In this document: piece by piece, positions 1 to 64,000 of the stretch
Position numbering within the stretch: the stretch's first letter is position 1
How the letters are laid out: every line of letters starts with the position of its first letter
Assembly: GCA_965287045.1 (NCBI GenBank)
Contig: OZ336902.1
Location: forward strand, 12,896,001 to 12,960,000
Direction: 5' to 3'
DNA: 64,000 bases
Source: Carcharhinus amblyrhynchos
Lineage: Eukaryota
The notes under the pieces: generated by a model
Database searches by the model: none
What the model was told of the DNA's origin: nothing
The model's input: only the letters and a program-made list of their open reading frames with translations
Made by a program: the position numbers and the translations under genes

Positions 1-1444
1 TGATTGAAATTTAAAGGGTGGCGTTTGTGTATTCACTGGGGTCCGAGTTGGAAGTGGAAAATGCTGAACAATGGGTAAAACCTTTGACCCTGGCCGAGAT
101 AAGATGTCTACAGTTGTCTTCATGAGGGCATAAATTATTTGTGTAATTTCCCAGATCAAAGATTTGAGAGCACAGGCTAAACCATTTTTTATTCTGCAAC
201 TTTTAATTGGATCTCCATCCTATTTTTCCTTCAAATTTTCCTGAGCTCTCTTCCAGGGGAATGTTTGTTTCAGGGCTGGTAAAATGGGTTAGAGCTTGTA
301 GCTTTCACTGTTCTCTTCATAGGCAGAGGGGCCCATGCTTGGAATGTAAAGTCTAAATGCACAAGGAATTAATATCATCAGATCTTCCTGGTAAAGCTAG
401 CAGAAGCAATCGTTTGACGCTAGAATCATCGCAAAGTGAGTTCTGGGAGTCTTAAGTGGCAGACTTGGAAACTGAAGAGTCAAACTAAATTCCTGTGGCG
501 CACTTGGCTTTGATCCAGGAGAAGATCCTGAGGATCCTTAAAAATCATGTAATGACTAGAGGAACACTTGGGTGGAATTGGAAACAGAGCAGGAAGTGGC
601 CTGGTGAGATTTTGGGTTTCAAGTTATAAGGGTTTACAAAGCATGTTGTGTACTTGTTTAATTCTTGTGCAGTTTTTTTTTGGTTTAAAACATGAAGTTT
701 TGTGGTGCAGTTACTTTCAATTAATAACTGGGAGTTTGAATTTCTTTTTGAAAGTTAATAGTCATGGGAGAATTGCACCATGCATATTCATTAGTGTAAT
801 TGCAATTCTCCAGTCACGAGTTGAAATGCATTATGATCTGAACAACAGCTTGCTTCACACTGCAGGAAGGGAGGAACAGGAATTGCGCAATTCCACCTGC
901 TTTACAGTATTTTTGTCTATCTCCATCACCCCCCCCTGCCCAAACACCATACTGATGATAATACAGTATAGTCCCCCCACCATATTGATGCTATTAAGGT
1001 ATAGTCCCATGAGAATGCAATTTCATTCCCATTGCTTAGTAACCATCCTTTTTTACTCTGCTACTTCTAATTGGATCACCGTTTTATTGCCTTCAAATTC
1101 TCCTGAGCTCTGTTCTGGGAATTTGTATTAGTACTGTTAAAATGGGTTGAGAGCTTATATCTTTCACAGTGCTGTTCATAGGCAGTTATAGTTGCACAGT
1201 TCCTGCTTTGGATGAGTGTCTTCATGCTATTCCTGTCCTAAAGAGAGAGCGTGGACATCAGATCCTTTCCCCTCTTCTCCCCACTAATATAGCAAAATAA
1301 GTTTCCTTATCCATGGACAATACTTCTCAGACGTATGTGATTCTGTTGTTATTTCTTGAAAGGGCTTGCTAACTCTAATATCAAACAAGGGAGAACTGGA
1401 TGGAATTCCATTGTATAAAAACATCCTATTGCTGTCCTAATTAT

Positions 1445-1850
1445 TAGCTGTGGCTCAGTTGGTAGTGCATTTGCCTCCCAGTCAGACGATTGTGGGTTCA
1501 AGTTCCACCCCAGAAGCAAAAAAGCATGATTTGCTGCACTGATGGTGCCATTTTTCAGATGAGACATTAAATTGAAGCACTCTGTCCCTTTGGTGTGAAT
1601 GCTTAAAAAAAATCTGCAATACTCTGAAGACTAAGGGAGTTATCCCTTGCACATTGGGCCAATACTTGTCCTTCATTCAATATCAGCAAAAACACATTAT
1701 TTGATCGTTATCGTGCTCCTGTTTGTGGGAATTTGCTGCGTGCAGCTTAGGCTGCTGTATTTTCTACATTAAAATAATAAATAGACTTCAGTATTACTTC
1801 ATTGGCTTTAGAACATCCTATGATTGTGGAAGGTGCAAAATAAATACTTG
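1445..1850 (+). mobile_element. tRNA-derived SINE (Deu-domain/SacSINE-like), degenerate
   Basis: A-box/B-box-like head gtggctcagttggtag...gggttcaagttcc; core 'tcagatgagacattaaa'; related copy on the - strand at ~24160-24560. Confidence 0.65.
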
Positions 1851-2600
1851 TCTTTGTTTCAAGGACGTACACAATATGCATAATACTGTATTACACCATT
1901 GTACTATCAGCCTTGTCAAATGATTAATAAACAATATGATAGCATGACTTCTGTACTAGTGGCTCCATTTTGCCATTAAATATTGACAGTGATATGTAAT
2001 TCTGTGAAATTGTTCTTGTAACGTAGTTAAATGCTCGTTTACTGTGGGTGGCTGGGTGCGCACGCTTGCGTATATAGATGCTGTTTTAATTGTTCAGTGG
2101 AGAATGGATGAAAAATGTGTCCACTTTCCTTTGGGGCAAGAGAAGCAAATTGCCTCCACTCCCTTTTTACCAAAAGCTGTTTGTTTCATGAAGCAACAGT
2201 TTCATTAGGGCAGATAGGTCCTGTGTGGTACTTCCAGTGATGACATAAATTGACTAGATGGAATACCTGGGCAATCCTGAAGAGGCAGGGGTTGTGTTCA
2301 GTTACAAGCAGTGTGTGCAGAACACCAAAATTAAGAAAGACTGGTATCTTTTTGGGTGTAAACATGAGAGCTGGCACTAAAGCCATACTTCGAGCAATTG
2401 ACTTTTTTTAATTCCTGAAACTACAGTGCCTGGCGATGCATCTAGGTTCCTGGTATTCGATGGCTAATTCATTAATACCTCTATCTAGGCCAAATGCGTG
2501 GAGATTCATTAACAGTTTGCCTTGGATATCTAATAGACATGGAATGTCAAATCTTTAATTCCACTCTCTTCTCATTGCAGGTTACCAGGTGAGGTCTACA

Positions 2601-2648
2601 ATGGGATCAATGGTATGTCGAGTGAAAGTGGTCCAGGGAAGAGACTAA
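2601..2648 (+). promoter_or_regulatory. Out-of-frame upstream ORF (15 aa, [15 protein letters not shown]) overlapping the BRD4 start codon
   Basis: ATG at 2601 and an in-frame ATG at 2610, inside the spliced exon, 14 and 5 nt upstream of the main ATG (2615); stop TAA at 2646-2648. Confidence 0.6.
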
Positions 2649-2899
2649 GAAAATTACCAGCGATGGGGGATGGCCTAGAAAGCACACAAATGTCTTCAAC
2701 ACAGTCACAAGCCCAGCCCCAACAACCAAGTAATGCAATCGGCAATCCACCCCCTCCTGAAACATCCAACCCTAACCGATCCAAACGGCTGACGAATCAG
2801 TTGCAGTTCCTGTCAAAAGTGCTCCTGAAGACGATATGGAAACATCAGTTTGCTTGGCCTTTCCAACAGCCTGTGGATGCTGTGAAGCTAAACCTGCCT
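2615..2899 (+). CDS. BRD4: BRD4 first coding exon (N-terminus and start of bromodomain 1); exon begins at 2581 after acceptor ...ctcattgcag
   Basis: Translation [27 protein letters not shown]...[23 protein letters not shown]...[21 protein letters not shown] matches the BRD4-specific N-terminus (human [22 protein letters not shown]). Donor CCT|gtaagt at 2900; 285 nt, phase 0. Confidence 0.97.
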
Positions 2900-3749
2900 G
2901 TAAGTTGCCTGCTTTCCTTTTGAATTTACCCATTTGCTTTATTTTACCAGCGAAAGTTTACAGAAAAATCTGAAATTATCAAATTTAAACTTAAATAAAT
3001 ATTTATTGCACCCTTTTCCACTTCTCTCCATCACCCATGCGTGTTCCCTGCTCACAGGCAGTTCCCTCTGCAAAATGAAAATAAGCCACTTTGATCTGTC
3101 CTGCCATTGATTCTTGTTTCCTCACGCATAATCTCTTGCACTCAGCCTTGCAAGGGAAGTACCTAGTGTCCAGTGCCTTTTCCCAATGGCTGATGAAGAA
3201 CATGAAATTGCACTACAATTTTCTGTTGTTGTTAGAAGATGACAAGTAGAGGCTTGGTGCTTCATGACACGATGAATGTGCAACAGGGTCAAGATTGACA
3301 TCAGCTGAAGTTTCCCCTGTTACTGACTTCGCCTAGAGAGGATGAATGCAATTTAGAGAGGTGTTTTTTTTTAAAGAAACCCTGATGAATTTTCTTGTGG
3401 TGATCAGTTTCTGGTCAGTGATTTGTTGGAAATGTGACTACATTCTAGTACCTCACCAGCCAGCTATTTTGAGTGCGCTTTGGTATCGACAATTTGACCA
3501 AATAGAGACATTAGTTTGTGTGTGTGTGGGGTGGGGGCCGGGGTACCTTTTCCTTCCATGTGAAATTCACATTCTGCAGCAGTAACTGGTCAGCAAATAT
3601 TGGAAGTCCTTGATCAGTGATTTGAAGCTAACTGTAATAGCCCCATGGCTCCAATTAAAATTAAACCTATTGTAAGTGTCAGTTTATCTTGACAGAGCAA
3701 AAGCCAAGAATATATCTTCAACCTCTCTTTTACACCAACCTGAGATCCC

Positions 3750-4995
3750 TACCTGCTTCAAGATGATGACCATTATCATGGTATCTTAATGTCCAGTGGC
3801 TCTGACATGCATCATTATGAAGTGCTTTGAAAGGCACAAATCAGTTACTGCCTCTCAGACTTCCTGGATTCACTACAGTTTGCCTATTGCCACAACAGGT
3901 CCACAGCAGATGCCATCTCCCTGGCCCTGTACTCAACTCGGGAACACCTAGATAACAAAGATACCCATGTCTGACTCCTATTCATAGACTACAGCTCAGT
4001 CTTTAACACCATTATTCCTATGAGACTTATCAAACTTTGTGGCCTGGGGCTTGTCTCCTCCCTCTGCAACTGCATCCTAGAGTTCCTAACTCCCAGATTG
4101 CAACCAGTAAGAGTAGGCAACAACACCACCTCCACGATCATCGTCAATACCAGTGCCCTGCAAGGCTGGGTCCTTAGCCCTTTACTATACTCCTTATACG
4201 CTGTTGACTTTATGGCCAAGTTCCCCCCCCCCGACTTGATTTTCAAGTTACCGATGATGCCACCATTTTGGGTTGGATCTCAAACAAAGACAAGACCCAG
4301 GAAAAAGAGAATCTGGTGCGACGACAACAATCTTCCCCTCGATGCCTAACAAAACGAAGGAGATAGTCAATGACTTCATGAAGCACAGTGGAGGGATGCC
4401 CCTGTCTACATCAATGGGGACAAAGTAGAAATGGTCGAGAGCTTGATTTTCATTGTCCAGATCAACAACGACCTGTCCTGGTCCCTGCAAACAGAATCGA
4501 TTGTTAAGAAAGCCCACCACTGCCTCTACTTTCTCAGGAGACAAAGGAAATTTAGCATGACTACAACTACAGCTCTCTCCAACTTCATAGAAAGCATTCT
4601 TTCCAGTTGTATCACACTTGGTACGGCTCCTCCTCTGTCCAAGACTGCAATAAACGACAAAGGGTCATGAATGAAATCCAGTCCATCACTCAAACCAGCC
4701 TCCCATCCATTGACACTGTCTATATTTCCTGCTGCCTCAAAAGCAGCCAACATAATCAAGCAACCCCGACGTTCTCTCTCCCACCACCTTCCATTGGGAA
4801 AAAGATACAAAAATCTGAGGTCATGTACCAACTGATTCAAGAACAGCTTCTTCCCTGCTGCCATCAGACTTTTGAATGGACTTACCTCACATTAAGTTGA
4901 CCTTTCTCTACACCCTAGCTATGACACTACATTCTCTCGTTTCCTCTCTGTACAGTATGCTTCGTCTGTATAGCTCAAGAAAAGATACTTTTTAC
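3750..4995 (+). mobile_element. 5'-truncated, frameshifted Rex1/Babar-clade LINE (reverse transcriptase remnant plus 3' UTR)
   Basis: Remnant peptides [94 protein letters not shown] spread over several frames. Confidence 0.85.
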
Positions 4996-5718
4996 TACAT
5001 ATTTGTGAAAATAATAAACCAAAGCTTCAGCCCATGATTCCCCTTGTAGCATTGAGGCATTGTTGCATTATTGGAAACGCTGTCTTCAGTTGAGATGGTT
5101 AAATATAAAAGATTGCATTGTACTGGTCGAAGACCAGAGTTTCTGCGGTTCCTGTAATCAAATGTTAACTGGTCACACTTCACAATTCGTGGGGTGTAAC
5201 AAATAGATTGCCGTATTTTCCTACATAACAGTGGCTGCAATTCAAAAGTAATAGTTTGAAGATATACAAAGGCAAGAATCTTAGTTCCAGTATAATAACC
5301 CAATTTAGGACCCCATAGAAATTTAAAATTCTATTAAAAAGATGCATTACTAAAGTCCCTCAACTGCTGGTTGTTGAGATGGATTGTGATCTGGTGGATC
5401 TGCGGCATCACCTTGATGGAGTTAAAAGTTTGGCTTGTGATTCACCACATGGCAAGCTCATGAGCCTGAGCAGCAGTGCAAAGCAAGCGTGTATGCGTCT
5501 TTCTCGGATGAATTATTTTATGCTTGTGCAAGCCATGTAGAGGGGGAGCTTAGAATGGTTGCCAGAAAGGCTGTGGTGGGGATGGGTGTGGAATAGAAAT
5601 GTGCAAGGATGTTATTTTAGAATAAGCTTTCCTGCTGCTGAGAAGAAACATCTTTTGAAATGCAAATAGTGGTGTTGAGACCTTGGAGTGAATGTTGTGT
5701 GCAGTCTAGGTGTATATA

Positions 5719-5771
5719 TAAGAACATAATAAGAACATAAGAAATAGGAGCAGGAGTAGGCCATCTAGCCC
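5719..5771 (-). mobile_element. CR1 LINE extreme 3' tail (~50 bp)
   Basis: Reverse complement matches the end of the CR1 copy at 14560-14590 (gatggcctactcctgctcctatttcttatgtt). Confidence 0.75.
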
Positions 5772-6429
5772 TATTAGAGATGTTGACAGACACAGCATGG
5801 ACGTGTAAGTATTGGGAACACTCAACTTGAGCAATTGATTATTCATGTCTCGCTAGCATTGTCAGAGCAAATAAATGCAAATGGCTTGTGATGTTAATTA
5901 ATTTGTTGTAATGGTAATTAATGGTAAACGGTTCTGCTCTAAAGATTTATTTAACATGAGTTTGGAAAGGAAGACGTTTTCTTCAAGAAAACCATTGATA
6001 TAAAACTTCCGTCAAATATATAATTAAAATATTTGTGCATTAGTGTGCTGCATCATTTGTCATAATGAAATGAATTTAGTGAAGTGCATTGGTTACTCTC
6101 GGATACTCCTCCCTTTTTTATTTAAAATCCTCAAAAATGTATTTTTCACTTTATACAAGTCACGCAACAAACTCCAGTACAGTACTGCAAGAACATTTTC
6201 AAACAAGTCCATGTGGGAAGAGGGAAAAGACAAAAGAGTTACCAACCCAGTTGATTCAGACTATTCGTATCCTGTGCTTCCCACTATACAAGTAGTAAAA
6301 GAATATGTATCCAAGGATCAGGATACACCCATTATTGGCTCTGCAGCGCACAACCAAGCTTGCAGGATAACAGTAACAGAACCGCAAAGCTTATGGAAAA
6401 CTGTGCAGGAGTAAACTAGGCAATATCAA

Positions 6430-9400
6430 GCCGAGAATTTTTAAGATAGAGAGCCTTACTTTTACTGAATGTATCTAATTTAGTTCAAAATAAAGAAGTC
6501 AAGAATTCCATTGATATACATTCCAGAATAAATTTTATATCAATTCTGAATTGAAGGGGGGTTATTACTAATCCATGAGCAAAGGATTTTTCTCCATGCT
6601 GCAAAGGGTAGGATTTTGTACAGCCTCTTCTCATTCACACTAATGCTTTTGTCTGGGAGACCCAGTATTAAATGCAAGCAATCTAACTGGAAGGTCACGC
6701 CAATACAGACTGGCATAAAAGCTCTTATAAGCTTTCAGACCTAAACAACCTCAAAGCCCATCACTTGAGTTTTATTTCTTCCTAGTAAGAAAAGCCAAAA
6801 ACCTAATGTTTATTCCAAAATTCGTGCAACTTCTGCATGGCAAATCTTAAACTCCCCTTTGCACGCTGGGTCGATTAAAAAATGCCCTAACTACACTAAT
6901 TTTCTTCAGCTTCACATGACAAGAATTCCTACTGTACACCCTCTCCAGTTCAGCTAAGTGGAATTCAAACTGCTGCTTTGGCCCTTATTAACTAACGCCT
7001 CTTTCTGGCTGAAAATAGATGACCAAACCTCTGGCCAAGGTCTTGCAGGCCTCCCACAGAATAGAGGAGTTCACATCAGAAAAAGTAAATGAATAAAAAG
7101 CATCAAATTTGGTTTTGAAATATGAGATGAATTTGTGACCTTTAAGTAAAGATACATCAAGTCTCCTAGGACCTGGACTGAAGGTAGGATCTCTTTGAGA
7201 AGAAATTCTAAAAAGAGACAAGCATAGTCAGAGATCACAATATTACCTAAATTCAGGAGTCATCTGATTGATCATGAATTCATCTCATACTTCAAGGGTC
7301 ATCTTTGGCTGAAAGTGAATTTTTAATCTCTGGGATGCAAAGTTCTCCACATCCAGAAAACCAGCCTCCCATCCATTGAATCTGTCTACACTTCCCACTG
7401 CCTCAGAAAAGCAGCCAGCCAGCAAGGATCCCACGCACCCCACGGGGAAAAAGCTACAAAAGTCTTAAGTCACGTAGCAACTGCCTCGAGAACAGCTTCT
7501 TCCCTGCCGCTGTCAGACTTTTGAATGGACTTACCTTGCATTAAGTTGCTCTTTCTCTATGTCCTAGCTACATTGCATTCTGCACCCTCCCCTTTCCTTC
7601 TCAATGAACAGTATGCTTTGTATGACGCGCAAGAAACAATACTGTTTACTGTTAATACATGTGACAATGATAAATCAAATCAAATAAGCTAAACCCAGTG
7701 CTTCAGCTTAATGTGTTGGAGGGTTCCTTGTAATGGAGTTTGTCAATTAGTATATTAAGGTGGTAATTAAAATTACCAGTAAAGGAATAACTGGGGGCCG
7801 TAAAATGGAGGATCATAAAGATAGAGTCGGGGGACCATAGACGTGCATTATCGACATACACTAGCCCCATGACAACTGAGCCACAAAAGATATGATATTA
7901 ATACAGGTGTTTAACTGCCATACTTGGGTGCACACCAACGGAAGCCTCTCCCCCTCCCCCTCTATATGTACCAGGATTACAAGATGAGAAAATAGATAAT
8001 TGCACAGCTCTAATACTGCACAACCTAGGAACAAGAAGTATGTCGCAGAATGCATTCCATTAAGATAAATGAATATTTCTGGGCGTATCAGAAAAACAAG
8101 TGAAAATTCACACAAGATTGCCCCTTACCAACCTGATAAATCACGTAACAGGCTCAAATTAAGAGATGGAATTAGAGGGGATACGTTCAGTGATTAATAT
8201 GACTCTAAGCAGAATAGTTGGCGAAATTTGCCTCCGTATCAGGATAATAAGCACCTGTTTGCTAGCATGCTCACTCGCAGGACTTCCCCTATCAATGTGG
8301 TAAATCATATAACAGACCAGTGAAGAGATGAAATAACAGGTAGAGGATAAATGAATGTCTTTGGACTTATCAGCACATTAGAAGTGAAGATTTGCTAGCA
8401 TGCTCACTCGTAGGATTGCCCCAAGAAATGTGATAAATCATGTAGCAGGATCAATTTTTAAAAAAATGCAATTAGAAGAAATGTTCAAGGATTAACGAAC
8501 AGCTGTTTAGAGTCATATTCTGCAGGATATTTGGCGACATTCACCTCGTGGCTCCATCACAGAATTGTCCCCATCAATGTGAAAAGGCACAGTATAGGAT
8601 CAACACAAAATACAGGTGGCACTGTACAGGGTTAATAAGGACTCAATCATTGCTTTTCACTGTTTTGAAAAAGCTGAAGTCTCTGCAGGCTCGTCAAATG
8701 CCCTAACAGACCCTTCAAAGGTCACCCTCAGGATAGTGCAGGGCATACTAAAATCTTCCAAAATTCTTCAAATGCTTCCTGACTGCGTTGAAAACCTTTT
8801 GTGTTTTTGCTGTACTGCTGCTGAGAAATCCTGGAAGAACAAGACCTTCACCCTGTCATTGAGCCAAGTCCCACCATGCCTAACAATCTCAAACTCTGGC
8901 GGACCCTGAAGCATGAGAAACATACAATGAGAGGTGGTAAACATTGGTTGTACTTGAACTTCGCGGATGGAATAACTTGTACCTCTTCACGCTTGATCCA
9001 GCCTGCCTTCGTGTTGCAGTTTAAAAAACGTTGCAGCCAGCCTTCAAAAAATTTAATTGGGAACCTGCCTTCAGTTCTCTGGAAAACCAATCAGAGGGAT
9101 ATTCTTCTCAGGACCCTTTTTTTTTCCCTAAATCTGGATATCTGACATATGAGGCAGCTGATTCTCTAAGGATTGCAGTCGAACCTCCAATGAAAGAAGC
9201 AGCATTTTCAACATTGAGAATTTAATCTTGCACCTCATCTATCTTCCGCCTCACTGAGCCCCTGACCAATGTTCTTCAGTTCATCCGACTGAGGTTCAAT
9301 GTTCTGTATCAAAACAGAGTTTGTCATCTATAGCTTTGTTTGCAGTCACCTCCTGAATGCTTTTGAGAGCGCCAGGTCACCATGTTGAGGGCTCAGCTCT

Positions 9401-9600
9401 GCCTGGGTATCTCTGACTGCTCCTTAACCACAAACTTTCTTGACAACACTCTGTATTCTTTCGTTAATACTCCCCCAAAAATGTTCCAAGGACACAGCAC
9501 TGAGTGTACACTCTTAAGATAATGTGATTATGAGCTGTGCATCAGGGTAAACGATTTTAAAATGAGCAGTGCCAGAGCATGCAGAATCAGGACTATTCTG
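6430..9600 (-). mobile_element. Degenerate L1/Tx1-like LINE (ORF1 remnant ~8620-9400; ORF2 5' remnant ~6430-7330), interrupted by other insertions
   Basis: Minus-strand peptides RRISL.LVFQRTEGRFPIKFFEGWLQRFL (L1 ORF1-like) and SSILWEACKTLARGLVI (L1 ORF2 'WE.K..RG.I' motif). Boundaries approximate. Confidence 0.55.
7353..7685 (+). mobile_element. 3' fragment of the same Rex/Babar LINE family, ending in (tcaaa)n
   Basis: Clear similarity to 4690-4990 (aaaccagcctcccatccattga...gaacagcttcttccctgc...cagacttttgaatggacttacct). Confidence 0.85.
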
Positions 9601-11449
9601 ACACTTGCATCATGTGACTCACGTTTTCTCTCCTTTTTTTAAAAAAACCTGCTTAAAAGCAGCCACTATTCCAAAACTCTGGCCACCAGATGTACCCTCC
9701 TTTGGCTGTCTCATTATTTGTTTGATTATGCTTCTGCGAAATGACTTGGGATGTTTAAACCACTTCTACAAATACCTTATTTTCTGTATTTTTCAAACCT
9801 CCTGGTATTTACTTCTGGATCATTCTTCATGCATGTGTTTGTTGGAGTTCACTTCAATTTTGTTCCAGTGTCTTGCAGCCACATGGTTTTCACAAGGCTC
9901 AGCTTGTCCACTATGCCTTTGCATAACTTTTCCAAACTGGTTGTAAGCATATTTAGTCACATTTTTTAACCCCTTTTTAAATTTTTTTTCTTTTTCATCA
10001 GCATGGTGTTCCAGTATTTTTGCTGCACTAGATATGTTGCACTGATGTATTATTTAAAGCTGTTATAATATTGTTGCTGAGTACAGCATGACAGCTAGTT
10101 AAAAGATTTGAGCTTACATGATCGTGGTTCTGGTGACCTAAAGCAGAGATTCTCTCCTCAGCTACTGTGCCCCAAGAGCATCAGCAGCAACACACACTGG
10201 TCTGTGTTTATGTTTGGCAAGATACTACAGTGTTTTAGTGTTACCTTCTGTAGATTCCGACTGACCAGGAGACTTTCTCGCCTTTACTGCCCAGCATCAG
10301 GTATATTGGAAGGAATTGTAGGCTGATAACCTGTTTGGCCACAATATAAATGCAGCTTCTGTGGCCATCCCAAGTTCTAGAGTGGAACTTGAATCCAGAG
10401 CCTCTGACTCTGCCTCTTTACTCACTCAATCAGAGATTCAACACAGGAATAGAAACTGTGTCCAGCCGATGGAGACCGCAGTGACAGGGAATACAATATT
10501 GAGAGTGTGAACTGCAGCAATATAAAATGGCCTTTGAGGGATACACTGGCCAGTGGACTGGTGAAACCAGTGCTGCAGTAATGGGAAGTCTGGATCGTTG
10601 TCCCCTCATAACTTTCTAACAGTAGATATACGTTGTCAAATTCTACTAAGATGATATTTTGGAGCTGCCCTCATTTGTTTTGGAGGAATGCTGATTCATA
10701 CTTTGCAGTAAATTCTAGTATTCTGCAATTCTGGTGTAGGTATGTCACTTCAAAACCACAAGATCTAATTGCTGAGCTACCTTGAGATTATTTACGAACT
10801 CATCCTTGGACAGGCCAGACTAGCTTTTGTATGTTCTCGTAATACCACTTATGAAAAGCAATTCAATGCTGTTTTTATGTCAGTGCAGCACTGCACAGAT
10901 TTGAACAATCTATTTTGCATTTTTACTGAAATTTTGGTAAATATACTTGGGTAAATAATTTGATATTGCAACACTTGTAAAATTGTTATGACTATATTTA
11001 AATAAGTGATGCGTTTGCAGCATTATCTGCTGTAAAACTATCTTATGGCAAATAACTTCACAAATGCATAATCTGTTTTAAGCGTAACAATCTCTGAATT
11101 TAAAGCTTTAACTGTTAATTGCAATGTGCTGCAAAAATGTATTGCCAAATTGTGTTTTCTGAAAAATAATAAAGATGACTTGTTGATTAAATGCAATATA
11201 GAGTGACATGAGTTGTCTGAAATGTGAGTTGGGCAGGGTAGATGGATGTCTTCTGGGCAGTGTATACAACAGCTTTATATTGGGTCATGTGGAATTTTAG
11301 TGAGACCACAAAATATAAAACCTTTGCATCCCCATTTTCACTCATCTTGTCTCAAAAATGCAGACTTAGGAACACATGTCCAGATACAACTTGCAGGTCT
11401 GCATAGCTTTGGTGCTGAGTAGTGCATCTACTGACTTGGCTGTGGAGGA

Positions 11450-12160
11450 ATTTTTTTTGTTCTTAATGTGTGAGTAAGGCTGGCAAGACTGTATGCTCAT
11501 TGCTAGTAGTTTCAAGCAAGTGGCTATCTCCTCCTTGAACCACTGAAACCCTTGAGGTGCCTCCACAATGGTGTTTGGTATTAAATTCTGGAATGTTGAT
11601 CTAATTGCTTTGAAAGAATAACTTTATGTCCATGTCTGGATAGTGTGTGACTTTGATCATGTTCATACTCCGTCATTAGCTTGCAGGGAACTGGGTGCTG
11701 ATGAAGTAACTTTGGTGAATTGCGATAGTGCATCACAGATTGTACTTACATATTGCATTACATACTACTAACAGAGAGGAGATATTGGGCGTGGTGGCAG
11801 GCGTTCAAGCAAGTTTCTTTGTACAGCATGATGGAGCTGCAGTTGCCCTACTGAATGGTGATTACTTGTTCACACTTCTGAGCCTTGTAGTTGCTGGTGA
11901 GGTCTTATAGTCATGAAGCAAGCCACTTATCCTGCCTAATGCCTTGCTGTTATAGCTATTGTGCAGATGTGGGCAGTTAAACATCTGGTGAGTGGTAATC
12001 CCCTAGACATGTTCATACGATGAGAGACTTGTCAGTGGTTATAATTTACAAAAGTTTCAACTGGACTTGCTCTCGCTATTCTCAGTATTTAATGCTTCAT
12101 TGGTGTTAACTGGCACTTAAGTCCAAACCTTCGTTATTGAGGCCTTTCTGTAGGCTGGTA
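11450..12160 (-). mobile_element. Old CR1-superfamily LINE fragment
   Basis: Shares diverged sequence with 40520-41250 (ccttgaaccact...ggtgcctccacaatggtgtttgg...). Confidence 0.45.
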
Positions 12161-13405
12161 TATGAACATATGAGACTGGTAATTCTACAGCCTCTGATTT
12201 GATCTGTTGCATATCATTTTTGTTCCCTTGTCTTGTGGCCAGAAAGTGTGTACTCAAAAAAAAAATGCTAGGACCATAGCAGATCAGTCAGTGCTTGTGA
12301 GTGAACAGAAGTTAACATTTTTGATTGTTGGTCCTTCAGAAAATATTCTAATTGTTCTGTGATATAGTTTGATGTTGGCTTTGTTTACTGTCCTACATTG
12401 ATTGAATATCTTAAGTGTAAAGTCTTAAGACATTTTCATAATAGCTATTTCAACAACCTGTATATTAAAGACTTGTTTTGTTAATGGATTTCAGCATCTG
12501 TCTTGTGGTCTTGATAGCTCCAGGCTAAGTTTTCTAGTCTATAGGCTTGAGTATGGAAAAGTTGACCTGAATTTGTAATACCACTGAAGTGTAAACATTT
12601 TTCACATGCCAGAATAACTTTGATAATACAAGATTTAAATATGTCAGTATGCATAGTGAGGATTGACTAAATTGGATTTTTCACCATTTATCTTACTTTA
12701 AACTGGTCATACTGTAGCGTGAGCAGAGCAAATGCAGCTGTTTATTCCCTGTAAATATTTTTAATATTGCAGTCCTTCCCAACTCTACAGACATGGGGCC
12801 AAATAAAGAAATACATTTTTGAATCTTGGGAAATTGCCGGGTTTGATTCAATGAGGAAAGCAGTTCTCTATTTTTCCTGATATTGTGCCAACTTCCTGAA
12901 ATTGGAACATATGACTAATCAACACTTGGGGAGAAAGGAATTTGAAAAGTTTCAGAAACTCTGACTATCTTTTTATTCTTTCATGGATTTGGGACACTGC
13001 TGAGTGGCAAGGTCAGCATTTGTTGCTCATGCATAATTGTCCTTGAGCTGAATGTCTTGCTAGACCATATCAGAGAACAGTTAAGAATCAACAACATTTC
13101 TTTGATTCTGGTGTCACAGGTAAGAATGGTAGATTTCCTTTCCCAAAGGGTATCACAACAATTGGTGGTCATTTCATGGTCACCATTACTGAGGCTAGCT
13201 ATTCAGCTCTAAATGTTTTATTTATTTGAGCTTCAATTCCACCAGCTGTGGTGGTGGGATTTTAATCCATGTCCCCAGGGCATTTGGCTGGGCCTGTAGA
13301 CTACTAGTCCAGTGATGTTACTGCATGCTGTTTCTCTCACATACCCACAGACACAGACACGCACACAATTTAAGTATCCAAACTTTGTGCCACAGCTTCT
13401 GTTTA

Positions 13406-14592
13406 TTCAGAAGGCGTTTGATAAGGTGCTGCACAAAAGGTTGTTACAGAAGGTTAGGGGGCATGGAGTTGGGGGTAGGGTGTTAGCGTGGATAGGGGAT
13501 TGGCTGTCAAATAGGAGGCAGAGAGTGGGTGTCAGTGGGTGCTATTCGGATTGGCGGTTGGTGACTAGTGGAGTGCCCCAGGGTTCGGTGCTGGGGCCTC
13601 AGCTATTTACCATTTATATAGATGATCTGGAGGAGGGACCGAGTGTAAGGTGTCGAAATTTGCTGACGACACAAAGATTGGTGGAACGGCAAATTGTGCG
13701 GAGCGTGTGGAAAGTCTGCAAAAGGATCTAGATAGGCTGAGCGAGTGGGCAAGGACCTGGCAGATGGAATACAATGTTGGCAAGTGTGAGGTTATCCACT
13801 TTGGTAGGAATAATGGTAGGAAGGACTACTACTTATAGGGCGAAAAGCTGCAGCAGGCGACAGTGCAGAGGGACCTCGGGGTCCTTGTGCATGAGTCGCA
13901 AAAACCCAGCCTACAGGTGCAGCAGGTGGTCAGGAAGGCAAATGGGATGCTGGCCTTCATAGCGAGGGGGATTGAATATAAAAGTAGGGAGGTCTTGCTG
14001 CAACTGTACTGGGCACTGGTGAGGCCGCAGCTGGAGTACTGTGTGCAGTTTTGGTCGCCGCACCTGCGCAAGGATATTTTGGCCTTGGAGAGAGTGCAGA
14101 GGAGGTTCACTAGACTGATACTGGAGTTGAGGGGGTTGAGCTATGAGGAGAGGCTGAATAGACTGGGATTGTACTCGTTAGAGTTTAGAAGGATGAGGGG
14201 AGATCTCATTGAGACGTATAAGATGATGAAAGGGATGGATAGGGTAGAGGTGGAGAGGTTCTTCCCGCTCAAAGGACAGCAGGACTAGAGGGCACAGCCT
14301 CAAGATAAGGGGGGGGGGGGGGCTGCAGTTTAGAACGGAGTTGAGGAGGAACTTTTTCACTCAAAGGGTGGTGAATCTCTGGAATTCTCTGCCCATTGAA
14401 GTGGTTGAGGCTTCCTAGCTAAATATATTTAAGACGCGGGTAGATAGGTTTTTGGTAGGCAAGGGGATTAAGGGTTATGGGGAGAAGGCGGGAAAGTGGA
14501 ACTGAGCCACTTCAGATCAGCCGTGATCTTGTTGAATGGTGGGGCAGGCTCGAAGGGCTGGATGGCCTACTCCTGCTCCTATTTCTTATGTT
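13406..14592 (+). mobile_element. Young 5'-truncated CR1 LINE (RT C-terminal part plus 3' UTR)
   Basis: [72 protein letters not shown]-rich relative to its surroundings, with few disablements. TGTTTA on both sides (13400-13405, 14593-14598) is a possible TSD. Confidence 0.93.
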
Positions 14593-15340
14593 TGTTTAGA
14601 AGTAAACTGATTTAAAGAAATAAGAGACATGGGCAAAAGACTAAACAGATCAATATCATGAGAGACGGAACAAGCTTCTTGGGGATTAATTTATCTATTT
14701 AAGAAAGCTGCATTGGCCTTGGGATGAAATGGATAAAACACGTTTTTATTTCAAAGCTGCTGATTACATTTATCTTAGTTTGAGGTGCTCCACATGTATT
14801 TTAAGTTCCCAGTACCCACTGAGCTAGTGTTTTCTGGAATCAAAGACTAGCAGCCACAGCCAAGGTCCACCCTTAAATGTAAGGAATATGAAGCTACTTC
14901 TAAAGTAGATGAACTAAACAGTTGAGATTTATAAATCAGTTTTTACTCTCAGACTTTGTAGTCTGGATGCACAGAGTATAGTGTGTTTACGTTGCAGTAT
15001 CTGTAGAATCCTGTATTCTGCATATTGTATTGACTTGCATGTTCTTCATCATTTATATGGAAACATTATCTCTTTAAAAGTTACTAAACACGGCATTGTT
15101 TTTTTAATTTAAACTTCTAGTAGGGTCTGTATTCTATGCAAGCAATAACAAATACATATGTACTTAATGGCAATTAATACTGTAGCTAATTAATTCATTT
15201 GGCTTTGTTAGCATTTAACATTGAAATTGCCGTATGGAAATTCTGCGTACAGTTGCCTGTGTTTGCCCACACTAGCTATGGGATTAATTTCTGCATTGAC
15301 TGCATCAACCAGTGTAGATAAACAGTTTGGGAAAAACTGA

Positions 15341-15643
<303 letters not shown>

Positions 15644-15871
15644 TAAAATCATGTTGTAAGTAAAAGGATGAGAAACTTAAATTAAGTAATTTAGTTTAGT
15701 TTGAAGTATGATAGCTCAGACAGTGATTGAGCACTTCTCCCAAGCCGTTCATCTTCGTGTGTAAACTTAGATGGGAAACGCCTCTAAGATTGAGTGGAAT
15801 TGTCAGATTGACAACAATTTCTGCTTCAGGATGAGTGCACTTTGTATTCAGTCCAGCATTGTGCCAAAGTT

Positions 15872-16160
15872 GGGGCAGCTCAGTGCTTAACACTGCTGCC
15901 TCACAGCGCCATGGACCCATGTTTGATTTACGGCTTGGATCACTGTCTGCGGAGTCTGCACGTTCTCCCGTGTCTGTGTGGCTTTCCTCTGGGTGGTCCG
16001 GTTTCCTCCCACAATACAAAAGATGTGCTGGTTAGGTGCATTGGTGTGCTAAATTCTCTCTGTGTACCTGAACAGGCACCAGAGTGTGGTGACTAGGGGA
16101 TTTTCACAGTAACTTCATTAATGTCAGCCTATTTGTGACACAAATAAAACTTAAAAACTA
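15872..16160 (+). mobile_element. Shark V-SINE (HE1-like head), tail type B
   Basis: cagtgcttaacactgctgcctcacagcgcc head, V-domain-like core, tail ggggattttcacagtaacttcatt...ttgtgacacaaataaa. Confidence 0.8.
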
Positions 16161-18419
16161 AATACTGCTGATATGAGTGGGGAAATCAAATCAGCCAGGA
16201 AATGTTGTTTGGCAGTCAGGCTTTACTTGTGAAGAAATAAACAGTGCCAATGTTTTATGTATGGCATTCATTCTCTCCCCCCAGATGTGCCTGACTTGCT
16301 GAGTATTTCCAGCATTTTTAGTGCTCCAATATTATTTGTGAAGGCCGTATGACTATCTAAATTATGACACTTGTACACTTGTTCTGTGCTTTAGTGTAGC
16401 AAGGCAAAATAACAGGGAAAGAAGAATTTGGACAGTTATATTCCCAATTATTTTATAGTATTAAACAGTTAGCTAAACTGGATCATGATTAAAATTGTCA
16501 TTTTGTGCTTTTTAAAACTCAAAAATAATCCATATGTATGTTAACTGACAAATCTAGAATTTTGGAACATCGTGCATGCAATAAATAGAATAGCAATTGA
16601 CATGTGAAAAGAAAATGTTGCCCTTCATATTTAAAATGGCTGTCTTCTGACAGTTCCATTCAGATCTTTGGCCAATTGAGCCAAAGTGACCAACATAGGA
16701 ACTGGAGAGCTGGTGATCACTTGGATGAATTTTGTTCCTTGGCTTTCACAACAGAAAATTTAGGCTTTCAATGAGATTCCTTCAGGTAGCAGCAAATAAT
16801 TTCATTGAGGTGCCAATTTGTAGACCACTGCTTTATATCTCCTGAGGAACGAATGTTTTGAATTCTATCATGGAATCTGTGCCATTAGCTGAAGACTGAA
16901 ACTGTGCTTGTAGAAGAAGCTATTTCTTGAAGTGTCCTGGAAATCCATACGGCTTTGACATCAAGTTTTCGGTGGGGACACAACGAAACTGTGATGTTTC
17001 ACATGTTGCATTGGGGTCAAATGTGCCTTTTATCTTGTGCAAAAAGTTGTGACAATTATGTTTCTTTTAAAAAAAGATGCAGAGCTTTGTTTCTGCTGGT
17101 TCACTTCAAAACAAGTTGACGTTAGCAAAAACTTTACAGATCCTAACTACGAGCAGAAGTTTAGCAATATGTAGTTGGAGTAAGGTTTGAAGACACAAAT
17201 GCCTGAAGTTGGATATATTGAATTGAATTGGATTAACTGTAATTTCAGACATGAATGGCTGTCTGTGGAGGGTATCATGAGAGCTTGTGCTCGGATCACT
17301 AAGAATTGAAGCTGAATGAGAAAGATAAATACGGATTCAGCTGCTAAGGTTGACCATGCTGCTGGTTGGATAATAATTATGACTCATTAATGGGACCTGC
17401 TGTTTGAAGAGAAACCTCTTGTGTGTAGTTCAGAGATGAGTCTGTAAATGCAAACAGCTTTGTTTGATGCTTTTCAGTTCCATTCTCCTGAAGAGCCATG
17501 GAAGCGACCCTGTGTTGATTATTTTCTTGAGGGGATAGAATGGAATTATCTGGAAAAGCAACCAATAATGCATTTGCAGCAAAAAATCATTTGCAGTTTG
17601 TTTAAGCGCTGCAGGATGAGTGAGATTTTAAATAGTCGAAGTTTTCTTGTGACTGTCTAATAGTATACGTAATATTGCTTTGGAGAGTTTTGTTAAAAGT
17701 AGTGTGCCTTCTAGGTCTCTGCTGTCTGTCTCTGACTTGTTTCTGGAGTTGACAGTGAACTCCAAGGGAAGATTATGATCAGTGCAAACTCCACATACAT
17801 TCTCCTTGAAATGGCTTTCAAGCTCATTTGTAATGTGAGCGTGGTTTTATTTAAGATGTTAAATGTTCTTGCATATCAAGCAAGCTACATATATTGCAAC
17901 GGTCTGACACTCGGGCATTATTTGAATTATCCAGTCATTTGAACTGAGGCAAGATAAAGTTAGTGCAAAAAAGGTGTTTGATTGTAGAAAGCAGAGAATA
18001 ATAGCTCAATCATTATTAGTTGACTAAATCTCGTTCTGTTATTAAATTATTTTGGCCAAAATTAATTTGACAACTAGCAAAACGTGGAGGTTCATATGTC
18101 TCTGATTCTTAATACAGTACAAGTCAGAAGTATGTATAACAGTTTATACACATTACATGGTAATCTTCCACTAGTCATCATAAAGGGAAGTGTGCTTGAA
18201 TGCTGTTTTCGAGCACCTAACTATTCTTCGAATTGTACAGTACAGGTTCTCTGTCATGGAGCAGTAAACCTTAAAAGGTCTGATGTCCGGGGAGAAACTG
18301 ATTTCTCCCAAAAGGACTACATTCATCAGGATGGTTGGTGTTTCAGGCATGCAGAAGTGACTTGGACTTGGGTTTAGGGGGCTTAATTTAAAAGTTTGAG
18401 ATGTCATGTAACTTCAAAA

Positions 18420-19060
18420 TGTAAAACAATGAAACACATCAAAAATAATTTGTTGAAGACAGTTGAAGTGGTCTAACATGATGTACAAAATAAGATGTAT
18501 AAAGTGATAACATTTTGGAAGGCACAAAAGAAGAGGCAATATAAATTGAAACTATTATAAGGGGCTACAACCACGGATCCTGGTGTAAAGAATAACAGCT
18601 GTATTGGTGGTAGGACTTGAAATATATGGAACCTTTTGACCTTATAAATGGAGGCATTGAATACCAAAGCAAGCAAGTATCTCCTGCTAAACATTTCATC
18701 CATTTCTGGTTACCTTGAAAAGATAACAAGACCTTGGAGCAGGCTAGTTGCCTTCAAGATTAAAAGGGGTTTTGAAAGAGTAGATGGTGAGCGCGTTTTT
18801 CCTCTTGCGGAAGAGTTGGTAATCAGAGGGCGCGATTAAGATAACTAGCAAAAGGCCATGGGAGAGGGTGGCGGGATGTTAGAACTATTTTACAATCTAG
18901 TATGCATTGCCTGAAAAGGTGGAGGAAGCAGAGTCACTACCAATTTCCAAAAAGAAGTTGGATATATAACTGCAAAGGAGAGGTGCAATTCAATGGCGAA
19001 GTGGCATATGGACTGGGGTCATTGGGCACAATAGGCTGAATGGCAGCATCTTTTGCTGTG
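18420..19060 (+). mobile_element. Highly degenerate CR1 3' fragment
   Basis: FKIKRGFERVDGERVFPL remnant and a CR1-like 3' UTR. Confidence 0.55.
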
Positions 19061-20071
19061 ATTTGAGAATTTGTTGTCGTTTAATGAAATGAAGCAAAGA
19101 AAGAACTACAGCCAGAAGAACTTGATGAATGGCCTGTAGCTATGTTTCATTCGAAGTATTTGAAATGGCATGAGAAAGAAGCACATTGTGTAATATGTCT
19201 CTTCAACTCTAACAGAAGAATATTAGTTTTACTGTGCTTAACCTCATGTAAATACTAATTTGCAATTTAAGTATGTACATGCATGCTGCAACCATTTGCT
19301 TTTCCTTTCTTAGCTATAAAATGTTTTTTGGTTCCCATACTGAAACATCTGTTTTGTTTAAATAAATGAAGAGAAATGATCCTGCTGGTATGATAGGGGT
19401 GGAGGCATTTTGAGAGTTGAGCTGAATTGTTCTTTCTTGAATTGAAAGAGCAATTTCTTCTTGATACAGTTTCAAGAGTGTGGAGTAACATCCAGACCAT
19501 TCTTTGGGGTCTAGTTGTAGAGTATTAACAGGTTATTTTACCAGAGGATGTCCATACAATTAACTTCAAATGTAGGTTGCTAGATTGTGATAAATTAGCT
19601 GTTTTGTTTTGTCTCTCTGATATTTTTCCTTTATCCTTTATAAGGCCATTAATAGCATCCTTGCTGCTACCCTTAGTGAGGTTAGTAAACTTAGCATAGA
19701 GCATTGATTCAATTCTGGCTCGTCCCAATTTCTTTGGCTCAATGCCACCACTCCAGGCCATGGATTTACCAACACCACCATCGCTTCTTTTTCAAAGCTC
19801 ACATTTCCAACTATGGGGACTAACCTCTGTTAAACTTTTGGGCACATTGCCAAATCAAGGCTATGTTTCATTAAGAGCTTGTGTTCAAAGTCCTTAGTTG
19901 GCTTCATTTCCATATAACAAAGTTAACGGATCTAAATTGTACTTCAGTCAGTTTCCATTCATTGTTTTGTTTTCAACTGCAAAACTCAGAACTAATACTC
20001 TCACTGTTTTCGCTTTATTGTTGTAGTTAAATCATAGTTACTGGATAATATGTATTTTCTTTAATTTACAG

Positions 20072-20210
20072 CAAGGGGATGACATAGTCTTAATGGCAGA
20101 AGCTTTGGAAAAGATTTTTCTTCAGAAAATTTCGGAGATGCCACAAGAAGAGATTGAAATACCCATACAGCCTACCAAAGGATCACGGGGTAGAGGCAGG
20201 AAAGAAGCAG
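20072..20210 (+). CDS. BRD4: BRD4 coding exon 3 (end of BD1, RGRGRK motif); absent from the ORF track
   Basis: tttacag|CAA...GCAG|gtacat; hand translation [46 protein letters not shown]; 139 nt, phase 0 to 1. Confidence 0.95.
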
Positions 20211-20851
20211 GTACATGTTTTGTCCTTTATCATCTTTGGAGTAGAGGCTGAGATATTCAAGCTTGCAAAGAGCTGTTGCTTTGCTGGTGTATTTGTTCCC
20301 TGATTTGGGAGTGTTAACTGACTTCCATTTTGGACATGTAGCATCATTGTGAGTTCTCTGATATTACTGCAACAGTGCTAAATTTGTAGATAACATTGAA
20401 GTTTGGACACATTGAGAGTTATGAATGAATAAGTTTAATATGTTTCTGTGTCTCAAGATGCTGGTAACTATTGAACCATCTGTACTTGTTTCTATTTTTT
20501 CTCCTTACTCATTTTCTCATTTCCTTGGGTTACACACCAGTTGCTTCAAATTCTTTTCCAGTGCAGTTCTGAAATGGTTGCTGAGTGAACTTGTGTTTTC
20601 CTCTAAGGCACCTGGAGTCCATTTAATGCTATGCAGATGAAATGCAAATCTGAGACTGTGCACATAATTCCACTATATTTTTGATGCTAGCTATGATTAA
20701 CTCTGATAATTTTACTAAGTATTACTGATGGGGTAGCATTGTAAAATTCTTTGAATCAGTTTGAATGTAAAGCCCGACACTTGATTATGCTGCTGCGGCA
20801 TGATCTTTCTGAAGCATAGGGACTTGATGATCATACTGGTGTTTGTTTTCA

Positions 20852-21173
20852 GGGTAGCACAGTGGTTAGTACTATTGCCTCAAAGTCAGAGACCAGATTT
20901 AATTCTGGGCTTGAGTGACTGCATATTCTCTGTCTGTCTGTCTCTCTGAATTTTCTCTGGCTGCTATGATTTCCTCTCTCAGTCCAAAGTTGTGCTGATT
21001 AGATGGATTGGCTATGCTAAATTGTCACTTGGTGTCCCAAGATGTATAGGTTAGGGGAATTAGTGGGGTATAATGTGAGATTATGGGGTTAAGGTCTGGG
21101 TAAACTCCCCTCTCGGACAGTCGGTGCAGACTTGATAGGCCAAATGGCAGCCTTCTGCACTGTAGGGATTCTA
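20852..21173 (+). mobile_element. Shark V-SINE (HE1-like), CR1-type tail
   Basis: gcacagtggttagtactattgcctca head; tail ggccaaatggcagccttctgcactgtagggattcta. Confidence 0.8.
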
Positions 21174-23100
21174 AGTGTAGATTTAATTTAGGGCATTCAA
21201 AAAATTGTGTGAACCTGGTGTATGTAGTTAATAACGCTTAAAACATGCCCTTAAGACCAGAAAAAAAAGACTGGGATGATGACTACTAGCTCCTGGTTAC
21301 TGCTGTCAAAAACAACTGTAAAGATTATTTGAAAGTAGCTGTTCAGCATGATAATTCTATTGAGTCGTGGTGAAAATGCATTTCTTGTATAATTGAAGGG
21401 TTATCACTGTGCAGAATGAAGCCATTCAGTCTATCATTTTTGCATCAGCTCTTCATATGACCCTTTCACCTAATGCCATTCTCCTTCCTTCTCCCCAGAA
21501 CCCTGCAGATTATTTCTTTTCAAATAGTCACTTCCTTTGGAATGCCTTGGTTAAACCTGCTTCCACCACATTTTCTCATTTCCCTGGGTTAAACAACACT
21601 TCAGCTGTGCATTCCAGACCCTAGCCACTCTGTGAAAAATGCTTTTTGCATCACTTTTGCTATTTTTATCAGTTGCTTTAAATCTTTTCTTTCTCATTCT
21701 TTGTCCTTTCACGAGATCCTTCCCCAATCTGCTCTCTCCAACCCCCTTGTGATTTTGAATACTTGTATCAAATCTCCTTTCAGCTGCCTTTCCCCCAAGG
21801 CAAAGAGCCCAAATTCTCCAATCTATCTTCATAACTAAAAATTTTCATCCTGGAATAATTCTCATAAACCACTTTTCAATGCTGTCCAATGCCTTCACGC
21901 TCTTCCTAAAATGTGGTACCTAGAACTGTATGCAACACTCCAGCTGACATCTAATTAGTATCTTATACAGCTTCAATGCAACCTCCTTACTCTTGCACTC
22001 TATGCCTCTATTAACAAGCCTATGGTACGGTGTGCTTTATCAACTGATTTCCCAATCTGTTCGAGAGCCTTTAATTTGTGTACGTATTCACCCAGGCCCC
22101 TATGCTTCTGCAACCCCTTTAGAGTAGTACCTTTTTTTATTTTGAACTGTCTGAATGTTCCTCTGATTTCTTTGCATTGAACTTGACCTGCCACCTATCC
22201 ATTCTTTGCACCAGCTTGCCTGTCCTTTTGAAGTTCTGCATCTACAAATTTTAAACTTTCTGGCACATCAAGGTCTAGATCATTAATGTATGTCAGGAGA
22301 AGCAAGGGTCCCAATACTGACTGCTGGGGAACTCCACTACAAACTTTCCTCCAGTCCTTAACTATTACTCTTGGTTTCATGTTATTCACTCAATTTTCTA
22401 TCCATGTTGCTACCGGCCCTCTTATTCCATAAGCAAATCTCCTGTACAGCACTATCAAGTGCCTTTTGGAAGTCCATGTACACCACGTCAACAACATTGC
22501 CCTTTTAAACCTCCTCTGTGACTTCAGGAAACTTAGTTTTTTCCTTAAATCCATGCTGGCACTCCACAATTAACATGCCTTTGTCCATGTCACTATCAAT
22601 TTGATCGCAGATTATAGTTTGTCTAAGTTTTCCTATCACTGAAGTTAAACTGAATGGATTGCAGTTGCGGGGCTGATTGAACAAAGGCCACAATGATTGC
22701 AATTTCCAGCACCTCTGGCACCACCCTTGAGTCTGAGGAAGACTAAAAAGTTATCACCAATGCCTCTGCAATTTCCACTCGATTTCCATCCATATCCTTG
22801 GATGCACCTCATCTGGTCACAGTGCCTTGTCAGCTCTACAGACAGACCACCTCCATGCCAATTTTAAATCACCCTAGTGATTGAATGTCCTCTTTCTCCA
22901 TGGACTAGGTTGTATCTTCTTTGGTAAAGACACGTGCAAAGTATTCATGTAATACTTCAGATGTGTAAATTCCCTTTTTGTCCCTAGTCAGCCCTCCAGC
23001 TCGTTTTTTGCCACCTTTTTGCTATTTGTCCCGAAAGAAGAATAGGATTACCTTTTATATAAGCTGCTTGCTTTTTCACTTCTCTGAACCTTCAGTATTT

Positions 23101-23349
23101 GTGATGTGGGTATGCCGGCGTTGGACTGGCGTAAACACAGTTAAAAAGTCTGACAACACCAGGTTTTAGTCCAACCTATTTATTTGATAATATACTCGCA
23201 AGCTTTCAGGTTAGCCCCTTCGTCAGGTGAATGGAGAGTTCTCCAGAACTCTCCATTCACCTGACGAAGGGGCTAACCCGAAAGCTTGCGAGTATATTAT
23301 CAAATAAATAGGTTGGACTAAAACCTGGTGTTGTCAGACTTTTTACTGT
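23101..23349. mobile_element. Palindromic Penelope-like non-autonomous element with a 12-bp TSD
   Basis: Arms 23142-23242 and 23245-23345 are reverse complements with 1 mismatch (23208/23279) and a 2-nt loop. CCTTCAGTATTT is duplicated at 23089-23100 and 23350-23361. Confidence 0.85.
23255..23293 (+). ncRNA. Candidate minimal type I hammerhead ribozyme motif (mirror copy on the - strand at 23194-23232)
   Basis: attcac-CTGACGA-ag-GGG ctaa CCC-GAAA-gctt-gcgagt: conserved core boxes, stem II hairpin, palindromic AAGCTT stem III and a stem I pairing with one mismatch. Confidence 0.55.
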
Positions 23350-24159
23350 CCTTCAGTATTTAGCATGGTCTTTGATTGTGTTCTCTAGCCAACACTTATC
23401 ACAAGCACACCTTCTCTTTTTATCTTAGTTTTCTATCTTAATTGTTGTCCAGGGAGCTCTGGCTTTGTTTGTCTTACCTTTCATTTTGAATGAACACACC
23501 TTGACTGTGCCTGAACCATCCCTTTTATGAAGGTAGCCCATTGTTCAGCTGCCAGGAACACAAACTTGCCCTTGACTCATAAAAATGTGGAACAAACGGT
23601 CAAGTTTTTGTCAAAGCTGTTAATATGTCCAAATTAAGTGCGTTTTGCTGCTAAGAAATATTTTACCCACATTCTAGTAGCAGACTACAAACTGTTGCCC
23701 AGAAACCAGAGTTGTGATATGAATTGAAATTCCAAAGTGCCAATACCATTAGCATATTGGTAACAGTTGTGAATACTTTCAATAGAAATATAATTACCTT
23801 AAGGGCATAGAACAGCACAATAGGTTAATGAGCATCTAGAAGAAACTATTTAACATTGGCCTTGCCATTTATTGTTGTAATCTTTTGCTGGCTATTTAAT
23901 GCCTTGTTTTAAATTTGAATTCCGCTATCTTCTACTCCATTTTTGTTTTGCCGTAAATGGCATGTTAATGCAAGCATTGGTTCCACACATCATGCTTTCT
24001 GATGGAGAATATTCTGTTGCATGCTCCAACTTCATGGAATTCCTATTTTTCATTTGTGTATAACTGATTATCTAACCTTGTTGCCACAGACATTCATCAG
24101 GAAGTAACAAATTTATTTTTCTCTTTTATTCCATACTGGAGAGATTTGAAAGGAAAATT

Positions 24160-24560
24160 TGCATTTTGAATGACATCTTTCACAACCTAAGGATGCCCCC
24201 AAAGCACTTTACAGCCAATTTAGTATGATTTGTGCCTTAGCTGCTTGAGGAAATGTGGCAAATAGGATGTGCAAACAAGCTCCCACAGACGGCAATATGA
24301 TCTGTTTCGTGTTGATTAAGGGATACACGTTGACCAGGACATCAGTGACAACTCCCCAGCTCTTCCTCAAAATAATAGTGCCCACAGTATCTTTTACATT
24401 CACCTGAGAGCAGGTGTGGTCTTGCCTAATGTCTCATTCATAAGCTGGCATCTCTTTTCAGTACATTCAAGAGCATTAGATTTTTGTGCTTCTGTTTCTG
24501 AAGTGGCACTTGAACCCACAGTCTTCTAACTCGAGGTGAGAGTGCACTACTAACTTTTGA
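24160..24560 (-). mobile_element. Deu-type tRNA-derived SINE
   Basis: Reverse-complement similarity to 1445-1850 (acttgaacccaca head, aatgtctcat core, caaagcactttacagccaat tail). Confidence 0.65.
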
Positions 24561-25063
24561 GACAGGGCTAACACAAAATAGACACTGAATTTGTAACCAG
24601 TTCTCCAAAAAGTAAGTCCCTTTCCTTATGCATGTGAACACACACATGCAATATTTAAGGAATGTTATGTTTCTAAGCTGTGGTTAGAAGACATCGGGCT
24701 GTTGGCTCGCTGCAAACATGACGATATTAGATGTTACAGACCATAAGATCATACTTGTGGAAATGGCCACAAAACCGATTTAAGATGGCTGCAGGTAAAC
24801 ATGTCATTATAGAAATGTAAATTGTGGACAATATTTGATTGTGTCCAATATTTAGTTAAACATGGAGCCGAATAAGGATACCTTGCAACTCTCTTATGTA
24901 AAATACTCAAAACCTAGCACTCCATGCAAGCTTTTGGCCTCCTGCTGGAACCCTGTTCTGTTGCTAGGGGTTGCATTTTGTCTAGTGCTCTTACAAAACA
25001 CCTTGGCTGGGATGCTCTATTAAAAGGTGCAATATAAATGTAAGTTGTTGGTTCATTCAATTT

Positions 25064-25382
25064 GAATCATTGGTCTCCTGCACTGCAGGGATTCTTTCGG
25101 CCCATTAAGACTGCACCGACAACAATTCCACCTGGGTCCTATCCCCATTTCTCCACACATTCACCCTGTTAGTCCCCCAATACTAAGGGCAAATTAACAT
25201 GGCCAATCAACCTAACTTGCACATATTTGGATTGTGGGAGGAAACCGGAGCATGCGGAGAAAACCCACGCAGACACGGGGAGAATGTGAAAACCTTGTAC
25301 AGACAGTGACCCAAGCCGGGAATTGAGACTAGGTCCTGGCACTGTGAGGTAGCAGTGCTAGCCCCTGTGCCATATGCTGCCC
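25064..25382 (-). mobile_element. Shark V-SINE with an internal 25-bp inversion in its tail
   Basis: gtgggaggaaaccggagca...acagtgacccaagccgggaattga...ggcactgtgaggtagcagtgcta is the reverse complement of the V-SINE head and core. Confidence 0.85.
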
Positions 25383-27718
25383 TGCAATTTGGGTTGTGTA
25401 CACGTACAGGGGCATTCCAGACAACTAAGAAGAATCCAGTTGTGGATTTCTCTGTGGCTTATTTTGGAGGTCATTAAACCTGATGAGTTCTTGAGCAAGT
25501 CAGAGACCTGGCTGAGAAATCTCACTGCATGTAGGTTTGTAATTTGGTAAGCAGCATGGCTGATCACAAGTAGTAAAATCTCTGCCATTCTTTTAAATCC
25601 CAACAATGCAATTTATAAATCATGAAAGTAATCTAATGCTGGAATACTATTATTCAGTTGATTTTTTTTCCAGTATGAATTGATCAGAAATTCAATATTT
25701 CAAACCAAAAATCTCTTGGCCTTTTGCTGCTAAGACCATCCATTCATTCTCACTTTTAAGATTAAACAGACAATTGTAAATTCAGCATCCTACTAATGAG
25801 CATACCATTTATTTGATACAAAATTGGCAGGCAACTCCATTTATGAATGGCATGTCCATAAATAGCTTTCTCTAACTTGTGCAGTTTTGCAGTGTATGGA
25901 AACCTGAGACTTTTTTTTAAAAACCTGTGCTTTAGTTTTCTGCACGTCAGAAACTGTGGATGAAGGTCTTGAAATAATTTGTTGGTTAGATCATGGAGAA
26001 TTTGAAAACCTACTCCCTTAAGTAGGCCCCATCAGAGGACTAGACTGAATCACACTCATGCAAGACCCTAATAACAGTACTGTGGGATCAGATTACTGCC
26101 ATATCCGATCTGCCAGTGCTGATCTATCAGCAGACAGGATTGCTGCACATGGTACAGAGCTGTAATATCTCCAAGCATCATTTAGTATTGTGGTCATGTT
26201 TATATTGACAGTGATTGTTAAGAGGATTTACTGCTTTCCTCAGACATTACGGAACAATCTTCACATGACCAATGCTTTGGTACTTTAACTTCAACTTGAA
26301 AGTACCAAAGCATTGGTTGTATGTCAGTGGCTTTAATTTATATATTTTAAAAGTTGGCATTCACGTAAGAAAACTCCTAGAGTGGAACAGGACCATATCC
26401 GTGCGTTTTCCCACATGCCCTTTTGTTCTGGAAGCTTCCATATGCTTTCTTTTAGCAGAATTTGGCACAATGCCAAAAGCATATTTGCATAATGTTAGTC
26501 ATGCCAATGTTCTCCCAAGAAGTCAGAAGGAATCAAGAGTACTGTGGTACATAATATTTAAAGACAATACGTTACATGTGTATTGCACTTTCACATCTTA
26601 AGACCATTACAAAGCATTGTTGCCAGTTAATTATTTCAAGTGCTGTCATTTTTTTCTAGTGAAGCAACAGTTGAGTTTTGCACAGAAAAGTATCACAAAT
26701 GGCACAAGGTAAATTCCTAGTTAATGTACATGGAGGCTCAATGAGGGTTAAATGTTGTTTATGGTGCCATGGCAGTGCTATGTCATTTTTAAATGCTGCC
26801 ACTAAGTTTTATATTCCCCTGAACAGGCAAACTCAGTCGCTTGCATGTGGAAGAGACATGCTGATGTTATGAATTTCAATCTGCTTGCAATATTTTGAGT
26901 CTGGGTATTAGTTGAATGTTACTTGACAATCAATGTTCGTCACTGGCACGAGATTTAATTAAATGCTCATAGTAGAATCCTTGACCAAAAAAAACACACC
27001 TGGCAAAACTATCAGCTGCACATCATACTTTGACTTTGAAACCCACTGGTAACATTTTTATACTCCCTTTTGACTTGTGATCCACTGGTAGACTGCTGTA
27101 CTTCACACATGAGTTTTGTACTAAATATGGCCGTCTTAATTTGAATTAATGGATTTAAAAGTTGCAAGATCTTGTACTAAAATCAGAAAAATTGTTCAGC
27201 TATGTTCTGTTTTAAGCTTCTGAAATGTTGCTCGCTCGCTTCCTTGCGTTCTCCTCTTCTACCGCTTCAGAGGAGGAGGTCCATCAAACTAGACCTGGCA
27301 ATAAGGTGTTAAGAAATATGTTCAAAGGAGCATTGATTTGAGTGGATTATAGACTGCATTTCTTTCACTAATTCAAAAATGCCAGGAGGTTTAAAACTTG
27401 CAACCCGTATGTTGGCTGCTTATGTCATTTAAACGTGCACAGTGTAGTCATGAGTGATTTTAAGCCTTTGCATATCAGCAATTCTCTCTTTACTGCTACA
27501 CTTCTCATAATTTGAGACTTAAATGTATGTTGAAGTGTCGTAATGACTAATTAAAAGGATGGCATCGGTGATTTTCTTCCTAAATATTGACATGTTTTGT
27601 ACAAATAAGTTGTATATTCTGGATGTTAATAGTTAGCCTGTGGTTGTGTACTTCTCTTGTTGGAGTTGGACATCCATCAGTTATATTTAATACACATTGT
27701 CATTTTGTTTTCATTTAG

Positions 27719-28026
27719 TTCAGTCTAAACCCAACATGTCAACTGTACAGACTGTCACACAGACAACCGTGCCACCCTTGGCACCAGCACAGACGCAGCA
27801 GCCACCGCCATCCCAGCGGACACCCCAGGCCTCTCAGCCGCCACCACCACAGCCGCAGCTTCCTTCTGTATCGGTGCCAGCGCCCACACCCCAGTCATTT
27901 CCTCCTGCAACGCCTGACCTGATTGTCCAGCCACCCACAACGACCGTGTCGCCACATACATCGGCCCCCCCAATGCCGACCCTCACGCCAACGACAGTAA
28001 TGACGACAGCATCACAGCCTTCAAAG
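27719..28026 (+). CDS. BRD4: BRD4 coding exon 4 (Pro/Gln/Thr-rich linker)
   Basis: tcatttag|TT CAG TCT (phase 1) ... TCA AAG|gtagat; VQSKPNMSTVQTVTQTTVPP...ATPDLIVQPP...SQPSK resembles the BRD4 linker ('TPDLIVQ'); 308 nt. Confidence 0.9.
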
Positions 28027-28839
28027 GTAGATAACCTTTCAGTAGCTTCTCCCCTAGTTTTTGTTCCCTGTGTTGTTCTTTCTTTCAGGCTGTAATCTTT
28101 TGGGTCCAAATCTATATAGAGAAATCAGTACAATCTTTGATAAATATACACAGCCCCAACGTTTTTTAAAGTGTACTTGAGTATTTCTCGAATAGTGGAC
28201 CAGCTGCTGGTTAAAAATAGGTTTTAACCAAGAACTTTGCCAAGTTTTTTTTGTAGTATTCCTGATTACCCACAATGGAAGACTAATCATTAGTGCTTCT
28301 GATCAGACATTGGGTTGAGTGAGAGGTCTAATGAAAATGGGAACATCAAAAAAAAATCAAGGCCAAAGTACTTCGCTAAGCTAAGAGTGTACTGTGAATT
28401 ACTTCTGAGCAATTTCCCCATGGAATTCTCGGGAACCATGTCATTGTATTTTAAATTCCTTTTGCTGTATCTGACTTAGCATTGTTTGCATTTGAAACAA
28501 TTTGTGAAAATTGTGAGCTTTTAAGACAATGTCTGTCCGCCAGGTGTGGTTATGGTTGACATCTGCTTTTGTCTTGGGTTGTGCTTCTAACTCATCAAAA
28601 GTTGACTTGTGATATCCTTCCTCTCCATGAAGCAGTCAGAATTTAGAAGCTTTCAGTTTTGTCACGAAAGAGGAATATTTTAAAGTAGAATGTTTGCTTC
28701 ACCAGTCACAAGGATAAACTATATTAATATCTCCCCCCTTCAGGCTATTTCACATTATGCATTGTTTGGCTAATAATGTCTAGTAGGATGGCATGTTCAG
28801 GACTTAATATGCATTTTTTTCTCTCTCTCTCTCTCCAAG

Positions 28840-29262
28840 CATAAAAAGGGTGTGAAAAGGAAAGCTGACACAACAACTCCAACAACCAATGTTGCCGTGA
28901 AGAGTCGAGAGTCTTCTCCATTAATGACTGAACCCAAACCTGCAAAGATTCCATCTCGAAGTGGCAGACCTCCAAAACCGGCTAAGAAAGAAATGCCAGA
29001 CTCCCAGCAGCAACATCTGGAGAAGGGTGGGGGTGGAGGTGGTGGGGTTGTAGGTAGTGGCGGTGGAAGTGTTGGGGTTGTGGTTGGCAGTGGAAAGGTT
29101 TCGGAACAGTTGAAGTACTGCACTGGCATTCTCAAGGAAATGTTCGCCAAGAAGCATGCAGCCTATGCCTGGCCCTTCTACAAACCTGTGGACGTAGAAG
29201 CCTTGGGACTCCACGATTATCACGACATTATTAAACATCCCATGGATCTCAGTACTATTAAA
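28840..29262 (+). CDS. BRD4: BRD4 coding exon 5 (motif A, Gly-rich insert, first half of BD2)
   Basis: (ct)n ccaag|CAT AAA AAG GGT GTG ... ATT AAA|gtaagc; [15 protein letters not shown]...[56 protein letters not shown]; 423 nt. Confidence 0.96.
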
Positions 29263-31459
29263 GTAAGCCAATACCTTACAGTCTCTTGTAGCTGTAACTT
29301 TAGGGCTTGGATTGTACAGCACCATTGAATCTGTCCTCTATTGATCCTTTTGAGGTCTGTTATATCTCATTGGTTCTTTAATGAAATACTAAGTGACACT
29401 TTACATTGTACGCCTTGAGACGTTATGCAGGCGTAGTCCCAAGCAAAGCCATCTTAAATTGCACCGGATGATGCCTTGATGTATCTTACAATACAGTGGT
29501 TTCTAAAGCGCATGTATGTAGTCTGTACAAAGACTAGATTGCACCCAGAAGGGTTTTGAATTCCTGTTACCTTTTGGCGTTGACCTCCACTGGTCTGAGG
29601 TCCTGTTCAGATTATTAAACTAATACTTAAAATTACTTAATGTTTATATTCGTCAGCAGAGGTTTATAAACGCATGATCTGAAATTGATAAAATTGAAGA
29701 GAGTAAGAATTTAAAATGAAAAGAACTACAAACTATCAGGTAATCACAGAGGCCAAGAGTTCCATTGTTTAACAACCAAGACAACCTTATTCACTCATGC
29801 AAAGTAATTGGATTAAGTGCAATTTTCAGTAAACTTTATGCATTGCATCAAGTGCCTTAGCAAGCGCTCCTAACCCCTGTTGACCCTAAATCTTAACTGA
29901 AAGTTGAACTGTTCGTGAATATTAAATTTGTATTTCAAGTTTGCCCACAAAAGAAATTGGTAAGTCACAAGTATGGTTTACTTTTGGTTCCCCATCCTAA
30001 TTTTCTTTACCAAAGTAGGAATTTCCTCCCATTTTTTAATAAGTGCTTATAAAGAGAATATTGAACGGATGACTGCTGTGTGGGTTTTATTTCGACTTGA
30101 GAAGTTAAGCGCGACTGGCCACTTTGTAGTCAGTCTGGTTTGTGAAGCAGAAAAACTATCGTGTGATATCGTCTTACTGAGGGTTAATGATGAGCTACAT
30201 CTAACATTGTCTTCATGTGTGTTTGTAAATGACAATCCGAGAATGATGCCCACAGTCTAGCCTTAGCCCTGATTCCAAATAAAAGCTGATTATTATCTGA
30301 TTTCTCTCGGCACATGCCCTCCCTTTAGAAATGACAGGATGAGAAATGCATGAATTTGGAGTTCTGAATGTTATATATCAGCTGTAGTAAGTGAATCCTT
30401 TAGTGTTCAAAACCAAATAATACAATAGGTTAATCCCACTACTACTCACTAGGTTCACTTTGCGCACATCTGTAGCAAGATTGCAGTAGTTAAGTCATTA
30501 CAGTATTTATTTACAATTTGATAAATGTAATATGCTTTCTCCATCTGCCTTATTAATGAGCTTGGTCATTTTTTTGCGTAGGTTGTTTGAGGCAATGAAG
30601 CATTAAATTGCTAACGGATTAGTATCTGAATCTAATGCAAATTTCATTTTGATGTCGACTCAAATCAACGTGTGTATTTGGAACAGTGCACTTGTGTGGC
30701 AGTGCAAAAGCTTTATTGAGCGGACGGTATTGGTTTGATTTATTCACTGCTCTTTGAATTTATTTTTAACCTTGCCCTTGATTCTATAACATTCCAAATC
30801 TTGGGAGGTGATGCTGAGTTCGAGTATGAGATTGAATCCAGGCATCTTTGCTAGTGTTCGGGTGAGATAACTGGTCTGTGTGACTAGCTAGGAAGTGCTT
30901 GGACTGGTGAGTCAAAAAACTGGGAGTCAATTGAAATAGGAGAAAGTCAGCAAAATTTAAAAAGTTTGAAGATTGCACTTGATTTCAGCAGCATCAAATT
31001 TATCAGCACAATCATGAAATTCCTTTGCACTAACAGTTTATTTAAGTAGTTCTGGTTTTACATTAAAGCATCAGCACTAAGCAGGTACGCATATATTTCC
31101 TTTACAAAAAAGGAGGATGCTACAAATGTCACAGGAAAGACAAAGGTAATGGGCAAATTGGATAAGGTGAAAAATAGATAACTAGGATGTGCTTAAGGTG
31201 GGTAGTTTTTAAAGTCAGCCAGTCTACTTACTTTGCCTTCAAAATTAATAGACAGTAGAATCAAATCAGTAAGGCATGGGAGTAACCATTTCAGCCTACT
31301 GCCACAATGCCAGAATAGGAAAACCATCTTAACACATTTGTGTTTGTGCATTTTAATATTTATGAAGCACTGGACATGATGTCATGAGGCCTAAATTCAT
31401 GGGGGAAAATATCCACTTTATTTCCCCAGCCAACATCGCAGCCTTTAAATAATAGGTTT

Positions 31460-31733
31460 CACAGTGGTTAGCACTGCTGCCTCATGGTGCCAGGGATGCA
31501 GGTTCAATTCCAATCTTGGGCCATTGTCTGTGTGGGTTTCCTCAGAGTTCTCCAGGTTCCTTCCAAGATATGCGGGTTAGGTAGATTGGCCATGCTAAAT
31601 TGACCCTAGTGTCAGGGGATTAGCAGGGTAAATATGTGGAGTTGCGGGAATAGGGCCTGGGTGGGATTGTGGTTGGTGCAGACTCGATGAGCCGAATGGC
31701 TGCCTCCTGTACTATAGGGATTCTACGATTCTA
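31460..31733 (+). mobile_element. Shark V-SINE
   Basis: cacagtggttagcactgctgcctca head; gtgcagactcgatgagccgaatggc...gggattcta tail. Confidence 0.85.
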
Positions 31734-32909
31734 GTGAGCTTGTGGACAAAATTTTGCCACTGATTTATTACTGAAAATAAAAGATTTTTTGTTGAAGCTG
31801 TTTATCTTGCACTCATCAGAACATTCACAAAAATACAATCCAAGAGAAATCAACAAATTAGGCTGCATGACAAGAGTGTGCTGATTGATTGGCAAGTGGA
31901 CTTTAATTGTCAGCGGTGTAGCCATGGAGAATGCACCAGTTGGTGGTGACTGACCGCTAATTGCTAAGCATTGTTTAAGTTAACTGTCAGCTGCCATCAA
32001 CTGGTGTATTCTCCATGGCAACACATTTAACAATGTAAGACCACTTGCCAATCCGTGCATTCTTCTTGAACAGTACAAATTTGTATCTTTGCGGATGTCC
32101 TCAGGAGTGAAAGATAAATTGCTTCAACAAAAAATGTATTGTTTTCCTCAAGTTGTGTACTACCAAACAACTACTGATTTATGTCAACTGGAAAAGGCGA
32201 GATAGATTTTATTGGTTTTGAGGGCTGTATTACCTCCTGGAATTCCATCTGCCTTTAATTGAAGACACCTATTTGGGTTGACTGACCACATCCAATTCTA
32301 TTTCTAATGTGTCGAAGTTTTACCAAGGTTCCAGGGAGCAATTTCTTCATATTTTTCCTCTACAAGAATGACAAACCTGGCAATGAGAGTATTACATTGG
32401 AATGTAATTGGATACTTGGAACAAATATCGTTTGAACCACTTGTGAAATTAAATAAATTAGTTTTTAGGCTGTTCTATTTCTGTTACGCAGCTTTTGAAA
32501 TTGTAAATTTTCAACAGTTCAACAGGGGTTGAGAATAGATTTGAAGGTAAGTGTTACTAGGTCTCCGTTCTCCTTTCAGAAACTCATGTTGCATATTGCT
32601 GTCACAGCTTGAGCAACTTTCCCTAGATTTCCTAGTTACTTACGGATGTGAGTTTTGAGATGAATTTTTATGTTCGGTAGTTGTGTTTTTGTTAACCCAC
32701 TAGCCATCCGTGTGCTACATAGTTAAACCCTTGGGGAAATTCTGAAAACATTATCAAGTGTTCTGACCACCAAACATGGCTGCAAGGGGTATGTTGACTA
32801 TGGATCAGTTATGTGATTTATTCCCATGGCATTATTCATTTGGATTAATTGTGATTAAAAACCAAAAGGCTGCATTTTCACAAATTGAGAAAAATGAGCC
32901 ATTTATTCA

Positions 32910-33185
32910 TTGGAATCCCTCCAACGCAGAAGGAGACCATCCATCCCATTGACACTGACAGAGCATCACACCCAGTCCCCTCCAGTCACCATAACCCTGC
33001 ACATTTACCAAGGCTAATCAATGGACAATTTAGCATGGCAAATCCACCTAACCTGCACATCTTGGGAGGAAATTGGAGCACCCAGAGAAATCCCACGCAG
33101 ATACAGGGTGAACATGCAAACTCAACACAAATTGAATTGAACTCGGGTCCCTGGTGCTGTGAGGCAGCAGTGCTAACCACTGTGG
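32910..33185 (-). mobile_element. Shark V-SINE
   Basis: caatttagcatggcaaatccacctaacctgcacatc...tgtgaggcagcagtgctaaccactgtg. Confidence 0.85.
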
Positions 33186-36100
33186 GTGCTCGCTGATGCT
33201 TATTGTCTGCCTTTACTGGCATTGGTCTGAGATGACCTCAAATGCAGGACAATCAGATGGGTGAAGTGATTGCTGGTAGTCAGTGATTGTAACAAAGCTA
33301 CTGGAACAGAACGTGAATAATATTTGATTGTTTGGGAACATCACTAAGATATTTAAAGGTCTTAAAATTGCAAGATTGCTGGAGAAGGTAGCTATCACTT
33401 TCATCGATTTAAAATGCACGTGTTTGTTAGTCAATGAATCTGCCAAAAAGAGCTACTGATCCTGTAATCATAAAACTCAAATCTATGAATAATTTAATTG
33501 TGGCATGGTAACATTATCTGTGCCATTACTGTTCTGTAGCAGACTGTAAATTCTGCGATAGCGACAATGCCAAACATAGCAAAAAAACTTCCATAGTTAT
33601 CTCTCTGTTTCTGTTTCCATTCTTTCTTTTCTACTTTCCCTGAATACATACCCTTTTGATGCTTCTCGTTCTATCAAATGATTTGAGCCATATCTCCTGT
33701 GTTGCAGAGAATCCCAGTATAACCTTAAATGCATTAAGTACAGTAGATTTTTTTCTCTAATGAATTCTGGGTGAGAATTAGTGATAATATGGTTTTTTTA
33801 CAGTTTGCTTTCATTAGATAATGCCACAATTAAGAAAATGGCATGAATACTTGAAACAGTTCACAGTGCAAGTATGTTATTTGTGAGCATCAAAATGTGT
33901 ATTTGCAATAATCAAGTGCATGTAATTGAAAATTTAACTGATCTTACTCTACAATTAAAATTGTTTGCTTCCATTTATTTTTAAACTTGAACACCACAGA
34001 TCTGCCATTTCACTTCAGTGTTGCAAGTCTTAATACCATACTGCAAGATATGAGCATTGCAGACTTATCACTGAGTGTAGCTTGTAGCTCTGTAGTTTGA
34101 TTACATGGAATGATTTTCTTACTGGGCTTGTGTGAGAATGGTTTAACCAGCTGGATTGTGGTGTTGTTGAAGAGTGCTTTTATTGTGAGCCAGTCTCCTT
34201 TACAGCCTAGAAGTTTCAAATTTAAAACAAATGCAAATGCTTGCAACTTGCAGCTGTTTTACAAAGACAGCACAGACTTTGGGATACTACTTGGAGATGC
34301 TTTGATTTCATATCTTTGATCTCACTCAGTTCAGTGCTTTTTAGCTCTTCGTCTCTTGACTGCCTCTACACTATTTTGATCCTATTCTTGATGCCTCTGC
34401 TTTCAATGCTCCTCCCTCGAGGTGCTTTTGGCTTGCTTTTGTGGTGAACAAAATGGCAAGGCTGTTGTGCCATTTAAATCTTGTGTGAGATGAGAAGACT
34501 AGAGAATTAACTGCTAAGGTCCTCAAAATCATTAATGAATTAATATCATGCCTTGCATTTTTTAAAATCTTTTTTCATTTATATAATCACAACCCATTGC
34601 AGAGAGTTGAGGGTTAAATTTGAAATTTGGTTATTTCAGGAGCAATTACTTGGACTTTGGTGAAGTCTGAAAAAGGATGTTCTTGTACAACACAGAGGCC
34701 ATTTGATCCATTGTTCTTGTGTTGGCTTTTTATAAAACATTGATTTGCTGCATGTGGAAGGTGATGTTAATAGCCTCACCTGTGATGGAGAATGTTGAAA
34801 TGACTGAAGTGTAATAGAGTACAATTCAGACCAGATATGAGTCTAGGTGGAGGAATAGTACAGAAGTGAAGTGAAACTTGGGAGAGTGGGAGTGTGTTTT
34901 AAGCTGTACGATAAACTGAATCTTCACGTGATTCAGGAATCAAAAAATGAGAAAGGAGAGGGGTTAGAGTAAACGTACACACCATCAACCCAGCAGATGC
35001 TGGAATAAAAGACTGGAGTGTTTTGCTAACTTGGACTTTGTCATTTACGCATATTCATTCTGGGAGATGAAGCACTCTGAAGCTTTTTTGGATTTCATTT
35101 AGGCTTTACATTGGAAGTTGTATCGTATTTTGAAGGTTCACATGGTTGTCTGTTGATTCTGAAATATAGTCTTTCAGATGTTTGAAGTTGTGAGCTGGAT
35201 TGATAGTTTACTTACGAAATCAAGTGGCGTTTACTTGGTAATTTTCTATAATGCCCCAATGTTGCCGACTTGTGCGTCTCAGCTTAATTTGGAACAAATG
35301 ATCCATCACTAAATTATTTCATAATTGTATATTTGTTTGAGATCTACTTATAAGTAAAATGTTGCTTTGAGCAATTTTGCCAGCCAGTAATGACATGACT
35401 GTGCCAAGTATAACTATCAACCGTGCTGGCCAATGAATAACATAACCCAAACTTTAAAAAAATCTTAATTCACTTTTTAAAATCTATTACTTTCTAGTAG
35501 TCCTATTGGCTAACCACAACCATTTCACAGGCCCTTTGTGCCTCCATGGAATTAATCATTCCACATTTTATATCAATAACAATGTGCTCAGTTGTTCAGA
35601 AATACAGACAGGATATTTAAATGTGGGTATTTAATGGAGTCCATGTCTCTGTACTGGGAATTTCTACTTTCTGAAGATAAACTGCTATTGCATCACTCTA
35701 ATTTGCTATGTGCAAATTGGCTGAATCGTTTACGACATTACTACAATTACTACGCTTCAAGAGACCTTAATTGGTTGTAAAGTGATTTGGGATATCCTGA
35801 AGTCTGGAACAATGCACTAAAAATACAAGGCTTTCTTCAGAGCCTTGTTTTCAATTTTTGATGAAGCAGGGCAGCATGTGCTGCCTTTTATGAAGGGAAA
35901 GGTGGTAAACCAACATCGGGACTTGAGAGGCAAGAAAGGGATATCGAAAAGAGGGGAAGGCATAGAATAGGTAATTGTTCATAACTTTTGTCAGCTGGGG
36001 ACCTGCAAGTAGCACTGGGAGATGCATAAATATCACTTCTGTTCTCGGACAGGTCTTTGTTATGTAGCTTGAAAATTAATGTTCCATGCAGCATTGAATT

Positions 36101-36644
36101 ATCAGATTATACCTGCAAGGGAAGGCTGTAAAGACCTTGTATTAACATTTTAGGAACATGTGGGTGTCATTAGCAAACATTGTGCTTCATTTGGGAGAAG
36201 GAAGAGGTAGTTAGTTGTAGTTCATGAAGCTAAGTAGAATTTCTTTGGGTGTGGGAGGAGGGGAAGGGACCATTGTTCTAGAGCCTTTCGTTCTGTGTTT
36301 CAAAACATTGAGACTATGAAGAGCACTGAAGCAGTAAAATGGGTTAATTGAAGTGAGACTTTTGCATAATGCACTTTGTATGAACTTTAGGGAAAGACAC
36401 CGTTGGATATTTCTAGATATGCGAGGAGAGGAATACTGGGGTAGTATTGAGAGAATCTTGTTTTGTGCATTTCTGTCTGCTGTTTGTGGAGCTAATTTGT
36501 ATAAAGAGATACAGTTTTTACATTTCAAATTAGAACCATATTCTCTACTGAAGAATGCAGTGCTTAAAAAGCCTTAAAAATATTGAGTCAGCAGCATGCT
36601 GTTTTGTGCTATATTGTCACTATCTGAAAGGATTCAGTCAGATC

Positions 36645-36790
36645 ATGCGATTAGAATCAGATGTACAGCTCAGAAGCAGACCCTTTGGCCCAATTCGTCC
36701 ATGCCAACCAGATTTCCTTAACTGAACTAGTCCCCTTTGCCTGCGTTTGGTCCATATCCCACTTAAACCTTTCCCATCCATGTATTTGAC
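36645..36790 (-). mobile_element. CR1 3' end fragment
   Basis: gatgtacagctcagaagcagaccctttggccca...gcgtttggtccatatccc; same family as 62935-63360. Confidence 0.7.
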
Positions 36791-37073
36791 CTATGCTGTT
36801 GCTCTGGAATTGTAGATCCTTGTTGGGTACACTGATTCTAATAGTTTTGATATAGTTAAATTCCAGCCTACAGTTGAGGACCCGTTGCCTAGATCTTAAC
36901 TCTAAGTTCCCCCTCCAGAATTTTTTGTGACTGTCTTTTTGATTGGAAATCATTCCCTTGTCCCAACAGTATTGATAAAAGGCACTTTAAAATATTTAAT
37001 AGTTTTTAAATGATTTGCTTACAATTCACAAAACATCTTATGAGTATTGACATTCCTCCTGTCTTGCTTCTAG

Positions 37074-37217
<144 letters not shown>

Positions 37218-39065
37218 TGAAAGAGATGAATTGCAATGAATTTGTCCATTGGTCTGTAAAGCCTGCTAGTTAATCCGTCTTCAAGATGCTCTATAAATGT
37301 AAATTGTTTAAAGATAACTGGTTTGATAGAATGAAGGTAACTCTGCTAATTCTTTGTTGTGAATTCACATTCTTGAGTTGAAAAAAAAATTAATGATTTT
37401 GGAAGTTGAAGTATCGATATAGACTCAGTGATCACACTCATGCTGCTGTGATGGAAGGTTCATGATACCATCCGGAGACTCAAGTTGACAACCCAAAGAC
37501 TTTAGATTGATAGTTCGTACTGACACCCACCTCCATTGTAAGAGATGCCATCTTTCAGATCATAGATTGGTGACTTCAACAATCCACTTAGTTGGACTTA
37601 AAATCTCACGTTTCTATTCAAAGAGAAACAAGAATACCTAGCCAACAATTTTTCCTCCATTAATACCATTCAAAGTCTATCTTATTGTTGTAGGTAGAAT
37701 GTTACTTTGTGCAAATTGCTCTTTTTACCTGTATTCTCTGTTTGCTCTTTTAAAAAAACAAATGGCTTGGTTGCAAAGCACTTTGGGAGATCCTGAGGAT
37801 GTGAACGATGACAAATAAATGTATCTTCACACATTGAATCATTGTAAATGAAAGTGTAAGTTAATTATGATGAATTACTACCTGCTATTTTTCTGGAGAC
37901 AGTGGAAGATGGTGTTTGTTTCTGCTTATGCTACAGTAAGAGCTGTGAAAAGGGGACACTAGTAAAACACTATTAAGGAACTGGGAATCAAAAGTCGTAA
38001 AGAATGATTGAAAATTGTGTTAACTGAAAAAGAAATGGTTGAGGATCATTCTAATAGGATATTAAAAGTATGAAAGATAAATAGTGACAGATTATTTCCA
38101 CTGGCCAATTGGTAACAAATGAGCAAGAGGGATCGTTGAGATTATTGTGATGTGGAATGTAAGAACTATAAAGTGAAGCGTATTTGAAAAGGAAGAATTT
38201 AAAATTATATGGGAAAGCAATAGGGAACTTGGGTTAGAACACAAGCCCAGTTGATGATCACCCACTAAAATAAGCACAATGCAGTGAATAGTTTCCTTTT
38301 AGTATAACTGTTATGATTACTTCTTGTGCAAGCAATCATTAAGGAAGACATAAAACTGAATGAGAGACAGTACTTAAGGCAACATCACCCTACATTAAAT
38401 TCACATGTTTTAGAGCTTCAACAGTCTTCCATATATTCAGGCTAGGAAAACCTGGATAGCAATTAGCTTTCCAAACTGCTTTTCTAAACTAACTGGTACT
38501 AAGTCTCCAATTAAGAGATAATTTGCACCAGTGTGCTCACTGCAACCTTTGTTTCACCAACTTACAGCTCCACAACCTTCTGTTTGAAGTGGGGTGCGAA
38601 GAGAGGGGCAATTACTTGATCCCTGCAGTTGTGGAGGTTGCATGTTGGCTCACGTTAGTAAAACACTAAAAAGGATTTTGTTTTAACTTGGCACAGGACG
38701 TGCTCCCAACCACAGGAAGCAGAGGGTACCTCTACTGACAAGCGAACCTCTCAAGGAAGTGATATTGGCAGGCTCAACTTGCTGTCTAGTTTCTTTTTGC
38801 TTGTGTGAGAAAATGCTTCACCTTGACATCTTAAGTTGAGGATTTGTTGGGTGGTAAATGATGAATTTGAAGAGCAGTTTACTTGCTATGTGGTGATAAT
38901 GTGGTCAAGGCTTAATACCAATGTGTTGAATTGTGAATCACTTTGTCACCCTTTTATATATGGTGTATAAAAAAGCTGCATTCCCGAATGCAACCTTGTA
39001 GACCAAAACACATCGAGGAGACAGAAGTATGCTTTCATATTTTTGGAATTTTTGTTTCTTTCCAG

Positions 39066-39272
39066 GATGTGTTTGAGATGCGTTTTGCAAAAATGCCAGA
39101 TGAGCCTGTTGAACCAGTTGTTCCATCTCCTCCTCCCGTGCCGCCTCCGACCAACCAGGTGTCGTCCTCGTCCTCGAGTGACAGCAGCAGTGACAGTTCT
39201 TCTGATAGTGACAGTAGCACAGATGATTCTGAGGAGGAGCGGGCGCAGAGGCTAGCTGAGCTTCAAGAACAG
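39066..39272 (+). CDS. BRD4: BRD4 coding exon 7 (BD2 end, Ser-rich NPS CK2-site cluster, start of motif B)
   Basis: ttttccag|GAT...GAA CAG|gtacta; [14 protein letters not shown]...[37 protein letters not shown]; 207 nt. Confidence 0.96.
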
Positions 39273-40519
39273 GTACTACTCAAGGTGTAGAAATAAAGCG
39301 ATTGCAGGTAGATTTTCATACCTGGCATTCACCATACCTGTATGTTTATTTTAGGCAGGTGAATGTACAGAAAATAAACAGCTGTGAAATAATTTCCTAA
39401 TGGTGAATGAGTGACAATTTTTTGTGTAAATCGAGGAATTTTTAATAACTGCAAAGTACAATGATCGCTGTTAGCAGCACATATTCTTATGATTATATTG
39501 TTAACGATCAATGAATGTTCTCAGATCAAGCTTTGATAAAAGACTCAAATTCTGAATACTTTTTCTCCCTAAAATGTATGTATACCTTTACAATAACAAC
39601 TATTCCGCAGGTTAAAAGTGCCGTTGCATCCGGTGTTTATGAACTATTTGAAATTGGCTCTCTGTGCTAGCTGAATTATTGATAGCATTGCCTATTTGAC
39701 ACTCCATTATTTTCTGCATGTTTCTAATTCCCTTCCCAGCTGATTACTCTGGATGTTTTGACCTTTTAGCGCAGGGTGCTGGAATGTTCATGTGGAAATG
39801 CTGTCTTCACCTGCAAGTACTGTACTCTAAATTTGAGGCAACTTCATTTTTTCTATTCATCCCACACCTTTGCCTGATTTAGCAAGGGCTCCCCACACTT
39901 GCTTGGATTGCACAGTGCTACAAACAAATTGTGACACAGTAATGGGCATGTAAAAAGTCGCACAATACCAGGTTAAAGTCCAACAGTAATAGGCCATGCA
40001 GCTCAACTAATGAGCATTGCTGTTTAACCGCACACAGCAATGATGTCCCTGATCACTTCTCCCTGCTCTGTTTCATTTATAATCCTTTCATGTCGACTTT
40101 TTCTCATACCACCATTGAAACCCAACTTTTATTTGATTGGTTCTTAAAAGTTTGGAGTCAAACGTATCTGTAACTTCAATTTTTTTTGACTGTTCTGTCA
40201 GCATCTTTTGATTCCAATCCTTATTCTCATACACTGTTTTCCATAAATCTGCTTTTTATGATAGTATTTAAAACATTATCCCTAACAGCCTGAATTTATT
40301 GTAGTCAAGGATGGGACACTGGATTGTACCCATGGAAAACTGTCCAAGAACAAATGTTAAGACTAGGCCAAACACATTTTTGATCTAATTCCTATTTATA
40401 TAATTGATTACAGCTTAAATATATTGTTGGGTTCTATCAAATTTGATCAAATGTACAATTGGAATAATTATGGGCTTGAAACCCATTTGCATTGAGTTAT
40501 TTCCCCCTCAGGGCTTTGA

Positions 40520-41620
40520 TATTAAGAAAAGAGCTTCATACATTCAGCGTGTTGCTACGAAGGCCAGCATGTAATGTCCATCCCAAAGGTGGTGATGAGC
40601 TGTCACCTTGAACCACAGCAGTTCATGTGGTGTAGGTATTCTCACCATGCTGTTAGGGAGGAAGTTCCAGGATTTTGACCCATTGACAGGTGAAGAAACA
40701 ATATATAGTTCAAACTTGGGATCACGTGTGGCTTGGGAACTTACAGGTGGTAGTGTTCCGATGCGTACACTGCCCTTATCCTTTGAGATGGAAGAGGTCA
40801 CGGGGTGAACAGTGCTTTTGAAGAAGACATGGAGAATTGCTGCAGAGCATCTTGTACATCATACAGCTCCTGACCCTGTTTGTGGTAGTTAGGATATCCA
40901 TCAAGTGACTTTCTGCTTTGGTGTCATGCTTCTAGTTTTTGGAGCTACGCTCATCTAACAAGTGGAGTATTCCATTACATTCCTGACTTGCAGATGGTGG
41001 ACAGACTTTGGAGAGTCAGGAAATGAGTTTCTTATGAATTCCCATCCTCTGACTTGCTCTTATAGCCGCAGTATTTAATATGGGTGGTCTAGTTAGCTTT
41101 CTGGTCAGTGGTGATACCAGGAGTTTGGTGGAGATTCAACATTGTAATGCCATTGAACATCATGAGGAGATGGTTAGATTCTCTCTTGTTGGAAATGCTA
41201 GTTGTCTGGCACTTGGGGCATGAATGTCACTTGCCACTCCTCCCCAGTCTGAATGTTGTCCAGATCTTGCTGTACGTAAGGCATGCAGTACCTCCATCTA
41301 AGGAATTTTGAATGGTACTAAAACTGAAATTATTAGCAAACAGCCCTATTTCTGACCTTGCATTGGAACGAAATTTATGAAGCAGCCCAGCACACCACTC
41401 TGAGGGACTCTATGATGACAGCTACAACCATCTTCCTTTGTGCAAAGTATGACTCCAGTTATTGGAATGATTTCTCCCTGATTTCCATTTTGATGGGATT
41501 CTTTGATGTTGCACTCACCAAATGCAGCCTCGATGTCAAGAGTAGTAACTTCCATCTCACTCCTGGAATTCAGTTCCATTTGCCCAATGGATAAAAGCTA
41601 TAATGAGACATGAAGTGTAA
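40520..41620 (-). mobile_element. Degenerate CR1-superfamily LINE
   Basis: Minus-strand remnants TLDIEAAF.. and RVPQSGVLGCFIN; 3'-region NGSKSWNFLPNSMV..PTPH. Confidence 0.65.
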
Positions 41621-41965
41621 TTATCAAATTGTAGTTGAAAACAAAATGAACGTGGGGCTAGATGGTGAATTGAAGTTTGGAGCTGATTTGATTCATTACA
41701 TCCAATCCTACTGGACTCTCAAATAATTGTGAAATCTCCCTTCCAACTAAGCAGAGGTCAATTGGTCAGAAAAACTTTGCTGAACTCATGGTGGCAGAAT
41801 AGTAGAAATGTTTTGGAACACTTCAGAAAGTTTCCTACCTGCGCTATAAAGTAGCTGTGTCCTTTTCATACTGCCAAAATTCTCTAATCTTGAATAATTT
41901 TTGTTGCTAATCTAAATGACATTCAAATACCTTAAAATCACAGAAAACAAGTTATAGTTGCAGTT

Positions 41966-42250
41966 TATTTATTAGTGTCACAGGTAAGGCTTACGTTAAC
42001 ACTGCAATGAAGTTACTGTGAAAATCCCCTAGTCATCACACTTCGGCACCTGTTTGGGTACACTGAAGGAGAATTTAGCGTGGCCAATGCACCTAATCAG
42101 CGCATCTTTCAGAATGTGGGCGGAAACCAAAGGAAACACATGCAGACAAGGGGAGAACGTGCAAACACCACATAGACATTAACCCAAGCTGGGAATCAAA
42201 CCCGGGTCCCTGGCACTGAGGCAACAGTGCTCGTCGCTATGCCGTGCCAT
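41966..42250 (-). mobile_element. Shark V-SINE, tail type B
   Basis: tttattagtgtcaca...gcaatgaagttactgtgaaaatcccctagtc is the reverse complement of the tail at 16090-16150. Confidence 0.85.
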
Positions 42251-43837
42251 ATATTGCTTTAAAATTTTTTTTAAGAGGACAATCTCTATGCATGATGGCC
42301 GACTTCATGTGGGCTAATTTTGTGCATAGCATCTTGCAATTACATCAGATTAATTGAATGGAAACAAAATGGTTGAATTTACATGGAAAGCATTTTTAAA
42401 TTTTATGCTGAGTCACCATATTGACTGAACTTCCCACTGCAATTCATTGGTTAAAAGTTTGGCGGTTTCTTTAGCCTTGGTAAGATCATTTGGAGTCCAA
42501 AGTGGTGGCATTCAATGCAGGTTATCAATGCCCCAGTATTGATATTGTTGATATCCATCATGAACAATGTAATACACCTGGGCCTCTTCTTCTCTTCTAA
42601 TCTAAACTGCAATCTTAGGGACTGCTTTGAGCTCAGAATTCAAGCAGCCTTGATTTTATCCACTCTGCTGGAGAACAAATTATCAATAATTGTCATCTTG
42701 AAATGTGTAGAAACTGATGTACGATTTTAACTTTGGTTGAGATACTTTCTGCATCTGCTGCCCTTTTTAGACTAAATTTCTGCCGAGTGTTTTTAATCAT
42801 GAGTGACTTGAGCTGATAGTTGTGTGTTTGTGACTTAAGGTTAAAACTGTGGACACAAAATATTGCATTTTACTCAAAGGTCAAATCCTCTGCTTATTCT
42901 CACGTCCACGCTTCTCTTTATGAATAAATCCATCTTGAAACTTTGCAACATGGGTGGTGACATTTTGGTGCCATCCCACTTGATGAGGCATTTAATTGTA
43001 GTCTATCTTTTGTGATAGCAATGGTTGACCACATTTAATCTTGAATATGTACTAATCCAGTGGAGCACATGAATGTGTCCACCTAAGAATAGTTATTAAC
43101 TTGGATGTTTGGCCTCAATTTTATTTGTCCAATGGGATGAAGGCAAGTTATGGCAGTCAAGGGCAAAGCCAGATACAATGTTAGAGGCTGGCCGTCTTAG
43201 CTAGAGAACAGGTAAGAATGCTTAGCAACAGTCCCTAATTGTGTAAGTAAATTGCAGTTTTTAACATTGATGCGCTGAATGGTGCTTATGGAATGACTTG
43301 ATGGCATTTATTCTGAGAAGCTAACGGAATAAGTGCAGTACTCCTGAGAACTACAAAGATTAGCTATCTTATCTGAAAAGTGTTGAATTAAATGATAGCA
43401 GACATTCGGGATTTTTTGCTTTGTCACATATTAAATGTTGAATATGCAAAGAGGAAATGGTATCCCTTGTACACGCCTTATGGTAGGGAGATGATATTAG
43501 AGCAGTTCTTTTGACCAAGCCATTGCAGAAATGTACTGTGTCGTTGTGAGCATGAGAGAGTATTGTAGGAGGTGTTCTGCTTTGCATTTGATCTGTGTCA
43601 TAACTGACCTTTGCAATGCTTGATAATGTCAGAGTACAAATTGTTTTATTTTTTTTTAAAAAAGTATTTCTTAGCCCCCTTGACCTTTGTGTGGATTTGT
43701 ACCCATCGATTCCCAGCAGATAAATGTGAAACAACAGCTGTGTTATGGCAAGTGCATGCAAACTGTTTCACGTGGGTTCGGCATTGGTTCAAGGGAACTG
43801 TAATTAAGTCTGATGAGCATAATTTTGTACCACACAG

Positions 43838-44052
43838 TTGAAAGCGGTGCATGAGCAGCTGGCTGCCCTCTCCCAACCACAACTGTCAAAACCAAAGAAA
43901 AAGGAAAAGGACAAGAAAGAAGAGAAAAAGAAAGAGAAGGAAAAAGACAAGAAGGAGGAAAAGAAAAAGAAAGAGGATGTGGAGGAAAAGAAGAAGAGCA
44001 AAGTTAAGGAGCAACAGCCAAAAAAATCAAAGAAGAACAATGCAAATACCAG
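43838..44052 (+). CDS. BRD4: BRD4 coding exon 8 (motif B and Lys-rich BID region)
   Basis: cacacag|TTG AAA GCG...ACC AG|gtaatt; [32 protein letters not shown]...; 215 nt, phase 0 to 2. Confidence 0.95.
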
Positions 44053-45304
44053 GTAATTCTGTTCACTTAACCGGTTACACATTTAGGAAAAACTTTAAAT
44101 ATTGGTTAACTCAAAATCAAACTTTTGTCAACTGTACAGTTTTCTGCTTCAGTAGTCTACAAATTGCATTATTCCCATTCAAGGGGAGAGCAGTATTTAT
44201 GGATATTGCCCTTTTTAATTTTTAATGCAAGTTCTTTGAGAGCTAATTGATGTAGAAAACATGCTCTCCACCCACGGTTTTGTGAAGCCTGTTAACATGT
44301 ACAGTTTTCAGTCCATAATCTGTCTGCTTTGGCCAACTGGTAGTGCATCAGTTGAGTTCTGAACTCTGGTTCATATTCTGCCAACTTTGCTGCTTTCTAA
44401 TGCATATGGCTGTTCCAAGGGAAGAAACTGGTACTAAACTCAGTGTGGAAGTTCCTGACACCAGTTGCCTTTCTGCAGTAAAATATCAGTTGCGATTCAT
44501 TCCATGTTCTGAAACAGTTGAGGTTTTCATCCTTTTACCTCCTAGTCAGGTGTGCGCATGAGGCATTGGTTGCTTGTGGGTACCACCATTAAAGGATGAA
44601 TCATGTCTGCAGAGGAAACTTTCAGACTCTTGGGGTAGAGGTGCTTGGTGTGGTCTCAGTTTGACCCTGATACCTATGTTGGATTGTTAACTGAAGATGT
44701 TGCAGTAGAGACACCTGGATATGCAGAATTCAGCCGTGATCCAAACAGCTACATTCACAATGGATCCTATTTGCTATTGCTGATAGCAAGGGCGATTTTG
44801 GCCAGGCAGTGCCCAAGAATGAAACACATGGGTAGGTTCTTTTCTCTTTCTGCCCCTATTTTGACAACTTTGCAGACCCCATGAGAATAGCAATCATCTC
44901 TTTCAGTTAAGTAATCAGTTCTGACTCGAGTAACTTCATTGATAGATGTAAGTAAAGGTAAGAGGGGCTTGGATGTATGCAAACAAAACAGTTTATTTAA
45001 TTTGTCTACATTGCCAATTCCTGGAAAGTAAGTGGTTGATACATGCTTCATGAATCTGATAGACCAACTAGAGGACCACATTCTAAATTCCAACTCTATT
45101 TGGTCGTAAATTGTGGAGCTGAGTTTGTCAACTTGATGCCATATCAATGTCATTGAATGGATCGCATACTCAGTGTCTGTCTTGGAGGATGAAAACTTTT
45201 CAACCTGTCGATGATTGCTCAGTGGTCTTGTAACTTCAGACTAAACACATGTTAAAAGCAATAACTCTGATTCCAAGTGTTTAGATGCTGGGGTTGTGTG
45301 ATTC

Positions 45305-45432
45305 AGGCTGGAATTTTACCGTCCCGTCCACTATGGTAATCGGAGCAGTGGAGGGGTTGACCACGGGAAAGTCCATTGATCTCGGGTGGGATTTTATGGT
45401 TTCAGGACAAGCGAGGCCATAGAATCCCACTG
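45305..45432. repeat. ~125-bp short interspersed (MITE-like) element; inverted homolog at 57170-57295
   Basis: ggctggaattttaccgtcccg...gcgaggccatagaatcccac versus gtgagattttccggccttgc...gatgggtaaattccacc; termini imperfectly inverted. Confidence 0.6.
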
Positions 45433-46195
45433 AGGGTGTGGATGTTCTAGATGTATCTTAACATTCCATTGGACTTTCACTTACATAGGATCCTTCACAA
45501 CAGCACGTGTCTTGAGCAACGTGCAGCCAACGGAAGTATAGTCATGTGAGTGTATCTGTAAGTTTTGATACCTATAAGGTGGCAGCCAGAATTGAAGAAC
45601 TTTATGTAAAGACAGGAATGCTACCTATCTGGGGGTGTGCTCTAAACATGCATCAGGAATTAAAAAGGGGGTAGCACTTCACATGAGATCAAGAAACGTG
45701 AGTACTAGAAAGACCGTGTGGCCTGACAAGAATTCTGGCAGTTGCTCAGGAAGTATATGCTCTAGACCTAGCCTTAAGGTGGAAAATTGGCAGGTATCTC
45801 CTGTCCACACAAAGCAGGACAAATGCAATTTGGCCAGCTTTTGTCCTGTTGCCCCCTCAATTATTCAACAAGTAACCAAAGAAGTGCTGCACTTACTAAT
45901 AATGTGATCGTCATTGCTTAGTTTAGGTACAGTCAGGTTGTCATACTTCCAGACCTGCTCTAAATATGCAGAGAAGATCTGAATTCCTGAAGTGCAGTGA
46001 AAATGAGGACTGTTGGATACAGACTCTGGTTGCTGTTGAGAACTTTGAATGGGGGAGGAGGGGGTTCCATCTGAAAAATCTATTTTGAGGCTACTTATAA
46101 CTATAATTTATAATGCATAAAGGTGGTTCTTGGAGGGAATGGGGCTCCCATTAAAAATCCCTTCATTTGCCTCAGTCTCTGACTGTTCAGCTTAA

Positions 46196-46666
<471 letters not shown>

Positions 46667-48207
46667 TAGCCCTCGCGGATTAAAAAAAAATAATTGATCG
46701 TCACCTCGCTATATAAAATTGATCGAAAAATTTGTACATTGATTCATGTGCACAATCTAATCAAGCCATTCTTAATATATCAGTCATTCCCTCTCTTTAC
46801 TAAAACTGTTCTCCACTTACCATGCCATATGCTATTTCCTGACTGCAAGGTGTGTAGGGAGCTTCCCCCCCCAGGCTTTTCTAAGTATTACCTCTGAAAG
46901 CCGGCTGTTAGGTAGTGTACAAGACGAATATGGGGTTGACTTGTTTCTCGGATGCTAGTTTCTTTTTTGGCCCTAAGCCATGTCGCTGCCATTCTGTGTT
47001 GTCAATGCACTATCTTTGTGCCAAGAATGGTTGGTTGAAACAGTGACTAGTTATTAGCTTAAAATAAGAAACTTGCGAATGCTGTAGTAAAAACAGTAAA
47101 CTCAGCAGTAAAAGCAGAAACACTAGAGGTGTGCCTGAGGAGAAGATTGTCTGTATTTTATGGTTGGAAGTAATTTAAGCAAAGATTGATGGAGGTTTGT
47201 TAAGAAACATGTCAGAAATTAGTGCCAGTGGTATCAGACTGTGTAGTTTTCTGTACTGAATTTCAATCCCTTGTGTATAGTAACTGATAACTAGATGAGT
47301 TTACTTCTTCAGTGGACAATTTGAATCTATTGAGCGCAGTCTTCCATTTTTAATAAACATGATACCGCGCGTACTCTACCCACCCCCACCCCTCCAGAAT
47401 ATTACCTTTTATGTTCAGTAATGAAGGTGAAACATGAGCAGCATTGCTGCATGTTGTAATGCTGTAAGTTGCTGCTTCATTGTTTCAGAAATCCTTTATT
47501 TTGTTTTCCTTTGGCTCCCTATCCTCTGCAGCAGTAGGTGCAATAAAGCGTCATGGCAACTGCCCCATGTCTTGCCAGAATGAGTTGTTCTTGTGCGTGG
47601 CAGCTAGTGACTATTTCCTGTTTGCTCAACAGTGGAGATGTCACAGTGAATGTTCTTCTGCTTTCCAGATGTATCATTGCTCGCTCCCCACCTCCCCGCA
47701 ACACCACCACCATTGTGGGTCTGATAGCTAGAATGGTCGTGCTCCCCCTCACAAGATTTTTGTAATTCTGTATGGTATATCTTGGTGAATTGTAACCAGA
47801 AATTTGCATACAGCGCTATCACAAATTAAAAATACTGGCTGATGTATCAGTTGCCAACATCTTAACTGTGAAGTCCCAGCCTTCCTTACCCATGTCTACT
47901 TCATTGCCATCCACCAAAAGCAAAGGCCCAGGGAGAGGATTTAAAACAACATGGGGGAATATTTAGCAAACTGTTCTAGCTGACACAGGGAAGAGCAGCA
48001 GAGCTTGGGCGATGAAAGGCTTTGTTCAACTATTTACATGCACCGTATCTGACTAGTCAGTACATAAAGGGGCAACTTTTATGGGAATTGATGAATAAGG
48101 ATTGGGGGAAATTATCTGTCAGCTATAAGTTAATTATTAATTGGAAATTAATGTCACCAACAGAGGAGGAAATAGGTTAACTAGACAAAATCAAATTACA
48201 TCCATCT

Positions 48208-48420
48208 AAAAGCAAAATGTTGTGGATGCTGGAAATCTGAAATAAAGAGAGTGCTGGGAGGAAAACCTAGGTCAGGCAGCACCTGCTGCGGGAAAAATGA
48301 TTTTATGTCCAACTTCTTCCAAAGAAGAGTTATATTGGATTTAAAACGTTAACTCGGTTTCACTCTCCACAGATACTGCCAGACCTGCTGAGTATTTTCC
48401 CCAGCACTTTGGTTTTTATT
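48208..48420. mobile_element. Older degenerate palindromic Penelope-like element
   Basis: aataaa.agagtgctggg...aggtcaggcagca.ctg pairs with cagatactgccagacct...cccagcacttt..tttatt; centre cttcttcc aaagaag. Confidence 0.55.
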
Positions 48421-49559
48421 GCAAACAATATCTGTTAATCATGTAGCATTTAAAAAGTAATGAGTTGTCTCTAGAAATATAGATTCTATTGTAAATAAAT
48501 GCATAAATTTAGATTATTGGAGCTCAGGCATTGTTGAAACTGCAGAATGTGGGAGTTTAATGAGACGCTGATGAAGTTGCTTGTGACTTAAGTCATTCAA
48601 CTGGAAGGTTGTTGAGCTGGAGTGGAAGGTGGGAATATCTGGACCATCTACTCCAGACACATGCGTACCACACATAGGAAGAGTCATTTGACTAGTCATT
48701 GAGGTTAGGTGAGCATTTATGGAGTTGGATAACCTAATGAAGAAGGCATGCACAAAGCACATAAAGAATGAGTTTAGGAAGACAAAGAATGAACGTGAAA
48801 TGAAAATGTTAAAAAATTACAAGAAGAAATGGGTGAGGTATCAGCACATCAGTAACAGAAGGTTAATTAAGTTTAGGACCTCCAAGACATATACACAGCA
48901 GGTGATAGTGAAAGGATAAAGATGCTTGACTGGGATTTTGCCACAATTTCTGTTAAGGAAATAAAGAAAATGTGGTAGTAGTTGAGAGGGCTAGTACAAT
49001 AGTTAAGATCGGAAGAAATAAGAAATACATCCCAAGCTTCAGATCCCAGTGTCGTGTTCAAATTGATTGCATCTACACATGGTCAAAATCTATGAAGGCA
49101 GTATCATGAAGATTTACAGTCTGGCCTAAATGATATGCCAATATCTAATATCTATCTAAACCCAGTTTTGCAAATTTTTCCCCATCCAGAGCACCGATGC
49201 TCAAATACAAACTTGACATTTGAAATAAGGGTATTGATGTACAAAAATTCAATTGGTAAAGGAATTGAGGACTTCTGAGTAACAAGTGTAATTCCTATCT
49301 TCAAAAAGGGAGGTGTATCTAATCCTGGGAACAATAAACAAGTGGGCTTAACATTTGTGGTAGGAAAGGTATAAAATCTGTCTGATAAATTAACACAATT
49401 TGAAAAATAAAGTACTGTGAGGTTTTGCATTTTGTATTTCCTAATGCTTGCAAATTGGCCCTGTAAGACAGTAGCTGTTGCAGTTAGGATAGGTGGCTAA
49501 TAGGGTGACATTGACTAGCACAGGCAAGATGACAGCAATTCAGAAATCCAGAGGATAGA

Positions 49560-50340
49560 AGGATATGGGAAAGAGTGGGAAGAAAATGGCTCATTGAATG
49601 AGAATGGCTATAGCATGTTCAGCTCATATGCCTTTGCTCACCTGCTGAAGGCACAATTCATTTAATGCCATTTCCTGTCTATCATACACAGTAAAGTTTG
49701 GCAACGTTTCCTTTGCATAGGATCCTATTCCCTTTTGAAAGCCCTAGTTGACCCTGTCTTGACTTTCAGATCCTAACCACTTGCTGCATGAGAGTTTTTC
49801 CTCATATTGCCATTGCTTCTTTTTCCAATTATTTTAAATCCTTTTGTACTCAGCCATTTCAATGGGAGCAGTTTCTCCCTATCTATGTCTTTGCAGACCC
49901 TCATGATTTTGAATGGCTCTATCTAATCTCCTTTCAACTGTCACTTTTCCAAGAACATCCCAATATCTTCAGTCTTTCTACGTAACGGAAGGTCCTCAAC
50001 CTCTGCAGCCTTTTTTGTGAATTTTTAATGCACCTTTTTAATGTCTTCACATCCTTCCTCCTAAATTGTCATACCCTGGCCTGGATGCAATATTCAGTTG
50101 AAGTCAGACCAATATTTCATAACTTTTTTTGCTTTTGTACTCTTATCTCCCTATTGATAAAACCCAAGACGGGGGTTTTACTTTATAAATTGCTGCCAGG
50201 CTGTCCTGCCACCTTCAATGATTTATGCACATGCATGCCTGCCCTTCTGCTCTTTATTCCCCCCCCCCCTTTAGATTTGTATGTTTTACTTTATATCTGT
50301 AATGTCATGAGTTCTTCCTACCAAAATGAATCAATTGGCT
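49560..50340 (-). mobile_element. Degenerate CR1 3' fragment
   Basis: Similar to 21400-22150 (ttcagatcctaaccac..., catgattttgaat, cctgccaccttcaatgatttatgcac). Confidence 0.6.
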
Positions 50341-53300
50341 TGTAATATTGATGCAGAGAAATGTGCACTCTGACTACATGCTTACTTATTTGGTAGTGTT
50401 GAGATGCTTTACTAATCTTTTATGTGGAAATTTGGAGCAGCGCTTGCCAAATATTCAAACTAGATTAACTAGTTGAAAAATGCAGCATCAAATATCAACA
50501 CAAATGCAGAGGGAAGCTGCTGACCTTTCATAACACAGCAAGCATTTGTCTCAAATAAGACAAACTAATTTCTGTCGATCTCACTTGCAGCATTCTATTG
50601 CCAGGTTACTTGGTGTGTTTAGCTTATGCAGTTGCACATATTTTATTGCACTATAATACAAAAGATAGGTAGGTATCTTAGGATAGGTAGTAAACAATGT
50701 TGACCCACAGAAATGAGTTGGAAGCTTCCTCTGGCCCAAAAACTTGGCTGTGCTGGAAATCAGATTAAGTTATTGCACATGGCCAAATGCAGAATTGGTT
50801 ATTGCTGTCAAGCAACTAATGAATCTCAAATTATGGAAATGTTGGTGCTGTTTGATTGAAGGTTAGAGGTGACTGGCCCAAAGTTTCGTCTAGTTATATG
50901 AATTTTGAGCCCATAAGGTCCAGAGAAATTACAGTAAAAGTCTCTTTCAAAAACTCCCTCTGGACAAATACCAGCCTAAAATCAAATTTAATCTTGCTGC
51001 TGCTCTCTGCAAGGCGCATCCCATTTTGTTTTCCAAAAGTTTTCAGCTGTCTGGCCACAAACATGTCAGGAAATTGAAGATTTAATTTGACGAATAAAAA
51101 TTCAAAATTAAATTTCACATTTTTGTGCTGATGTGGAAGGAGATGCTTATGCAGAGGAATGGGACCCTTTGTGTTAAAACTTAGGGTCAACATCAAATTC
51201 TTCTAATTCGTATGTATCCAGATGAAGAGTAAAACTCTCCTTATTTACTTTCAAATCAGTCCTCTGCAGCTTCAGAATCTGCACGTATTATCTTTGTGTT
51301 CTTTGAGATTACCAATTTATAGCTAATTTTGTTCTTGTGGGCCTGTATCAACTGAGAGTCAAAACTACAGAAACTAATTTTGTTTTGAGCAATGATAGGA
51401 GGGACTTTAAGCCCATCCATCCAGGGTGCATCAAACCCCAAATTTCAGTGATGGTAGAATGCAACTCCATGTGGTTCCCAGTCTTACTACTTAACCCTTC
51501 TCTTTATGATCCAAGTTGAACATTAGAAATAGCAGGGTAGGCCATACTGTCCCTTGAGCCATTCAATTAGATCATGATTGATCTAACTCCACTTTCCAAT
51601 CCTATCTCCATATCCCTTGATTCTTTTGTCCAAAATAACCTATCAATCTCCTGCCTTTGTGGAGCGTATGAATGTTCCAAGATTATTCACGTTACTTTTT
51701 CTTCCCGTCTTTGCCTACTCGTGTTGCACCATCCAGAATGCCTGGTAATGGTTGGATTCTCACTGTGGATACAGCTGCAAAGCCAAATCTGTGTCCCCAC
51801 TTACCAACACATTACTGCCACTGCACCATTAGCTGACTGTGTAGATTTTTCTTGGAACTTGTAGGGGAAATTGTTGAAGATAATTGAGGTTATCAAATCT
51901 CTTGGATTTCTATTCAGTGTTGCCGTTGGTCTTAAGTGCATAGGACATTATTGTAATTGAATATATCTGAGGGGAAACAACTTCTTTTAAACCACCCCCC
52001 CCGCAAAAAAATTCAGATCAATTGTAGTTGAATTGGTTTCTGCTGCATATTAATCAGACCCATGAGGTGATGCCCCAGCAAGCCTAATATCTTGTCAAGG
52101 CAGGAATGCATACACACCATTCGTAGTCATGTACATGGCACTTGGTCAGTGTTAATCATGTGAACAGTGAGAGCGCAACTCTTGCAGTTGTGGGCCTGAG
52201 ATGACTGCTGTATAAAATTGTGTAGCATCTGTACACAATGGCTGCTTTCAAAATTAGCTCATTCTTTAGGATTGGATTGTGGAATTAGACTTGGTTTTCA
52301 TAAGCTTGACTAAAATAAAATCAACAAACAAAATGCTCAACCTTTTTCCTTCGCTTTTCTCCCCCCATTTCTCTTTGAAACTGTCATGCCATATTACATC
52401 TTTTGCCATTGTCTGAAGCAAAGTCACCATCTGAAAAATTTCACAAAATATGTAGTTTATTTATTTATGTGAAATGAGAAATAAATAGAAATGGGAAAAT
52501 TGTGGGTCAACAGCCTTGCACACCTCGATTCTAACTGAGTGTTCATGTGCGTTTCCAAATTAAATGTACTGTCCACATGACAAGTGCTTAAAAATAAAAA
52601 TTGTATCCCTGTAGGGGGAAAATGGAGCAACTCTGACCAGCTGCTTGTTAATTTAGTGTTTTCCATGCCAATGATTTGACGGAGGCTGTGTGACTGGGCT
52701 TGGAATTCACATGCTTTTTTTTGGCAGACAACATCATTGAACATCTGTGAGTCTATTAGTGAATGTGGTTCGGGGTTCCTTCCAGCTCCCAGGCCACAGT
52801 ATTTTTCTCCTGCCCTGAAGGCAACTTTTAAACACTCAAACATTTAAGATTCCACACACACAACTCGGTTCTTGCAACTCCAGGCTATGATTGTGAATTT
52901 TGCCATAAAGGCCATTGATAACCACATTTGAGATTGTATGTATGGGGTTGGGTTGGGTAAGGGACTTTCTGTGCACCACTCAGTACTTGAGGAAATGTGC
53001 CTCTCCATGCTGTTAAAAAGAAAAATGCATTTTTGAGAATTTGAGCATATATAAATAAGCTAGACCATTAATTGGTTTGTAGATTAATATTACAGGGTTT
53101 AGTGCAAAAATAATGGTGTTGGGACAGTGAACATGATTACTAATACAAAATGCCTCGCATTACATCTCTAACTGAATGGGTTCTGTTATGTTCTAAACCA
53201 ACATGATTTGGGTGATCTGTTCTTCTGTATCTTGTTCTTCTGTGTTGTATGTGGTGTTCTTACCCTGCTAGGAGATGATTTGAACTTTTTTGCACTGGGC

Positions 53301-54406
53301 GTGATCATTTACAGATCATGGTAAATGATCTGCTCTGTTCTATCATATTCCACTTGTGTATGGGCATGCACGGGTGGAGCAATGACATTATTGGGCTTCT
53401 TAACCAGGGGTCAAAGCAACAGCTGGTTTTCAGAGGTACACTGTTTCCTTTTTAATGTTGAACCTGATTTATCTCTTCCTGTGAAATTGAATTTTTTATT
53501 GTAATTTTGCAAAATTCGCTAATTGCAGAGTAGTGATGTCATGATTTAATATTAAACCTGTCTTTGTGCAAAACCATTTGTGTGTGAAGATATTTGTGAT
53601 TGCCTGCAGGGAAAATAATATGCCCAACAAAAAGTCAGGTGGTGTACTGAATCAGTTTCTGTCATGCCACTTGGTGGGGCTTTTGTCACTCACGGTGCTG
53701 AGTTCATAATATCAACTGTGTCACTGTGGGGAAATACTAAATACTTCCTCGGAGAGCATGGAATTCGCTGGCCCTTGTGACAGCTGGTTTATGGTGGCTG
53801 TGGAGGCTTTTGTGTCTTCTATCCTCTTGCCATCGGGTGGGGTGTGTGGGGGGGAAGCTATTGAAATGAAATGGTTTACTTGGTCTCATGTTTTAAGTGG
53901 CAGGAGCAGATAGTTTTAATTTTCTTTTCTGTTCCAGAATCCTTGAGAAATCCCTGTGCTGGCTATAGCTTACATTTGATATTGTCCTTTGTAATTTAAT
54001 TGGAAGCCGCAACCAGGGATTACTCTAGCCTCTGGCCTGGTTTTCCCTACGCTGCTGTTTACAGTAGCACAACTGAGGTCACTAGCAATGAATTGAGCCC
54101 TATATTTTTACCCTAAAGTGATTTAATCTGTCAGTAAAAGACTCTGACCTCGCTATTGCAAAATCCATATGCTTCCCAATATTTGTTAAAATTCTCTTCA
54201 GATTGATGGCCTTCAAGAGCAGTCACAAACTGTGAATGGGTTTTTGTTTTCCTACAGCTGCTTTCTTTCTTTTTTCTTTTTAAATTTGCAGAAACCTTGC
54301 ATCTGATCCCACGTGCCAAACTAGAGTAATTTTATTCACTGTGTTGTACCTGTGTACCGGTACCAAAGTGTTTGGTCCAAATCTTGTTGTGTGATGCTGT
54401 TTGCAG

Positions 54407-54526
54407 TGAAAAAAGTCCCAGGGAAATCGAACGATGACCTCCAGCTAGACTCGAAGAGTGAGCTGGATACCAGGTTACATGACGTTAGCGGCCAGCTGAG
54501 CTCTGGGAAGAAACCAGGCAGAAAAG
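54407..54526 (+). CDS. BRD4: BRD4 post-ET exon encoding a BRD2/BRD3/BRDT-type coiled-coil module
   Basis: gtttgcag|TG AAA...AGA AAA G|gttggt; phase 1-1, 120 nt, in frame with the ET exon; VKKVPGKSNDDLQLDSKSELDTRLHDVSGQLSSGKKPGRK resembles BRD3/BRD2 ...[14 protein letters not shown](S/N)S.KKP. Confidence 0.85.
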
Positions 54527-56906
54527 GTTGGTGTAGTGCAACCTTGTGAAGTAGATCCTTAGGCAAAATAGGCTGGGGTCAAGGCTAAAGTCAATTTGTT
54601 CGTACATATAATAAATAGCCTTGATTTTACGGTGCACATACCTCTCAAACTGCAACATGTTGAATGCTGGAATTCAGGCTCTAGTTTGGAGGCAGTGTGG
54701 CATCTGTAGAATCGCCATGTTGGCTCATTTTACTTGCTTGCACTGTGTTGCTACTTGGCTCAGTGGTGAAGCTTCCTGTTGGGGCACAGTGATTTTAAAA
54801 CAGTACAGTTGAGAGGTATGGTGGTAAATCTAATTAATTTGGTTTACTGGGTTGAAAGTGATTTAATAAATAAATGTTTATTTCTGGTTATGTACCAAAG
54901 CTAACATGGTACTTCTTTTTCATTCAAATGATTTAATTGCAGGTGGGGGTAAGATGTTTTGATTTCCTGAAACTGAACTATGAATGAATAAGTCTACATG
55001 ATACTGTTACTCTTTATAATGAACAATCTTATTAATTCAGGAAAAGCACCCTCTCCTACAAATTGAATCAGAGTTAAAATTCATGTAATCAATAAATTGT
55101 AATGATCCTTGCTAATACGGCAATAACTTGTATCTAAATATTTTACATAAAGTAAGAGACTAATGATGCACTGAGCCAGAGCCTTGTCTGTTTTACTAAA
55201 CTGAGTTGATTGGAATTGAAGTTGCTTTTTTTTCCCTCTGGTTCTTTCACGAAACCAGCAATGAATGATTTGCACATCTGGTAACACAAGAGAATTTCAT
55301 GTCCCAGCCTCAACAGTATGATAACCAAGGCTTGATAAAAGCATATTCCTTTCTTTCTTCCTCCCCCGCATCCCAGGGAAAAGTAATATTGGGCCAAGTT
55401 ACGGACAGTGCATCTTTTGTCATTGTGGTATGGAAATGGTATGCTTTCAGCTTTTGCACTTTAAAAGCATTTATACTGCACTTTTGTTTGGCCAACATTG
55501 GATGTTTTGAAGAGTTTATGAAGCAACCCACGTTTGATGCACAGCCTCCTAAGGCCACAAAATCATTTATTCTCACTCTTAATGATTGTTATAGACTGCA
55601 GCTCTCATTGTGGGTATTTAAAGGGATGAGTGTTTCAAGTCTGTGTGATGCAACCTTTACCCCAATTTTCCTTTTCAGTATGTCTACAGACTGTTTCCAT
55701 CATGAGCTAAACATTCCTCGAAGTTTTCACATTGAATTTAAGTTGCACTATTTAGCGGAGAGTTATGATGCATTATCTCACCAGGTTTTTCATCCTCCAC
55801 TCCTGATTTTTCACTCCCTACAGGTGGCTGGTCATAAGCTAATGAAACTTCTGACTGATTTCATTGTTCCTGTTATCATTGCGATACAGTCACTCACTGA
55901 CTTGGGAGTTGTTTCGAAGGTTGAAGTTTATCTTTTCTTTAGATAGGGTTGTCCAGTCAAAGCCTGTTTGAGGCATTCTGCATAGTTTTGTATGCTGTGT
56001 TGCAGAATTGCACTCTTGTTTATTTGGAACTAGTGAGATCAGACAACTTGTTTCCTTGGTAACTGTAGCTTATCTGGTAGCCTTCGATGTTGCAAAATTC
56101 TGAATAATTTGTGGCATTTTGGAAATGAAATCAGGGCAGTGAGGTACTGTGTAATTTGGATTTCACAAGCATCATATTGCTTGTCTTGTCTTAATCCTCT
56201 TTTCACTTCCCTGAGGGCACTGACTCTTTATGCATCACTGGCGGTCCCAAGGCATCGATCAGACCTATTAGGATAATTTAGTACACTAACAGTTGATCTA
56301 ACTGAAATCAGTTGAAGACTGGAAATCCAGCCTCATCCAGCAAAACAGTTATCCAATAAGACATAGGTTTATTTTCAGTCTTTGTGTTAAATCTGAACCG
56401 TACCAAACACAACACAAATTCAGAAGCATGAGTTAGAACACAATCTCAAGATCTGTGTGGCTTTTTGAGATTTGTATTTTAATGCAGCCTTTTGCAAAAT
56501 TTTTACTTGTCTTCTAGTTTCAGTTTCAGGCCTATGTTTCATTCTGCCTCTGAGTGATGATAAGAATGCTTCTTACGGCTTCTTGCTCCTGGCCTATTTA
56601 TGGTTAAAAAGCAGCCAATGTTCTTGCTCCAGTTTACTTTCCAGTCACTCCAGCCATAAAGTTGGCATGTTCTGAGGTTAGGTGGACAGAGGATTGGGTA
56701 TGATCACTGGCAGGTAACCCTTGGTATTGGTGCTCAAACATTAAGAATAGCTGCTTGGAGAAGCTGTGAAGGGTGACTTGATTTGTGTGCTCAATCCTAA
56801 TTCATTTTGATCTTGCGGTACCTCTTGTGGCACGTGGCAGTGTTATTGTTCCTCTTAACTTCATGCACTGCAGTGACTCCATCTTTCATTAGGAAAGTTC
56901 AGGGGG

Positions 56907-57170
56907 GAGGCAGCATGGTGGTACAGTGGTTAGCACTGCTGCCTTGCAGCTCCAGGGACCTGGGTTCAATTCCCACCTTGAGTGACTGTGTGGCATTTCC
57001 ACATTGTCCCCATGTCTGCATGGGCTTCCTCTAAAGCTGTGCAGGTTAGGTGGTTTGGCTATGTTAAATTGTCCCTTAGTAATCAAAGTTGTATAGGTTA
57101 GGGGGATTAGTCATGGTAAATGTGGTGGTCACAGGGATAAGGCCTGGGCAGAGTTGTGCTAACTCGATGG
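56907..57170 (+). mobile_element. Shark V-SINE, with its tail interrupted by the MITE-like element at 57170-57295
   Basis: ggcagcatggtggtacagtggttagcactgctgcc head. Confidence 0.8.
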
Positions 57171-57839
57171 GTGAGATTTTCCGGCCTTGCTCACCCCAAG
57201 ACTGGAAAATCCTGCCCAAGGTCACCACAACTTTGCATGGTCCGTGCCCTGCCCATTACGATTCCTGTAGTGGGCAGGATGGGTAAATTCCACCTGAGGT
57301 CTAAAGGCTTCTAATGCCCTGGGATTTTATGAAAGAGACTTTGCAATGCGATGGAAGTTCCAAATTTATAAAACCAATTCAAATTGATTAGGATTAATTG
57401 TCATTTAGTGTAGGATTAGCCAAGTAAAGGACAAAATGCCTTTATAGGAAAAGATGAACTGCTCCATATTGTTATAATGCCATATACTCATCAGCAATCA
57501 TGAATGAGACAACAAAAAATGATGTTTTAAATCCTTGATATCAATAAGAAAAACTTTGGAAAATTCCCCTCTGACATCTTTAGCTGATCAAAACTAGTCC
57601 TGGTCCAGATTGGCCATCAATTTTACTTGCCTTTCATATGCCACAATGACCTGCCCAGCCCATTACACATAAAACACTTTTAAAAGCAGAGCATTCACAC
57701 ACAGCGTGAGCCGACAACTTGGTCATTAGGTCTGCTAACCTCTCGGGGAGAAAACAGCCTCTGTCACCCTTCATTATTTTAAACATCTCTATCTAATCGG
57801 CCAAGAATCTTTGTCATCTGCTTAACATTGCCTCGTTTT

Positions 57840-58380
57840 GCACCCATCTTAGCTCATCTGCTGAAACTCTCAATGGCTTTGTTGGCTGTAGATTTGGCTG
57901 TTTCAACACACTCCAGGCTGGTTTCCCACAATTCTATCCATCGTAAACTGGAAGTCAGCTAAAGCTTTTGCTGGTGTCCTAGTTCTGCTCATCAATCACC
58001 CCTGTGCTCTCTGAGTTGCACTGGTCCCTAACCAAACAATTTCTTGATTTCAAATCTCTATTTCTGTAATCTCCCCCATCACCATATCTGTTCTTTCTTT
58101 CTGGTCACTTAAGCAACCTGATTTTAATTCCTGCACTATGGTGGCCATGCCTTCAGTTGTCTAGACCCACAAGCTCTGGAATGCCCTCTCTACCTACACC
58201 TCTTTGCTTTTCTACCTCACATGCCTTCTTTAGCACACTCCTTAAACGTGTATTCTTTGACCATTTGTCCTGATATCTCCTTCTGCAGCTCATCAAATTT
58301 TGTCCTATAATGGTTCTGACGTGTCTTGGATTTTTTATTAATAAATGTACACAGTTGAATGAGTTTGTAGATGTTGCTGT
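57840..58380 (+). mobile_element. L2-like LINE 3' remnant
   Basis: catcaatcacccctgtgctc...gcactggtcc and ggtggccatgccttcag...aagctctggaatgccctc motifs, typical of L2 C-terminal regions. Confidence 0.5.
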
Positions 58381-59199
58381 CCCCTGTCCTGCATCTGTGG
58401 TGTGTGTTTTTGGCTGCTAACCTGGCTTGTGTCTCTGGAGCCACTGATCTTTTTAAAAAAAAGACTAATCCATGTATTGGAGCTACTTAGAAACTACTGC
58501 CAAGTGTTTGTAAGTTTGGACTGAAATTCAGTGATGCTCTGTAATAACTGGTTTTGACAGCTGCTGGACTTATTGTTTGCTATTAGTAATAAATGACCCA
58601 CTCACCATTAACTTTGGAGTAGGCAGGAGATTTGCTCGTTAATGTTGAGCTAACTCTTAGGCTGGTGATTAAGTGGCCTGAAAGTATTCACCAATTGTTT
58701 TCAGAATATCTACGCGCTCTCCAGACAGTGCAGGCAAAATTGAAATGTTGACCTGGAGACATACTTTCCTTGCACTATTTTGGTATTGGGCTTCACCATT
58801 GTGTGAATCCTGAGGGAAAGATTTCTCATATCAAGTGCTTTAGGGAGGCCCCTGGTGCTTCTGCCAGATAACATTGTGAGTGGTCTGACTAAAATGACAG
58901 ATACAGGACCCCATCCAGCGTGAGTAGAAGCTTTCTTCTACTACCATCTGAAGGCAACGTTGTTAAATTGATGAATATCCATTTTACTGAATTAGAGGAT
59001 AGTTCACAACTATTCTTTTGTGAAACGATGGTCCAGTACAAAGACTGGTTTCCACTTTACCCTCCTGGGTCCACTGCCTGTTCAGAAGCAACTCCTCAAC
59101 TGGGAGTTAAAACCCAGCACTTAAATACAAGCTTCAATGAACATTACCTGCTCTCAATTCACTCTGAAGCTGGTCTTGGTTCGCTCTTAAAGGGACCCA

Positions 59200-61300
59200 A
59201 CATTGTCAGAACGGTACAATATAAAATCCCCAAACTAAAAGTACAAATGGTGGGCAGAAATGGCATGGGAAATCGCACTCACCAGCAATCTGTGCCTTGT
59301 CATGGTTACCTATAGCACAGGCACTTCTGATGAAGAAAATGAAAGTAGGTGGTACTCGCGAGAGAAGATTCTGAAGAATACCTCACCCAGACCATCTTTG
59401 ACTTCAACAATTCAACTTGATTCCTGTTCCTCTGACCTGTTCAGCACTGCCTTGGCACCACCAAAGACTGGAACGCCATTTGACAGCTGAAAAACAAGGG
59501 AACCTCTTGAGCAGTTGGAATTCCTGCTGAAATTCTGAAAGCCTGAAGAGATACATTGCTGGCATGTGCACAATCTCCTACCCATCATCCAGGAAGAATA
59601 GGGAGATTTCAGGGATGCTGTGATTGTGACTGTATTCACGGAGGGTGATGAATCTGATTGACGTAACTATAGGAAGGTCTACTTGCTAACTACCAGGGAG
59701 AAGATTCACACAAGGATCCTCCTCTGTTATCTCCCACCAGTCAAAGAGCTCCTTTCATAATCATAGTGCATTTTTCACCCATTGAGGTGATGTGATCTTC
59801 AGTGCAGCGAATGCCAAGAAAAATTTGAAGAACAGGACCACCTGCTACAAAATCTTTTTATCAATCTCACAAAGACCTTTGCCTCTGTCGACTGTGAAGG
59901 CTTATGGAGCATCTATGTGTTTGGGGCAACTTGTCACCATTCTCCCTGATCCATGGTGATATGCAAGCCATGTTTCTCCCAACAGAACTTTGAAGACTGG
60001 AATCAAACAAGGTTGTGTCATCACACCTACGCTTCGCTCCACCTTCCTTAGTGTAATAATGCGCTTCACGTCTGAGCAGTTTGCTGGACATGGAGATAAT
60101 CAACAGTAGCACAGACAGGAAGCTGTTTAATCTGTGCTGCCTTCAGTCTGAAACCAGAGTCACTCCATCTGCAGTCACAGAGCTTCAGTATTCAGATGAT
60201 GCTTTTGCCTCTGCTCGCTGAAACTAAGCACCAGGTCATTGTCGATTCCTTCTCAGAAGCATGGGAAATGGGCCTTTCACTAAATAGCCAGAAATCAAAG
60301 AAACTTTTCCAACCAGTTCCCACAGCACAGCACTTCCCTCTTTTAAGCAAGATCAATGGTGAGATCCTGGAATCTGGACCATTTTCTGTACCTTGGGAGC
60401 CTCCCCTTGACAAAGGCTGACATAGATGACAAAGTTCCAGCTCAGCCTTTTAGCCACTGAGAAGGTATTGGAGGGCCAGAATCTCAAACCAAGAGATTAA
60501 GGACATTGTTTATTGGGCAACAGTGATCTTCATGCATATAGAATCATAGAAACTCTACAGTGCAGAAAGAGGCCATTCAGCTCAAGTCTGCACCGACAAT
60601 GGTCCCATCCCAGGCCCTATCCCTACAACCCCACACATTTACCCCACTAATCCCTCTAACCTACATATCCCGGGACACTTGAGGGGCAATTTAGCATGGT
60701 CAATCAATCTAACCCCCACATATTTGGGAGGAAACCGGAGCACCCGGAGGAAACCTACACAGACATGGAGAGAATGTGCAAACTCCAGACACAGTGACCC
60801 AAGCCAGGAATCAAACCCAGGTCCTGGAGCTGAGGCAGCAGTGCTAACCACTAAAAGAATTAAAACCTAGCACAGGCACCTCAAAGCAATGGTTCCTTCA
60901 CAGGATTCTCCCCTGAAAGAAAGGCATCCAACGGCAACATCCTGTCTCAAGCCAATACGCTTAACATCAAGTGTCAATCACTCAAATCCAGCTCAGTTTG
61001 AATGTTTGAAACCAGCGTCCTGAAGCTTTTACTCAGTCACGGGGATAGCAGATATACTTTCATGATGCCCTAAAAATGTCCCTGACGAGGTCAGGTATCC
61101 TCAATGACTTAGGGAAGCAAGTGATTGACTGAAATGGAAAAGGTTCATTTGGGAAGGTGCTGAACCGTTTGAGACTTTGGGAATGCACCAAGGTGAAGTT
61201 AAGGTGCCGGGAGTGTGCAAACTTCCAAACAAGTCATCTTTCTGACCTTATAAGCACAATCTGCCCTACAGATGACAGTCTGCAAATTATGCATGATCTC
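59200..61300 (+). mobile_element. Degenerate RTE-clade LINE, interrupted by a SINE
   Basis: Remnants DFRDAVIVTVF, NYR..LL...GKI..RILL, KTGIKQGCV, ELQYSDDA (YADD motif), MGLSLN..K.K. Confidence 0.7.
60537..60852 (-). mobile_element. Shark V-SINE nested in the RTE LINE
   Basis: agaatcatagaaactctacagtgcaga...ggaggaaaccggagcacccggagg...tgaggcagcagtgctaaccac. Confidence 0.85.
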
Positions 61301-62934
61301 AGAACCATTGGACTGAAATGGAAGCAAGTCGTACTCGAGCCTGAGAGACTGCTTAAGAGGAGATACTTTCAGGATAAACTTGTGACCAAAGTGTCAAAAT
61401 AACTACATGCATTGGATTTGATCAGGTTCTGATTGTAGCACTCATGCTTGCTCCTATAAATAGAATCATTTAGCCCAATCAACAGACAGACTTCACACGT
61501 CATGTGCACAGTGTGACTGATTGGAAAAAGCAACCCACTGATAGATGGTGTCATACCTGAATTTTTGTGTAGTGGGAGAAAGTGTTAACTTTTCATCTTT
61601 GTCTTTTCATCAGAATTGGAAGATGTTACAGATGTGACTGTTTTTAAATAAGTTCTGAGGCAGGGAAAGGGAGTGAAAGATGAACAAAAAACTGTTTGAT
61701 AAAATGGATGCTGCAAGGTAGGGAGGATGTTAATGAATCAAGTAATGAAAAGAGGTCTAGGAGTGGGGTAAATGGGAAAACAGAATTATCCACGATATCT
61801 GCCACCTGAAAACAAAAAGCAATGCATGAACTAAAATTAAGTCTAGAAGACCATTACGTACTTAATTGAAAGATGATAATGCTTTTCCCTGAACTTATAC
61901 TGACCTTCATTGGAGCATTTTAGGAAGCTGAGGGCAAACGAGGTCAGTCTGTGAGTGGGTTGGCACCTGATTGAAAAACTCTGTCAGTTGACGTAGCTTT
62001 TCATATACAGTGAAACATTGCTAATCTGGGTTGAAGGATAAGCTTGTAACTCCCGTGTGCAGCCAACAGAGTATTGGATTGCAGTTTGAGTGAACATGGT
62101 AATGTTAACTTAACACCGAAGTCTGCATTCTGCTTTATTGGTGATTCATGCTTCCTATGCTACCTTAACATTTGAGGTAGTGTGAAGAAACCACTGTGTC
62201 CTCTCACTGTTGGTAACTCTGAAGTTTGAGATGATGCTGGATAGATGTTGGAGAAAATGTTCCTTACATACTACCTGCCGCCCCATTAACGACAAAATAG
62301 TATTGACCACTAACAAAGCATGCATGTGCATTTTGATTCCAGACTGGACGTTAATGTAATGATTGGACATTCATGTAATGACCGTGATCCTGAGTTATTG
62401 ACCTAGTGGTCACAGTTGTGAAATTGAATTCAATAAATCGAGTAATTCGTGGACTGTCATTGGAAAAAGAGATACTAAAGCTGTTCGACACAAATATTCA
62501 ACTGATTAAAATTGTCCATCAGCCGGACAATGTAACCCATCCGCTATCTACTGTCTCTTGATTCCTGATCCACTTTACAGTCTGAACTTTTAATGCTGCC
62601 TTGTATTGCTTTGGAAGCCATAGGGTAGCCCAGGAATTGGGGGTCGACCAATAAATGCAGCTTTACAGCATAAATATAATACCATATTATTAAGCTTCTT
62701 TTCTCTTTAGATTTTCACAAAGGGAAAATTCTCAGCACACCAGGAAACTTTAACCTATATTGCATTTTCCTTGTTAAGATAATTTTAGAAAATAGAGTAA
62801 GGTCTTGCAAAGGAGGAATATATAGAGAAAGCTATTGCTTTCAATTGTGTTACATTGGCCTAAATTGAAGGTTTGGCTATTTTGGCTTGCTCTTAGTGCT
62901 CTGGAGGATACCCCTGCATTGTGGTTTGCTTTTC

Positions 62935-63360
62935 ATAGAGTCAAAGAGGCTTACAGCATGAAAACAGGCCCTTTGGCCCAACTTGCCATGCTGCCCTTTT
63001 TTAAACTCCTAAACTAGTTCCAGTTGTCTGCGTTTGGCCCTTATCCCTCTATACCCATCTTACCCATGTAACTTTCTAAATGCTTTTTAAAAGACAAAAT
63101 TGTACCGCATCCACTACTACCTCTGCAGCTTGTTCCAGACACTCACCACCCTGTGTGAAAAAATAGTCCCTCTGAGCCGTTTTGTATCTATGTCCTCTCA
63201 ACTTTAAAGTTATGCCCTTTAGTTTTAGACTCCCCTACCTTTGAGAAAAGATACTAACTACCTAGCTGATCTATGTCCCTCGTTTTATAGACCTTTATCA
63301 GATCACCCCTAAGTCTCCAACACTTGAGGGGAAAAGTTCCAGTCTATCCAGCCGCTCCTT
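62935..63360 (-). mobile_element. CR1 3' fragment
   Basis: catagagtc..tacagcatgaaaacaggccctttggccca...gttccagacactcaccaccct; CR1 3' UTR and ORF2 end on the - strand. Confidence 0.75.
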
Positions 63361-64000
63361 GTATGCTCCTCAGGTTACTTTATTTAGTTTTGCTTCTCTC
63401 AAAACCTCTGGTTACTTGTGGTAATGGCCCAAAGTGACCTGTGGTCTTCTGAGAGCTCTGATGGCATTTACCACGGGGTCAACGCTGGAAATCCTATCCC
63501 TTTCTTGTCCTCACTCACTTCTACGGATAATAGGATCGTGATCACTCACTTGAAAAGGAGAACTAAGACATACTCATCACACCTGACTTTACAGATGATT
63601 TTGGTTAACAAAGTAAACTTGTATTCCCAATCTCTTGTTCAATTTCTCTTCCGCATCGGGTACTCTGTACTAGGTGACAGTAGTAATTGCTTTGCTAAAG
63701 TTGAGGATTTCCCCTTATTTCTCGCAAATACTATCATTATATTTTGCAATAACTGGCATCAAATAACTCTTGACCAAATGCGTACTAAAAAGTATAACAC
63801 CAATGGGGTCAGAGTGTGAGGTGATTTTTCTGGTATGGTTGCATGTAGTTTTGAAGGACTGCTGAAATTGACAATAACAATCCAGAAAACTTCCAAATGG
63901 GATTTTGTTTTTTTCCTTTAATCATAAAAACCAGGAGCAGGAGTAGCCATTCAGATCCTTGACTACGCCACCATTTAATGCGGTCATGTCTGATTTCAGC

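Follow-up and report, generated by a model that had tools for sequence, protein, structure and literature searches.

A spliced exon of shark BRD4 homologous to the post-ET coiled coil of BRD2 and BRD3, and its likely loss from bony-vertebrate BRD4

The stretch of DNA analysed here (the window) is 64,000 nucleotides long and corresponds to C33:12896001-12960000 of this shark genome, C33 being its contig. It carries a gene with tandem bromodomains (BD1 and BD2) and an ET domain. An 11-exon coding sequence (CDS) was assembled by coordinates, in which GT follows all exons and AG precedes all internal exons. The SEED exon (C33:12965435-12965557) lies outside the window. The features within the window, all on the forward strand, are as follows.

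2615..2899, + strand: first coding exon of BRD4 (N-terminus and start of BD1); 75% identity to gecko BRD4 residues 1-95, and the top homologue matches are BRD4
15449..15586, + strand: BD1 exon, from the gecko BRD4 alignment and the CDS assembly
20072..20210, + strand: exon ending BD1, on the same basis as the BD1 exon
27719..28026, + strand: Pro/Thr-rich linker exon, flanked by AG and GT and in frame
28840..29262, + strand: exon with linker and the start of BD2, including a Gly-rich insert
37074..37202, + strand: BD2 exon
39066..39272, + strand: exon with the end of BD2 and a Ser/Asp-rich stretch
43838..44052, + strand: motif-B/basic exon, which joins the ET exon directly; its 3' end is the loose end before 46370 in the X1 contig
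46372..46658, + strand: ET-domain exon, ending in phase 1 (Pfam BET PF17035, E=7.8e-30)
46659..54406, + strand: 7,748-nt GT..AG intron from the ET exon to the coiled-coil exon; the joint is present in the X1 (depth 32) and X8 (depth 19.3) contigs
54407..54526, + strand: 120-nt phase 1-1 exon, homologue of the post-ET coiled coil (CC), from splice contigs, a profile and a PDB match
54527..64000, + strand: beginning of the 14,908-nt intron that separates the CC exon from SEED, based on contigs that enter the SEED exon

The sequence was read directly as tttgcag at window positions 54400-54406, followed by the exon, whose in-frame translation is stop-free, and then by gttggt. This confirmed the 120-nt, AG/GT-flanked, phase 1-1 exon that the original prediction had placed in frame after the ET exon. 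Since the ET exon ends in phase 1 at 46658 (AAG/gtgaga), the joint is read as G+TG, encoding V, and the reading frame continues intact into the 120-nt exon. The 11-exon CDS is stop-free both with and without this symmetric (1-1) exon, the frame surviving its skipping, and the CDS without it reads RKPQ-AEK, a joint also found in BRD4 of gecko, newt and mammals. Elsewhere in the gene, a Gly/Val-rich insert just 5' of BD2 (window ~29026-29095) was gapped in the gecko BRD4 alignment, and the basic exon after motif B contains a duplicated 13-residue run (window 43895-43975). The first BD1 intron holds a fragmented reverse transcriptase remnant at window 13300-14285, which we take to be of the CR1/LINE type; similar copies lie downstream of the window.

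The gene is BRD4, as had been predicted. In a 31-row tree covering BD1 to a few residues past the ET end, from which the CC was excluded and one row (P0102) was dropped owing to a mismatched cut pattern, the window gene and 11 bony-vertebrate BRD4 rows came out as sisters, supported at 100/100, and the gene did not group with BRD2, BRD3 or BRDT. Downstream exons, reaching ~41 kb past the window, encode a long Pro/Gln-rich tail with the C-terminal end AATIDMNFQSDLMAIFEENLF before the stop codon, and this tail end is 90% identical to gecko BRD4 residues 1307-1327. The C-terminal motif is not decisive alone because it is also present in BRDT. Synteny with AKAP8/AKAP8L, EPHX3 and NOTCH3 fits at the gene-family level only: AKAP95-family exons are located ~110-190 kb upstream (C33 12.70-12.83 Mb; 5 of 47 genome matches on C33), an epoxide-hydrolase (EPHX)-like gene is located downstream of BRD4, and one of four NOTCH NODP matches is on C33, 6 Mb away, every BET-bearing contig having a match. 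The linkage of EPHX3 and NOTCH3 to BRD4 is presumed here.

Several observations were made on these neighbours and paralogues. A C-rich low-complexity tract of ~1.8 kb (L007:9100-L008:1000) lies directly 5' of the first exon of the EPHX-like gene, and C4 70.7-71.4 Mb holds some ten AKAP95-family copies in a tandem array, all of them intronless and each containing a single TGA. The BRDT-type and BRD2-type genes are both on contig C9, at 15.77 Mb and 94.94 Mb. Two NOTCH NODP matches also fall on this contig, placing two BET paralogons on a single chromosome. Database proteins of sharks and rays that are called 'BRD3-like' (P0059, P0062, P0081, P0093 and P0106) were placed in the BRDT clade of the tree. 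A previous study named akap8l as a BRD4 neighbour and counted the BRD genes of the elephant shark; the CC is unmentioned in the portions of it consulted here (PMC9454494).

The post-ET CC segment of BRD2 and BRD3 was reportedly described by Werner and colleagues (Werner et al. 2020, JBC). The peptide encoded by the 120-nt exon scored 45.3 bits on a profile made from 26 paralogue motifs only, whereas 100 post-ET stretches lacking the motif scored <=2.3 bits on the same profile, so that the likeness to the CC is not due to chance. A phmmer search of the PDB gave a single significant match, 6CUI of human BRD2 (E=1.2e-4), and the peptide had no family match in Pfam. Each of the four BET genes of this genome contains one ET exon and one CC exon. 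The CC exons are all in phase 1-1 and, by the boundaries as read here, measure 120, 120, 120 and 129 nt, the BRD2-type and BRDT-type genes having the same 120-nt exon as BRD4, and the BRD4 peptide is identical to its three paralogues at 17-21 of 39 residues. Like the CC of BRD2 and BRD3 represented by 6CUI, the segment lies directly after ET and before SEED and has the core RLxDVSGQL. The proposed homology to the post-ET coiled coil of BRD2, BRD3 and BRDT was thus borne out. Lamprey and hagfish BET proteins carry the motif. Comparison of these sequences suggests that, in this exon, shark BRD4 has likely retained the post-ET coiled-coil exon of the ancestral BET gene. The CC core of the BRDT-type paralogue matches named shark proteins, which together with the tree position points to a shark as the source of the gene.

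Both junctions predicted for an included exon, 46658>54407 and 54526>SEED, were found in contigs, which were taken as RNA because their exons are joined at GT..AG, no run being recorded as RNA. The 46658>54407 joint was present in both contig runs covering 46200-54800 (X1 and X8, from two organisms); the X1 contig continues from 54526 into the 5' end of the SEED exon, and the X8 contig leaves this stretch at 54526 with more than 1 kb still to run. When four further contig runs were examined at SEED, the X4 and X19 contigs entered the SEED exon from the 3' end of the CC exon. Inclusion was the sole path in four of the six contig runs (X1, X8, X4 and X19). The splice sites of the CC exon are near consensus, like those of the other exons of the gene (donor 7/9; acceptor pyrimidine fraction 0.60, like that of SEED).

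The X12 and X13 contigs begin exactly 3 bases 5' of the SEED acceptor, and their first base differs from the intron. In a k=31 graph simulation, the contig start was offset by 3 bases if included and skipped forms occur together, AAG being the end of both donors, but by 2 bases if the intron is retained; intron retention was rejected as the cause, since the observed offset was 3. This logic was confirmed at the SEED donor, where X12 divides in two, one path being spliced and the other reading through, with overlaps of 30 bases. The contig break in two of the six runs fits an exon-skipping form and is an indirect hint of it. It may instead reflect another weak donor ending in AAG: a strong [CGT]AAG/GTRAG donor was found in neither intron, and weaker ones exist, such as the GT at position L002:5461 in the SEED region of C33. 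An ET>SEED skip junction was absent from the contig ends listed for the six runs. Two raw-read runs over 46200-54800 (X22, 16 reads on 8.6 kb; X23, 0 reads) were too thin for junctions. The suggestion that the exon could be a cassette agrees with its symmetric phase and preserved frame; the sign of actual skipping is the indirect one in X12 and X13, inclusion being the path in the other four runs. Separately, read-through at the SEED donor (L002:5558-5760) gives an in-frame ETG-stop ending, that is, a short BRD4 isoform; one contig (X12) followed this path at a depth of 4.2 versus 34 for the spliced path, and it could also be pre-mRNA.

We examined BRD4 of bony vertebrates for the motif. Of the rows retrieved, 126 include an ET end; 26 of these had the motif, none of them closest to BRD4, and the 100 motif-less rows were reduced to 94 BRD4 rows by removing four non-BRD4 and two truncated rows. 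The motif was present in 0 of these 94 rows, which are redundant isoforms, mostly of teleosts, and are protein models, not intron scans. They represent gar, many teleosts, two frogs, newt, two geckos and mammals, and include all listed gecko, newt and zebrafish isoforms; bichir, sturgeon, coelacanth, lungfish and birds are absent from the set, as is the ET-SEED part of skate and chimaera BRD4. Bony-vertebrate BRD4 resembles shark BRD4 in its clade, exon order, C-terminal motif, the RKPQ-AEK joint of the skipped form and the short ETG-stop ending, but lacks the CC in every row. Given this count, the loss maps most simply to the bony-vertebrate stem, and a single loss of the CC exon there is likely the simplest reading. 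Thus, the proposal of ancestral retention followed by loss held, but its placing of the loss late, towards mammals, did not, because BRD4 of gar, teleosts, amphibians and gecko also lacks the exon.

The distribution could also arise if BRD4 had lost the exon before the jawed-vertebrate split and a paralogue had later supplied it to sharks again, through gene conversion or exon duplication. We consider this highly improbable. All sampled bony BRD4 lack the exon, which such a history would accommodate without being directly supported by it, but the shark exon is close to no single paralogue (70-78 of 117 nt identical, compared with 78-81 among the paralogues themselves), its intron position is homologous, its phase and size are identical, and the paralogues lie on other contigs.

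Protein searches for other chondrichthyan BRD4 were also performed. The CC peptide gave one match among six candidates, a bat BRD3, and no chondrichthyan BRD4; the N-terminal exon gave 420 matches, the best 120 of which included no shark BRD4; and the tail exon gave a chimaera fragment only, starting after SEED, with no chondrichthyan BRD4 spanning ET to SEED. An exact look-up of 10 single-exon ORFs gave 0 matches. None of these blanks bears on the annotation of shark BRD4. Shark gene models probably contain the CC exon.

BRDT provides a comparison within the family. Like shark BRD4, BRDT of cartilaginous and bony fish has the CC together with a C-terminal BRD4_CDT domain (Pfam), so the combination of CC and tail is not new. 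Fish BRDT differs in forming a separate orthology group, and the CC of shark and skate BRDT is intact in sequence. Annotated isoforms of two skates (X3 and X4) leave out the BRDT CC exon, as do a bichir model and a chimaera model, and the CC of bichir and reedfish BRDT is eroded. These observations suggest that tail-bearing BETs tend to drop the CC exon. Skipping within the BRDT clade was also seen in a hamster model; the proteins concerned, from the skates, bichir, chimaera and hamster taken together, are P0200, P0204-P0206, P0211-P0213, P0065, P0079 and P0108.

The CC peptide of shark BRD4 has diverged from its paralogues. Residues unseen in 18 distinct paralogue rows occupy eight of 20 core columns, mostly as E to D and K to S, T or N, and columns near-invariant from hagfish to mammals are changed (E at 2, 7 and 13; K at 8). 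The helix-propensity sum of 8.47 was the worst of 19 distinct rows (the others, 5.28-7.47). AlphaFold, run on single 41-residue sequences, predicted a helix at 17-32 (16 residues), as compared to 9-31 (23 residues) when this genome's own BRD2-type exon was used. Set against the BRD2/3 CC, the predicted helix has lost some two turns, and other residues stand in place of the K/E-rich N-terminal half. The amino-acid branch of the exon was 13.0 differences long versus 4.5-8.0 for the paralogues. While the charged K/E-rich face is not kept, the hydrophobic stripe is: all six hydrophobic positions are retained (Fisher p=0.046, borderline and post hoc), as is the core, and the exon has neither indel nor stop. 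The erosion is selective in sparing the hydrophobic positions, which qualifies the original description of an eroded K/E-rich helix. The identity of the exon in X1 and X8 is uninformative on constraint (P=0.17 at the intron divergence of X8). Taken as a sequence, the peptide is altered and probably still under constraint.

It appears improbable that the peptide is functionally dead, with an exon that is still spliced in as a harmless linker and is on its way to the loss that bony vertebrates have undergone. The roughly doubled amino-acid branch agrees with such a reading, as does the parallel decay and skipping in bichir BRDT. The exon also has a purine content of 0.63 versus 0.72-0.73 in the paralogues, and 10 purine hexamers versus 23-26, as expected for decaying exonic enhancers, which the lost purine runs may weaken. 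However, the retained hydrophobics and RLxDVSGQL without indel or stop speak against it: in a random-mutation simulation, hydrophobics and an open frame survived in ~5% of cases at 25 changes (borderline and post hoc; range about 1-10%).

Another explanation is that the exon is constitutive and fully functional, encoding a BRD4-specific, re-tuned CC with a shorter helix, an acidic N-terminal half and two extra CK2-type sites, and that there is no loss stage. The prevalence of the inclusion path, the near-consensus splice sites, and the unchanged length and hydrophobic stripe are in line with this, and three S/T-x-x-D/E sites are present as compared to one in each paralogue. CK2-type motifs are, however, commonplace in acidic sequence, the near-invariant E and K residues listed above are changed, and the 3-base start of the X12 and X13 contigs hints at a second form. 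We regard this explanation as unlikely overall. Nevertheless, the 'intermediate stage of exon loss' suggested originally may be only one reading of the exon, and a stable, re-tuned exon may fit as well.

The reading that we prefer, with a probability of about 0.72, is that this is a spliced exon of shark BRD4 that likely represents the ancestral CC, probably disappeared in a single event on the stem of bony vertebrates, and has a predicted shorter helix with likely weakened BRD2-like activity. Most transcripts encode ET, then the CC segment and then SEED, as the splicing of the contigs shows. The C-terminal half of the segment (ELDTRLHDVSGQL) is predicted to form an amphipathic helix with a Leu/Leu/Val/Leu stripe, and the N-terminal half would have lost helix formers and charge through the E-to-D and K-to-S/T/N changes. 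The segment and ET may still form a partner-binding surface that is weaker than in BRD2/3. The exon would be mostly included and sometimes skipped, skipping yielding a BRD4 like that of bony vertebrates; given its symmetric phase, neither skipping nor an eventual deletion would disturb the frame.

The functions of BRD2/3 and BRD4 are split between initiation and elongation, a division for which the C-terminus with its CC offers the best-mapped reason. According to the part of a review consulted, the CC acts together with ET and gives BRD4S BRD2-like activity; here, the module sits in BRD4 itself, the paralogue described there as needing the CC of BRD2 for such activity (PMC8446420). In the consulted part of a 2025 preprint, TFIID binding was mapped to a C-terminal fragment of BRD2 that holds the CC, without being narrowed to the CC, BRD4 was hypothesised to have lost its initiation role after gaining the P-TEFb domain, and mapping of the CC surface was listed as open (bioRxiv 10.1101/2025.09.20.676678). 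The BRD2-TFIID link is supported in the portion seen of another study, which leaves its directness open (PMC13083254). The consulted portions of PMC10789245, PMC11335234, PMC8391731, PMC13373324, PMC3826993 and PMC1309616 contain nothing on sharks, and a literature search, with most subscription journals outside its scope, returned no study dealing with a CC exon in the BRD4 of cartilaginous fish.

The exon is thus a known module retained, with orthology confirmed, in the one BET paralogue thought to be without it. A BRD4 with both CC and P-TEFb tail dates the loss of the CC after the shark/bony split, and comparison of shark and bony BRD4 shows this loss to be a clean exon deletion. With its hydrophobic face kept and its charged residues changed, the shark CC is a natural mutant for mapping the CC surface, and it would allow a test of how BRD4 function diverged from BRD2/BRD3. 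More speculatively, shark BRD4 might be a living intermediate of BET specialisation, switching by splicing between a TFIID-engaging, CC-plus form with a P-TEFb tail and a bony-like CC-minus form, and the tail-bearing BETs (BRD4 and BRDT) might repeatedly lose the exon via a cassette stage; we put this forward as a tentative and rather doubtful extension.

The 129-nt CC exon of the BRD3-type gene (C25, 1.07 Mb) encodes MSGQP, with proline for the conserved last leucine, and ASK for PSK. Judging from these changes, the BRD3-type CC exon may be eroding too.
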